DNA of 64,000 nucleotides from Novakomyces olei (Eukaryota). Both the position numbers and the translations under genes were made by a program. Shown piece after piece: positions 1 to 64,000 of this stretch. The stretch lies in NCBI GenBank assembly GCA_016906335.1, contig JADEYG010000001.1:1-64000 (forward strand), given 5' to 3'. The number at the start of each line of letters is the position of its first letter. Position 1 is the stretch's first letter. The notes beneath the pieces were generated by a model that did no database searches, was not told the origin of the DNA, and was given only the letters and a program-made list of their open reading frames with translations.

Positions 1-172
1 CTAACTAACCCTAACTAACCCTAACTAACCCTAACTAACCCTGACTAACCCTAACTAACCCTAACTAACTAACCCTAACTAAACCCTGACTAACCCTGAC
101 TAACCCTGACTAACCCTAACTAACCCTGACTAACCCTAACTAACCCTAACTAACCCTAACCTAACCCTAACC
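1..172. repeat. Telomeric array, 10-bp unit CCCTAACTAA with CCCTGACTAA variants (G-strand TTAGTTAGGG / TTAGTCAGGG)
   Basis: Tandem C-rich repeats from base 1; shorter CCCTAA/CCTAA units at the inner junction (~155-172). Confidence 0.95.
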
Positions 173-2544
173 TTGTCAAGAAGTGCGGCTGGCGCGTTAG
201 TATCAATTTTTTGACTGAGATATCGCTTATCCATTTTAAAAAATGTAATCCATGCTTCGCATGCTTTTTGGCTGTTATTCAATACAAGATCTGGTATATT
301 TGCAAATCCCGTACTGTTACCGTAAACTGAATCGTGCGTAGAAGTCGCGTGATTCGACAGCTGAATAAGGTTTCCCGCAATACCGCTATGAGCCAGATCG
401 TCTTCGTCGCTGCTGTCATCCATATCTCCCAGTGCTTTCTCAAAGTTTTGGTTTGCAAATTTAACATTAATGATTGAAGCCGATATTTGTCGCCATGAAG
501 ACACTGAAAGACTTGGCACACAAGCGTGTGAACAACATTGTGCAAGATATCTTGATAAGTTTCTGGCATCCCATAAAGTACCATTAGACATGAATAAAGA
601 TGGTTGGTCTCTTCTCAACCCTACAATTCCTTCAAGGTAGAATAAAAATGGTTGTACATACACAATATAATTCAACAGCAGATCACCAACATCTTCAGGC
701 AAAAATCGGCTTATAGCTCGCGGTCTTCCAGTCAGATTTTGAGTTTTAGTATACGTCGTCCCAATGACCATTTTGCCATCCTTGATAAAAATATTGCGTT
801 TCCGTGAACCGTTCTTGTACCAGATTGTAGTTGTTTCTGTCCCTCGCAGTGGCGGGGCTGAAATCGATAACAACGTATATGCATACCGAAGGAACATATC
901 TGCGGAATACAAGTAACTTTGTACTTTTGATCGATCCCAATCTCCCATTCTGTCATGAAAAAAAGCCGTTACAATCGTATTCGCTGTCAAAAGCTTATAC
1001 AAATATTTTTCCGTCTGATGTAAATACCGCTGGTTTTCGGGTGCGACACCAAACCACCATCCAAACTCTGTATTGTAAATAAAATCGTATAAATGTCTAG
1101 TGCATAAAAATTTGAATTCGGTGTCAAACATAAGAGCAGTTCTCAAAACTTTGAAAGCTTGCTTCACAGATGAAACGTATAGCCGGGTAACTTCATACAT
1201 AAAAATAGAGGTTTTATGGTATGACACTTGATCTTTGTTTGTGTTCCATATACATTGGTCAGTATTCATATAATATTTTGAGAATTGAAAAAGATAAACT
1301 CTCCAATTCAACAGTATACCGATTGACGTACTCTTCCCCGGATTTAAAAATTGCTCCACCAGAGTATTTAAGCCTGAACTCGTATCTCCTGGTAAACGAT
1401 GCGCTTCTTTGAAAAGAGCTAGTTGCGCACAATAAATCAACCCAGATAGTATTGTATTGAAACTGGTCGGTTTCTTCCATCCTTTAGATGGGTCGCCTTC
1501 ATCCAAGCATGCCCGTGACGCACAGAATCTTAGAATGGGCGAATCAAAATCGTTTTCGTGAATTGGTTGCTGAATGAGACTCAAGCTAATATTGAATATA
1601 AAGGACCGAGCAAGACTCAACATTCCGGCCTTCAAAGCAAGTATGCATCCATTCACATTTAGGTTTCTGCATTCACTTAATTCGTGAGAACAATACTTAA
1701 AGTAATACTCAACTGCACCGGCCCAATACGAAAAATAGCGTTGCCGGGTAGAACTTTGAATTGTTCGCCGAAAATAATGAACTCGGCCTGACTGATCTGG
1801 CACAAAACTGCTCAGTTTGGTTGCCATAGCCGAGGTCATTTTCCCTCCTGACTCGTCGCACATCGCAAAAATCTCTTCGTACATAAAACCAACTTCTTGA
1901 CGTATAAGTACATTATACGATTCGTCCCAACTGTTCAAGATATTCCCGCCTGTAGTTTTTATGTGCACTTTATGAAAACCAAATTTTAGCACCCACGGGG
2001 GTGTATCTCTGTCATCTGAATTGTAATTCATCAAATTTGCTGGTAGAGTTGACTGAGTTTTCAAAATGAAATCTAGAGCAGCAGCAGTGGGGATTTCCGC
2101 TTGTGGTTTATATACGCGAAAATAACGAATAAACTGTTTTTCAGAGAAAAACGACTGAAGTAAGGCACTTTGTATTTCGTGCTTACCCAGTCCATCGCGA
2201 TGGCAAGCAGAGACGTGCTGCTGTAGACATTTTCGAGATGTTGAAGCAACTTTAAGACATATTTTGCAATAGTAACCCTCTTGAACTTTCAAAAAAGGAA
2301 TTCTTTCACACACTTCGCTCAGACTCGGAGTGTGCTTTAAAATCGTTGTCACTGGGGAAACCATCTGTGAATTAGCAGTAACATAAGAAACAACAAGCTT
2401 AAGGGACCCAGACCTGAGTCTATGTGTATGTCTGTAATGCCTTTCTACCGCATTATTTCCAATGCCGGCTTTGAGGCAGACACAACAAATTCTACACACC
2501 ACCAGATGCAAGCCCCCAAATTGCTCAATCTTGACATACTCCAT
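136..2544 (-). CDS. Telomere-linked helicase (TLH)-type N-terminal protein: Zn-finger (DUF3505-like) plus tyrosine-recombinase-like domain; 3'-truncated by the telomere, no helicase domain
   Basis: N-terminal CxxC..HxxxxH fingers; motifs PPLRGTE, RNIFIKDG, YTKT..ISRFLP, SSWRQ, NHATSTHDSVY. The last ~11 codons and the stop are telomere sequence. Confidence 0.7.
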   Translation of the reverse strand: MEYVKIEQFGGLHLVVCRICCVCLKAGIGNNAVERHYRHTHRLRSGSLKLVVSYVTANSQMVSPVTTILKHTPSLSEVCERIPFLKVQEGYYCKICLKVASTSRKCLQQHVSACHRDGLGKHEIQSALLQSFFSEKQFIRYFRVYKPQAEIPTAAALDFILKTQSTLPANLMNYNSDDRDTPPWVLKFGFHKVHIKTTGGNILNSWDESYNVLIRQEVGFMYEEIFAMCDESGGKMTSAMATKLSSFVPDQSGRVHYFRRTIQSSTRQRYFSYWAGAVEYYFKYCSHELSECRNLNVNGCILALKAGMLSLARSFIFNISLSLIQQPIHENDFDSPILRFCASRACLDEGDPSKGWKKPTSFNTILSGLIYCAQLALFKEAHRLPGDTSSGLNTLVEQFLNPGKSTSIGILLNWRVYLFQFSKYYMNTDQCIWNTNKDQVSYHKTSIFMYEVTRLYVSSVKQAFKVLRTALMFDTEFKFLCTRHLYDFIYNTEFGWWFGVAPENQRYLHQTEKYLYKLLTANTIVTAFFHDRMGDWDRSKVQSYLYSADMFLRYAYTLLSISAPPLRGTETTTIWYKNGSRKRNIFIKDGKMVIGTTYTKTQNLTGRPRAISRFLPEDVGDLLLNYIVYVQPFLFYLEGIVGLRRDQPSLFMSNGTLWDARNLSRYLAQCCSHACVPSLSVSSWRQISASIINVKFANQNFEKALGDMDDSSDEDDLAHSGIAGNLIQLSNHATSTHDSVYGNSTGFANIPDLVLNNSQKACEAWITFFKMDKRYLSQKIDTNAPAALLDKVRVRLGLVRVS

Positions 2545-2699
2545 GACTGTTTGGCAAAGTGAATTTACTACCGCTAAGATACATAATTAATAAGCTAAAG
2601 AATAAGAATTACATTACACATAAATGAAATTTCGCAATAGCTTCGTCTTGAATATATATTTTTTGAATATATTTATATTAGTCTCCATGCTTAATAAAT

Positions 2700-3900
2700 A
2701 CTTATATTTATACCATATACATTCCTACATACATTATTCCCCCATACATTAATCCCCATACATCATTTTACCAAACATTATTCCTCCATAACCCTAACCC
2801 CCATTACCATTCTCTATTTTATAAACTTCTTCCCCCAACATGCTATCATTCTCTTATAATAAATTACTAACCCTAACATTCATACACTTAGAACTAAATA
2901 ACCCTAATTCTTCTCACTTTAACCATAGCCCTACCTCCTAACTCCATCAACTTCCATCTGCTTCCCTCAACTCTTCCAAAATCTTTCTTTCTTCATCTCC
3001 CATCACTTTTCCACATCCCCTCACACCCCTTCAATCTATTATTATTCACATTTTCCGCCCTTTTAAAACTTTTACATCATCATTTTTATTTGATCCTTTC
3101 TAAACTTTAACCAAATATTATAAAATACTAAATAATATTTAAACAATCTTCCTTTCAATAACTGTCCTTTATCAAACATTTTTTTGGCAACTTCTACATT
3201 ACTCTATTCCCATTTTCTATTTCCCTTTACTTCCTATCTCAACTCCAACTCTCTCCCTCCCTTTCATATCCAACAATCTCAATATAATTCTCTACTCCAT
3301 TCGATCATAAATAACCCTAACCCTAAATAAATATCACCGTACATTAATCCCCCATACATTAATTCCCCATACATTATTCCCATACATTAATCCCCCATAT
3401 ATTATTATACCATACATTATTATACATACATTATTCCTCCATACATTATTCCACCATATATTATTATACCATACATTATAATGCCATATATTATTATACC
3501 ATATGATTCTACCATATATTATTATACATACATTACTTTACAATAACTTTACAATACATTATTCTACCATATATTATTTACCATACATTATTATACATAC
3601 TTTACTTTACAATACATTATTATACCATACATTATTATACATACATTATTCACTTTACAATACATTATTTTACCATATATTATTATACCACACATTATTA
3701 TACATACATTATTATACATACATTACTTTACAATAACTTTACAATACATTATTCTACCATATATTATTATACCATACATTATTATACCATACATTATTAT
3801 ACATACATTATTCCTATACATTAAATTACCATACATTATTATACTATACATTATTATACATACATTGCTTTACAATAAATTATTCTACTATACATTATTA
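2700..3900. repeat. AT-rich subtelomeric satellite, degenerate ~14-15 bp unit CCATACATTATTATA, with interspersed TAACCCTAA
   Basis: Dozens of CCAT(A/T)CATTATT units; the + strand is almost devoid of G. Confidence 0.9.
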
Positions 3901-4632
3901 TAATGCCACATAAAATGCATCCTGCGCCGTCATGAGCTTTTTATAAATCTTTAAACCCATATATCTTTATAACTAATAATCCAATCTTGTAAACAAATAT
4001 ATATTTCCACTCCTACTGCTCCCCTCTATCCAACCATACACTTTTTGTAAAAACACTTGTTCTTTCGACGTTTTGTCACCTCTACACATGGACTACACAC
4101 TCTTAATTTTTCTTATTTTTCTGACGTTTTTCTTATTATACTTTATTACTATGGGGCTCTCTCTATAATATTTTTATTATATTATCAGATAGCTATAATA
4201 TGTGTAGACCATCTTGTATAATAATTATATTTTATAAATTCAGCAACCCTACCCTCGCCGCAATATGGTTTGCCAATGTTTTGGAATTAAGGCGGAAACT
4301 ATTTTTGCTCTTACGTCGTTCTTACCCCCGTTTATGCCAATTTCCTTAGCATTCCCGCGCAATTTCCCATATTATAATTTGGAATTTAGTCGGAAAATTC
4401 TCCCTAAAAAACCCTGCCTCCACGTTTCTCCTACCATTCTTATTAGAATTACGCCATAATTCGCGGGAATGCTAAGGAAATTGGCATGACCCCCCCCTCA
4501 TACATTAATTATTTTTCGAAATGGAATTATGGCGTAAAGGAAAAGCGAAAACCCTGACTAGAATTATACATAATAAGAATCGCATTACATAAAAATGGAA
4601 TTTCGCCATAATTCCGTCTTGAATATATCTAG
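3860..4632. repeat. Subtelomeric repeat block A: conserved ~400-bp segment plus terminus module ending GAATATATCTAG
   Basis: 3860-4260 is near-identical to 18130-18525 and 19120-19510. 4330-4632 aligns with 5685-5984 and 19575-19874. Confidence 0.85.
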
Positions 4633-5598
4633 ATATAAACCAATATAAAAAAGAAACCGTCGCGCAGTATCAAATAGACCAGCTTTGATTGCAAGTACAG
4701 TCCCCTCGACATTAGCCCTTTGAGCGTCGTCACAGTTCAACATCAGTCGAGTAATGAAAAATCGAATTGCCTGAGCCCAGTACGAAAAATATCTTTTCTT
4801 AGTCGCAGGTAAAGTTGTTCGTCGAAAGTGGCGCACTCGTCCAGAATTGTCCGGCACAAAACTACTCAGTCTAGTCGCCATAGCTGAAGTCATTTTCATA
4901 TTGCTTTCATCAAATATATTGTTATATAAAAGCTCGATTTGTTCATCAATACTGTCAAGCACTGTGGATTCGAAATTGCTCAGGTTTTCCGTTTGTAAAC
5001 AGACTCGATCAAACCCAAACTTCGTGACCCACGGTGGAATGTCTCTTTGATCGACATCACTTTCTGTTGCAGCACTGGGAAGGGTTATAAGGGTCTTTTC
5101 CAAGAACTTTCCTACAACGCCCTCCGCGGCTGAATTTGAGCTTGGTTTTAAACCATCTTTCGCAGCAACACGAAAATATTTCAGAAATTGATTCTCTGTA
5201 AAACAAGTTTGTAGGGGTGAACAAACAATATGATCTTTTGATGTTCGAACAGTATGTTCTTTTGAGATATGCTGCTCAATGACCTTTCGCGATGTTGAAG
5301 CAGCATCATAGCAAAAACTGCAGTAGTAGCCTTGGCAAACCTTTAGAAATAATAACGGTTCAACCACTTCACGCAGGCTCGGCGTGCTCCAATATATATT
5401 CAAAACAGGAGCGATATTCACGTCGTTTGCATTAATTACAGAAAGTGCAATTTGAAGTTCAGTTGACTTTAGCTTATGCGCCTGACGCAAATGCCTTTCG
5501 GCTGCGTTGGTTCCAACCTCGACCTTTACGCATGCCCGACAAGCCTTGCAAGCAACTACCTTTAAACCAAAGGCCTCCTCGATTCCCAAGTACTCCAT
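4585..5598 (-). pseudogene. Truncated paralogue of the 136-2544 TLH/recombinase-like gene
   Basis: Collinear homology (MEY..C..C, STSRK, PPWV.KFGF, KMTSAMAT.LSSFVPD.SGRV, RYFSYWA) stops at 4632; the remaining codons are read from repeat block A. Confidence 0.85.
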
Positions 5599-5639
5599 GA
5601 CTGAGTATATCTGTTCAAGTCTTTAATTACTACTAGAAA

Positions 5640-5984
5640 CATGCTGTAATCTATTTTCGATATAATGCGAATCTTATTATTAATAGTGTGAATTTCCTTG
5701 CCGTCGTCGCGATTTTTACCATATATTAACCTGGAATTATGCAGTAAAATCTACCCTCGAAAACCCTGTTTGACTATTTGTTATTCAATTCTTATTAGAA
5801 TTACGCCGTAATTCGCGACGACGAGCAGCAAATTCACATGACCCCCCTCCCATACATTAATTAATTTTCAAACTGGAATTACGCCGTAATTCTACGTAGA
5901 ACACCCTAACAAAAAATATAGCTAATAAAAACTACGATACATATATTTCGAATTACGGCGTAATTCGCGCAGGAATATGTATAG
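5640..5984. mobile_element. Terminus module B (putative end of a recombinase-encoding DNA element)
   Basis: Three GAATTACG(C/G)CGTAATTC palindromes, a 26-bp imperfect inverted repeat, and the terminal GGAATATGTATAG abutting a truncated gag. Confidence 0.6.
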
Positions 5985-8784
5985 CTGCCTGAACCAGCAA
6001 AGCTGAATGGGCATTCTATGACCCACAGAGAATTCCAATCTTGGAGAACCTCTATGGTCAAATGGCTTACTTATGCGAAGACAGGAGGAAATGTTACAGG
6101 AATCTCAGACATTGATCTCATCAGTATGTTTCTGGAATCAAACGCATTAATCTATGCAGAAGAACTTAGAGACAATGACAACTTGACGGCTAACCAAATG
6201 CTGGATCATCTGGAACGAAGCATTGTTCCCAACGATTACCTGCCAAAAGCCTACAGCAGATTTGTTACATTTTCCCAAGGAACGAGAAGCATCAGTCAAT
6301 ATGCTACACAACTTAAGCTCAAGTCAATGGAACTAGAAATAATTAATGAAGCAATATTGGTTCAACAATTCATTCATGGACTCAATGAGAAGATAAAACC
6401 ACAAATAATGGGATCTTTGAGAAGCGCATTTGGCAACCAGCCTGGCAACAATACTGGGATGACGAAATGGAAATGGCAGAGTGTGGTAGAAGTCGCAACT
6501 GGCTATGACTTTACTGCAACAAGACCATACATTGGAAATATCGCTCCAAGACCAAACAATCAACGAATTGAAGCTAGAACAAGCATGTCAGAGAAAAAGG
6601 AGCCAGAGAAACCTTCACTGAGAACGAGATGTACATTTTGTCGCAGAACTGGACACACGTATGAACAATGTTTCAAACGAAAGAATGAATCAACCATTAG
6701 TGCTCTCAAAGATGACGATGAAATGGATAGCGAAGAAATAAGATTGGATTATCAATGCTCTGCTGTTCAAAGCAAAAGCCAACAGTTTCTCGTAAATCTA
6801 CCAATTGAAGTAAATGGTAAAGAGATCAAATGTCAAGCCCTTATTGATACAGGAAGTGACATTGATGTTATTGATTCAAATTTCTGCAATGTTCACAAAC
6901 CAAAGTATGAAGAGAGTGACCACAAAATTCAAATGGCATTTCAAGGATCAAAGACAATCAGCAGATATATGGCTAGAATAAAATTCAAAGGAAATGAATT
7001 AAATTGTGCAGTAGCCAGACTGCGAACTTCTGATCTCCTAATTGGTATGGGAACCTTGAGCAAGTTAGGAGCAATAGTCAACACCAGCAGAAGACAGGTC
7101 AAATGGCAGATGAACAAAGATACAGAAAGCATTTACGAAGACCAAAGCATTCCAGTGGTTAGCTCCATAACAATCGATCCGAAGAAGAAAATTGAGGCCA
7201 AATCAATTACAAATGAAAACGCAATTGATTCAGACAAGGTACTGGAACTCTTACAAGAGAATTTTCCACAAACCTTGATCAAAGAACCTCCAAGCAAGTT
7301 ACCAATTATGAGACCAGTCGTGGCAACTTATGAACCAATTGATCCAAACAAGAAATATAACATCAAAAAATGGTATCCAAGCAAAAAGCTTATGATGCCT
7401 TTAAAGATGAAAATTGATGATCTATTACAAGCAAAAATGATATCAATATCTACAGAAGAACCTAGTGCAATATTATTCCCAATTCTTAAAGACAAAGAAA
7501 TGGTGAATAAACTTACCAATCCGAATGAGATTAAGAATTATTTACGATTTGTCAATGATGCTCGACCTCGCAATACAAATATGAAGCGATTTTACATTCA
7601 AGTACCGCGAATTGACATAGTTGTTCAGGACATAGCCAGAGCAAAGTATCGAACAAAAATTGATCTAAAGGATGCTTTCTTTCAATCTCGAATACAGCCT
7701 GGGCAAGAACATTATACAGCATTCTGGACACCATTTGGTATTTATCAATGGAATGTGATGCCACAGGGTGATCGAAATTCCACTGCAATACAACAACAAC
7801 TAATGGAGGAACTATTCAGACCATATATTGGAATATGGATGACCGTTTATGTTGACGACATAATAATATATGATGACGATGTCCAAGAACATCTGGATCA
7901 CTTGGTACTTGTATTTTGCATCATGGCCAAATGGGAATTGTATGCCAGTCCAACAAAGACCTTTCCATTTTGCAGAAGCTTTGTTGTGTTGGGAAGACAA
8001 ATCAGTGACGAAGGAATCAAAATGACCGACAAGTCAAAAAATTCCATACTAAAATTACAAGCCCCAAAGAACTTGAAACAAGTACAGAAATTGGTCGGAA
8101 TGCTTAATTGGGTATCAACTTTTATACCAAACTTATCCTCTCAAATTTCCATATTCACAGAAATGAAAGAATTTCATTGGGACGAAACGAAGCAAAAAGG
8201 GTTCAATGAAATTAAAAAAGCAGTCGAACAAGACATAGTGCTAAAACCATTTGAACCAGAACCCCTAAACAATGGCACAGAAAAATTGTTCATGGGAATA
8301 GATGCTTCGCTAGTCGGAACTGGAGGATGGCTAGGACAAGGAAAAGAGTGGCAAAGCTGCCGAATAATTGGATTCACTTCTAAGAAATTGGGCACAGCAG
8401 AGTCACATTACCCAGTTCACGAGCTGGAATATCTTGCATGCATCAGAGCATTAGATCACTTTGAAATATATGCCAGAGGGTATCAAGTAAATTGCTTAAC
8501 AGACAATAAGGCGCTAAGTCGTCTTCTCTATTCGAAAAACGTTATGTTATCAAGACGACATCTGAGATGGATGGACTTTTTAAATGAATTTGACATCAAC
8601 ATCATACATGTATCGGGCACGGCCAACGTTTTGGCAGATATATTGTCACGATCGCCTCCTGAATCAAATGTGTCCGCAATTAGCATGGAACAAAGTCCTG
8701 TCACACATCTGGAAATAAAAAATCTTTACCTAAATGATCCGTATTGGGCTGAAGTACTAACTTCGCTGAAAAATACTGATACAA
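5985..8784 (+). pseudogene. Outer element gag-pol, 5' part (gag with CCHC knuckle, protease, RT, RNase H)
   Basis: CTFCRRTGHTYEQC, LIDTGS, YVDD, DAS..G, TDNK. The frame is open from 5985 (LPEPAK) and rejoins 15324 in frame once the insertion and one TACAA are removed. Confidence 0.92.
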
Positions 8785-9173
8785 TGTCACGAGTGTGACA
8801 TGGCCTTAAGTAAGACAGCGAATGCTGCATTACTTAAGGATAAGGACTATATAGTTTTATATAGTATTTCATAGCGATAGCACTAGGTAGTGCTATACAG
8901 CACCACCTTGTGCTATTACTTAGTTCCATAGAAGTCGTAGTGTATAAAAGGCTTCGCGGAAGACTTTTTACACTACGCAATATCATAAGCTACAACGTGA
9001 AGTCTCCAGGTGTCTTAGGAGAATAGGCTTAGCTTCTAGCTGTAGTTCCCTTAGTCTTCACTCACCGGAACCCCTATCGAAAGGCAGCGTGCTATCTGCC
9101 GCCCAAGGGGATTACTCGTTGTCGCGGCTGAACTCAAGCCGTGAGTCACCTAGTTGCGGGCCGACCCGTAACA
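8785..9173 (+). repeat. 5' LTR of inner element (389 bp)
   Basis: TGTCACGAG...CCGTAACA; TATAAAA at 8943. Confidence 0.97.
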
Positions 9174-9175
9174 GT

Positions 9176-9184
9176 ATATTGCGT
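9176..9184 (+). promoter_or_regulatory. Putative self-priming primer-binding site
   Basis: ATATTGCGT is the exact complement of ACGCAATAT at 8975-8983, 32 nt after the LTR TATA; no TGG tRNA-type PBS. Confidence 0.7.
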
Positions 9185-9269
9185 CCACGTATTCGATACC
9201 GGTTCGGATCGAGTGGGTGAAGAGAACGAATCGAGAGGAAGTGCTAGTCAGTCAAACTAGGCTTACAAG

Positions 9270-10193
9270 ATGGAACAAGTTGATGTATCAGAGTTGAACC
9301 GTTTTTACCGAGCAACAGAGGAGAGATTTGCGATAATGGAAGCGGAAAACAAGTCTTTGAAAGAAAAGTTGCGTAGGGGTCAGAACGAGTTGGACCCGCG
9401 CGAACGAACGAAAGTTTTGGAGCCGAAGATGGCTAGTCCGCCCTTGTTCACGGGCGAGAGAAGTAAAGTGGATGAGTATTTGACTCAGGTGAAAATGGTG
9501 GTAACAGCGCAGCCGCAGCGATACGCCACGGACCGTGCGCGAGTTATGTTTGCCGCCTCTTTCCTGAGAGGCATTGCCTTTCGTTGGTTTAAGCCTTTTG
9601 TTGCAAAGAACGACCCGGCAATGCTCGATGATTTTGAGCGGTACTGTGACAGCATCGAGAAGCTGTATGGTGACCGAGACATGCGCGCTTCGGCGCAGAA
9701 GGAGATAAGAAGGCTACGTCAGAAGGGTTCAGTCGCTCAGTATGCGTCTGATTTTGAACGTCTTAGAGCCTATTTCGATTGGAACAACGAAGCGTTGGTG
9801 TCCCAGTTTATGGAGGGACTGAAAGATTCGGTGAAGGACGAGCTCGCTCATTCAGAGCCGCCCACGGAGCTGAGCGAATTGATAGATCACTGCATCAGAA
9901 TCGATACGAGGGTGTACGAGCGTGAAAAAGATAAGTCGCGTTTTCGAGGCAGGTTGGAGCCACGCCGCCCAGAACGTACAAGCAATTACACGCCTATGGA
10001 AATTGACACTGTGAGCGAGAAGAGAGTACCCGAAAGGAAGTCGATGTCTACGGGTGAGAAGAAATGTTTTAATTGCGGAAGGGCAGGTCACTTTGCAAGA
10101 CAATGCAGAGACAACACTGTTAACTTCAAAGGCCGAGAGTATGGCTACGCAGATGAAAACTCACGAGAAGCAAAAAAAAAAGAGAGAGCCTAA
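9270..10193 (+). CDS. gag: Gag (retrotransposon gag domain plus CCHC knuckle)
   Basis: PPLFTGER, LRQKGSVAQY, PMEID, CFNCGRAGHFARQC. Confidence 0.95.
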   Translation: MEQVDVSELNRFYRATEERFAIMEAENKSLKEKLRRGQNELDPRERTKVLEPKMASPPLFTGERSKVDEYLTQVKMVVTAQPQRYATDRARVMFAASFLRGIAFRWFKPFVAKNDPAMLDDFERYCDSIEKLYGDRDMRASAQKEIRRLRQKGSVAQYASDFERLRAYFDWNNEALVSQFMEGLKDSVKDELAHSEPPTELSELIDHCIRIDTRVYEREKDKSRFRGRLEPRRPERTSNYTPMEIDTVSEKRVPERKSMSTGEKKCFNCGRAGHFARQCRDNTVNFKGREYGYADENSREAKKKERA

Positions 10194-10201
10194 TTCAAAC
10201 G

Positions 10202-13200
10202 ATGGTAGAATTGGGCGGAAATGAAAATGCCATCAATGAAGAAGAGCATAGAATTGCGTCTGCACGAGCGGACTATGGGCATTGCGAAGTAAAGGTAGAG
10301 ATCGAAGGCATAACGACGCCCTTGAAAGGTCTAGTTGACTCGGGGGCATCTTCGAATTTCATTCATCCACGTTTGGTGTGGAGGCACAAGATTAAAACCG
10401 AAAGCCTACGCCAGCCTATTGTTCTTAAGGTTGTTGACGGAAGATGCATATCGTCTGGACCGATTCAACGCCAGACAGAGACTCTAAAATGCGTAATTCA
10501 AGGGAAAGAAACTCCTACAAAGTTCAAGGTTACCGAAATTGGCGAACACGACATTATCTTGGGGATTTCGTGGCTTAAAGAATATAATCCGCGAATCAAT
10601 TGGTCTACGTCTACTGTCGAATTCGAGAACAAGGAGCCTGACGTTAAAACGGAGTATGTTTGCGCAACTATAGTGGAATCCGAGTCAGAGCAACCCGGTG
10701 CGGTAGTACTGCCAGAGGAATACCAGGATTTCAAGGACGTTTTTGGCAAGGCAGAGGCAAATCAGCTCCCACCTCATAGGTCGTTTGACCACGAGATCAA
10801 GCTAGAAGCAGACTCTAAAATACCATTCGGACCAGTGTATGCTATATCTAGAGATGAGCAGGAGGAATTGCGAAAATATCTTGAAGAAAACCTTGCTAGA
10901 AGATTCATTGCGCGCTCTACATCGCCAGCCGGAGCCCCAATCCTATTCGTCAAGAAAAAGGACGGCAGTCTCCGTTTGTGTGTCGATTACCGAGCGCTGA
11001 ATAAGATAACAGTGAAGAATAGGTACCCACTACCACTTATTGATTCGCTCTTGGACAAACTATCTGGAGCCAAGTGGTTTACGAAGATTGATCTACGCGG
11101 GGCCTACAATCTTATTCGTATAAAGAAGGGGGACGAGTGGAAGACGGCTTTTCGCACTCGTTTTGGTCACTTTGAATACCGAGTAATGCCGTTTGGGCTG
11201 ACAAACGCCCCGGCCACGTTTCAGGACTTCATGAACGACACATTTCGTGATTTACTAGATATTACAGTTTTGGTTTATCTAGATGATATTCTAGTCTATT
11301 CAAAAACTAAAGAGCAGCACATTTATGACGTACGCCAAGTTTTGGGAAGGCTACGCGATCGAAAGTTATATGCTAAAGGCGAAAAATGTGAATTCCATAA
11401 ACAAGAGGTGTCATTTTTGGGTTACGTATTGTCTGTTACTGGAGTGTCTATGAGCAGGGACAAGACAGAGCCTATTGCGACTTGGCCAGCTCCAAAATCG
11501 GTACATGACATACAGGTATTTTTGGGATTTTGCAACTATTATCGGCGCTTCATACCGAACTTTGCGAAAACGGTGAAACCGATCACGAATCTATTAAAAA
11601 AGGACACACCCTTTTGTTGGAATGACGAAAGTGAGCAGGCTTTTAAAGCATTAAAAGACCTATTTGCTAAAGAAATTATGTTGCGACATTACGATCCGGA
11701 GAAACAATGTGTATTGGAGACTGATGCCTCCGACTACGCATTGGGAGCAGTGTTGCTACAAGAAAATGAAAACGGAAGAGAACCAATTGCATTTATCAGT
11801 CGGCAGATGGAAGCAGCCGAGATAAACTACGATATATATGAGAAGGAATTGTTGGCAATTGTTTGGGCCTTTAGGACTTGGCGCCATTACCTCCAAGGCC
11901 ACCCAAAGAAGATTATCGTTTACACGGACCACCGTAATCTTCAAACTTTCACGACGGCAAAGGTACTGACGCGTCGACAAGCTCGCTGGCAAGAAACGCT
12001 GGCCGAATATAGCTTCGACATCGTTTACAGGCCGGGCATCAACAATGGAGGGGCAGATCCTCTCAGCCGACGGCCAGATTACGCTTTAACTAAAGATGGC
12101 AGCCACAGTAAGGCACAATTCCAGCCATTGCTATCGTCAAGCCAGCTGAAATGCTTTGCAACAGATGAGACCCAGCTTCTTGACGAGAGAAATTATGCTA
12201 AACCAAAGGAACGCAGGAGAATATTGGAGGCGTTCCACGACCACCCACTGGCAGGACATTTTGGCGAGGCCAGAACTCTGGAACTGATCACCAGGAATTA
12301 CAAATGGGACGGTATTACAAGAGATGTAAAGGAATATGTCAAAAATTGCCCTACATGCATTCGAAATAAGGTATCCCGAAGGATCAAAGCCGGCATGCTA
12401 CAGCCACTGAAGATTCCGGACAGGCCTTGGTCGTCAATATCAATCGATTTTATTGTTAAGTTACCTATTTCCGATGGTTACGATTCAATCCTTGTTGTAG
12501 TGGACCGTTTCTCGAAAATGGCGCACTTTATACCGTGCAAGGAAAAGATTTCTGCTACAGAAGTGGCATATTTATTTATTAAGCACATTTTCCGACTACA
12601 CGGCCTCCCCGAAGAAATAGTATCGGACCGAGATACTCGTTTTGTTAGTAAGTTCTGGACTGCACTAGCCGAAAATCTACAAATAAAGCTATGCAAATCC
12701 ACGAGTCATCACCCGCAAAGCGACGGGCAGACCGAAAGAACGAATCAGACCCTTGAACAATACTTGAGGTGTTACATCAATTATAATCAGAACAACTGGG
12801 CACGATTATTGCCGTTAGCTGAGTTTGCTATCAATAATGCACAAAGTGCCAGTACTAAAATGTCTCCATTTTTTATTGCCGTTGGTTATCACCCACGATT
12901 TTCTTACGAGTTTCAAGCCACGAGCAATGTACCGGCCGCAAATGAGTTTACCGCGAAACTCCAGGAAAGATTTATGACTTTACGCGCCGAGTTACAGAAG
13001 GCTCAAGACCGAATGAAATTTTATTACGACGCTAAGCGACGCGACGCCGCTACTTACCAGCCAGGCGACCTAGTTTGGATTAGAAGACAGCACATTAAAT
13101 CCAAAAGGCCGTCAGACAAACTTGACCATACAAAAATTGGTCCCTTTCCCGTATTGGAAAAAATTGGCACGAGCGCATACCGTGTTAAACTGCCCGCGAC

Positions 13201-13471
13201 CATTAGAATCCATCCCGTGTTTAACGAAACACTGCTGGAACCGCACAAAGGAGATCGTTTTTCACGAGACGCGTCCAGTGCAACCGTACCTGACGTTATC
13301 CAAGATGAGGAAGAATTCGAAGTAGACTACATATGCGATCACAAGGGATCGGGCTCGACAAGGCGCTATTTGGTTCATTGGAAGGGTTATACAGAAAATG
13401 ACCGCACATGGGAACCGGTAGCGAACTTAGGAAACGCTAGCGAAGCTTTAGCAGAGTATCTTAAACGCTAA
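10202..13471 (+). CDS. pol: Pol: protease, RT, RNase H, integrase, chromodomain (in the -1 frame relative to gag)
   Basis: LVDSGA, YLDD, TDAS, HHCC, D..D..E (SIDF/SDRD/GQTER), GPF, FEVDYI..YLVHWKGY..TWEP. Confidence 0.97.
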   Translation: MVELGGNENAINEEEHRIASARADYGHCEVKVEIEGITTPLKGLVDSGASSNFIHPRLVWRHKIKTESLRQPIVLKVVDGRCISSGPIQRQTETLKCVIQGKETPTKFKVTEIGEHDIILGISWLKEYNPRINWSTSTVEFENKEPDVKTEYVCATIVESESEQPGAVVLPEEYQDFKDVFGKAEANQLPPHRSFDHEIKLEADSKIPFGPVYAISRDEQEELRKYLEENLARRFIARSTSPAGAPILFVKKKDGSLRLCVDYRALNKITVKNRYPLPLIDSLLDKLSGAKWFTKIDLRGAYNLIRIKKGDEWKTAFRTRFGHFEYRVMPFGLTNAPATFQDFMNDTFRDLLDITVLVYLDDILVYSKTKEQHIYDVRQVLGRLRDRKLYAKGEKCEFHKQEVSFLGYVLSVTGVSMSRDKTEPIATWPAPKSVHDIQVFLGFCNYYRRFIPNFAKTVKPITNLLKKDTPFCWNDESEQAFKALKDLFAKEIMLRHYDPEKQCVLETDASDYALGAVLLQENENGREPIAFISRQMEAAEINYDIYEKELLAIVWAFRTWRHYLQGHPKKIIVYTDHRNLQTFTTAKVLTRRQARWQETLAEYSFDIVYRPGINNGGADPLSRRPDYALTKDGSHSKAQFQPLLSSSQLKCFATDETQLLDERNYAKPKERRRILEAFHDHPLAGHFGEARTLELITRNYKWDGITRDVKEYVKNCPTCIRNKVSRRIKAGMLQPLKIPDRPWSSISIDFIVKLPISDGYDSILVVVDRFSKMAHFIPCKEKISATEVAYLFIKHIFRLHGLPEEIVSDRDTRFVSKFWTALAENLQIKLCKSTSHHPQSDGQTERTNQTLEQYLRCYINYNQNNWARLLPLAEFAINNAQSASTKMSPFFIAVGYHPRFSYEFQATSNVPAANEFTAKLQERFMTLRAELQKAQDRMKFYYDAKRRDAATYQPGDLVWIRRQHIKSKRPSDKLDHTKIGPFPVLEKIGTSAYRVKLPATIRIHPVFNETLLEPHKGDRFSRDASSATVPDVIQDEEEFEVDYICDHKGSGSTRRYLVHWKGYTENDRTWEPVANLGNASEALAEYLKR

Positions 13472-13599
13472 AAAGTTTCATGCTGAATTATTTTATTTGA
13501 TTTTTGTTTAATGACGGCGGTATTTCAACCATACTGTCCTAAATTGCGAGCAGATGTTATTCAACTACTATGCAAACTGTTTTATTATACCGAATATTC

Positions 13600-13601
<2 letters not shown>

Positions 13602-13635
<34 letters not shown>

Positions 13636-13638
13636 GGG
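13602..13638 (+). other. A31 tract followed by G6 inside the inner element
   Basis: Directly visible between pol and the cargo gene. Confidence 0.85.
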
Positions 13639-13825
13639 AAAACTGCGTGTTTGCATCGTTAATATATGTAATGTATGAGTTAGCACGATATAGTCCTAAG
13701 TCACACACACTAGTGCCAAGTCACACACACTGGTGCTTTCTGGAACATTCCCACACAGAAAAACTATAAATACAGTCGCACCCCCCGGTGCTATATCACT
13801 ACTTTACACACATATTTTTGAAATT

Positions 13826-14929
13826 ATGGAGGGACAAGAAATCGACTTGACAGCCGACCTTGAGGAGGGGGGTGAGCGCCCGCAAAAGCGATCGCGGGGC
13901 GCTAAGAATGTTGGAGAGCACATCTGCGCTCTCTGTCACAAAGGTCTTGGCAGAAAACAAGAGCTGCACCGACACCTAAAAGAAGTTCACCACGTTGACT
14001 TTAGACTGGCTGAACTTGTGTCGGAATGGGACCTCCGAACGTCGCGCATGCCGACCCACCGGACGGGTAGGAACATACTTTGGGCCGCGGCGGCTAAGGA
14101 GCATACATGGCTTGAGACCGTTACAGAGTCTTGGAAAGACTGTTTCGAGCGGGAGCCAACGTGGCCGGTCGTCATGGAGGACGTTACGCAACACGACCTT
14201 CAACTTTTTAACATCCGCGACCGAGCAAGATACACGGATATTTCGGTGGCTCGGTTCGTGGCGGGGTTCGTTTACGGCGCGGAGAAAATCGAATGGTACG
14301 CGGCTTACAATGTGCCGCCCTCGACGCAGGGCTTACTAACCTTGAGCCCGAGGGCCCTACCCGCTACAAATAATTACAAAAACCGCCCCGAAACGGACTG
14401 GAGCACGGTGGTCTCTCCGGCTGGGACGATCACGGACATACACGTGGACAACGTATTCTTGAGTCACGTGCTGGTTTGCGTGCTGGGAAGGAAATTGGTA
14501 TTCGCCTGGCCACCGTCGGCTGCGAACCTTGACTACTTCGCGCAGTACCACCACAAGGTGGGGGATATGTTTTTGTACCAGGGCATTCATGAGCTCCAGG
14601 GGCTACATGTTTGTGACCTGAAGAAGGGATTCGGCTGCTACATGGGACCCGGTTGGCTCTATGCAGTGATCTCCTTGTAAAACAGTGCGCTCACTGGTTA
14701 CAGCGAGATACCAGTTGGGCAGGAAAACACTGTAGAACGCCTAGTGAAGTGGGAATTGGAGACACTGTCGGCGGATTCGGACAACTCCGTGGCATTGGCA
14801 AATGTCTACGAGGAGCACACGATTGGGGCTCAGGAATGGAGAAGAGCCAGAGTGAAAGGGGCAGATAGATTAGGTAGAATCAGTAGAGAAGGCCTCAAAG
14901 AATTAGAGCCCACCCTGGGAGGGGGGTAA
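13826..14929 (+). CDS. Cargo gene: C2H2 zinc finger plus JmjC-like (2-oxoglutarate/Fe cupin) protein; one in-frame TAA at 14678-14680
   Basis: CALC..HRHLKEVH; SPAGTITDIHVD; GRKLVFAWPP; GPGWLYAVISL*NSAL. The same frame continues to 14929. TATAAATA at 13765, ATG at 13826. Confidence 0.8.
14917..14929 (+). other. Polypurine tract of inner element
   Basis: GGGAGGGGGG-TAA immediately before the 3' LTR. Confidence 0.9.
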
Positions 14930-15318
14930 TGTCACGAGTGTGACATGGCCTTAAGTAAGACAGCGAATGCTGCATTACTTAAGGATAAGGACTATATAGT
15001 TTTATATAGTATTTCATAGCGATAGCACTAGGTAGTGCTATACAGCACCACCTTGTGCTATTACTTAGTTCCATAGAAGTCGTAGTGTATAAAAGGCTTC
15101 GCGGAAGACTTTTTACACTACGCAATATCATAAGCTACAACGTGAAGTCTCCAGGTGTCTTAGGAGAATAGGCTTAGCTTCTAGCTGTAGTTCCCTTAGT
15201 CTTCACTCACCGGAACCCCTATCGAAAGGCAGCGTGCTATCTGCCGCCCAAGGGGATTACTCGTTGTCGCGGCTGAACTCAAGCCGTGAGTCACCTAGTT
15301 GCGGGCCGACCCGTAACA
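14930..15318 (+). repeat. 3' LTR of inner element (389 bp)
   Basis: Matches 8785-9173. Confidence 0.97.
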
Positions 15319-15323
15319 TACAA

Positions 15324-16783
15324 CTATTGATTTTAAACGAGCACAAGCAAAGTATTATCTAAAAGATGACCTGATACATCTCAAATTTGATAACCGCATT
15401 TGTGTGCCTACAGATTTCACTAACACGATAATACGGGAGTTTCATGATACGTACCATGGAGGACATGGGGGAATGAACAAGACAACAGCTGGAATAGCAA
15501 AAACCTACTATTGGCCAGGAATGTCAAAAGAAATCAAGGAATATGTGAAATCATGTGAGACATGTGCCAAAAATAAGATCACTCCTCACAAACCATACGG
15601 ATTGTTACAAGAAATAGATATCCCCAATACTAGATGGGAAACTATTGGAATGGACTTTATCACTGGACTACCTCTATCTGGTGATGAGCAATATGATGCT
15701 ATTATTTGTATTGTTGACCGACTTACAAAAAGGGCACACTTTTGGCCAACACACACTACAGTCACTGCAAAAGGCACAGCAACTTTATTTCTCAACAGAT
15801 ACTATTGCCTGCATGGACTACCACAAGCCATAATAAGCGACAGAGATGTGCGATTCATGTCAGCTTTTTGGCAACAAATTACAGCCATTCTTCAAATCAA
15901 ATTGAAACCATCATCAAGTTATCATCCTCAGTCGAATGGACAAACTGAGCGAACAAACAGAGTACTAGAAGATTATTTGCGACTATTCACATATGCAAAT
16001 AACAACAGCTTATCATGGCACAAGCTGCTTTCATTTGCTGAATTCAGTTATTCATCAAGCAAGCACTCTGCCATTGGCATGACGCCGTTTGAAGCTGATT
16101 TAGGTTACAATCCAAGAAGCCTAAGTGACCTTGCCATACCTCCAATCACAAACCAAGATGATTCAACATTTCTCGAAACTCTTGAGGTAAACAGAATTCT
16201 TTGCCAGGATGCAATCAGAACCGCACATGAATTATCAAAGATATATGCGGACCAAAACCGAATAAACATTGAATACAACGTCAATGATTCTGTTTATTTA
16301 AGCACCGCTAATATTCGCGAAATTCCTGAGCTTTTCCAAAATCAACTAACAAGGAAATTGCAATCAAAATTCATTGGACCATACAGAATTATAAAAAAGG
16401 TCAGCCCTGTTGCTTACGAATTGGAGCTACCTTCTGCTTTAAAGTATCACCATGTGGTACACATCTCTCAGCTAAAGAAACATACTCCAATGAACAAACA
16501 CAACCAGCGAGAACAACCTAAACCGAAAGCACTCCGACGCTACAAAAACAACACGGAGCTTTATGTCGTCGAAGAAGATCATGTCTGGGTTCGAGGACAA
16601 TCGAGATCGACAACACCAAAACCGGGCTACAAACTAATGTATCGTATTCGCTGGGAAGGTTACCAACCTGAAGACGACACGTGGGAACCAAAGCAGCACC
16701 TAGTACATTCACCCGAATTATTAAAAAGATACAATTCGACACACCTCGAATTAGTGGGGGAGGATGTTAGGAATCAAGATTGA
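15324..16783 (+). pseudogene. Outer element pol, 3' part (integrase plus chromodomain)
   Basis: HHCC (FHD..GGH..C..C), GMDF/SDRD/GQTER, GPY, YRIRWEGY..DTWEP; the stop lies just inside the LTR. Confidence 0.92.
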
Positions 16784-17075
16784 TCTAATCAAATCTAATC
16801 AAGATTGATCTAATCAAATCTAATCAAGATTGATTACTCATCAATGAGTCATCATTACTCATCAATGAGTCATCATTACTCATCAATGAGTCATCATTAC
16901 TCATCAATGATTCATCATCATTACTCATCATTTCCTTCCTATTTCCTTCCTATCTCCGTCCTATCTGCTTCACAAAAAGTCTATAAAAGGACCCAACTTC
17001 CCATAGTCTAAAAGATAGATCTCTTAGCGAGGTCTAATTTATATTGTTACAACAGTGAGTAATCCTCACTTAACA
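16765..17075 (+). repeat. 3' LTR of outer element, with internal 25-bp and 21-bp tandem repeats
   Basis: Starts TGTTAGG after the PPT; TATAAAA at 16982; candidate end CTTAACA (right boundary unconfirmed without a partner LTR). Confidence 0.7.
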
Positions 17076-17224
17076 ATGTGTGCTTACTTTATTACTTGAG
17101 CATTACTCATATATATATATATACATACTATGTGTCAGTATTATATACATATACTATGTATGCTTACTTTATTACTTGAGTATTATATATATATACAATA
17201 TATATATATACATAAAGGCAAAAA

Positions 17225-17284
<60 letters not shown>
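17225..17284. repeat. (AAT)20 microsatellite
   Basis: Direct read. Confidence 0.95.
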
Positions 17285-17295
<11 letters not shown>

Positions 17296-17362
17296 CAAAA
17301 ACACATATACATGCCTTACACTGCACATAGTACTACATCTATTGCAGGACGTTTTAACCTTT

Positions 17363-17662
17363 GAAGGGGGGGTAATGTCAGGAGCTGACATGTGCTTGGC
17401 ACAGAAGTTGCACTCGTGCAATTAGTGTGCAGGCATTAGTTTTTAGTATAGAATATTCTAGATAGTTTTGCTTAGTAATTTAGAACGCTAAGCGGAAGTA
17501 TAAGTAGGGCCTTCTGGTATCTACTTTACTTACGCTTAGCCAACTAGTGAATATAACTGTTGTGCAATTATTCTATTGTATTCTCCTTTTTCCTGCTAGC
17601 CGTTACGATAAGCGGCGTGCAATTAAGCAGTTGTACTCAGGCGTCGAGGTTCGCCTGTGACA
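17363..17662 (+). mobile_element. PPT plus 3' LTR of a third element related to the inner element
   Basis: GAAGGGGGGGTAA then TGTCAGGAGCTGACA, a TATA-containing hairpin, and a terminal hairpin before GTGACA; same layout as 14917-15318. Confidence 0.7.
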
Positions 17663-18084
17663 CGCACTGACATCACCCACCGCATCAGCGAAGGATACGC
17701 CACGATTCAAAGCTCTGGGACAGAGCACAGAGGGGAGGACCAGCATGAAAGGGCTTAATCCCAACATGGTGTTATGATAACCCAACATTTGGCTATCGCC
17801 AGTTTATCGCCTTGTAGCCATTTAAACCACTAACCTAAAGGGATTCTTATAGAAAATGACCTTCAAAGGGACTGGAGGATGCATTTGCTCGACCACCCGT
17901 GGTCTATAAATAGGGACCCATTCGTTCATAGTTCTACGTAGTTTAATATTAATCTTAGTGCTTGAAATCAAACAGCCTCAGGACGCCGTTATCCTATAGC
18001 TCCGCCTATTATTATAACAGCGCGCTGCTATCTTGGGATAGTTAGGTTACTTAAATTATATATATATTGGTTTGAGTCCTAACA
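17663..18084 (+). mobile_element. 3' part of a fourth LTR related to the outer element's LTR
   Basis: CTATAAATAGGGACCCA..CATAGTTCTA resembles 16981-17010; ends GAGTCCTAACA, the complement of a TGTTAGGA.TC start. Confidence 0.55.
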
Positions 18085-18873
18085 TACCATACATTATAAC
18101 ATATATTATTATACTATACATTATTATACATACTTTACTTTACAATAAATTATTCTACTATACATTATTATAATGCCACATAAAATGCATCCTGCCCCAT
18201 ACATGAGCTTTTTATAACTCTTTAAACCCTTATATCTCCATACCTACTAATCCAATCTGGTAAACAAATATATATTTACTCTCCTACTGCTCCCCTCTAT
18301 CCAACCATACACTTTTTGTAAAAACACTTGTTCATTCGACGTTTTGTCACCTCTACACATGGACTACACACTCTTAATTTTTCATATTTTTCTGACGTTT
18401 TTCTTATTATACTCTATTACTATGTTGCTCTCTCTATAATAACTATATTATATTATCAGATAACTATACTATGTGCCATGTGCGATGCAATAATATTATT
18501 ATTTATAATATACCCTTACCCTACCCCAAGCAATGGCTGTGATGAATTTATCAAAAATCCACAGCCTATCAATATTTTGTCGAAATGTCAGCTTGCGCTA
18601 CTGTATTATGCAATAGCATCGCTGTATTCAGCGATATTTCGTCGAAATGTCGCAACTTTTTTAGGGGAACTTTTAGCAGTTTAATATATGGCAATCCACT
18701 AGCGCCTTGCGACATTTCGCCGAAATATCAGTGATAGGGTTTTCTCGAATTTTAGACAATGCAATTATTATACAAAAAAAATAATACCAGCTGACATTTC
18801 GTCGAAATGTCGCTAGTAATAATAGCTACAAATTATTGATTTTGCGGCATAATGCGCACTGGAATATGTATAG
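18085..18873. repeat. Subtelomeric repeat block D: satellite, conserved segment, GACATTTCG.CGAAATGTC palindromes, terminus GGAATATGTATAG
   Basis: Homology to 3830-4260; the last ~55 bp match 19816-19874. Confidence 0.8.
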
Positions 18874-19874
18874 TAAATAACCCTAACCCTTTCCTCATAC
18901 ATTATACCCCAATACATTATCTCAATAAATAACCCTAACCCTAATTGAACAACTCCACCATACATTAACCCCCCATACATTAATACCATACTATAATCCC
19001 TATACATTATCCCCATACATTATTCCTCTATACATTATTCCTCCATACATTATTCTTCCATACATTATAACGCCATACATTATTATACCATACATTATTC
19101 CTCTATACATTATTATACATACATTACTTTACAATAAATTATTCTACTATACATTATTATAATGCCACATAAAATGCACCCTGGGCCATTACATGAGCTT
19201 TTTATAAATCTTTAAACCCATATATCTCCATAACTAATTATCCAATCTTATAAACAAACATATATTTACACTCCTATTGCTGCCCTCTATCCAACCATAC
19301 ACTTTTTGTAAAAATGCTTGTTCATTCGACGTTTTGTCACCTCTACACATGGACTACACACTCTTAATTTTTCTTATTTTTCTGACGTATTTCTTATTAT
19401 ACTCCATTACTATGGTGCTCTCTATAATATTTATATTTTATTGTCATATAACTATAATATGTGTTGTATAATGAATATATTTTATAAATACAACAACCCT
19501 ACCCTTGCCGCCATTCTCTGCCCTGACATTATGCTGTAATCCTGTTTCAATGTGACGCTCTTTTTATAGCCTCCACTGTGAATTACCTTAACATACCCGC
19601 GCTTTTTCCCATACATTAACGGCGCATTATGCAGTAAAATCCGTCTCTGAAAACCCTCCCTACAAATTTCTACTGCATTTCTTACTTACATTACGCCGTA
19701 ATTCGCGCGTATGTTAAGGTAATTAGCATGACCCCCCCTCCATACATTAATTTATTTTTTGGACCGCGTTACGCCGCAAAATCAAACCGAAAACCCTGTC
19801 CAATTTTCAATGCTGTAATAATAACATAACAAATTATTGATTTTGCGGCATAATGCGCGCTGGAATATGTATAG
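18874..19874. repeat. Subtelomeric repeat block C: satellite, conserved segment, full terminus module; inner edge of the repetitive subtelomere
   Basis: Collinear with 3310-4632; unique sequence begins after TAG at 19874. Confidence 0.85.
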
Positions 19875-20116
19875 TCACATGATACAAAACTCATGTGCGA
19901 GTATCGGGTTTAAGCCATATAGAATAACGGCCTCAGACACTTGAGGCCGTTACATGATGAGGCCTTTATGGACACAATATGAAAGGCTCTCTATCCCCGA
20001 TTTGGAAGAAAATGAAGGACAACCACTCTTTCCTCCAGACTATAAGTCGCACGGCTTTGAAGAAGGTACATTTTCAATAGACTTATCGATCCACACTAAC
20101 GCTCTAAGATTGTACT

Positions 20117-20886
20117 ATGGCAGACCCAGACATCAGGGGAACAGATGGATCACAGCCGCGTAAGCATATGCCATCATTTCTTTTATACCATTACTAATTT
20201 AAAAAGAATTGTCTCAAGACTGGACCCGGCTTGGTCTATGCGCTGGTGCTCTTTTTCTAGATATATTAGACATTACTCTGGCGGGATTATTTAGAGACAA
20301 CGTGCCAGTGATATGCATTCGGAAGGCGGTAGCCTGTGGATTTTCTATTTGCGCAGCACGTTTACTTAGAAACGAACTACCCCCATCAAGGTTGTTCCAA
20401 GTGATTGGGGGCTCTACAATCGTAGGGATGTTCACGGCGGCGATTGGAGCCTACAAGGAACAAGGCGAACTTTTCAATTTGTGGGGATCATCTTTTAACG
20501 CTTCGGTGTATTGGAATCTTGTTTTTCTTCCGTTTACAGGACGGCATACACCTGCTTCTCTATTTATCCTCAAGTTTTTGGAATTTATCGGTGGCTTGCT
20601 CGGTATTATCGGTCTCCTGATCGATAACATGGTTAGAGCGTGTAATACCTTAAAGAACTATTTTGAAGACATAGATACAAGTAACGCAGAGGTCGCTGCT
20701 CAACTTGTTCAGGACGTACCAGTGGATACTAATGATGAGGCTAAAATCAATGCTTCGAGCGCGGCAGAGTCACATGAATTGCAGGAGGTAGCATCAGGAT
20801 CTCCGGCTGAATTCGAGAGTCATTTCTCGTCTGCATCGTCAAGCCCACGTCGTTCCGAAAGAATTGCCGCTTATTCAGAAGAGTAG
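20117..20886 (+). CDS. Orphan multi-pass membrane protein, ~240 aa (exons 20117-20159, 20207-20886)
   Basis: A GTAAGC..ACTAAT..AAG intron joins ATG 20117 in frame to the hydrophobic ORF; acidic/Ser-rich tail. Confidence 0.55.
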
Positions 20887-23303
20887 GGAATTCAGGCCAT
20901 ACAGCGGTTTCATTCAACGCTATTGTGTTTAATGTGTTTTTGTCGTTTTATTTGAGTTCAGAGCCAATAGCATGCTTTTTTTCATTTCTATTAAGAGATG
21001 TTCATCGTCAACAGCATCGATTCCGTTTCGGTTCACGAGACTCGTCGTTCAGCAAATTTAACGGGGGTTTTAGTCATTATTTGGTTTACTAGGAGTTATG
21101 TGGAATTTTTTTTTTTTTTTTTTTTTTTTTGCAGTTCACAATATATATCTATCATTCATACACTCGTTGGCAACCGTAGACGTTCTTCTTATCGTATCGG
21201 CTTTTCAGAGCTAGACTTTACTTCAAACCTACGTACAAACACTCTTCAAGTCGGTGCGTAACCCCAGCTTATCTGTTCAGTATAGCCAGGGCCGTGTATT
21301 ATTCCGATCCTCGCGAACTACCCGTGGAAAACAGTTACCTCGCCTTCAAGAATGGCACTGCTGGGACTTAAAGAAAAAATAAAAAATAAAGGCTGACTCT
21401 ACGCAAGGTCCACGGCTATATAGCTCAACGTCATCCAAGGTAAGTCTAAAGACAAAGCCCTGTGCAGGACTACAATGCGGCACTTGCCATACAGTCGCGA
21501 ATACCGGCAACCATGCAGGGGGCGCTGTCACATGGCAAGCACGTCGGATAAATAGCAACTATCGACCGTCTTAGCTTCTTGGAGGTCGGCTTACTATAGA
21601 TTCGGACAATGAGACTAGAAGAAGCCAGACTTGCGATTCTCTCTTAAGTCCTAGGCCGATTATGAATATTATTGGCAGCTGGGCTTACAATTATGATCAC
21701 AGCTTTCATAACTACAATGAAGCTTCAACAAACAACTGTCGTTGTTGATCGAAGATGTGACAACATCAAATAAAATACTTGGACTTGCTCACATTAGGCT
21801 TTTATGCATGAGTACAGAACGCAAATGGTACAGCAGGAACTCGCTTCTCTAAAAAAGACATCTGTGCCGATTTGGCAGCTGCCCAGCGACGTATGATACG
21901 TTAGGTCACGCAAAACTTCACCGGACACAGTAGCCTCAGGAGACCAGCCAAATTGTTGCAAGTGGAGTTGTGCTTTGTCGCGCATGCAGAGTAACACAAG
22001 CTTTTCTAAGAGCAGATGAGCTGTATAGATAACCAACCCAAGTTCACCATTTATGTTCCCCACCCTTAAGCTGTCAGACACTAAATTCTTATCGCTGCTA
22101 TCTTGCCCTGAAGATGGACTTTGGGGGAGTAATTTACTTGTTATCGTAATATAACAGCGTGGTCGATAGGTTAAATTAAAAGATAATGCAATTTGTTCAT
22201 AAAGCTCTTGCCTTTTTCGAAACGCAATTTGTTTCTAAGACTGTCTTGTCATTTAAATATAGCATATAATAACCATTGTTCATATTTATTTATACCAGAT
22301 CCATAGGGGGTTGGTCAATGGCCGTCTCAAGCCGTCCGTCTTCGATAATGCGAAGCAATGTTGATAAGATTGATAAGGAAACAAGGAATAATAGTTTCGC
22401 AATGTCCCACAAGTGGAACACAATCTAAACAGATTTTGGATTTTGCAATGTTAGACAACATGATTTATTTTCAAAAGCACTGGGAAGCAAAATCTACCTG
22501 GCTATCATGAGACTGTTCAACATTCATACCTTAGCATCCCACTCAAACTCTTATGTGGCCTAGCCAGACTATATATCTAAATAGAGCAGGTAGAAAATAA
22601 TCAACATAGTTCAACAATTATCATACTATAAATTATTATACTATACATTAAATGGTGGCTAGACGCAACAGCTCAAGTCGACCTGTGTTCGCAAGCAACA
22701 CTGCCAGCGCAACCGTATCGGGCTTTGGAGCAGGAAGGCGTCATCGGATGCTTGATGACGGACACACGAAAGCTTAAACGTTGTTTTATTTGTTTTGTAG
22801 ATGGGTTGTACGAATGGTTCTATCTGTTAAAATTCTATTTAAATGCGCATACTTATGCTATAGTTCATGCTTTTCCCTTCTTTCTGTCTTCTCTGTCGCC
22901 TTCTGAACCTTGACTCGGTGAAAACTCGAGCTCCGCAATGCTCCCGCACAATGTGAGGCTGTTCCTCGTCCAGCAGCATCCCAGCCCAATTCTACTGCGC
23001 TCTGCGACATTTCTTTGTTTATCGCGTCGCTCGTACGCGCTTCTATGGCAGTTTATTATATGACTGATTATTATTGTATGACTGAATATTATGGTAGATT
23101 ATTATATGGTACACGAATAATATATGGCATTAATATATAGTATTTATGTATGGTATTAATGTATGGTAGAGTAATGTGTAGCACAATAATGTTTAGCAGA
23201 ATAATGTGTGGTATATTAAAGATAGGAATTCTTTAGATTAGTTAGTTAGCTTTTCTAGTTCGCTGCATTCGTGATTACACCAGACCAATATTACACCACG
23301 AAC

Positions 23304-24488
23304 ATGGCACAAAAAAGGCTCAAAATGGGCGGGCAAGCTGACAGAGCCCGTAAACGAGCAAGCCGATCTCCAGAGATACAAATCGAAACGCAAAATAATG
23401 AGTCTGTTAGCAGTGAACATAACTCGTCTCTAGCTGTCATTTCTTTCAAGCCTGAACCTTTTGACACTGCGATCGATTTGTGGCTTCCATCCGAAACGTC
23501 AGGGTTCGTCTCTGTCGCATCAGACTCAGGTGTGACTATATGTGTAATTCCTTCCGGGTTTATCGAGGCGGTTGAATATGCTGATTGCCGGTATCTACTA
23601 TTTGTTGTTTCATCGATTGTGAAGAACAAAGGGACACTGAAATTGAACGATGTGAAATGTAAACTTTGCGAAAAGTTGCAATATACCCGTTATATTTATC
23701 ACATTAGAGGTATTGTCTTGTAAATATTTTTTTTGTCCTAATTTCCTTAGATGAGCGGGGCATTCAATTGTGCGAAGGCCCGGAGTCCAAAAACCCTGCG
23801 TTGCCTTTCAAACGACCCAATATTGACGAATATTCATCTACTTATAGCAAATCATCGCGGAGCTCCGCTACTCAAGTAAAATCCTATTTGTCCTTAAATC
23901 GGCGTTATTTTTATTCTTGCTGACAAAGCCTGTCCAGAATAAATTTCGAAATACGGTCGGATATAGAGATAGTGGTTGTCTTATATCGGGCCGTCCGATG
24001 TTCTTGGATGGCTGTGAAGCGTGTCATATAATCCCGAAGAGCCGAGGCACTGAAGTAAGGCTTGGCTTCAATACTTTTGACTTTTTGACTTTTTGATGTT
24101 TTTCTTTCTTTCTTTGATGTAATTTGGCAGTTGTCTAATTATGTTTAGCTTCTTAGGCGATTGCTCCCAGAACCTATATCGCTAGTGGCGAACATTGACA
24201 ATATTCAGAATGGACTCATCCTGGAATCCGGGCTGCATAAGCTGTTTGACAAATATAGAATTGGGATATATTGCAGGGTAATAAAAGTAGAGCTTTAATG
24301 GTTTTGCTAATTATAAAAAGGATGGCGATTATGAGGTGCATTGCTTTGAATATCTTCCTCAATATCATGGAAAAAAGCTGAGACTTAACCCTTACTTTCG
24401 TGATTATTGGCCTTGGAGGGAATGCTTAAACTGGCATTACCGGCAATGTGTTATGGCTCGCCTCCGTGCTCATGTGTCTTTCATTTGA
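23304..24488 (+). CDS. HNH endonuclease-domain protein, 314 aa (exons 23304-23709, 23751-23875, 23938-24054, 24149-24277, 24321-24488)
   Basis: Spliced translation gives FRNTVGYRDSGCLISG..EACHIIP..IQNGLILESGLHKLFD..WHYRQCV; all four introns are GT-AG with CTAAT/CTGAC branch sites. Confidence 0.85.
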
Positions 24489-26068
24489 GTTTTGCTCATG
24501 TCTTTTGCTGTTCTCGAAATCTTTCTCGCGATTTTTATTTTAGAACTACCTGCTATAACAGCATCAATTGGCTTGTACTTAGTTCGTAACAAAACAAGCG
24601 GGGACGTCACACCAGGCGTAGAGCTGCAAGTAGCTCCGATCAATGAGCAGGCTCCTTACAAGTGTCGTAGGCTGTGGGAAACGGTTAAAAGTGCTTTGTT
24701 TTCGTGGTTGATGGTGTTGAATGGACAGGACGACGAGTTTTGCAAGAATTGGCTTAGGGCGGAACCCGTCTCCAAGAGCTGTAGGCTCACCCGAGACTGT
24801 TGATAATATTTTGCAAAATTGGATAGATGTCGCAGGTGTTGACGGATTTAACTTGGCCTATGCCACATCGCTTGTTACATTTTAAGACATGATAAAATTC
24901 TTTTCGCGAGAGTTGAGGAAGCGTGGAGTTCTATGGCAAAATTATGATGTTCCAGGTAGTTCAAGAGGGAAAATTATGTCATGGACGACCAGGGGCCACG
25001 TCTTCGACCTAGTCATCTAGGCCGTAAGTATACTTGGGATCAAGACGTTAAAAATAATGAAAGCAACAAGTGACAAAAGGTTGAGAAATTAGTATGCCCG
25101 ACAGGAAATTTTAAGGTCTAGTAAGAATAGGCTCAATTTCCACATTTAGATTGCACTTATAACCCTGAGTTTCGTGAATATAAATGCCAATGTCGCTAAA
25201 GAACTTTTATAACACCAATATGATAATAGGGAAACCTTAGGCTACTTGGGGTTAATTTACACAGTATTATTCTGGGTTCTTAATATATATTTTGACTCAC
25301 ATAATTAAGCCAATCATTAAGTTGAACATTTGCAATAAAAATTATAAATCTGCTCGCTGTACAACTCTCGCAATTAGAGGTTGCGAGGCCACGCGTCTCC
25401 CGACCAGTTAATCTTGGCGATTGAACTTTTGTTGCTTGGAGTAATAAACTTTCAAATGCAAGCCTGTAAAAGATGCTGTCTTGTGAAGAGCCTTATTTTC
25501 GCTAGTGAAACTGCCAAAGCACATGTGAGAGTTTTGCGATCGATGGTTTCTCCTAGGTGACCCCATTTATTTGGGCCGTGAGGTCAGTGTCTATTGTGCA
25601 ATTGATAATTTGAAAAGTCAGCCAGTCGTTTTCAAAGTCGCGACTGGAGATAAAGAGATTCGTCAAGAGGAGAGCTTTCTCGAGGATTTAGCATGTAAAC
25701 CTGGCGTCCCAAGGGTTGTTTCACTGGACCAGAGATAATCGCAGCATGGCTGTTCCCAAGTAGATCAAAGGTTAGAAGATCAAAGGTTCTGTTGAATCGC
25801 TGGCCAATTTCCACATTTATCGTTGTTTGCCATTCACAGACAGGAGACCCTAACTCTTGAACTCAATATAGGTATAATGTGTAGAGATTCTGTAGAGCCT
25901 TTATTTGGCTCGAAATATGTATGACTTAAAATTCTCTTAATGAACTTATCGGCTCCTCTTAAAATTTGTTTATTATGTAATCAATTAGGCGGCTATTTGC
26001 CCTCATATCGAACTAGAAGGCAGTTTCTGTTCTGACTTGACTTTTCCATTTAGATCTAACGCACTGAT

Positions 26069-27582
26069 ATGCGCATAACGACTATTATAAATAATTTGTC
26101 TCAGGGAATAGGCTTCTTCACTGTGCTTAATTCATCGCGCGATGTCAAGCTACTTTTTGCTCAGCGGTTTTTACGACTTTTTGCTTATGGATCGACTTTT
26201 ATAATTCTTGTTCAATTTCTTTCCACTATCGGAAACTCTGATGAGCATGTCGGGCTATTTATGTTACTAACACTGATTGGAGACGCTATTATTAGCTTTT
26301 TCTTAACCCTCATCACAGATCGGGTCGGAAGGCGTAATGTTCTTGCTGCTGGCGCGGTGTTAATGGCGGCAAGCGGTATAATATTCTCTACCAGCAGCAC
26401 TTTCTGGATTCTTTGTTTGGCTAGTGTCTTGGGCGTGATAAGTCCAAGGTTTGTTAATAAGTTTCAGATATTTTTCAATTTGTTTTACTTCATAGTGGTC
26501 CCTATTCTAATTTCTGCAGCGGAAACGAAATTGGTCCTTTCCGCGCTGTTGAAGAGTCAATTCTTTCTCAACTGACCAACGAAAATGACCGAAGTGATAT
26601 CTTTGTGTGGTATTCAATGTGCGGATCTTGCGGAACAGCTCTGGGAACGATTTTTAGCGGCTGGTTCGTGCAGTATGTTTCTAACCTTCCAGACTGGACG
26701 GAGCTTGGAGCTTACCGACTCATTTACGTCCTTTACTGCGTTATGGGGATCGCAAAGCTAGGTTTTACTGTAGCGTTGGGCGAAAGCGTAGAGCTCCAAA
26801 TTGGCAATAATGGGCCTGATTACAATCTTGTTATGGCAATTGAAAATGACGATTTATCGAACCGATTACCAGAGTCTGCATTTTCCGACGATGAAGCACA
26901 AAGCACGGGATTGAAGCCGTATAAAGCACAAAATGGGAAATTTCACGTTGTATACAGGCAGATTTTCTTGACTGTACGACGGAAATTTTTACAATTAGTG
27001 CCTCAAATATCATCAAAATCGATTTCCATTCTTTTCCGTTTGATTTTCTTGTTTGCTCTTGACTCTTTTGCATCGGGTTTAGCTTCACCTTCATGGCTTA
27101 CTCATTTTTTCACCACTTACCATTACGTTTCACCCGCCGGTCTTGGGACGTTATTTTTTACCACAAATATTCTCGCTACACTATCGAACTTTGCTGCGCT
27201 TCCGCTCGCACGTCGATTAGGCCCGCTGAAAACAATGACCTTTACGCACCTGCCCTCGGCAATTTTTCTGGGTTTAGTCCCACTTCCAAATCCGAGTGAT
27301 GGTGGTACATCTCTCGCAATGGCATTTCTGAGCCTTCGTGCATGTACTCAGAGCATGGATCAGGCACCGCGACAGGCTTTTCTTGCGAAAGCCGTACAAC
27401 CACAGGAAAGAACAGCAATTTTGGGGATTGTAAATATTGTGAAGACAATTGCTCAAGCTGGTGGTATTGGATCAGCTGGCACTCTAGCAGCAAGGAATTT
27501 GTGGGGAATTATGTTTGGTGGTGCAGGGCTGTTGAAGGCGACATACGACTTTCTTATTCTCTGGACGTTTTTAAAAGTCTGA
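26069..27582 (+). CDS. MFS transporter (intron 26449-26519)
   Basis: TDRVGRR motif; splicing restores SPSGNEIGPFRAVEES; MDQAPRQAF. Confidence 0.9.
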
Positions 27583-27945
27583 CAGTACTATTCCCTATAT
27601 CAATCTATTATCGTGTTGTATCTAAAAGTGGATTATTCTCGACTAGTAACCAATGAGCACAGTGAAACAAATAAAAGCTAAATATACAAATTGCATAAGA
27701 GCTACTTCAGCACATCAGCTTTTCCCTCCTGTAACCCCTAATTTAGCCTTTGTATTCCTATCTTCTGTCCTTATTACGTCTTCAATAGACACGAAAAACA
27801 ACTTCTTCGAGTACGGAAATGTCTTGATATTACATGACGTAGCTTGCAAAGAGGGTTCGCTGCATGTTCCTGGATAGATCTTAATTAAATAATATCCAAT
27901 CTGCTGACATTTTGTACAAAAGTACAATATAGCTGGTTGGCAAAC

Positions 27946-28956
27946 CTATCCAGCAAACTCATTTTTGACCAGCCCATTTGCGTCCGTTTTAAGTCGAAAC
28001 AAATGCCCGCCTTGATCACCCGGACGACGTTGCAATTTGTCATAGGCAGATACAATATAAAGAACATTATTCTCAGCACCACCCCAAGTTGTACAGGCAA
28101 GATTTCGTGCTGGAAATACAATGCTCCTAACGCGCTTTCCTTGAGGATTGATAACAGCTACATTAGAGCCGTCATACATCGCAATCCATAAATTGCCCTC
28201 AGTGTCAGCTACCATTCCATCTGGCTGATCATCGCTACCTCGAGCGTCGTAAAAAATGCGCTTATTAGCCAAGTTTCCTGTTTCAAGATCAAAATCGTAC
28301 GAATATATGACCTGACTTAACGAGTCATTCAAATACATTGTTTTGTTATCCGGGCTCCAGGCCAGGCCATTACCACAGGCAAGCCCAGTTTCCATTATGA
28401 CACAGCTTTTATTGGCCGGATCGTAACGCCACAAACGGCCGATTAATTCTGGGTGAATAGTTTTGTCAACATTAGCAAGCCCCTTGGCCAAAGCATAAAC
28501 ATCGATCTCAGCCGCCCACATTCGCCCTCTAGCATCTACCCCACCGTCGTTAAAGCGCCGAATATTACGCTCAAATGTGGGGATAATTTCCTTAATTACT
28601 TCCAATTTCCCTGTCATTTCATCCATTAAGGCGATCCCTTGATAGTATAAGCAAACGTATGAATGAGTCTTTTTTTTCCGGAAAAACATGACAGTTACGG
28701 AATCCTCCAAGTCTAGAACGCGTAGACCAGGACGGGATTTATTGACGTTTGTTGTTTTACTCTTACTGATGTCAATGCTTTCATCAGCTGCGTCACTGCC
28801 GTCTTTGTTTAATTGAAGAATATGAAGCTGACAGGGCTGGCTTATACAGTCCAAATAATGAAGAGTCTTGTCTGAGTCTCGATATATAGGGCCCTCGCCC
28901 AGAACCATTGGCCTTTCGCACACATACCACGCATCATCGCCCTGGTCAAGAGTCAT
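27946..28956 (-). CDS. SMP-30/gluconolactonase/regucalcin family protein
   Basis: LGEGP, RFNDG, NGLAWSPD, PDGM..D.EGNLW; ATG start assumed at 28956. Confidence 0.92.
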   Translation of the reverse strand: MTLDQGDDAWYVCERPMVLGEGPIYRDSDKTLHYLDCISQPCQLHILQLNKDGSDAADESIDISKSKTTNVNKSRPGLRVLDLEDSVTVMFFRKKKTHSYVCLYYQGIALMDEMTGKLEVIKEIIPTFERNIRRFNDGGVDARGRMWAAEIDVYALAKGLANVDKTIHPELIGRLWRYDPANKSCVIMETGLACGNGLAWSPDNKTMYLNDSLSQVIYSYDFDLETGNLANKRIFYDARGSDDQPDGMVADTEGNLWIAMYDGSNVAVINPQGKRVRSIVFPARNLACTTWGGAENNVLYIVSAYDKLQRRPGDQGGHLFRLKTDANGLVKNEFAG

Positions 28957-29225
28957 CTCTGATTTGTCCAATGTTTCGAGCAATCGTGGAATGGTGTCCC
29001 AATTTATAATATAGCTTCGACGTATTACTTGATAGTGCTGACTCTCGGCAACAAATATAGTCAATTTGACAGTTCCTTATCAATCAATAGTGGGATTTAT
29101 CCCATACAAACGTGGGCTATGAGCGGAACCCTCTCGAATCCCACAATACAGCGCGAATCAATAAACTTTAACAATTAGAGAAGGGTTTAAGGAAAAAACA
29201 GAGGGAAAGCGCGGGCATACAAATA

Positions 29226-31538
29226 ATGGGCGACCGACTGTACTGCACTTACACCGGCTGTCGTCGATCTTTTCTCCGTCGGGAGCATCTAAATCGCCAC
29301 CTCAAGAATCATGATCCAGCGAATGCATTAAGTTGCTCCATTTGCAACCGACGTTTCGCAAGAGCAGACGTTCTCCGGCGACACGAGACTGTGCATCGTT
29401 CCAGCAGTCATATTGGCAGCAAAAGTGATAAAGCCGCAATTAGAGGAACAGGCCACAATTTTTTATCGCCATTAGAGAGCTCTAAAGAAGAGGAGCGGCC
29501 AACACAAAGCCAAGCCATAAACGCCTCGGATCAAGATCTCTCTAGTCGTCAAGGCGCGTCTAATATTCATTCCAGTCTTCCAGATCTAAGAAACAATATT
29601 GCTGACCTCGGGTCAGCTCCGCGCATCTTTGGAGAGCAAGATGAGTTCAGAAGCAATAGCAACAGGGCATTGTCTTGGTTTGAGCAGCCAGCCGTCTCAT
29701 GGCTGGGAGACTCGACTATTGCTGGTTTGTCTTGCAATGATGATATAAGCTGGCTATTACGAACGGTTGAAGATGAACAATTAAGTTCCCCGCCAAGAGC
29801 TTTACTCGTACATGAGAAAATATCGCCTCCCACTGTTAGTACTCAAACCCTCCATTCTCCAGAACCTTTATCTGAACGCTCATTTGAGCAATGGACACTT
29901 TTATCGGAGTTAATTTTGAAGGCTCTTTATGGACCGTGTCCGGACTCGAAAGAGTTTCCGATCATTGTGGGATTCTCTCCATCGTCGGAAACTGGACCGG
30001 GTCCAAGACCCGATAACAATGCCTTTTTTGAACCGCAAAATCTCTGTCATCATTACGAGCTATACTTTAAAAATTACCATGATCATTTTCCCATTCTGCA
30101 CAAGCCAACATATCTCAAGAGCCCTGAGCGGTTACATCCTCTATTGCTGGTCAGCATTATTACTTTGGGAACATCATTTTCTGACGGGTATTTCAACGTT
30201 TCCGTAGTCATCCATCATCGGCTTCGATGGCTTGTTCTTGGCCATCGGTACCTAACTAGGGCACCACTATGGATTTTGCAAAGCCTTCTTCTTATTGAAG
30301 CGTTCGAAAAAATGCTGGGTCCAAGAGAGCTGCATGAGCTTAGTGCCACGTTTCATGGAGCAGCTGTATCGTTACTCCGGCGTGGCCAGAACACTGTACT
30401 GGAAACTTACAATAGCCAAACGTGTGCAACGAAGAAAAGGAAAAAGGTGAATATTCAATCCAACTGGGAGGTTTGGATCGAATTGGAGTCTACTCGGCGA
30501 TTGGTGTGTTTTGCTTTTATAATGGACGCACAGCATGCTGTTCTTTTCGGCCATAGACCGAGTATGTCGGCAAACGAGATTCAGATAGGCTTGCCCTGTC
30601 CGGACAATGCATGGAATTGTGAGTCTGCTGAAGACTGGTGGCAAACATATGGATGTTCTGGAAATGACCAGGAACCTTTATTTTTGTACTCACTCAAAAG
30701 TCTTCTTCAACAGAGACCTTTAAGCGCCCGGACATCCTTGTTTTCCAGACTTTTACTTTTACATGGGCTATTCAGTATTTCTTGGCAACTCCAAGAACAT
30801 GCCGCAGCCTTTTTTGGGATTAATTTGGAAATTGCTGAAGCCCCTTGGAAACTTAAAATGATCAAGGCAATCGAAACATGGTCATGTGGGCTTTTTACCA
30901 AACAGTCTATCGCACTTGATATTTGCGGTACATTATACCGTCTAGCATACGTCAATCTGCACTTAGATTACACTAATTTGATTGACGTGTTGGTCTATAA
31001 TGGCTATCCCTCTCTCGATGGCCGCGCTTTATGCCGGCGAGATTATCTTCGGGCTCAGGCCAGTGTAAGTGCTTGGGCAAACCGGCCAACCGAAGCCTTA
31101 AATTGTGTTCGAAATGCCCTACTTTTACTTCAAGAGGCTTTATTCTTTACTTCTAATCATGATACAAAAACCGGGAATGCTCCACCTTATTCAGCCGCTT
31201 TAGATAAAGTAGCATTTCGCCCATGGGCAGTTTTTGTTTGCACCCTTGTTTGCATCAGCTATTGCTCAGTTTGGGACGGAGGAAATGAAAAATCGTCTGA
31301 TGAAGATGATTTTCCTATTTCATCGGATAATGCACGTAATATATTTGAAGATTACATTATCCATGCTATACAAAAAATTTCACAATGGCTGGATGTTGGT
31401 CGGCCAAATCCACCTTGTATTGGCGATGCTATATCGCTACGAGCCATGTGTATGGTAGTGCGCGATGCACTATCCGGGACTCGGTGGGAGTTTATAGATC
31501 TGGCTTGCGAATGCCTTAGTCGTCTCGGTTCATTTTAA
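29226..31538 (+). CDS. Transcription factor with two C2H2 fingers plus a fungal-specific TF domain
   Basis: C..C..F.RREHL.RH and C..C..FARADVLRRH; YF..YH..FPILH.PT; LPCPD..W. Confidence 0.92.
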   Translation: MGDRLYCTYTGCRRSFLRREHLNRHLKNHDPANALSCSICNRRFARADVLRRHETVHRSSSHIGSKSDKAAIRGTGHNFLSPLESSKEEERPTQSQAINASDQDLSSRQGASNIHSSLPDLRNNIADLGSAPRIFGEQDEFRSNSNRALSWFEQPAVSWLGDSTIAGLSCNDDISWLLRTVEDEQLSSPPRALLVHEKISPPTVSTQTLHSPEPLSERSFEQWTLLSELILKALYGPCPDSKEFPIIVGFSPSSETGPGPRPDNNAFFEPQNLCHHYELYFKNYHDHFPILHKPTYLKSPERLHPLLLVSIITLGTSFSDGYFNVSVVIHHRLRWLVLGHRYLTRAPLWILQSLLLIEAFEKMLGPRELHELSATFHGAAVSLLRRGQNTVLETYNSQTCATKKRKKVNIQSNWEVWIELESTRRLVCFAFIMDAQHAVLFGHRPSMSANEIQIGLPCPDNAWNCESAEDWWQTYGCSGNDQEPLFLYSLKSLLQQRPLSARTSLFSRLLLLHGLFSISWQLQEHAAAFFGINLEIAEAPWKLKMIKAIETWSCGLFTKQSIALDICGTLYRLAYVNLHLDYTNLIDVLVYNGYPSLDGRALCRRDYLRAQASVSAWANRPTEALNCVRNALLLLQEALFFTSNHDTKTGNAPPYSAALDKVAFRPWAVFVCTLVCISYCSVWDGGNEKSSDEDDFPISSDNARNIFEDYIIHAIQKISQWLDVGRPNPPCIGDAISLRAMCMVVRDALSGTRWEFIDLACECLSRLGSF

Positions 31539-31761
31539 TAATAGAATCAACCATATTCCACAAGGGGTTTGGTTCTCTAATTATCTCCCTTCAAATTTCC
31601 TTGAATTGTAAAGTGTATTATAATATGTTCTATTGTGGGATAACTCTTGATCCTGATTTTTATCTATTTATCTGTGGGATGTCTGACTTGTGATTCTTCT
31701 GCCTCCATTCCAGTAATAAATATCCCACGTTAGGACCCTATATAACAATTCAGCCCTTTTC

Positions 31762-32778
31762 ATGGTTTTCAAGATTAAGATGGCAGCGACACCACCATAT
31801 CCTCTTGCTCCCGAAATTCTTCCTGTTCTCGATAAGGAGTATGAATCTTTTTACAATGAGCATATTATAAACCAGCAACAAGTCCAGCACCAGCCTGTTG
31901 CACTATCTCGTACTTCAGGTACACTAATTCCCGGCGCGTCGGAACCATTGCCCGTTGCAACTGTAAAGGATTTCGAAATCCAACATAACGATAAGGGTGG
32001 TGCCAGATTCAAAATTCGTGTATTCAGCCCACTTGGAGAGGCTCCCCCGGAAGGCTGGCCAATATTTTTATATATGCACGGAGGAGGATGGGTTCTGGGA
32101 AACATAAACACGGAAAATGTTCATTGCACCTACTGGTGCAATAGAGCGCATTGCATTGTAGTCTCCGTGGACTATCGCTTGGCTCCTGAAAATCCATTTC
32201 CAGCCGCAGTTGAAGATACATGGGAGGCATACAAGTGGGTTCTAGATAATGCAAAAGCATTGGGCGGAAACAGCAAAAAGATCGCAGCTGGTGGGAGCTC
32301 AGCGGGTGGGAATCTCACGGCGGTGCTGACGCAGATGGCTGTAGAAAAAGATCTTGGCAAAATCTTATTCCAAGTTCTTATTGTGCCTGTTACTGACAAT
32401 ACTGCGGATGAGCGATATGATAGCTGGAAGCGTTACGGAAATCAAACCCCAGCTCTTCCGTCAGAAAAAATGTTATGGTTCCGTAAGCACTACTTGCCAG
32501 ATGAAAAGACGTGGAAAGATGCGAGAGCTTCGCCAATATTTGGCGATAACGAAATAATTAAACATTGTCCACCGGCAGCATTTTTCTTGGCTGGACTGGA
32601 TGTTTTACGTTCTGAAGGTGAAGCGTACGCAGAAAAATTGCGGTCCCTTAACGTTCCCGTCACTTTAAAGATATATCCTGGAGTACCTCACGTTGTAATG
32701 GCTATGAACGGGGTTCTTACTCAAGGACAGAAACTAGTAGACGATGTTTGTGTTGCGCTTGCGGGGGCTTTTAAATAG
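31762..32778 (+). CDS. Hormone-sensitive-lipase family alpha/beta hydrolase (esterase)
   Basis: HGGGW, VDYRLAPE, GSSAGG, D.LRSEG..Y, GVPH. Confidence 0.93.
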   Translation: MVFKIKMAATPPYPLAPEILPVLDKEYESFYNEHIINQQQVQHQPVALSRTSGTLIPGASEPLPVATVKDFEIQHNDKGGARFKIRVFSPLGEAPPEGWPIFLYMHGGGWVLGNINTENVHCTYWCNRAHCIVVSVDYRLAPENPFPAAVEDTWEAYKWVLDNAKALGGNSKKIAAGGSSAGGNLTAVLTQMAVEKDLGKILFQVLIVPVTDNTADERYDSWKRYGNQTPALPSEKMLWFRKHYLPDEKTWKDARASPIFGDNEIIKHCPPAAFFLAGLDVLRSEGEAYAEKLRSLNVPVTLKIYPGVPHVVMAMNGVLTQGQKLVDDVCVALAGAFK

Positions 32779-33188
32779 AATAGCTTTATCTAAATAGTAC
32801 AATTGGTAATTCAATATTTTTGTAATAAAACTTTTGTTCAATAGTGGTGGTTTACTGTTGTAATAAATTGTGATTAGTTCCTCCCTCCAACCGTGTCGTA
32901 GTTGCCGCCTACTAGTCGTGCGAAGCGCCGAAAGGCTTATCGATGCAATTACTAATACAAAAACAAGCATTGTCTTATCCTCCTACACGTCGAGCTGTCA
33001 ATTGCTTAGAATTCTGGGTGGAGATAAGAAAGTGGCATGCGCTGAGTGGGATGATGACAGGCGAGAGAATCCCACACAAAGAATCCCACAAGAAGATAAA
33101 GATAATATGACATTAGCAAGGTTATAAATCAACCGAGAGAAAATGTCAAATTGGAATTTATTTTTCTTCTCTGACTAAAATCTAAAAC

Positions 33189-34796
33189 ATGGATATTAAA
33201 AAATGGCTTCGAAGATACGAACTAGAGTCAACTCCGCTGCAAAACGAAGATTTGCTTCCTACACCGGTTGAAAAACAGACATGGAACTGGTTCAATTATT
33301 TCATGTACTGGTTTTCCGAATCATGGGCGGTTTCGACCTGGTCCTTGGGAAGTTCTCTTATGACGGCCGGCCTTAAAACCTACGAAGCCATACTAATTAT
33401 GTTTTTTGCAAACATGACCATTTCTTTGGCTATTGTCGCAAACGGCCGTGCTCCTGCAGTCTATCATATAGGCTTCCCCGTACTATCGCGCGTTGCTTTT
33501 GGTATATATGGTTCGATGGCAATGGTAGTTATCCGCGCGATCCTCGGCATTATATGGAGTGGAGTCCAAACTTTTTTCCTCGGACAGTTTATTGCAATTA
33601 TATTACGAACAATTTTCCCCAGTTTTTGGAGAATTACAAATCATATTCCAGCAGAACAGTATGTATCGCCACAGGAGCTTACCGGCTTTTTCCTCGCTTT
33701 TGTATGTCTGTTTCCTTTTATGTTTGTTCCGCACTACAGAATTCAGCACCTCTTTTCTGTTAAAGGCGCTATTATTCCTTTTGCAGGGATGGGCATAACT
33801 ATATGGGCATGCCAAGTGAATGGTGGGGTAGGTCCGTCTGACGCAATGGTGGACTACAGTGTTCGCGCTTCAGGCACAACAGCTTTTGCCTTCTCCGTCT
33901 TGGGCCAGATCAATAGTATTTTTGGTGCCACTTCTGCATTAGTTGTTACTGTTCCCGATCTTGCGCGATACGCAAATAAGCCAAATGCACAGCTGTGGGG
34001 TCAACTTTTTGGTTTGTCCTTGACCAACACTATCTGCGGCAGCTTTGGTATTATAACAACATCTGCCCTTTACCAGCATTATGGAGAGATGTATTGGAAC
34101 CCTTATGATTTGCTCAACGGAATCCTCGATCATGGTTATAATGCACAGTCTCGTGCCGGCTGTTTTTTTGCGGCTCTTGCATTTTCGTTCGCCACTTTGG
34201 GAACAACAATTGCCGGAAACATTGTGCCTTTTGCTGCAGATGCAACTTGCTTGATGCCCAAGTATATAAATATTATTCGTGGGCAGTTTATCTGTTTGTT
34301 TGTCTCTCTCGCGGTCGTGCCTTGGCGTATTATGCGGGATGCAACGACATTTTTAAACTTTTTAGGAGGTTACAGTATGTTTCAGGGACCGGTAGTTGCC
34401 ATTACTGTTACCGACTACCTTTTGCGCAACGGAAATATTGACCTGCAAGCACTTTACATCGCTAAATCCGGACCGTACTGGTATCGCTTTGGCGTGAATT
34501 GGCGAGCAATTGCGGCCTTTGTTATTGGATTTATCCTTCCTTTTCCAGGATTTTGTGCAGTTCTGGCCAAAAGTACCAGTGTCTCTGTTGCCGCATTTCG
34601 ACTCTATGATTTAGGCTACTTTTTGTCCGTTATGATGAGCACAGTGGCCTACCTTATTATATGCCTTGTATTCAGACTGCCCATGGTTACAAAGGAACCT
34701 TTTGAGAGTAAAGCAAGCTTATTGCTGGAGGGTTCGCCGGTGGACGAGAACATCAGTATTACACAAGTTACGGAGCAGTTACCGGAGAAATGTTAA
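33189..34796 (+). CDS. NCS1 nucleobase/allantoin/uracil permease (Fur4/Dal4-like)
   Basis: NEDLLPT..QTW, YHIGFPV.SR..FG..G, YWNP.DL, P.YINI.RG, GVNWRA. Confidence 0.92.
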   Translation: MDIKKWLRRYELESTPLQNEDLLPTPVEKQTWNWFNYFMYWFSESWAVSTWSLGSSLMTAGLKTYEAILIMFFANMTISLAIVANGRAPAVYHIGFPVLSRVAFGIYGSMAMVVIRAILGIIWSGVQTFFLGQFIAIILRTIFPSFWRITNHIPAEQYVSPQELTGFFLAFVCLFPFMFVPHYRIQHLFSVKGAIIPFAGMGITIWACQVNGGVGPSDAMVDYSVRASGTTAFAFSVLGQINSIFGATSALVVTVPDLARYANKPNAQLWGQLFGLSLTNTICGSFGIITTSALYQHYGEMYWNPYDLLNGILDHGYNAQSRAGCFFAALAFSFATLGTTIAGNIVPFAADATCLMPKYINIIRGQFICLFVSLAVVPWRIMRDATTFLNFLGGYSMFQGPVVAITVTDYLLRNGNIDLQALYIAKSGPYWYRFGVNWRAIAAFVIGFILPFPGFCAVLAKSTSVSVAAFRLYDLGYFLSVMMSTVAYLIICLVFRLPMVTKEPFESKASLLLEGSPVDENISITQVTEQLPEKC

Positions 34797-35336
34797 TAGG
34801 TTTTTTGATGCGTTTTGTAGGTTTTATTGCTCTTTTCTTTTCATTCAGACTGGTCAAGTTAAAACATTTTTTGCTACGGTTACACTAGACTCAATTATAA
34901 TTTCTCCTAGAAATTTATGTGCTAAATCCGCAGAGTTAGCAAAGGTTCAAGTGAATTTAGTATCTGATTGTCATATTGTGGGCCGAGATCGTAGTATTGT
35001 GGGTATGGATAAATTCATAACTGTAAGCTTGTCTCCGCTCTGGTGTATGTTTCTTATCGAATTACGCAAATACGCTCCAAGTACTTGAGAGACTGCTTTT
35101 CCAACGAGCTTCATATAAAACCATAAATGTAAGGCTAACAAAGCATGAACAGCATCATAGGCTGTCTTCCCGCTAAAATTTATGTTTGCTTTTAAAGTTA
35201 ATTGATTTGAACTACAATAGAAACTGTGACAATTATCGAATCTTTAGTTTTTGGCTTGCAAAACTTTGATCATTATTCTTTCCTCTAGCAAAAGCGCTAT
35301 TTAATATATATAGTATATCATGACCACGCACGCACG

Positions 35337-36149
35337 CTATGACAGTTTAGCGGACTTGGCCAGTCCCTCGCCGATAAACTGTGGGTTTGTAATTAAAAAC
35401 CCGCCATCAATCACAAAAGACTGCCCTGTGATATAAGATGCCTTTGTGCTGGCCAAAAATGATACCATTTCCGCAATCTCTGCTGGAGATCCGGGCCGCT
35501 TTAAAGGTAGTAGGGGCACGTGGTAGTCCAATGCTCGAGTTTCATCCATATCATTAACCTGTGTTGCTATCAAGCCCGGTGCAACAGCATTCACAGTTAT
35601 TCCTAGCTGAGAAAACTCGATCGCCAATGACTTTGTGAGACCTTCTAGGCCATGCTTTGAGGACACATAGCCTGCTGCCTCAGGTAAAGGAGTCCGTCCG
35701 TGAATTGAGCTGATGTTTATGATTTTGCCTTTAGTATGAGCGCCGTGCATGCGATTAGCAGCATGCTGCGACAATATAAAAGGCGAAATTAGGTTCACTT
35801 TTAGAGGAAACTCAAAATCAATTATAGACATTTTGGAAGCAGGCGCTAGTTTGGCAGCGCCTGCACAATTCACAAGAACCTCAAGTGGCTCGCCTTCAAT
35901 AAAATCATCAAAAGTCTGTGCGGCTTCCTCTGGCTTTGTCAGATCCATGTAGACGAGCCGGGCACGGCGACCAAAAGATTTCACTTTTTCAACAACACTT
36001 TCACCGTCTTGTCTTTTGCGATAGTAGACGACTCCAATATCGTACCCATCTCGTGAAAGTGCCAGAGCAATTGCTTTGCCTATGCCGGACTCTGAACCTG
36101 TAACAACGGCAAACATCCCGTTAATTGTTTTTGTCAGCTGATGATTCAT
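35337..36149 (-). CDS. Short-chain dehydrogenase/reductase, bacterial YohF-like
   Basis: TG..SGIG, YVSSK, NAVAPG, TGQSFVIDGGFLITNPQF; intronless. Confidence 0.9.
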   Translation of the reverse strand: MNHQLTKTINGMFAVVTGSESGIGKAIALALSRDGYDIGVVYYRKRQDGESVVEKVKSFGRRARLVYMDLTKPEEAAQTFDDFIEGEPLEVLVNCAGAAKLAPASKMSIIDFEFPLKVNLISPFILSQHAANRMHGAHTKGKIINISSIHGRTPLPEAAGYVSSKHGLEGLTKSLAIEFSQLGITVNAVAPGLIATQVNDMDETRALDYHVPLLPLKRPGSPAEIAEMVSFLASTKASYITGQSFVIDGGFLITNPQFIGEGLAKSAKLS

Positions 36150-36906
36150 TGGGAACACTATATAGCTGCATATTTATGCGCGAGATCTGATCAAACGCCA
36201 ACATCCCACAGGAGCTTGTGGGATGCTTATCGTGATTGCACGTGTGGAGTCTTAGCGTTGGTTATTAATTATCGATAGAGATACTATGATACGATATTAT
36301 ACGGAAATCTAGAAGAAAATTGTTTTGTTCTATTCCTAATTTAAATTATTCCAGTGACTATATTGTTCATTAGGGTTAGTCAAGGCTGTGTTTGACAGTC
36401 TAAATGTTAGGGTTATGGTTAGTTCATTTAATCCTGAAATTATCTCGAATATCTCGAATACAGATTGTTTCAAAGCAATTGCTATTAGAATTTGATGGGT
36501 ACACCTAGCAGAATGTCCTTTGTCAGCCAACTTGACGTTTTAGTACAAGCTGTTTATTCCAACCCGCTAGAAGATTCGATTATCCTTTTAAAATTTGCAA
36601 GTTCAAGAGGTTATCAGATAAATAATCTAAATCTCAAATCAAGTCTCGTTTAGCTAAGTGAACATACAAACCGTACAACAGCCGCATATCGCTGTTAGGT
36701 GGGTATAAAAGTAATTTTCTTTTCGGTAATTAGGGGTTTTGAAGCTTGCAGAAAACTCATCAGATTAATAAAAAGCGCCTCTTCCTTGTAATCAGCGTCA
36801 ATCCAATTCCTCACTACTGCTTAATTCTGTTTAATATTTATGGCTATTAAACGAAATATGACTAATAGCAATAGCAGTTCAAGCGGCCATAAAATTAATG
36901 TTGGAT

Positions 36907-38029
36907 TTAATATTTCCACTGATCTACCAACGAGCTACTCCACTGCATCACTTGATTCTGAGCAAACACGTCATTTGTATCCGGGTGCAGTTTGCAGTGC
37001 AGTTGACACTTTTCAGCCACATAGTCGCCTGTGTGAAGATCTTTGTCATTTAGACAAAATTCTAGCACTGCACTACCTGGTCATATTTTAGTGATTAAGA
37101 AGCTTTGCAATTTAATTTTAATATATCTATTGTTCCCATCAGACGGATCAGTAGCAGCTTACCTTGACTAATAGTTCGCGTGAACGGTAAGAAAACTCCC
37201 AAGTACCTCAATAAAAAACTTGCGGCCGCCGGACGATGCCTCCCAAGTTGCGTTGCCGGTATAAAACCTAAATGATTTTGTTAAAATTAAAAACTCCCCT
37301 AAAAAAAAAAAAAAAAAAAAAAAAAAAGGTTATATACCTGGTGTACATATAATTAATGTGGTATTACAAAGTTGCTCGACATAGGAGCGAAAGCATACTG
37401 CTTGAGCTAATTTGGAATTTGCGTAATTCTGTTGTCAGAGCATCATCACAATTAATGCCTACCATAACAACGCTAGAACTGGCATCCGGCATGGCCAAAA
37501 CCTGTTGCACGTCTGGAATATAAGCATGCTTAAGAAAGAGCCATATGTGAGATGTGGCTTTGAGCAAAAACGGTTAGAGCAGCAGAAAACTGCAAGACAT
37601 TCACTTACTTCCACGATTATGTAACTTAGAATTAACAAGAACAAGACGCTGAAACCGAACATTATTTTGGCGTAGATTGGATATAATTTTGTGGTTGCAC
37701 AAATGATTGACGTACAAATCGGTTATCGCGTTGTCCATTACACCAGCATTAAGAACTATTCCTGTAAGATGTACATCTTTGGACTTGGCCAATGCATTGA
37801 TTCGACCCATAAACCTCTCTACATCCTCCGCCCTAGCAAGATCACAAGCAACTGCTTCGATTACGTCAGGCGCTGAGCAGAAATTTCGCAAGGACTGCAG
37901 TGGCACACTTGCATCACGAACGGGTATGAGAATATAAAGAGCCGTACTTTTTTTTGATTTTAATAAATTTTGGCATAGTTTCAGTCCGATGCCGCTAGTG
38001 GCACCCGTCACAACGTATACATCCTTCAT
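36907..38029 (-). CDS. Short-chain dehydrogenase/reductase, multi-exon (about 5 exons)
   Basis: VTGATSGIG, CDLA, LNAG, VNHL; downstream exons give NYANSK and TPGFIP; stop at 36907. Confidence 0.75.
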
Positions 38030-38562
38030 AGAATTCGTTAATAATGCAGATTGTTTTTATTTTTATTTTTTATTCTTTATTTTTTATTTTTTTATTATAG
38101 TTGCGACGTTGTTCTCGTTATTTTTAGACCAGATTATAGTGTCTAAAGTATATTGAAGAGCTCATTATCACTCGGACGAGTATAGCACGTGAGGTGCACA
38201 TGAGGGTGACTTTACATACATAATACCTATCTTTTGACGTCTATCACCATTCGCATCAACGCTTTCATCTTGAACCTGAGCGTTGCCAACGCTGTACTGT
38301 GCTTCAAACTAACAAAGACCATTGACCCTGACTGAGCTTTATATTAGGATAGTTCTCTTTGTAACTGACTCGTTGCAATTCATATATTTTCATCGAGCAG
38401 AGCCATCTTGGGCTATATTGATGTCCTATTATTTTCAATTAATAAAAAATCATAATCAAACTAAAGGTCTAGACTAGGGCAACGGACTGAACAATTATTT
38501 TGTGGATATTGATGTACTTGTACTATGGCAGCAATGCTTCTGCCCGTTCCCTGCAGCATCTT

Positions 38563-39336
38563 TTATGCTTTAATGTAAGCGTCTCCGAGGCGAGTCCTCA
38601 CACCACAGCCATTCAACAAGGAGGTGAAATGAGGATCCGGAGACAATCTTGCTGTAAACCAAGAGTATCGTAAAACATCCTGTCTCCTTTCGCAGATGGA
38701 AACCATGTCTTTCATCTGTTTGATTTGTTTTGCTTCCGTATTTATCTGGGCTCCGTCGCTCTGGCTATGCCAATTAGCCAACTCTGTTATCCAGAAAGGC
38801 TTTCCAAACTGCTTAAGCCTATCCAGCTGCTCATCTAGACCATAATCGTACCAGTGAAATCCGAGGCAGTCTATACGCGGCTGCCGTCCTCCATTCTCCA
38901 TAGAATATGCCTTTACGAACGAGGTCAGCCATACTATGGGGTCCTCATAACCTTTTAGTGTTCCCCAAGTGATTTGCGGTCCCACAATGGACACATTTGC
39001 ACGCGCAGCAATATCCTCGTACTTTGGCCAAAGCCTGGCCGCTTCCTGAGGCGATATGTTTGCCTGGTCAGTCAAATTTGGCTCGTTTAAAACGAGAATG
39101 TGCTTGGTCGATGGATTATTTAGGAGCCATTGCAAGACTTGGTCCTCGTCAAAGTTGAAATTCCAGAGCATGGGAATAAACCTCACATTACTGGCGGCTA
39201 AAAGAGCAGTAGGTAAAGACTGGTCAGGCCAAGGAGCCCAATTATAGTACCAGCATACTCCGGGTGCTAGAGCATCGAGATCCGCTCGGTCCCTAAGGTC
39301 ATATGCGAGTCCCTTTTTTTGACCTTTGCATGGCAT
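38563..39336 (-). CDS. GH128-like beta-1,3-glucanase (Glyco_hydro_cc); N-terminus uncertain
   Basis: WYYNW, FIPMLW, NEP, FHWY, KPFWITE, RYSWF. Confidence 0.85.
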   Translation of the reverse strand: MPCKGQKKGLAYDLRDRADLDALAPGVCWYYNWAPWPDQSLPTALLAASNVRFIPMLWNFNFDEDQVLQWLLNNPSTKHILVLNEPNLTDQANISPQEAARLWPKYEDIAARANVSIVGPQITWGTLKGYEDPIVWLTSFVKAYSMENGGRQPRIDCLGFHWYDYGLDEQLDRLKQFGKPFWITELANWHSQSDGAQINTEAKQIKQMKDMVSICERRQDVLRYSWFTARLSPDPHFTSLLNGCGVRTRLGDAYIKA

Positions 39337-40742
39337 CGTTTCAGGACGCGTCTCAAACCCGGCCGGCGATGACAGATTTTAGAACTGGGATTGACATTCC
39401 AAGAGTGGTTTATTGTGCGTTTGCATTCGCTTACTGACGACCAAAATACACAGAGTACACTGTAGTAAATCCACAACAGCGACACCGTCGCATAGTATAT
39501 TTGACTGTAGATTTTAGTTATTTACGTTTTAGCCGATCGGCAAACAGCACCGATGGGTCTAGTGAAGTAATGGCCTTGTCTATAACCACAGCGCAACATT
39601 TTCAGCTGGCGCATGAGCTTCGGGATCCCTTGATTGCACGTATTATGTTGGGAGTCTGATAGGTTTGAGCTGACGAGTCGGCTGGATAAACGACTAGACA
39701 ACCCACTGACTATCTATATTGCGCATATTGAGTCGTAGGCTTGTTTGGCTGCTTTTCAGGTATAATTCGCCTCGATCATTAATATTCGCCAGAATTCTTT
39801 TACTTTTTAGACGCCCAGTTGAGACCGGCCCTACGGCATTTGAGCTAATTACAGTGCACACTCTTATTTACCGTCAAAGTTGCTAGTCAATATCACATTC
39901 CAGTATCCATACGGCCTACGCATTAAAATGGTATAGCATCAACGAAATAATGTACGCTTGCGAGCAGTAATGCATGTGCTGAATAATAACCAAATTTAGT
40001 GGAGACAAAGTTGACGCGTGCCTATTCAAAAGCTTATCGAAAACACGTGCTAGTCAAGGTCAATTTGGTCATATTATGAATATATTGTCTCATTGAGAAC
40101 GCGGTCTAGTTACACACATTGCCGGTGTCAAGGGTGCAATATATACTGTGCGCAAAGGAGGACAGTATAAACCTCGGCATTCTACTCATAGCGTGTTTCG
40201 CAAAATCAACGGGCAGAATGCATTCGCCTGCGCACAAGCAGTTTTCTAATACACAATCTAAGCGTCGATCGTGTAAGGTGACACACCCACTTGTCTGGCT
40301 TCGGCACAAACCGTCTTTTCTTGGCCAATCAAGGCACTCTTTCGGCAGAGTCATTATGCAAGGGCAGCTGTGCTGCCATATAATTACCGTTACCAGCCTC
40401 GCCGTTGCGGGTTACATTATGGCACTGAAACATACCCGACTGCAAAATTACTTGGTCACATGATGGCAATGATGTAGTATGCGTATTATGTAAGAACGTG
40501 ATCGCGTTGCCAGCCAACCACCGCTTCCCGAAACGGTAAGCCCACAGTATTAGGCACAATTAGACATGTTTATATAGTAAACAGTCTAGACTCAGCTGTC
40601 AAAAGTGAGTCGCGTTTTGACAGGAAAGGAGATGAGCCTGCCACGCTTTTTAATTAACTTAATTTACAGAGATAAAGAGGGAAGGGTATATAACACGGGA
40701 ACGCGAGGCGGCTATCGGAAAAGCTAAAGTCTGGCAGAGAGC

Positions 40743-43346
40743 ATGGCGCGGGCTCTGGCACTCTTTTTATCGGCGTTCGCTGCTCTTTCTACGCGAGCAG
40801 ACGCATCGGTATTGAGACGCGATTATCTGCCTTATTCACAGTCAGCCGATGCAGCGGCAGCAGCAGCGAGCGAGTTTCAAGCGGCGACTACGGCTTTCCC
40901 GCCAGAGCCGCCGATACAGACGCCGACGCCGATATACGTGACGACTCTTAATGCGACAAACGCGGCAACTTCGTCAGTGCTCTTTACCATCCCAACCGTG
41001 ACGCAGTCCATTCCGGATGCCGTATCATTATCCCGCCTTGCCGCACAGGTACAGGTGGTCACGCCCGTGGCTACGGGCACAGAGCAGAGCATTGAGACGA
41101 CAATTTCTCCCACCCAAGACGATGCAATTGACGTGGACACTGACGCGTCTGAGACTAGGCAGCGCAAAGGAGACGAGGTTATGGCTGACAGCGGCAAAGA
41201 AGCCAATGGAAAAGACGTATCCTCCTGGAAAAAGCTCGATAGAAGGGCGCAGATGGACTTGTTTGTCCCAATTGCCACGGAAGATCCTCGGAACACGTTC
41301 GGGTCAAGAGCCCACGTTGCCCAGCCAGTGAACGTAAACTGGTCCTGGCCGATTGAAACGAACAAGTTCTACGCTAATCTTATGCTCGGCAGCCGGTCAT
41401 ACCCAGCGTATCTTCAGCCTTACAATCTCTACTGGGACCAGAGCCGCTACGGCCTTTGTGTAAGCCATGTGGACGATGATCAAAAGGTGTTCAAGGACGG
41501 CAACGACCCTACAGAGTACTTTGTGAACGGTCTCGGCCTTTGCTCTATCGGAATTTCTGCAGAAAATTTTGACGCAAAGGCTAACCTCTCACTCGCTAAC
41601 CCGAGACCGCTCTCTGTCTTGGCCCGACTGCATAAGGATGGGGCTAGTGTAACGCTGCCTCTCGTCCTGGGCCAGGCCTTTATAACTGCCATTTACCAAA
41701 ATGCCCGGCCAAAGTTTTTCACAGGCTACGCCGTAACATCACTGACAAAACTCGACTATGCCGGTGCGTTCAAGTACCGTATCAGCCTGAACGATGGCAA
41801 AACGTGGGTTCTTTACGCGTACCCGTCAGACGCGTCTGCGCGTTTCTCCCTCTCCCTGAGTGGGGCACAGATGCTTATTGCAGATGGCATGTTTGACGGC
41901 TACATCCAAATTGCCAAGAACCCGATAACAATAAGCGCAGCTGCCTCAGAATCGCATTACGATGCTCACGCGGGCACTTATGCTATTGACGCTGTACCTT
42001 CTGGCACTTCAGACTACAATTCTGCCACTGCCAGCTATACACTGACCTTTACCGTTAACCAGTACGGGAACCGCTGGCTAGTTCATTGGGCCCTGCCTCA
42101 TATACAAGCCTCAATTTCTTCGTCAAGCTACAAACTGGCCGACATGCGAATGGCTTCGCCGTCGAAGGGGAACATGATCATGTACATTGGCAATAGCTGG
42201 ACAATGACAGAGACGGAACTGCCTACGGATATTGGGTTCCTGCCAAAGGGAGTGTCGAGTGCTTCTTACACGGCCGCACAAAAGACGGCAATACTACGAG
42301 CTGCTCAGGCAGATATTGCCCAGGATTTTGGAGCCCAAACCAATTTGAACTCTATGTATTTTGCCGGCAAAGCCTTGGCCAAATTTGCTCTAGTGTGCCT
42401 TTCCGTAAACGATGTACTAAAGAACAGCACATTGTCGGCTCTCTGTGTAAGCAAGCTGTCGGCTGCCATGTCACCTTTTATAAACAATCAGCAACAGTTC
42501 CCCCTGATTTACGACACAACGTGGGGCGGTCTTGTTAGCCGACAAGGTTTCACAAACGGGGCTCTCTCGGACTTCGGGAATACATACTACAACGACCACC
42601 ATTTCCACTATGGCTATTTTGTGCTAACCGCCGCTATCCTTGGCCACATTAACCCTAGCTGGTTATCTGAGCAAAACAAGCGGGTTATAAATCACATGGT
42701 CCGTGATGTGGCCAATCCTTCGCCCAACGATTGGTTATATCCACGCTGGCGCAGTTTTTGCTGGTTCCATGGGCATTCGTGGGCCAAGGGCGTCTTTGAG
42801 TCTGGCGATGGCAAAGACGAGGAGTCTACTTCTGAGGACTACAATTTCCTGTACGGCATGAAATTGTGGGGTAAAGTGATCGGGGATAAAGCCATGGAAC
42901 AACGCGCTAATTTGATGCTGGCAGTTGAACGCAGATCACTGAATTCATACTTTCTAATGGGGCCGAGCAATACGATAATGCCCCCGCAATTTACCAAAAA
43001 CTTTGTGGCCGGTATCTTGTTTGAGTACAAGGCCGATCACACCACGTACTTTTCCTCTCGCACTGAATGCATTGCCGGTATTCACATGCTTCCCTCTACG
43101 GGCATCAGCCCTTACATCCGTAGTGCCTCGTTTGTCTCGCAAGAATGGCAGGCTCAATTGGCCTCTGTTGCCCCGTCAGTTTCAGATGGATGGAAGGGGA
43201 CTATCTATGCTGACTACGCGATTGCAAATCCCTTGGTCGCATACAATTTTTTTACCAGCAACCAGTTTTCCAGCAACTATTTGGACGGCGGAGCTTCGCT
43301 CACGTGGTATTTGACTTTCACAGCCGGCCTTCTGAACCAGCAATAG
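40743..43346 (+). CDS. eng1: GH81 endo-1,3(4)-beta-glucanase (Eng1-like), secreted
   Basis: Signal peptide, Thr/Ser-rich linker, IETNKFY, YNDHHFHYGY, GHSWAKG..DGKDEESTSED. Confidence 0.93.
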   Translation: MARALALFLSAFAALSTRADASVLRRDYLPYSQSADAAAAAASEFQAATTAFPPEPPIQTPTPIYVTTLNATNAATSSVLFTIPTVTQSIPDAVSLSRLAAQVQVVTPVATGTEQSIETTISPTQDDAIDVDTDASETRQRKGDEVMADSGKEANGKDVSSWKKLDRRAQMDLFVPIATEDPRNTFGSRAHVAQPVNVNWSWPIETNKFYANLMLGSRSYPAYLQPYNLYWDQSRYGLCVSHVDDDQKVFKDGNDPTEYFVNGLGLCSIGISAENFDAKANLSLANPRPLSVLARLHKDGASVTLPLVLGQAFITAIYQNARPKFFTGYAVTSLTKLDYAGAFKYRISLNDGKTWVLYAYPSDASARFSLSLSGAQMLIADGMFDGYIQIAKNPITISAAASESHYDAHAGTYAIDAVPSGTSDYNSATASYTLTFTVNQYGNRWLVHWALPHIQASISSSSYKLADMRMASPSKGNMIMYIGNSWTMTETELPTDIGFLPKGVSSASYTAAQKTAILRAAQADIAQDFGAQTNLNSMYFAGKALAKFALVCLSVNDVLKNSTLSALCVSKLSAAMSPFINNQQQFPLIYDTTWGGLVSRQGFTNGALSDFGNTYYNDHHFHYGYFVLTAAILGHINPSWLSEQNKRVINHMVRDVANPSPNDWLYPRWRSFCWFHGHSWAKGVFESGDGKDEESTSEDYNFLYGMKLWGKVIGDKAMEQRANLMLAVERRSLNSYFLMGPSNTIMPPQFTKNFVAGILFEYKADHTTYFSSRTECIAGIHMLPSTGISPYIRSASFVSQEWQAQLASVAPSVSDGWKGTIYADYAIANPLVAYNFFTSNQFSSNYLDGGASLTWYLTFTAGLLNQQ

Positions 43347-44025
43347 GTGCGACCGATTGGACGCGTTGAAAAATTAAAAAAAAAACAATATATATGACGG
43401 CAATGACGGACGGTATGCATAGAATAGAAAGTTTTGTGGAGATTGAGATTGAGATTGGAAAAGATGGGAATTATACGAGAAATCAAGGGCATAAAAGAAT
43501 AGGGATTGTGGGAGCAGCATATTTGAACTGCTTCAATTTGTACAAGTCGTATGAATCATTGATTGATTCGAGGATCGCGATGAACATTAATATATGGCTT
43601 TGCTCAACTAATCTTCACGTCAAATTGATCAAATAGATTGATTATGCGTAGCCGATTGCCCAGTGTAGCCTTTGATCCTTCAAAACGTTTAGGGTTTACT
43701 TCCTACTAATGCCGTGACTGTTGCTATAAAACCTTATTTAGATCTAAATGTTACAAACGTGCTACTTTTACAGGATTAATCTGAGTAATGACGAATTTAC
43801 GGTAGTGGTAATGTATATATGTATGTTTCTTTATACCACACTAGATCAGGTAGAAAACCCTGTTCTACAGGTCGTGCCTACCATTGAGTCACGCACAATA
43901 TTCCAAATAAGGCAATTCTCCAAGAATCGTTTGACGATAATTCTAATATTCAATGACTGGCCTATCCATCACATCCAGTCGTCGGTCTATGGCATTCGCC
44001 TTGCAACAATACAACAACGCCAGTA

Positions 44026-46017
44026 TCACAAAACATACAGGAATTCTGGGTTTTCTCTGTCTGTTAAATCAAGGAATTCCTGGTTTTCAACGTGCTTGTA
44101 ATCAGGGCTGCGGATTATCTTCAACTTCTTTTGGTTCATCCACCAGCAATAAGCCCATATTATGATTTGCACGCCGCACTGCAAGCAGAGCATGATTAGT
44201 GTAACCTGCTTGGCCGTGCGGTAGTATGGCGCTTCACTATTTTTGGCCAGATGAGGGCCAATAAGATTGCCCACGCAGTAAGCGACAAGGTTCATTGCGG
44301 ATACCGTACTTTTCTTCGTGTAACCGGCCGTGTTTGTCGTAATTTGACTCAGCATCAACGTCCACATACAGGCACTGGTGCCTGTCAAATAAAGACCAGT
44401 CAATTGGGCGCCTTGATTGCCATTAGTGTACCGGTACATCAATCCATAGCCAACCAGGGTTGGCAGCATAGAAATAAGGGCAGCCAGATTACGAGATCTA
44501 AACTTGTCGGCGAAGAAACCAAAGAATACAGTGCTAACAATTTGCACTGCTCCAGTTGGTGCACTGTACAACAGACTTTGAGCATCATCGAGGCCCATTC
44601 CCACAAGAATGAGGGACGTGAAGTTTGTAGACAAACCATTAGGAATATCCGAGAATATTGATGCCAACACATACATCCAGCACAATGGATCCAGAAATGC
44701 TTCAATGCACTGGTACTTTTTGAAATGCTTGTTTTTAAGGCCCTGATTGTTTTCGCGCAGTCGTTCAACTGCCACGACACGTTCTCTCGGGGTCAAAAAG
44801 CGCGCAACCGCTGGAGAATCGGGAAAGTAAAAATAGAATAGAGCACCAAAAATGATGGTTAAACCACCACTGTAAATAAATACAAACTTAAAGGGTGGAA
44901 CTGCCGTAAAATTGTTGGCCTGAGTTCCCGTGTAAATTGCGTATGTCACGACTGCACCCACTATTTGCGCTGCTCCATTAAAGCAAAACCAGATACTGAG
45001 ACGGCTAGCTTGCTCGAATTTCCGATACATTGTGCCCGTGCACAGCATGAAGCCGACAGTGACACTGCTTTCCAGCATACCAAGAGCTGATATATTAGCA
45101 TATTGATAATAATAAAAAAAATAAGCATTTTTTTTTTTTTTTTTTTGCGGCTCTGTCCACTATTATGAGAGCATTTTGTTTTTAGAATTCTTATCATGGA
45201 CTCATACCCAGTCTAGCGGCAATCATGCCTGCAAAATTAAAGCAAGCCGCATGGAGTATGAGCACTGCGCCCCACAGCATTAAAAACGAGCCCAGCGCTT
45301 TCGATACTGGTAAGCGTTGTAAAATCCATGCTACAGGAAATTCAGCCGCAAGGTACCCCAAGTAGAAGGCGCTTCCAAGCCATTGGTAATTGTCACCTGG
45401 ACGTTAGATTTTCATAAAACAAATGTTATGAAATGTACAAAGAAAGCAAACCGATAAAATAAAATCGTGTTGGACAGAGTAGAAGGTATCTGAAGGATTT
45501 ATTCCCAATTTTTAATAAAAAAAAATATAAGAGATTTCAATTGCAGTTATTTTTAATAAAAAAAAAATAAAAGCAGTTAACATTTCGCACGCTTACCCTT
45601 CAAATTAAGTGTCTCGTTGAGCCCCATGACGGCAGTGTACCCAAGACTAGTTTTATCGAGAAATTGCCTGGCGGTTAGTACAAGCTTACAATTAATTTTT
45701 CGGTCAATATTCCTTCACATTGATAATTCAATTCGCTTTCATTTGAATACTTACAGGCCATAAAGAATACACAGGAGCGGCAAGACATGTAGATCAATTT
45801 TCCAACGGACACGGCGCTCTTCTTCTGGCGTTACAGGCTCATGAACCAAATTGTTTGTCTCGTACAAGAACTTGAGAGCCTCGTCGACATCTTCGAGTCC
45901 TCTGGTGCCAGTTGTTTCAATTGATTCTGCAGTCCCATTTTCTTTAACCTCCATTTGGCCGGCATTGTTTAGTACTTTTTCCGTGGCATTGTTAACCTTT
46001 TCTGTGGTAGATTCCAT
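44026..46017 (-). CDS. MFS allantoate/dipeptide permease (Dal5-like), multi-exon
   Basis: KID..VLPL, FLDK, PDSP..ARFLT.RE, NTAGYTKK, GNLIGP, FLDLTD.EN.EF.Y. Confidence 0.9.
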
Positions 46018-46926
46018 CGCCGCAAACAAATGGCTGTGTGCTTTTTTTTTTTTTTTTGATGCTTTTTATGTCCAAAATTTAGTTTTTTATATCTGTTTTA
46101 AACTTTGCTCGTACCTTTATAATTCAAAAAGCCGCTCGGTTTTGCTTTCCTGATCGACGTACGGATAAGCCTAATAGGGAAGATTTTTTCCCTCTTTATC
46201 AGAGACACCAGATTAGATAGAAGCGCATGAATGCGTGATTTACTAACGAGAACTTATGCACGATAACAATGCTTTGTGCAACTAACGCTTATCCGGTAGC
46301 GCAACCAACGGAGCTTCATAGATCACGCGTGCATATTGATAACGAATATCTGTTCCCCTTTACTGCTTTTCCAGGTTTGTCTCTTGGTTTATTCCTGTAT
46401 CGGTTAAACTTTTGTCTATTTGATTAGCTCTATACTGTCTTGTTCTTTCCTTCGATATCTTCTCGCAGCACGGACCTTCTGCTCGGCTATCTGTGCAAAC
46501 AAATTCGCGGCATGAAATCGCGTTACCCAATCTGATAAAAAATTTACTATAGATACGCGCTTTGCTTCTTCTAGCCAATTTCTTTATCGTTTCCCGAATA
46601 GGACGATTAGCCCCACAAAGCCGGAGAATTATGCCTTGCGCCTTATTCCCTATATGGATAAGGAGCTGGTTGAACGTAAAATGAACGGAAATAAGGGGGC
46701 TTTAAGCTCTGAAAGCCAGGTCCCGCATTACTTATGCATTAGTCATCGGCCTTCGATTTCTCGCTTAATTTTCTGCGTAAAATCCGTACCGTGACCAAAT
46801 TGCATTTTACGGCACAAGTGAAATGTTACAAGTTAACCCTAACTAACCCTTATTCATTTTTACGTATTATTTTGATTAAACTATACTTCACCTATAATGC
46901 ATCCACCCCGCCCCGTAATGACACCC

Positions 46927-48642
46927 TTATATTTCCCGAACTGCAATCCACGCAAAATAAACAAGACCCATACTTACACCGAGTTCCATTGTACACGACC
47001 ACGCTCGCCTAAATCTCGCCCTCATTTCCTGGGCCAGTTCAAGAATTCCCAGCGGATCGCGCACATTAATGTGGAGTAAGCGCCGCCACGACCGGCTTTG
47101 TCGGTAGACTGTAACTTTCTTGCAATAAGACCGAGAGGCCATCTCCTTTCCACACTTTTTCGGTCGCCCATTTTTGTTGTTATTCGGCCACCCACTCAGA
47201 TACTGGACGCGACGCTCAGCACGACCACGTCTTTGTAGCATATTTAACCAGTTTGCGTCTGCTTCATCGTCTGCACTAAGCACAACAGGCCCCAAATGTT
47301 GTTGTGGCCGTTGAGGGAAAAGCTGCCCATTCAGTCCTAAACCATGCTGCCGTGAAATTGACGGACCTAAAATATCTCTCAATGCTGCATATTGCCTCTC
47401 CCTCCAACTCAGAAACTTGCAGGCTGTTTCGTGGCGGAACCAGTCGGCGTGATCTGCATTGAAAACAAGCTCAATCAAGCCAGAAAGGCTCGATGCGTCA
47501 ATACTCTCCGGTTCCTTGTCCGGCAAACAAACCGTTAAGGGTAAAAGGGGCGGCTGATTGGCTTCATTGTCCAAATTGTGGAACAGCTTTTCATACGTAT
47601 TACCAAACAAAAAGCAGTGTGCTTTGGCCCGAGCCAAGTCTGTAAGAATAGATTTCTGTAGTCGGCGTAACGATTCTGGATCATCGTTGTTGGCAACAAC
47701 GACAGGAACTACACTGGCAAACTCACAAAGCCGGTTTATAGCCCAAATATCGTGTCTTCGTACGGAGCCACGAAATACGTATAAAACGCAATCGATGTTT
47801 GACAGTCCTCCGTCTGAAGAGCAAAGTAGGCTCTTTATAAACTCTCGCACGTTCCTGTTCCCCCCATCATGTGCAAAAAGCGAGTCTGTAGCCATAAACT
47901 GCCGCTGCACGTACTGCAAGGCTGATTGGTTTTCGTCTTCAATTTTACAGTGAACTACAGTAAGATTTGGAAGCAAAAGCAGCCTCGGGCTTTCTGCCAT
48001 CTGGTGAGAAGAGTCCACTAAATCATCGACCCCTGCTGCTGCCTCTGCTTCCGCCTGTAAATGCCACTGCGGTAGCCGGGAAGTGCATCCTTTTAAAATG
48101 GAATAACGAGCATAGCGTTCATAATCAATCTGTATAACATCAGCATTTTGCTCGAGCAGGGCTGCAGCCAAAGAAGCCTTTGTGGAGTCAGGCTGGCCGG
48201 CCACATATACCCGCATATGACCGACGCGTTTACCGTTCTCTGTCTCCGTTTTACGTGCGCCGAGCAGACGAAGCTGCGGCATAACTAGGCAAACATCAGC
48301 GTCCGCTTGCAGTAGCGGAGACTGCTGTTGTGAGTTTAATGACGACTGGTTTTGTGCAGGCGATGTTTGATTCGGGAATTTATGTTCGCCATTACGAACA
48401 CTCGGCGAGGCCAAAAGCAGAGACGATGAGGAAAAAGAGGCAGAGCAAGTCGACCCTTGATCAGGAGAACTCAAGACTGAAGCTCCCACCGTGTTTGGCA
48501 TACTATTGACACCAAAATCGCTTGAAGTATCAACATCGCTGGCCGTCTCTGTCCTTATTGATTCACTGCAATAAGGCGACGCCATCATGCGGCTATTCGC
48601 GCTTCTCAGTAACGGATACGACGGCACTCGTGTCTGAGCCAT
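46927..48642 (-). CDS. Divergent septin-like GTPase-fold protein with C-terminal hydrophobic segment
   Basis: VYVAGQPDSTKASL (degenerate P-loop); IDCVLYVF..DI..INRL....VVPVV. Confidence 0.6.
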   Translation of the reverse strand: MAQTRVPSYPLLRSANSRMMASPYCSESIRTETASDVDTSSDFGVNSMPNTVGASVLSSPDQGSTCSASFSSSSLLLASPSVRNGEHKFPNQTSPAQNQSSLNSQQQSPLLQADADVCLVMPQLRLLGARKTETENGKRVGHMRVYVAGQPDSTKASLAAALLEQNADVIQIDYERYARYSILKGCTSRLPQWHLQAEAEAAAGVDDLVDSSHQMAESPRLLLLPNLTVVHCKIEDENQSALQYVQRQFMATDSLFAHDGGNRNVREFIKSLLCSSDGGLSNIDCVLYVFRGSVRRHDIWAINRLCEFASVVPVVVANNDDPESLRRLQKSILTDLARAKAHCFLFGNTYEKLFHNLDNEANQPPLLPLTVCLPDKEPESIDASSLSGLIELVFNADHADWFRHETACKFLSWRERQYAALRDILGPSISRQHGLGLNGQLFPQRPQQHLGPVVLSADDEADANWLNMLQRRGRAERRVQYLSGWPNNNKNGRPKKCGKEMASRSYCKKVTVYRQSRSWRRLLHINVRDPLGILELAQEMRARFRRAWSCTMELGVSMGLVYFAWIAVREI

Positions 48643-48728
48643 TGCAGCGTAGGTAAAGGCAGGCGGGACGAATAGGGTAAATTGGGTTAAAAAAGGTCAA
48701 AAGCACACGTCGACCGAAAATTGTATTT

Positions 48729-48877
48729 CGACAATAATATTTTGACAATATTTGGTCAATAATATTTTGACAATATTTGGTCAATAATATTTGATCAATA
48801 ATATTTGGTCAATAATATTTGGTCAATAATATTTCGACAATAATATTGGGTCAATAATATCGCGACAATAATATTTT
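48729..48877. repeat. Minisatellite, ~14-bp unit CAATAATATTTGGT, about 11 copies
   Basis: Direct read upstream of the septin-like gene. Confidence 0.9.
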
Positions 48878-49882
48878 CAGCAGCGCTCTAACGCTGCCGG
48901 ACTGTGACCAGACGGCTCAAAATTGCTGGCAAGAGTATTCAAGCTGTACAGGTATCGCAATAACCGATATCGCGTCAAACGCCCAGAGCCAAAGACGATA
49001 CAAGTGCAAAAAGGGCTAAAGACTACGTTCGCAGTCCAGCGAGAAACGGTCTCCTTCCGACTTGTCCACCCACTCTGTCCCGCTCGCGTCAGCCCTTTCC
49101 GCTGCTCGCTACTCGCCGGTAAAAGTCCAATACTACGAACGTTCGGTGTGCTGCGAGTAATGCATCAACAGGGCGCCAAATACGCGCGGATGTAGTATAG
49201 AAAAGCCACTAGAAAACGTGGCAAAAATTAGAGCGAGAACAAAAAAGGGAGGTGGTGACGAGGAGCAAGCGTATTAGTTTAGTCAGCACGCGTCCGGCTT
49301 GCTTGCGCTTTTAGGCACACGATAGCCTTAGCCTTGACTTAAAGCGAAATCGCGAGATTATGGATTAGATCAAAGGTGGGGCCGTTCCGTGAGATTTTTG
49401 ATAAGCAATATAAATTAGACCATATATACGCAGACGAAACATGCGCGCGCGATGATAAGTTTGTGCAAGTAATGTAACTTATATCTGATTAGATACACAT
49501 TAGTCATACACATCATAATAATAATTTCTGCGGATAACGTCACACACTTTAACCAAGTAAGACGAAATACGCGTGACGCTGTAGTGCTGAAATCGGTACT
49601 CTATTAATTAATAATTAAATCGATAATTACCAGTCAATGGGACTATCTGCAGCAGAGCCAGGCGTAACATCATTAAAGATCAAATTAAGAGTTGTTTAAA
49701 GGCGAAACGGTCTCAACTTTTGATTTAAGTATAAGCTTGTTTATTTAAGAATTAGTTTATATATTTGAGAAATAGTTTATTTATTTAAATCTTATTTTAT
49801 TTATTTCAATCTTATTTGATCTGTCGAATTTATTGTTCATTTTATTTATCAATTAGTCTTTATTTAATATTTAATATACAAC

Positions 49883-52384
49883 CTATCGTCGCCACGGTGC
49901 ATGAAGACCCTCATCGTCGTCTGCTCGTCTTTTTGCCGGCGGAGACGCTGGTGAAGGAGACCGGGAATAGTTCCTTTTATACCTCTGTGTACCGTGACGG
50001 CTTCTAGGCGACCAATGGCGCTCATCACGGCCACGTCTATTGTATGAAGACCGGCTCGCTGATCGGTCCCGACCCCGATCTCGCCTTGACTGCACCCGCT
50101 CTCGTCCCGGTCGAGGCGGTAATCGAGAATAGCTCTCTGACCTGTCTTGTCGACCAAAACTGCTGTTGCCATCTCTCCTTGACCTCGAATCCTCTCGCCG
50201 GTTACGCGGAGACGAATACCGTCGCCCTCGCGAATTGTACTCTTTTGCACGGGCAAACCTTTGCCTTGAATCGCGGGCCAAAGACCGAGACCGAGACCGA
50301 GACCGAGAAAGAGATGGGGAACGGGAAAAAGATCTTGAACGAGAAAAAGATCTTGAACGAGAAAAAGATCTTGAACGAGATGTGCCGCGTAATCTGGGCG
50401 AAGGAGATCGTGAGACTGAACGCGAAACTGAACGCGAAATTGAACGCGAAACTGAACGCGACCTCGAACCAGAGTAAGATGAATAAGAGCTCACTGAGCC
50501 AGAGTCACTATAATAACTGCTAGCAGGAGAGGGCGAGCGTGAAGGCTTTGGGGGTAAAGGTTTAGGCATATTAACAAGATCCTTTCGCATTTGCTCTGTG
50601 ATTGCACCCAGGCCGATAGAAGTGAAAAAATTAATAGAAAACCGGGTATTTCTTGCATCGTCAAGCGGAAATATTCCACCCCGCAGGGCATCTGCTAGTT
50701 GAGGGTCCTGAAGACGCGTATTCAAAGCCTTCAAGCCCAATGTTTCTGCTAAATTTTGGAAAAATATTTTAATAAAAATACGTGAACTGCTTGTCGTGTC
50801 CTCCTCTGTCAAATGCACGAGCCCTAAAACCTGCCAAGAAATAGAGTCCGAGGACAAGAGATGCCCAAAGAACTGTCCGATATTTCGCAGCCGGCTAATC
50901 TCGTACCGATGAATAGTGGAATAGTATGTTCCAAAGGCCTGTTCAAAGCACTCCCTCCACATACGATTCAGTTTACAAAAGCGTTCACCAATTAATCCGT
51001 AGAATTTCAAGTACGTGCGCTCCTGCGAACAACATTCAATAATCATGTTACACAACTCAATCTCCTGGCCAGGGTTTATTGAAAGCTTCATGAGCTTATG
51101 GACACACTCCTCGTGATCGACACTGGACATTATAGTAAGATAAATGGTTTTCCGAAGATTTACAAGGTTTGTATTGGTCTCATCTCGAATCTGCACCTTT
51201 TGCCCAGCTGCAGTTCCCGGTTCTCCAGCTCCAGCAGTGCCGTCTGCCTCCTCTTCCTCCTCCTCGTCACTAGAATACTCGCTTGCACTGCCATCCTCCT
51301 CACCCTCGCTGTCCTCACCCAATATTTCTGCCCTTATTTTACCATAATGGTCCTCGTTTTCGAGATAGTCTTCGTCAAACTTGAAAACGTTCAGCCCTTC
51401 TTGGCCATTCAGCTCATCGTCCAGGCTCAAATAGTGCGTTATCTGATCGTCTTCTTCAACAAGATCCAGTTCCTCCACCATCTGGGGGTTATCTTTGAAC
51501 CCATCTTTGCGAACTTGAAACAGCACTTCAATCATGTACTGCGTTCGTTTTTCAATGGCTCCTTCGTGCAAAATGGCCCTAAACCGATCGAATATTCCAT
51601 TGCTGGCTCGCGGGGAGACTTCAGCCAAAAGCTGCCCTACTTGCCGCATAAATCCAACCGCAATTTCCACCGAATCATCACTAGGCCGCTCTAGCAAAAG
51701 CGCGAGTATCTGCAACACTACAATTTCATGTGCAACCCGGAAATTAGCCAGTTGCCCGATAAACATGGAACTGGAGATACAGGCCGCCTTATCATTGCGC
51801 CTAAAGCCTCTGCGAAACTGTACGACTAATCGGGAGAGTAAGAGTTCGCCTATCTGTGGCAGTTTGGTGTTTATAACGGCCACAATAGCAGCGTATATAG
51901 GCGTAAAAGGCAGCGCTGCTGCCTGAGCTCTCATAATAGACCGGCAAAAGAGACCACGGCCACGGATTAAATTAGCCTGAAACAGCTCTGGTACAATGGC
52001 CTTGATATTGGCCTTGCTGGCCTTGTTTATTAGACCATTTATGGCCTTTCTCAATCCTTCCCACTGGATAATCTGATACTCACGAGTGCTCTGGTCCGTA
52101 AACTGCGCCTGCAACGCTCGAAGCCGAGCCGGTGGAACGTATGTGCCCCCTGCACGGGTCTCCATAAGCCTTTGAAACTCGGCTTTTGCATCAAATACTT
52201 TGCGCTCGTCTGTTTCTCTTTCGCTCTGCCTTTCCTGAAGTTGCCGCTCACGTTCGCGAGCTCGAGCAGGATCGACATCGGGTAAACGTACTCTGTCGTT
52301 CCTAAAAGACGTACCGTTCGGCGACGAGCTTCTGCGCGGCAGAGGCGGCCGCTCAACGACACTTTGCACGGTTTGTTCCGCCAT
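49883..52384 (-). CDS. CWC22: Pre-mRNA splicing factor Cwc22 (MIF4G + MA3, RS-rich tail)
   Basis: GGTYVPPARLR, WEGLRKAINGLINK, IYLTIMSS, ECCSQERTY, NTRFSINFFTSIGLG. Confidence 0.97.
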   Translation of the reverse strand: MAEQTVQSVVERPPLPRRSSSPNGTSFRNDRVRLPDVDPARARERERQLQERQSERETDERKVFDAKAEFQRLMETRAGGTYVPPARLRALQAQFTDQSTREYQIIQWEGLRKAINGLINKASKANIKAIVPELFQANLIRGRGLFCRSIMRAQAAALPFTPIYAAIVAVINTKLPQIGELLLSRLVVQFRRGFRRNDKAACISSSMFIGQLANFRVAHEIVVLQILALLLERPSDDSVEIAVGFMRQVGQLLAEVSPRASNGIFDRFRAILHEGAIEKRTQYMIEVLFQVRKDGFKDNPQMVEELDLVEEDDQITHYLSLDDELNGQEGLNVFKFDEDYLENEDHYGKIRAEILGEDSEGEEDGSASEYSSDEEEEEEADGTAGAGEPGTAAGQKVQIRDETNTNLVNLRKTIYLTIMSSVDHEECVHKLMKLSINPGQEIELCNMIIECCSQERTYLKFYGLIGERFCKLNRMWRECFEQAFGTYYSTIHRYEISRLRNIGQFFGHLLSSDSISWQVLGLVHLTEEDTTSSSRIFIKIFFQNLAETLGLKALNTRLQDPQLADALRGGIFPLDDARNTRFSINFFTSIGLGAITEQMRKDLVNMPKPLPPKPSRSPSPASSYYSDSGSVSSYSSYSGSRSRSVSRSISRSVSRSVSRSPSPRLRGTSRSRSFSRSRSFSRSRSFSRSPSLSRSRSRSRSLARDSRQRFARAKEYNSRGRRYSSPRNRREDSRSRRDGNSSFGRQDRSESYSRLPPRPGRERVQSRRDRGRDRSASRSSYNRRGRDERHWSPRSRHGTQRYKRNYSRSPSPASPPAKRRADDDEGLHAPWRR

Positions 52385-52771
52385 AGCAGGAGTTTGCCGT
52401 TTGCCTATTTTATTTATTTTTATGCGCAGTATATAATACTAGTTGTTCTTTGGCAATACTATTGTTACATTACAAAAAGTACACTGGTACATACGAAATT
52501 GTTTTAATATAAATTAATAATTAATTAATTAAAATTAAAGTACACAATATTATAAATAAAATATGATATTCTTTAGTATAAAAAACAAATAGTAATTTAT
52601 AAATTATACTGAAAATCATACGTGAGGCGGTCTTGCAACCGGTCGGACTGAAGAGGCGTAGATGAAATACGAAAATAGTCTATTATACAACCAAAACGTG
52701 CACGGCTCATCCAATTGGCGAAAGCGCAAGTAGAGATTATCTTTGCTACCAACATTTGTCCAAAGCCATGT

Positions 52772-54138
52772 CTATAAATAGTCAAACACACTGCCGAATA
52801 CTTGACTGCTTTTCAAGGGGATCCGTATATCGCCCTGGGCCTCGTTCAAAAGCTCATCTTCGTCCCGCACAAACCCGGCCCAGTTTACTATCGCCAAGGG
52901 CTTCCCCGCTTCTTTAGCAGTACGGACAAGTCTCAGGGCAGAGTAAGTGGTCAAACTCGAACCCACGACCAATAATTGATCAGCAGTATCAACCGCCTTT
53001 TGCGCAGCCGTACGCCAGTCTAAAGGCACCTGTTCACCAAAAAAGACAACAGACGGTTTTAAAATCCCCTGACCAGAAACCCAGGCTCCGTCCCTATCAG
53101 CTGTTGCCCTTTTATGGGCTACACACTCAGGACAAGCAGGGTACCTAAAGGTCTCGTAGATTTTTTTATTGTGAAGCTCAACATCGCCATCCGCATTTGT
53201 GTGCTGAGCGGAGGCGCTTGAATATACAACATTAGGGTTTAAACGCTGCAAGTCTTGTTGAAGTGCCTTTCGCGACTGCTTGTGACCACAGTCCACACAT
53301 TGTACCCGGTGGAGTGAGCCGTGGAGCTCTGTAAGAGCTGAAGAAGGTAAACCTTGCTGCAAACCATCAACGTTTTGCGTCACCTTTGTAATTAGAAGAT
53401 TAAAGACGGCATTGGTGGATTTGCAATTGAATTCAAAATGATTAGGAAATGAAATCATATTAAAAAAAAATTATTAGGAGACGTAGATTGAAATGGCATA
53501 GGCAATACAAAAGCATTTCCAAAAAAAATATCTAGTAATAAAGCAAAATTTTAATGGTCAGTTACGATATGGCTCAAGTACCCTCGCTGCAGCAGCTGTG
53601 CGATAGCTATATGCGTGCTATTGGGTTTTGCTTCTAATACTGGAGGGTATCCGTAAAACTGAATTGTTAGAAAAAGGCGCATTAAATAAATACTTATTGG
53701 CGGATGCTCCTGTCTGAGTACATGCAAAAGCATAATTGTACCCTTACAACACAACGAAAGCTCTGAAAACTAAAATGTTTGTCAAAAAGAGCAATGCTCG
53801 AAGCAAAACTGCACCAAACAAGAAAACGTTATAATACTCACACTTCGCGCCCAGTAACGCTGCCGCCACGGATGACGCGTACAAAATTCATGATAAAAAA
53901 CAGGTCTATAATGATCACTCTGTCTATACGTGCCTTGAGGGCCGCGGTAGTCGGGAATCCCACTGTCAGTAGACACACCGGCTCCAGCGAGTAAGCAAGT
54001 TTTGTTCCTGCCTCCACTATCCCGCGCCAAGAACCGAGCCAAAGCTTGTGCTGCTACTTTCGGTGAAGTAGCAGCTTCGGCAGGAATACTTTTCACTAGT
54101 GCTGATGCTTTGTTTGAACCATAGGGTACACGGAGCAT
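52772..54138 (-). CDS. Sirtuin, class II (SIRT4-like), multi-exon
   Basis: GAGVSTDSGIPDYRG, RQRYWARS, TQNVDGL, ELHG..C..C, LKP.VVFFGE, VGSSL. Confidence 0.9.
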
Positions 54139-54837
54139 TTTATTTTCCTGCGAATGTAAGGTTAGGCCGTGTCGCACTCGCTCATAAAACTGACAATTTC
54201 AAAACATTGTCCACAGTCAACTCAGGCGTTGGCGACCCTTGATCAATATACTTAATTTTAAGATTATTGGCGTTCGCTTGCTTTGGTTGAAAAGCACAAC
54301 GAGACCTTATCGATCGCTAATGATTGCCCCAAGGCAATTACGTCGATAATTATATATTACGGGTCAGCTATGCGGACGGGGCCCCGTGTATTTATTAGAC
54401 CATTAAGGGGGTCTTTGATTCAAGCGACAAAATGTAGAGAGAATGAATAATTATTTGTTTAAAGTTCGATAATAATGTGGGCTTGCGTTTATAATCTATG
54501 CACAAAATAGCACCGATTTCCAGTAAATTACTGGCGATAAAATGATTTACGGGCGTTTACTGAGTTCGCCCACCCAGAGTTGTATCTTTTCTATTACGTA
54601 GTTTGGTGCAAATTGCTAGTTTCAAGGAAATGTTATTGACATATGCACAAGTTAATGTACTAGACCCAAGGCCAGATTTCAAACAAATCCCTAGTCTGTG
54701 TCTTCAAGCCACAGCTGCATATAAATATGAGGGGAAACAATTGGATTTTCGAGCGTTCGTACAAAGATTTTGTACAAAACAGACGAATAGTAAAAAAAGG
54801 AGAATAGTGCAAAACTGCTTATGAACCTGATGTGCAG

Positions 54838-55854
54838 TCATGCAAACAATCCAGCCAGACCTAACCCAAGCCCAGCTCCGATGACTAACGCAATAGCATA
54901 CTGGAGCACGTTGACAATAGCGACCCTCATAAATCGTGTGAAAGGCCGATGACCGAGAGCTCTCTCTTCAGCCATGACTGTCTGCAGCGTTGCAATAGGC
55001 CCATCGTACTCTCGTGAGATGGGAACAATCGGTCGGAATTCCGGGTCGAGTGCAAAAGCTTGAGCGGCCACTGCTCTCAAGTAGACGACTCTGAGCGGCA
55101 GTAAGAGCAAGAGTACGCAAGAAAGGCTAAAGAGTAAGAGTAAAGGAATCTGTATTATACGCCAGGCGGTATAATTAAGCTCGAGTTGGCGTGCAATAGC
55201 AGCCAACCAAGACTGCGACAGAGCGTAGCACACAATACTTGTAGTGCGCGAGAGGCAGTTTATGGCCAGCAGGGGCAGAATCAAATTAGGCCAGGAGCGA
55301 TAGGCTTTAAGCAAAGTCCACAGCTCACGGAACCAGTAATTTCCCTGCCGGCCGAGCATAAGTTTAACACGTATAATTTCAAGTGGCAGTAGTACTGTAG
55401 TGATTAAAAGCGAGGAGAGCAGGACAATGACAGCAAACGAAACCTTCCAACCTATCTTGTTCTCTCCCGGGATGGGAACATTTAAAGCCCGGGATAAAGG
55501 CTTTGTAAAGTCCAAGGCGGCGGCGAGAGACACGTACACCAAGTTGATGGAAAGACCCCTATAAAATGCTCGCCAGCCGTCGATACTACGCAAGTACCGG
55601 AAAGCAGAGCGAAGAGTACGCGTGTAAAAATCAGTGTTTCCTCCACGCTTGCTGTTTCCAGACTCAATATTCTCAGGCGCTTCCGGTCCAGGCGCAAGAT
55701 CGTCGTTAAGGTCGCCCACTGCCTCGCTTGTAGCTAATGACGCATAAGCTGTATTTCCTTCTGGTACAGTCTCCGTAGCCGTGAGCAGCTCAATCACGGA
55801 AAACGGGTACTTTATAGTGTTAGACAGACAGGAAAACAAATAGATTGACGACAA
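54838..55854 (-). CDS. Fungal multi-pass membrane protein of unknown function; start uncertain
   Basis: Long hydrophobic ORF with YPFSVIE and TLRSAFRYLRSIDGWRAFYRGL. Confidence 0.65.
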   Translation of the reverse strand: MSSIYLFSCLSNTIKYPFSVIELLTATETVPEGNTAYASLATSEAVGDLNDDLAPGPEAPENIESGNSKRGGNTDFYTRTLRSAFRYLRSIDGWRAFYRGLSINLVYVSLAAALDFTKPLSRALNVPIPGENKIGWKVSFAVIVLLSSLLITTVLLPLEIIRVKLMLGRQGNYWFRELWTLLKAYRSWPNLILPLLAINCLSRTTSIVCYALSQSWLAAIARQLELNYTAWRIIQIPLLLLFSLSCVLLLLLPLRVVYLRAVAAQAFALDPEFRPIVPISREYDGPIATLQTVMAEERALGHRPFTRFMRVAIVNVLQYAIALVIGAGLGLGLAGLFA

Positions 55855-56932
55855 AATTGATCTTGAAATTCATTTTCACTTGATTGATTGATTTTTTATT
55901 CATCTTTTTATTTCATTTATTCATTCATTAATCCATCCATTATTATCATGTTCCTTTAACTTTGCTTTTAGACTTTGGTGTTTCTTGGCAAACTTACGGC
56001 CGTCATTTCGAGAACAAGAATTGTCAAAAGGGACACTGCGACCAAAGCAATCAAGGCAAATTGTTGGTCTCCGTCGAACGCCATTTTGGCGTTCGAAAAC
56101 AAGCAACGAATCAACCGCGTTCAGTGTACAACGTCACAGCTAAAATAAGCGCGATTTAGTGCCCTTCACCTATTTCGTTTTAATCTTGTGCCAAATTGTG
56201 CCAAAATTCAAACTGGGGATTACAACTGCTATTGTATATATTACTTTGTCGCACGTTACTACTGACGTTATTCGTGCACCGTATATTAAATGGATTAGAC
56301 TATATTGAATGGATTAGGCTATAGCCAACAAGCAATTAACGTTATTCAAGTAGCAGAAACAGCCGCCGCTCGTGATTCTCATACATCGCTGCTCCGACGC
56401 TCGCCTCCAAAAATTATTCAATCTCCTACATTTCGTCGCTTGAATCAAATAAATTTTTTAGATTATAAAAAGGTTGCTATTCATGTATGACGGACGCGTA
56501 ACAACAATTTACGTGTCAGGAGGCTCATCATACCTGTGGCTCATACCCCGTTTCTTTTTATGTAACAGCGCTGACCACGGTACGATGCCTCGCACTTTTT
56601 ACATACAAAATAAGATCTAGCACTTATTATTGTACAATGTGTCGCGACACAGTACACTTTTTATGTTGCACGAGACAATCGTCTAAAGTTTCGTGACATG
56701 ATTGATTGCTTGGAGAAATACGCTTATTTTATACTATTGACTGAACCCATTTCTACGAAAAATGCAGTAGAATTCTGTATAAATCGTTTAGGATTTTTAT
56801 ATTCTGTATTGTCTATAGAACAAGCATACTGATATCATCACCGCCATATATTAGAATAAATAGATATCAAACTATCTAACTATCTATATATATATCTATA
56901 TATATAACACACGACCAAAATTTTACCATACA

Positions 56933-58003
56933 ATGGCAACGGCAGAGGCGTCTATAGAGGCGCCGACTGACGCGCCTGCGCTAGACGATGTAAGATGATA
57001 AATCCAGCTTTTAAAATCTGTGCTCTTCGGCCTTTATGCTAACGCGTTCAAGTTCTCGTTTGACTCGTCTTTGAAAAAAAAGAAGAAGTCTACAAAGAAG
57101 GTAGCCTTCAACGATGACGAGGAGGATCTCGAAACAAACCAAAAGGCTCCGGGCGCCGACTCGGCTGCTGATGGCGGTGTAGACGAAATGACAGAGATGT
57201 TTGCAAATATGAAGAAGAAAAAATCTTCAAAGAAGCAGTCTTCTGTAAACGACGGTCAGGATCAGGAAGCACAGTCGGAAGCACAGTCGGAAGAGGAAGA
57301 AGGAGATGGAGAAGACGGCGGAAAAGCGAACGGTGAAAATGGACACGACGAGGAGGCGAGAGAAGATCTTGATTTTGCTGCTGATTTGAAAAAGAAGAAA
57401 AAGAAGAAGAAGAAGGTTGATCTGTCAGCTTTTGACCAGGAACTCGGTGAGGCCGGCGGTGACGGACAAACGGAGGAAATCGAGACTGGTGAAGAAGCCT
57501 GGCAAAAATCGGATCGTGACTATCTTTACTCTGAGCTTCTCGCCCGTTTCTACCGAATGCTTCACGATATGAACCCGCACCTTGTGGACAAGCAGGGCAA
57601 GTTCAAAATGATTCCTCCCTCCATCGGTCGGGACGGTAATAAGAAGACGGTGTTTGCCAACATCAGTGATATTGCTAAACGCATGAATCGTAAACCCGAG
57701 CACGTTATTCAGTTTTTGTTCACTGAGCTGGGAACAACGGGGTCAGTGGACGCCAGTAGCCGGCTTGTTATTCGAGGCAGATTTCAACAAAAGCAGATTG
57801 AAAACGTTTTGCGAAGGTACATTTCAGAGTATGTTTCCTGCAAGACTTGTCGGTCTTTTGAGACAGTTTTGAGCAAGGAGAATCGTTTGTACTTTTTGAA
57901 CTGCAACGCCTGTGGCAGTCGACGATCTGTGCAAAGTATCAAGGCTGGTTTCCAGGCTCAAGTCGGGAAGAGAAGGCTGATGGCAGCAAAACAAGCTACT
58001 TAA
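56933..58003 (+). CDS. SUI3: Translation initiation factor eIF2 beta (intron 56990-57052)
   Basis: Three poly-Lys boxes, [20 protein letters not shown] Zn ribbon. Confidence 0.96.
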
Positions 58004-58312
58004 TTTGCACTTGGGTCTCCTTTGTCTGATTCAAAGCTCTTGCCACGAATCATTATGGTCCGCACAGATTTACATTTTTAAGCAGTCCGTCAAGTTTGGT
58101 TGGATTCAGTCTGATAGTAAATACTGCTCATGGAAATACCCGTACCACAAATACTCTTTGATTAGAATTAGATCAGTCTTTTTCCTTGAAATTAAGGCCA
58201 ATAATGGGACACAAGTGAGATGCAGGTGTCATTACTCGTTCAGTCTGTTTGAGATAATCAATCTAAAAGCATAATCCATTAAAATGTATATACACACACA
58301 CAACCAACTACG

Positions 58313-61300
58313 TTACAAAGAAACTGGTCCTTCGAGGACGGAATTGACGAGCGTAGCAAAAGGCTTTTCCAGTTTCTTTACTTCCTCAAGAGCCGGAAAC
58401 TGCGGCTCTGTAGCTTTTCTCCTCGCCTTGGCTTTGGCCTTTTTCTGCATTACTCTCTCCACGTCTAGCGGACTTAAGTCGATCGGCTTTGAATTATTCC
58501 CCGATTCATTCGCCTCTATTGCTTCTTCTTCCACTTCCACTTCAGCTTCTTCATAATCCTCTTCTGGATCGTCGAGTCCCTGAAACTCGAGCAGATCATC
58601 AGCATCCAGTCCAAAATCTGTTCCAGTGATCGTAGAATTAGGCACAGTATCTTGGGAACTCTGTACTGATAGCCTCGTCAATTTTAAGGCCGCTTTCTTT
58701 GCAACGTATAGCTTGTGTGCCCTATGATACTCCACCAAAGCCTCCAAGTCCCGCTTGAAAGCCGCATGATCCAAGTCTGCCGCTCGAGAAACCAGACTGT
58801 CCATGTCAATTTTCTTACCGGTTCCCTCTCTCATGAAATTAATAATTTCCTCGACCCATTCAATAAGCGAGGCAAAAAGGCCGCCGTCGTTCCTATGCAC
58901 TTCGTGGGCAAACCTCCAAAACGAATTTTGATGGCGAATTGTCAAATCTACAAACGCCTGGACAAGCTCATCAGCTGACGATAGTAGCACTAAATGTTAA
59001 AATCTTGTAGAATAGACTAAAATTGTGGGGGAAAATAGATATAAAATAAAAACCATATATATAAATATATATAATATCACGTTTGTAGATTAAAATGTTT
59101 GCTAACATAGAGAATTTTAAAGCTCGAATTGAACAATAGTGGCATATATATGACCAAAATCCCGAAAAAAAAAACAAATATTCATCAACGATGCTGACGG
59201 CTCCTTACTTTTCTTCTCTGAATCTTCAACGACCCGTATCAAATCGTCCACAAAAGCCGATAAATCCGAAATACTACTTTTAGCTCAATCCCAAAAAAAC
59301 ACTTTTTACCAGTCGTGAATATTGGCTGCGCGATAGACTTTGGCCAAGGGCTCAAAGAAGACCGTTACAAGATCTTTCATAAGAGCTCCAGTGGTACCCT
59401 TTTTATGTTAGACTGCTTTTAGAATGATATCTTGTATTTATATATCCCGATTATTTTGTCTTTCCGAACAATTTGTTTTTCGTAAAATTATTCTTTAATC
59501 TCTCGAGCTTGTTTCTCTTGTGCTCTTTCATTTCTCCTTCGTTTTCTCCTGCTTTAAATTAATTCCTACCTCAAAAACAAGATTTAGAAATTGCTGCTTA
59601 TCTCGCCGACGCGTATAAAGACGAACAAGTTGCGATAGATAGGCAAACAGCTTAGCTTCACCATCGAAGCTCAAATCATTCTCAATCGCATTTGTCCAGG
59701 CGATACAGGACATGAAAGGGTCAGCCAGCTCGCCCTCCTCTAAACCAGGTTCAAACATTTGTGATCGTAGAATAGCAATGACAATATGAATTTCATCGAT
59801 GGCAGCTTCCTGGTAAACAAGATCTTTCACATCGGAATCAGCTTCAATAAAAGCCCGAATCTTTTGTGCATATTTAGGGTTAGGCAGCTCGTTTTCCACA
59901 ATTTGAATAGTGCGGTTTATCTCATTCAAATCTTCTGAAAGACCCACACTGAAAAGGCGTTGCATTAAGCTTCGCGAGCCGAATGGCTGCGCCAGAAAAA
60001 TATCCAATATACCCTTCATCATCGTCATTGGATTTGATAAGCGCATTGTTAGCTTTAAAATTCCGTATGGAATAAGACCATGTACCCGTTTGAGCTGAGC
60101 AAGATTCTCAGAAGAATTATCCTGAGCAACAAAGAGATGGTAAATGGTTGAAGCAATTCTAGAATTTTAGTCTGTACAACTCAAAATATTTTCTCTTACT
60201 GGATGCGGGCCCATTCAATGACTTTCTGATACTCGGGCGGAAGAGATTCCACAGTTGATTTTTCGCGGATAACGCGAAACAGGCGGGAAAGTCCGTCTTC
60301 AATAAGACGTCAGTTTAACAAAAAAAACCAAAAAAACCAAAAAAATAAAGAATTATTAATGAGCATAGAACGATTATATACAACGTGTATAATTGTATTA
60401 ATCATACCCTTGCGCATTATTTCGTGACGAAAATATCGCATATGCTTGTCTAGATCCTTTGACCGGCTTTTCGCTATTTCATTAAACCTTATTTGGTCTT
60501 CGGCCCGCCTGTTATCCAATTCAAGGCGAAGTGCCTCGTCAGCCAGCTCTTCATCACTGAATTCACAAGTATTGGTGAACAAAAACTTTGTGAGAGCGCG
60601 AGAGACGAGCACGTCTGAATCCATACACAACGTCTGCAAATAGCCGCGTAAAGTGAGCCGATTACGTTCCCGAGGAAACGCTAAGGGGCCATTATTGCTG
60701 TCTGCGTCTGTTGCAGCAATGGAGCTTTGAGAAGAGGCGCTGCTTAATCCATTGGTGTTTGCTACGACGAATGACTTATCCTTGCGCGGAAGATAAGGTA
60801 GGTCTTTGCCCGCTAATTCATGGCGCAGCTGGAAGATTTAGTAAAGGCGCTGTACAATTTAAAACGAGAAAAGTCTCGGAAATTGAATATAGGTAAGAAA
60901 GAGATTGTAATAAGATGATCCAGAAATCTTGGTATCAAACGAAATATTGAAAAATATTGATTAATAGTGAACGATTAATAATATCATGATTGATTTGAAG
61001 TGCGAGTACCGCAAATTTAAATTTTAACACAAAACACGTAAAACATGAGAGGAACAAAGACATTGAATAGCATGAAATAAATCATCAGTGCAAACAAGTC
61101 TAATGCCAAGATGAAGAGGTAGAGATGTTGTACTAGTAACAAAATTCAACACTTACGTCCTTGTGAAGCTGCGCAAACTGTGTGTAACGGCGGGCAACGC
61201 ATACGTCGGGCTCCCCTGGGCGGCATGTCCTGATCAAGAAATCCTATTTGCATTAGACCAAACAAACGATATAAAATATTTAAAATTCTAAAACAGAACA

Positions 61301-61926
61301 GAACGGCTCTCAGCCAGTATGTAAACGAAATTTATAATCTCCATTCACAAGAATGGGAAACTTACAACATGTACCGCGTTCCGGAAGTTGCCACGGCTAT
61401 GGCTTATTCTCACAGAGGCCACATTAATAAAAACCCCGTTTAAAGTAAGGGGACGATTCACTGCTGCTCTCATGTGCTCATCTACAGTCTTGTCAATAAC
61501 TTCGCGATCAGCCGTAGTCAGACGAATACTGGATTCGCCGGGAAGAGCCTTCAGGCCAGAGTTCATTAGCAGTGCAATCATCTTGCGTAATTGCAGTAGT
61601 GCTTTATCGCGCTTTGTGATATCTTCCACATCCTCGTTACTTCGAGAAATTTCCTTGGCTTGAAACGAGCGTAAAAAGTCTTGGATTTTGACGCGCCAAA
61701 ACATTACAGGATCTGTAGCCGCAAGAAAGGGAAAAGTTACCATGAATCGTTGGAAAAAGAATCGTAATAGCGTCAAGTCCTGCGAATTCGAAAGTTCACT
61801 TTCTTTCTCCGAAAAAGGGTAGCCCAGTTTTTGAAGAGCATCTAGATCCGTTAGCCGGCCAAACTCAGACTCCAGCTGCCGCCGAAGCAGCTCCTTTTTG
61901 AGATAATGCCTTTCGACATCGTCCAT
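58313..61926 (-). CDS. PX-domain protein (YPR097W/DUF3818-like), multi-exon
   Basis: HYLKKELL, FPFL, VARRY..F..LH, FPRER.R.TLR.YL, DIFLAQPFG.RSLMQR, FWRFAHEVH. Confidence 0.85.
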
Positions 61927-62877
61927 GCCGGAACTTTCACGAGGACTTTTCGTGTCAACGCAGTTATTTCGGCTGTTTGATACGTTTGGATTATTCCACT
62001 TTTGAGCGTAACGCGTTTTCGTCAGGCGACGAGTCACTTTATGGCTTTCTTTTCTGCGCAATTAAATTCGTGTCCCAACGAGACTGAAGCAACGCACAGA
62101 CAACGGCTGATAAGGCCACTGATCCGCTTAAACTCACAGCGAAATTTGGCGAGGCTTCGTGTTAGATCGGCTTGGTATGGCTGGTCACGTAATAAGTGGA
62201 CGTAATATCTGGAGTATGTATGTGGGAGACTCTAGATCTCCAGAGTAAAATATCCATTATATGAAATTGACACAAGTTTCACAGATCTATACTGTCTAAA
62301 TACCTGAAGCTTTATTGACCTCCACAACTTTTACACTGAAATGAACGACTTTTCTACGATTTTACTGTCTTCGTCTTTTTGATTGACGGCAGCAGACTGC
62401 CTGGACTGGCTGGTCCAACTAATAATATCCCGAGTTTAATATATGAGATAATTGGACAGTGTTGCACGTAAATAAGCACTATGCAAATTATATAAATTAA
62501 TTTAGACGATCGAGTTTAGCAGATGATTCGTCGAGTCGCACAGCCAAATCTTTAAAAATTCTATGGCTGCAGAGGGCTGCAAGAAAATATTTTAGCAAAA
62601 GCATGCAGCCTTTACTCTATAAATTGCAACAAACTCGTTACCATTAATACCGATGATCTCTCCTTGACGTCGTAAACTGTTCATGACACCTGAGAGTCCC
62701 ATATTATAACGCGCCACGTGACCACGGCTTTTATCATTTATACTGGTCCATTTAGGTTTGACACAGATTTTGCGTTTTAATGCATTTATTTTATCAGATA
62801 GATAATATTGGTATAATGTGCATTTTAATATAAAATATATCACACGTTTAATACAGTAGCACCAGCACTCATGAAGA

Positions 62878-64000
62878 ATGCTGCTTCCACGCTGGCGGCT
62901 ATGCCGCCCACATATCCAGCGGCATCAGTACTCAACAATTCAGCGCATACTCTTTTTCGGATCAGACGAGTTTTCTCTTCCTTCGCTTGAGCGATTAAAA
63001 GCAATGCAGAACGAACAGAAAATATCTAAACTCGAGGTTGTCTGTAAACGCGACAAGCGGTCCGGTCGGGGATACTCTGAGATTTCGCGAGGTATGCCGT
63101 GAAACAAATTCTAATTATATCGTATTCTGTTTTGGTTCTGCCATAATCTACATTGGCTCTTTTTCATCCCTGTTCCTTTTCTTTTTTCCCCCTTTTACCT
63201 GATTTAATTTAATTTAAATTAATTCAATTCAATTTGATTCAATTTGATTTGATTTGATTTGATTTGATTTGATTTGATTTGATTTGATTTGATTTGATTT
63301 GATTTGATTTGATTTGATTTGATTTGATTTGATTTGATTTGATTTGATTTGATTTGATTTGATTTGATTTGATTTGATTTGATTTGATTTGATTTGATTT
63401 GATTTGATTTGATTTGATTTGATTTGATTTGATTTGATTTGATTTGATTCAATTTGATTCAATTTGATTTGATTTGATTTGATTTGATTCGGGATATAGA
63501 GAACGATTGATTTATTTCTTTTAAACAGTCCCGTTTTGCTAAATTCTAGTACCTGTTAAATCTTATTGTTTAAAGCACAATCTCCCGTATTACGATTACG
63601 ACGAGCGCGAAGGTTTGAATGTAAAAGGGGAATACGACGTTGGGATCGCAGTCTCCTTTGGGAGCAAAGTGCCTCCCTCTGTATTGCAGCACTTTGTGCA
63701 TGGCGGTATTAACGTGCATCCTAGCCTTTTACCCCAATATCGGGGCCCTGCGCCGCTGCACTGGGCGATTCTGGACGGTGTCGACCGGACGGGAGTCACT
63801 GTACAAACTCTTCACCCTACTGAATTTGATAAAGGCGCTATTCTAGCACAGTCGGAAAGGTATTTGCCACCCAACGTAACCTTTCCCGAGTTGCGTGACA
63901 CACTGGCCAAAGATGGGGCAGAATTATTACAAAATGTCTTGGAAAAAGACAACCTTTCCTACTCTGAGCCCTCAATTTTCCAGGCAGCAGATGTACGGTA
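62878..64000 (+). CDS. FMT1: Mitochondrial methionyl-tRNA formyltransferase (intron 63092-63549; runs off the window)
   Basis: ILFFGSDEFS; VSFG; INVHPSLLPQYRGPAPL; TGVTVQTL..FDKG. Confidence 0.93.
63237..63489. repeat. (GATTT)n microsatellite, about 50 units, inside the FMT1 intron
   Basis: Direct read. Confidence 0.95.

Follow-up and report, generated by a model that had tools for sequence, protein, structure and literature searches.

[quoted passage not shown] The TLH domain is presented there as family-specific and without an assigned function, and the function of TLH genes as undetermined. The gene analysed here lies within a stretch of 64,000 nucleotides of Novakomyces olei DNA, referred to as the window. 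It resembles the described TLH genes in its position at the very end of a chromosome, in its two C2H2 motifs and ~250-residue TLH domain, and in the RecQ helicase carried by its full-length relatives. It differs from them in that the window copy lacks this helicase, lost to the telomere, and in that its TLH domain is here assigned to the tyrosine-recombinase fold.

The initial annotation had linked the open frame to the telomere, and at nt 171 the frame indeed passes directly into the terminal repeats, being transcribed toward the chromosome end (Table 1). Genuine coding sequence extends over approximately nt 172-2544 (residues 1 to ~791), while the final ~11 codons and the stop codon are contributed by telomere repeats, whose irregular units are the innermost ones. 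The gene is cut off ~55 codons upstream of the expected helicase domain, and no helicase-coding piece was found anywhere in the window. At least in this assembly, the chromosome would have broken inside the TLH gene, with telomere repeats capping the break and the helicase half being lost; all that the truncated copy could still provide is the recombinase-like part. In public sequencing data, contigs from three runs belonging to two studies diverge from the window at nt 170, running on into non-telomeric sequence, and a further run (X4) gave no matching contig. RNA datasets were not among the runs found. No Logan contig bridging the junction between telomere and frame was seen, which is uninformative either way because such contigs drop rare variants.

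Table 1. Features of the window around the truncated TLH gene. Residue counts refer to alignment rows among the best 150 of 1310 homologues.
Feature	Position (nt)	Strand	Basis or remarks
Terminal telomere array	1..171	.	10-base units CTAACTAACC / CTGACTAACC, 16.5 copies
Open frame, 802 aa	136..2544	-	5' part of TLH gene
N-terminal domain (aa 12-115) carrying two C2H2-type zinc-binding motifs	2200..2511	-	Translation and Pfam OrsD
All-helical region (aa ~210-425)	1270..1917	-	Superposes on the N-terminal core-binding domain of Cre/XerH, with insertions
Tyrosine-recombinase-type catalytic domain, predicted (aa ~428-775)	220..1263	-	Model, Foldseek, hhalign
Acidic, disordered insertion (aa 705-720)	385..432	-	Lies after the Arg II helix and ahead of the His/Tyr helices
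Arg567, proposed Arg I, in PPLRGTE (family motif G-x-P-x-R-x-x-E)	844..846	-	R in 138/144 rows
Glu570	835-837	-	E in 141/144 rows
Lys600, proposed catalytic Lys	745..747	-	K in 142/146 rows
Arg685, proposed Arg II, in SSWR ([aromatic]-R-[Q/H] motif)	490..492	-	R in 133/134 rows
His732, proposed His III (equivalent: Cre Trp315)	349..351	-	H in 114/123 rows, R in 7
Tyr741, proposed nucleophile	322..324	-	Y in 121/123 rows
Second copy (partial, diverged) covering the gene's N-terminal third	4585..5598	-	337 aa; 43% identical to aa 1-323

The truncated protein begins with two Cys-Cys...His-His motifs (aa 17-41 and aa 93-115), in a region that matches OrsD (PF12013) with an E-value of 7.3e-5 and 23.6 bits, under the cut-off of 26.6 bits. 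The conserved core of the predicted catalytic domain, aa 535-775, is the published TLH domain, whose definition reportedly stems from a 2009 paper. Within it, the insertion at aa 705-720 has a pLDDT below 50 and is likewise acidic, and variable in length, in relatives. Homology to the window protein extends over aa ~310-780 in the 1310 homologues. Among the full-length relatives tested, DEAD and Helicase_C domains follow the recombinase-like region in six of six, and OrsD precedes it in five of six. The helicase of the relatives is of RecQ type: when the family profile was compared with the PDB, RecQ5 was matched with an E-value of 4e-59, and BLM, WRN and RecQ were matched as well. Database names exist for five records in four clusters among 20 relatives, and none of these names mentions a recombinase. 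The partial copy located further inside the window contains neither the recombinase-like part nor the helicase part.

A set of tyrosine-recombinase-like residues had been proposed in the initial annotation, namely Arg, Lys, the Arg of SSWR, His and Tyr in this order, and all five codons are present in the open frame at the positions given. The claimed spacing of nine between His and Tyr holds, theirs being the sole H-x8-Y of the protein, and the HxxR histidine is replaced by serine, Ser682 lying three places before Arg685. In one sequence alone, this motif is no better than chance, as shuffling the residues of the window protein 2000 times yields a loose R..K..R..H-x8-Y pattern in 1084 cases (54%). 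The motif is significant because it is conserved across the family, not because it is present in a single sequence. The complete R-K-R-H-Y set is retained in 99 of 115 rows, counting only rows that cover all five positions, so that the residues are near-invariant across homologues. All five belong to the 32 query positions reaching 80% identity, out of 591 between aa 200 and 790, and of the twelve columns that reach at least 90% in alignment A3, they make up five. Metagenome loci carried R-K-R-H-Y in 33 of 34 cases, with R685 fixed by the search pattern and the other four residues free.

The surroundings of the conserved residues were also compared. According to the model, Lys600 directly follows a strand pair at aa 585-598 (strands 585-588 and 591-598). 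Position 684, ahead of Arg685, holds W (87 rows), Y (44) or F (3). Position 682 varies among relatives; in 135 rows its six commonest residues are S (37), A (34), Q (25), R (19), L (9) and M (3), histidine not being among them. The HxxR histidine counts as one of six classical residues of these enzymes, and its absence speaks against the recombinase reading.

An integrase fold had been suggested for this part of the protein, and the TLH domain is predicted with high confidence, from structure prediction and Foldseek, to adopt the fold of tyrosine recombinases and type IB topoisomerases. The claim that this integrase makes up the N-terminal half of a TLH-type protein stands as to the predicted fold but not as to its place, as the recombinase-like part spans aa ~210-775 of a full protein of ~1450 aa and forms its middle; the suggested supply of an enzyme for a terminus module is speculative. 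The structure models had pLDDT values of 84.7 and 82.9. For the domain model, the best Foldseek match was XerA (E 8.6e-3, probability 1.00), and nearly all matches listed were tyrosine recombinases or type IB topoisomerases, the lone exception among them, at rank 36, being a filament of HIV-1 integrase. In the fold search, which was unbiased, 29 chains of one fold precede any other fold. The whole model aligns across both domains of Cre and XerH, and the core-binding-like domain and the catalytic domain may together form a Cre/Xer-type clamp.

Xer and Cre proteins (XerA, XerH, XerD, Cre) are the best structural matches, in both domains, and share with the TLH domain the order of Arg I, Glu, Lys, Arg II, His/Trp III and Tyr, each lying on the corresponding secondary-structure element. 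The nine-residue step from His to Tyr in the window protein equals that from H333 to Y342 in lambda Int and from W315 to Y324 in Cre. In the structural alignments, the helix ending at domain residue 198 ends at residue 304 of Cre and 323 of lambda Int, and because of this shared helix end R685 was mapped, by range arithmetic, onto Cre R292 and lambda Int R311. The TLH domain shows no detectable HMM-level similarity to Xer and Cre. It differs from them in lacking the HxxR histidine, in its large insertions including the acidic loop, in the zinc fingers ahead of it and its fusion to RecQ, and in being eukaryotic and telomere-linked.

We consider it moderately probable that the frame represents the front 790 residues of a TLH gene whose TLH domain is a tyrosine-recombinase-type, active DNA breaking-rejoining enzyme; catalysis and an integrase role are inferred. 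In such an enzyme, Tyr741 would attack the phosphate, yielding a 3'-phosphotyrosyl link, the two arginines and His732 would hold the transition state, and Lys600 would protonate the leaving 5'-oxygen, with the absent HxxR histidine being dispensable or replaced. In the full protein, the recombinase-like domain and the helicase might then cooperate on telomere-repeat DNA, which is the least certain step, and strand exchange might copy or move the TLH cassette between chromosome ends or resolve telomeric recombination intermediates. Together with the conserved active-site residues, the assignment of the TLH domain provides a testable enzyme activity for a long-puzzling gene family. The question now is whether TLH cuts and rejoins DNA via Tyr741, and which substrate it uses. 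If it does so, the cassettes may be telomere-homing mobile elements or a recombination back-up for telomere maintenance, and a recombinase-helicase fusion, if active, would be a new enzyme architecture.

A DNA breaking-rejoining domain and a helicase are also combined in one polypeptide in the Helitron Rep-helicase and in reverse gyrase; these are built on other folds (HUH and type IA) and other helicase families, so that they serve as analogies only and no homology is implied. A further-reaching reading, tentative and in our view doubtful, would make TLH cassettes telomere-targeting mobile elements with a tyrosine recombinase and RecQ in one polypeptide, a new kind of recombination machine and a counterpart of the Helitron Rep-helicase. 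Strand exchange in telomere repeats would place the cassette, by insertion or copying, at chromosome ends, leaving short inner telomere tracts of the same polarity. Such tracts are seen in a related locus, L179, and in the window they lie upstream of the gene.

Closer to fungi, Cryptons, DUF3435 (the Starship 'captain'), Ndc10 and QRICH1 resemble the TLH protein in being eukaryotic, largely fungal, and of tyrosine-recombinase fold. Ndc10 and QRICH1 appear in the structural match list of the TLH domain. Language-model look-alikes, which serve as leads only, fall into one clan (Phage_integrase, NDC10_II, ResT-TelK_cat, DUF3435 and Integrase_2, with scores of 0.81-0.85), the DUF3435 and NDC10_II clusters scoring 0.81-0.84. 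The TLH domain could be a catalytically dead, recombinase-derived fold retained only to bind DNA or to act as a clamp that brings the RecQ helicase to chromosome ends, like the exapted folds of Ndc10 or the Crypton-derived QRICH1. This we regard as unlikely.

The bacterial and phage telomere resolvases ResT and TelK are enzymes of tyrosine-recombinase fold whose site of action is the chromosome end. They differ in giving far weaker matches than Xer and Cre (Foldseek E 0.38 for ResT; look-alike scores of 0.81-0.83), and in that the chromosome end of the window is an ordinary repeat telomere rather than a hairpin. Type IB topoisomerases and telomere resolvases are likewise not known to carry the HxxR histidine. 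An active swivel resembling topoisomerase IB, which nicks, rotates and reseals DNA to relieve torsion or to decatenate for RecQ, would be an analogue of RecQ-Top3 or reverse gyrase in one polypeptide and would involve neither integration nor movement of DNA. This reading is just as improbable as that of a dead clamp.

Sequence searches by themselves did not reveal the relationship. Pfam searches with the query and 23 relatives, at E-values up to 10, returned no Phage_integrase (PF00589), DUF3435, NDC10_II or ResT-TelK_cat, and PHROGs and NCBIfam yielded no recombinase family for the same proteins. Against the PDB, the single protein obtained only two chance matches (E 0.73), the domain profile (A4) none at E-values up to 10, and the whole-family profile helicases only and no recombinase. 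A word-indexed homologue search with the whole protein scored 0 of 7186 candidates. No paper linking TLH with a tyrosine recombinase was found in the literature covered, which comprised the main texts of freely available papers.

Profile comparisons were carried out with hhalign. Against a Cre-like profile of 76 sequences, the family obtained an E-value of 0.0011 and a score of 32.3, with a probability of only 15-21%, while the controls (3 reversed and 20 column-shuffled) scored 7.9-17.3. The alignment pairs R567 with Cre R173, E570 with E176, K600 with K201 and Y741 with Y324, the last pairing falling in a low-confidence stretch. In its C-terminal half, R685 was not paired with Cre R292, and in a C-terminal sub-alignment against Cre the stretch around His732 was paired with the HxxR motif of Cre. 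Comparison with a lambda-Int family profile (104 sequences) gave a probability of 0.4 and a score of 17.5, counted as control-level, and no alignment was found between the family and the single Cre or lambda Int sequences.

The Cre-like profile was assembled from 26 of 51 rows of a Cre search and 50 of 68 loci from a genome-contig scan with a Cre-like protein, which returned Trp-type relatives and from which 18 of the 68 loci were left out. Frames were scanned in 59 loci (L083-L141), nine of which had no frame of at least 260 aa, and L142-L150 were left out. The Cre-search rows set aside were constructs or fusions (P0152, P0154, P0155, P0201), a fragment (P0165), and 20 natural rows (P0157-P0160, P0162, P0163, P0168, P0169, P0173, P0174, P0176, P0177, P0181, P0184, P0186, P0187, P0189-P0191 and P0194). 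A viral-contig scan with lambda Int returned only copies 99-100% identical, which were excluded from the profiles.

That the motif arose by chance and the fold model is artefactual, the TLH domain being a family-specific helical domain unrelated to recombinases, would fit the frequent occurrence of the loose motif in shuffled sequences and the failure of every sequence library tried to detect a recombinase, but it is very improbable given the five columns conserved in alignment A3, the run of chains of a single fold heading the unbiased search, and an hhalign score about twice that of every control with Arg I and Lys aligned exactly.

Telomere-repeat seeds were additionally surveyed around related genes. 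Upstream of the gene, they occur in sense orientation in 4 of 29 related loci and in antisense orientation in 2; downstream, the corresponding numbers are 4 of 25 and 1. Only a minority of related loci have the gene flanked by such seeds, which counts against the strand-exchange reading, and support for the seeds as cassette borders is weak. In two related loci (L154 and L179), telomere repeats terminate the locus downstream of the gene.

The open frame at the telomeric end of the window is a member of the TLH (telomere-linked RecQ helicase) family from which the helicase is missing. In its product, Pfam recognised solely an OrsD-type zinc-finger domain (aa 12-115, slightly below threshold), and a word-indexed search returned no relatives of this protein; when HMMER was run exhaustively, 1310 proteins were recovered at E ≤1e-3, 338 at 1e-10 and 27 at 1e-30. 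All six long relatives scanned (1379-1635 aa) carry DEAD and Helicase_C domains downstream, five of them with OrsD at the start, and the family profile matches RecQ5, BLM, RecQ1, WRN and bacterial RecQ at E 1e-59 to 1e-45. This layout is the same as that of the published telomere-linked helicases: two preprints (2024, Fusarium; 2022, Botrytis) describe two C2H2 motifs, ~700 unannotated residues and a RecQ helicase, and name the ~250 residues ahead of the helicase the "TLH domain", terming its function undetermined. In the records looked up for 20 relatives, just five entries bear a name: three "hypothetical protein", one "MAG: hypothetical protein" and one "P-loop containing nucleoside triphosphate hydrolase protein".

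Telomere-type repeats, comprising 16.5 copies of the 10-base unit CTAACTAACC and its variant CTGACTAACC, fill nt 1-171, with irregular units of a 6-base CCCTAA-like type adjoining the array-gene junction. The 10-base unit is presumably similar to the repeat reported for Yarrowia-clade yeasts, and the ~40% G+C of the window and its long frames without introns are compatible with a yeast. Because the frame continues directly into the repeats, these supply its last ~11 codons and its stop, and the end of the protein is translated telomere sequence. The protein aligns with its relatives to about residue 775-780, and the Pfam DEAD match of P0002, its closest relative, begins ~55 residues later, so the window copy stops just before the helicase; the 64 kb contain no helicase-coding fragment. 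In three public runs, drawn from two studies, the contig matches to the window begin at nt 170, beyond which the contigs continue for at least 255-545 non-telomeric bases with the reading frame still open over the 30 letters covered; the two best runs each differ from the window by one base in ~2.4 kb. Since these contigs run on, the gene itself exists elsewhere in untruncated form, and the junction is specific to the strain or to the assembly. Either the sequenced strain underwent a recent break that telomerase healed, or the junction is a join made in assembly; that no public-run contig was seen across it is uninformative either way.

The initial annotation had proposed a tyrosine-recombinase-like catalytic set in this protein, namely Arg567, Lys600, Arg685, His732 and Tyr741. 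All five residues are encoded where it placed them (see the table), with Tyr741 nine residues past His732. Within the single sequence the motif is no more than chance, as 1084 of 2000 shuffled versions contained a loose form of the pattern; it becomes meaningful only once relatives are added. Conservation, counted in the best 150 of the 1310 HMMER matches, proved strong across homologues; the observation of the motif set is confirmed. Of 591 positions, the 32 best conserved include all five residues, and an 83-sequence alignment has only twelve columns conserved at ≥90%, namely these five and P565, E570, N578, R583, R613, P632 and W658. Of the 115 rows spanning all five positions, 99 have the complete R-K-R-H-Y set, as do 33 of 34 related metagenome loci, a count in which only the other four residues are independent, since Arg685 was built into the search pattern.

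Structure prediction supports the proposed integrase fold. AlphaFold2, supplied with an 83-row alignment, produced a confident model of all 802 residues (mean pLDDT 84.7, pTM 0.74), for which Foldseek placed XerH, Cre and XerA on top, weakly (E 0.09-0.3). With a model of aa 500-790 from an 85-row alignment (pLDDT 82.9), the Foldseek matches listed were almost all tyrosine recombinases or type IB topoisomerases, XerA being the best (E 8.6e-3, probability 1.00) and an HIV-1 integrase filament at rank 36 the sole exception. The clearest test came from VIA-align, because it is independent of Foldseek: against 48,161 representative chains, ranks 1-29 all have the tyrosine-recombinase fold (XerH 9.3, XerD 9.3 and 8.8, staphylococcal integrase 8.9, Cre 8.7), after which scores fall to unrelated chains at 3.6. 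The modelled secondary structure fits the canonical layout, with a long helix preceding Arg567, the strand pair 585-598 preceding Lys600, helix 681-695 having Arg685 at its start, and His732 and Tyr741 flanking helix 734-741. A tyrosine-recombinase fold is thus predicted for the TLH domain with good support and is very probably correct.

Sequence comparison reached less far. Neither the query nor 23 relatives matched a recombinase family in Pfam, PHROGs or NCBIfam, and the domain profile found no match in the PDB; as these libraries were uninformative, reference recombinase profiles were built. The Cre family alignment holds R173, K201, H289, R292, W315 and Y324 invariant, which are the catalytic residues of Cre. 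In profile-profile comparison the TLH domain matched the Cre family at E 0.0017 (probability 15%), and with 76 Cre-like sequences as the target hhalign reached E 0.0011 (probability 21%, score 32.3); 3 reversed and 20 column-shuffled control profiles scored 7.9-17.3. The confident part of the hhalign alignment pairs Arg567 with R173, Glu570 with E176 and Lys600 with K201; its low-confidence C-terminal end pairs Tyr741 with Y324 and sets His732 one column off W315, the His/Trp-to-Tyr spacing being nine in both proteins. For Arg685, hhalign did not give R292 as the partner. Ten structural alignments place the helix end at residue 198 of the domain model on Cre 304, lambda Int 323, HP1 Int 295 and human topoisomerase I 602, and twelve residues back from it Arg685 falls on R292 of Cre and R311 of lambda Int, the identities of both having been checked. 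The lambda-Int family profile did not detect the TLH domain (probability 0.4), and a C-terminal sub-alignment paired the His732 stretch with the HxxR of Cre instead, likely because the third position in Cre is Trp, not His.

The domain also departs from classical tyrosine recombinases. The replacement of the HxxR His, noted by the initial annotation as Ser, holds across the relatives, with S, A, Q or R mostly at position 682 and no His among its six commonest residues in 135 rows, an aromatic residue throughout at 684 and Q or H at 686. Type IB topoisomerases and telomere resolvases are likewise not known to have this His, which is the least critical active-site residue of Cre, so its absence is no strong argument against catalysis. 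Arg583 and Arg613 are invariant family residues with no obvious classical counterpart and, together with His599 beside Lys600 (117 of 146 relatives; Thr in the window protein), may contribute to the active site or DNA binding. The domain is interrupted by a disordered, acidic loop (aa 705-720). The TLH central domain fails every curated sequence family tested and is one classical residue short; it is structurally placed with the tyrosine recombinases, putatively working like them, and the most fitting description is a new and highly divergent branch of that superfamily with a new fusion partner. In the openly accessible literature searched, no paper links TLH proteins or the TLH domain to tyrosine recombinases; earlier recognition elsewhere is possible.

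These results point to a predicted Cre/Xer-like two-domain clamp with putative catalytic residues under strong purifying selection, zinc fingers ahead of it and RecQ fused to it in the intact protein. The domain would break and rejoin DNA through Tyr741, and we lean slightly towards its being an active enzyme. Tyrosine recombinases create junctions and resolve them, and branch migration of junctions is an established activity of RecQ helicases. With less confidence, domain and helicase might act together on telomere-repeat DNA, either copying or moving the TLH cassette between chromosome ends or resolving telomeric recombination intermediates; an "integrase for the terminus" is a reasonable hypothesis, if a rather doubtful one.

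Genomic context offers no more than hints. In the metagenome locus L179 (1-7183), an intact 1525-codon gene (599-5176) lies between two TTAGGG units, at 7-18 and 5288-5299 (580 bases upstream, 110 downstream); next come ~1.6 kb made up of A+T-rich minisatellite and telomere repeats, both degenerate, and TTAGGG repeats close the contig. Telomere seeds occur in a minority of related loci (sense, 4 of 29 upstream and 4 of 25 downstream; antisense, 2 and 1). All six interstitial tracts in the first 21 kb of the window share the polarity of the terminal array, none opposing it, and may be relics of former chromosome ends. Ordinary homologous recombination, together with broken ends that were healed repeatedly, would leave the same context.

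Features of the window, with conservation counted in rows from the best 150 of 1310 relatives
Feature	Position (nt)	Strand	Detail
First gene of the window	136..2544	-	open frame, 802 codons
Arg567	844-846	-	138/144
Lys600	745-747	-	142/146
Arg685	490-492	-	133/134
His732	349-351	-	114/123
Tyr741	322-324	-	121/123
Extra invariant residues, aa 583-600 and aa 613	745-798; 706-708	-	Arg583 146/146; Arg613 144/147
Second partial gene copy	4585..5598	-	first 323 residues only, 43% identical
Repeated subtelomeric module	2540-2720, 4500-4680, 5850-6017, 19740-19920
Interstitial (CCCTAA)2-like tracts	2786-2801, 2866-2878, 3311-3327, 18512-18523, 18877-18891, 18929-18945
Nested Ty3/gypsy retrotransposons	6018-16783
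Older (host) element, two halves	6018-8798, 15473-16783
Inner element, apparently intact	gag 9270-10193, pol 10202-13471		pol with chromodomain
Flanking repeats of inner element	8783-9082, 14928-15227		300 bases, 100% identical
A+T-rich 15-base satellite CCATACATTATTATA	3340-3902, 18075-19190		~38 copies
274-base repeat after satellite	3931-4204, 18202-18475, 19192-19465		three copies

The second gene copy has its OrsD domain above threshold and ends in the subtelomeric repeat module. The single telomere-like unit of this module sits at the exact point (~nt 2598, 54 bases ahead of the ATG) at which the module ceases to be homologous to the sequence upstream of the gene, and telomere repeats are joined to nt 2599 in contigs of two runs. 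Among the metagenome loci, the contigs L153, L154, L156, L167, L168, L170-L172, L174, L178, L179 and L181 start 370-590 bases upstream of the point where homology to the gene begins, and L156, L167, L168 and L171, plus L159, share a start motif; this clustering and the shared motif suggest a common repeat or element boundary.
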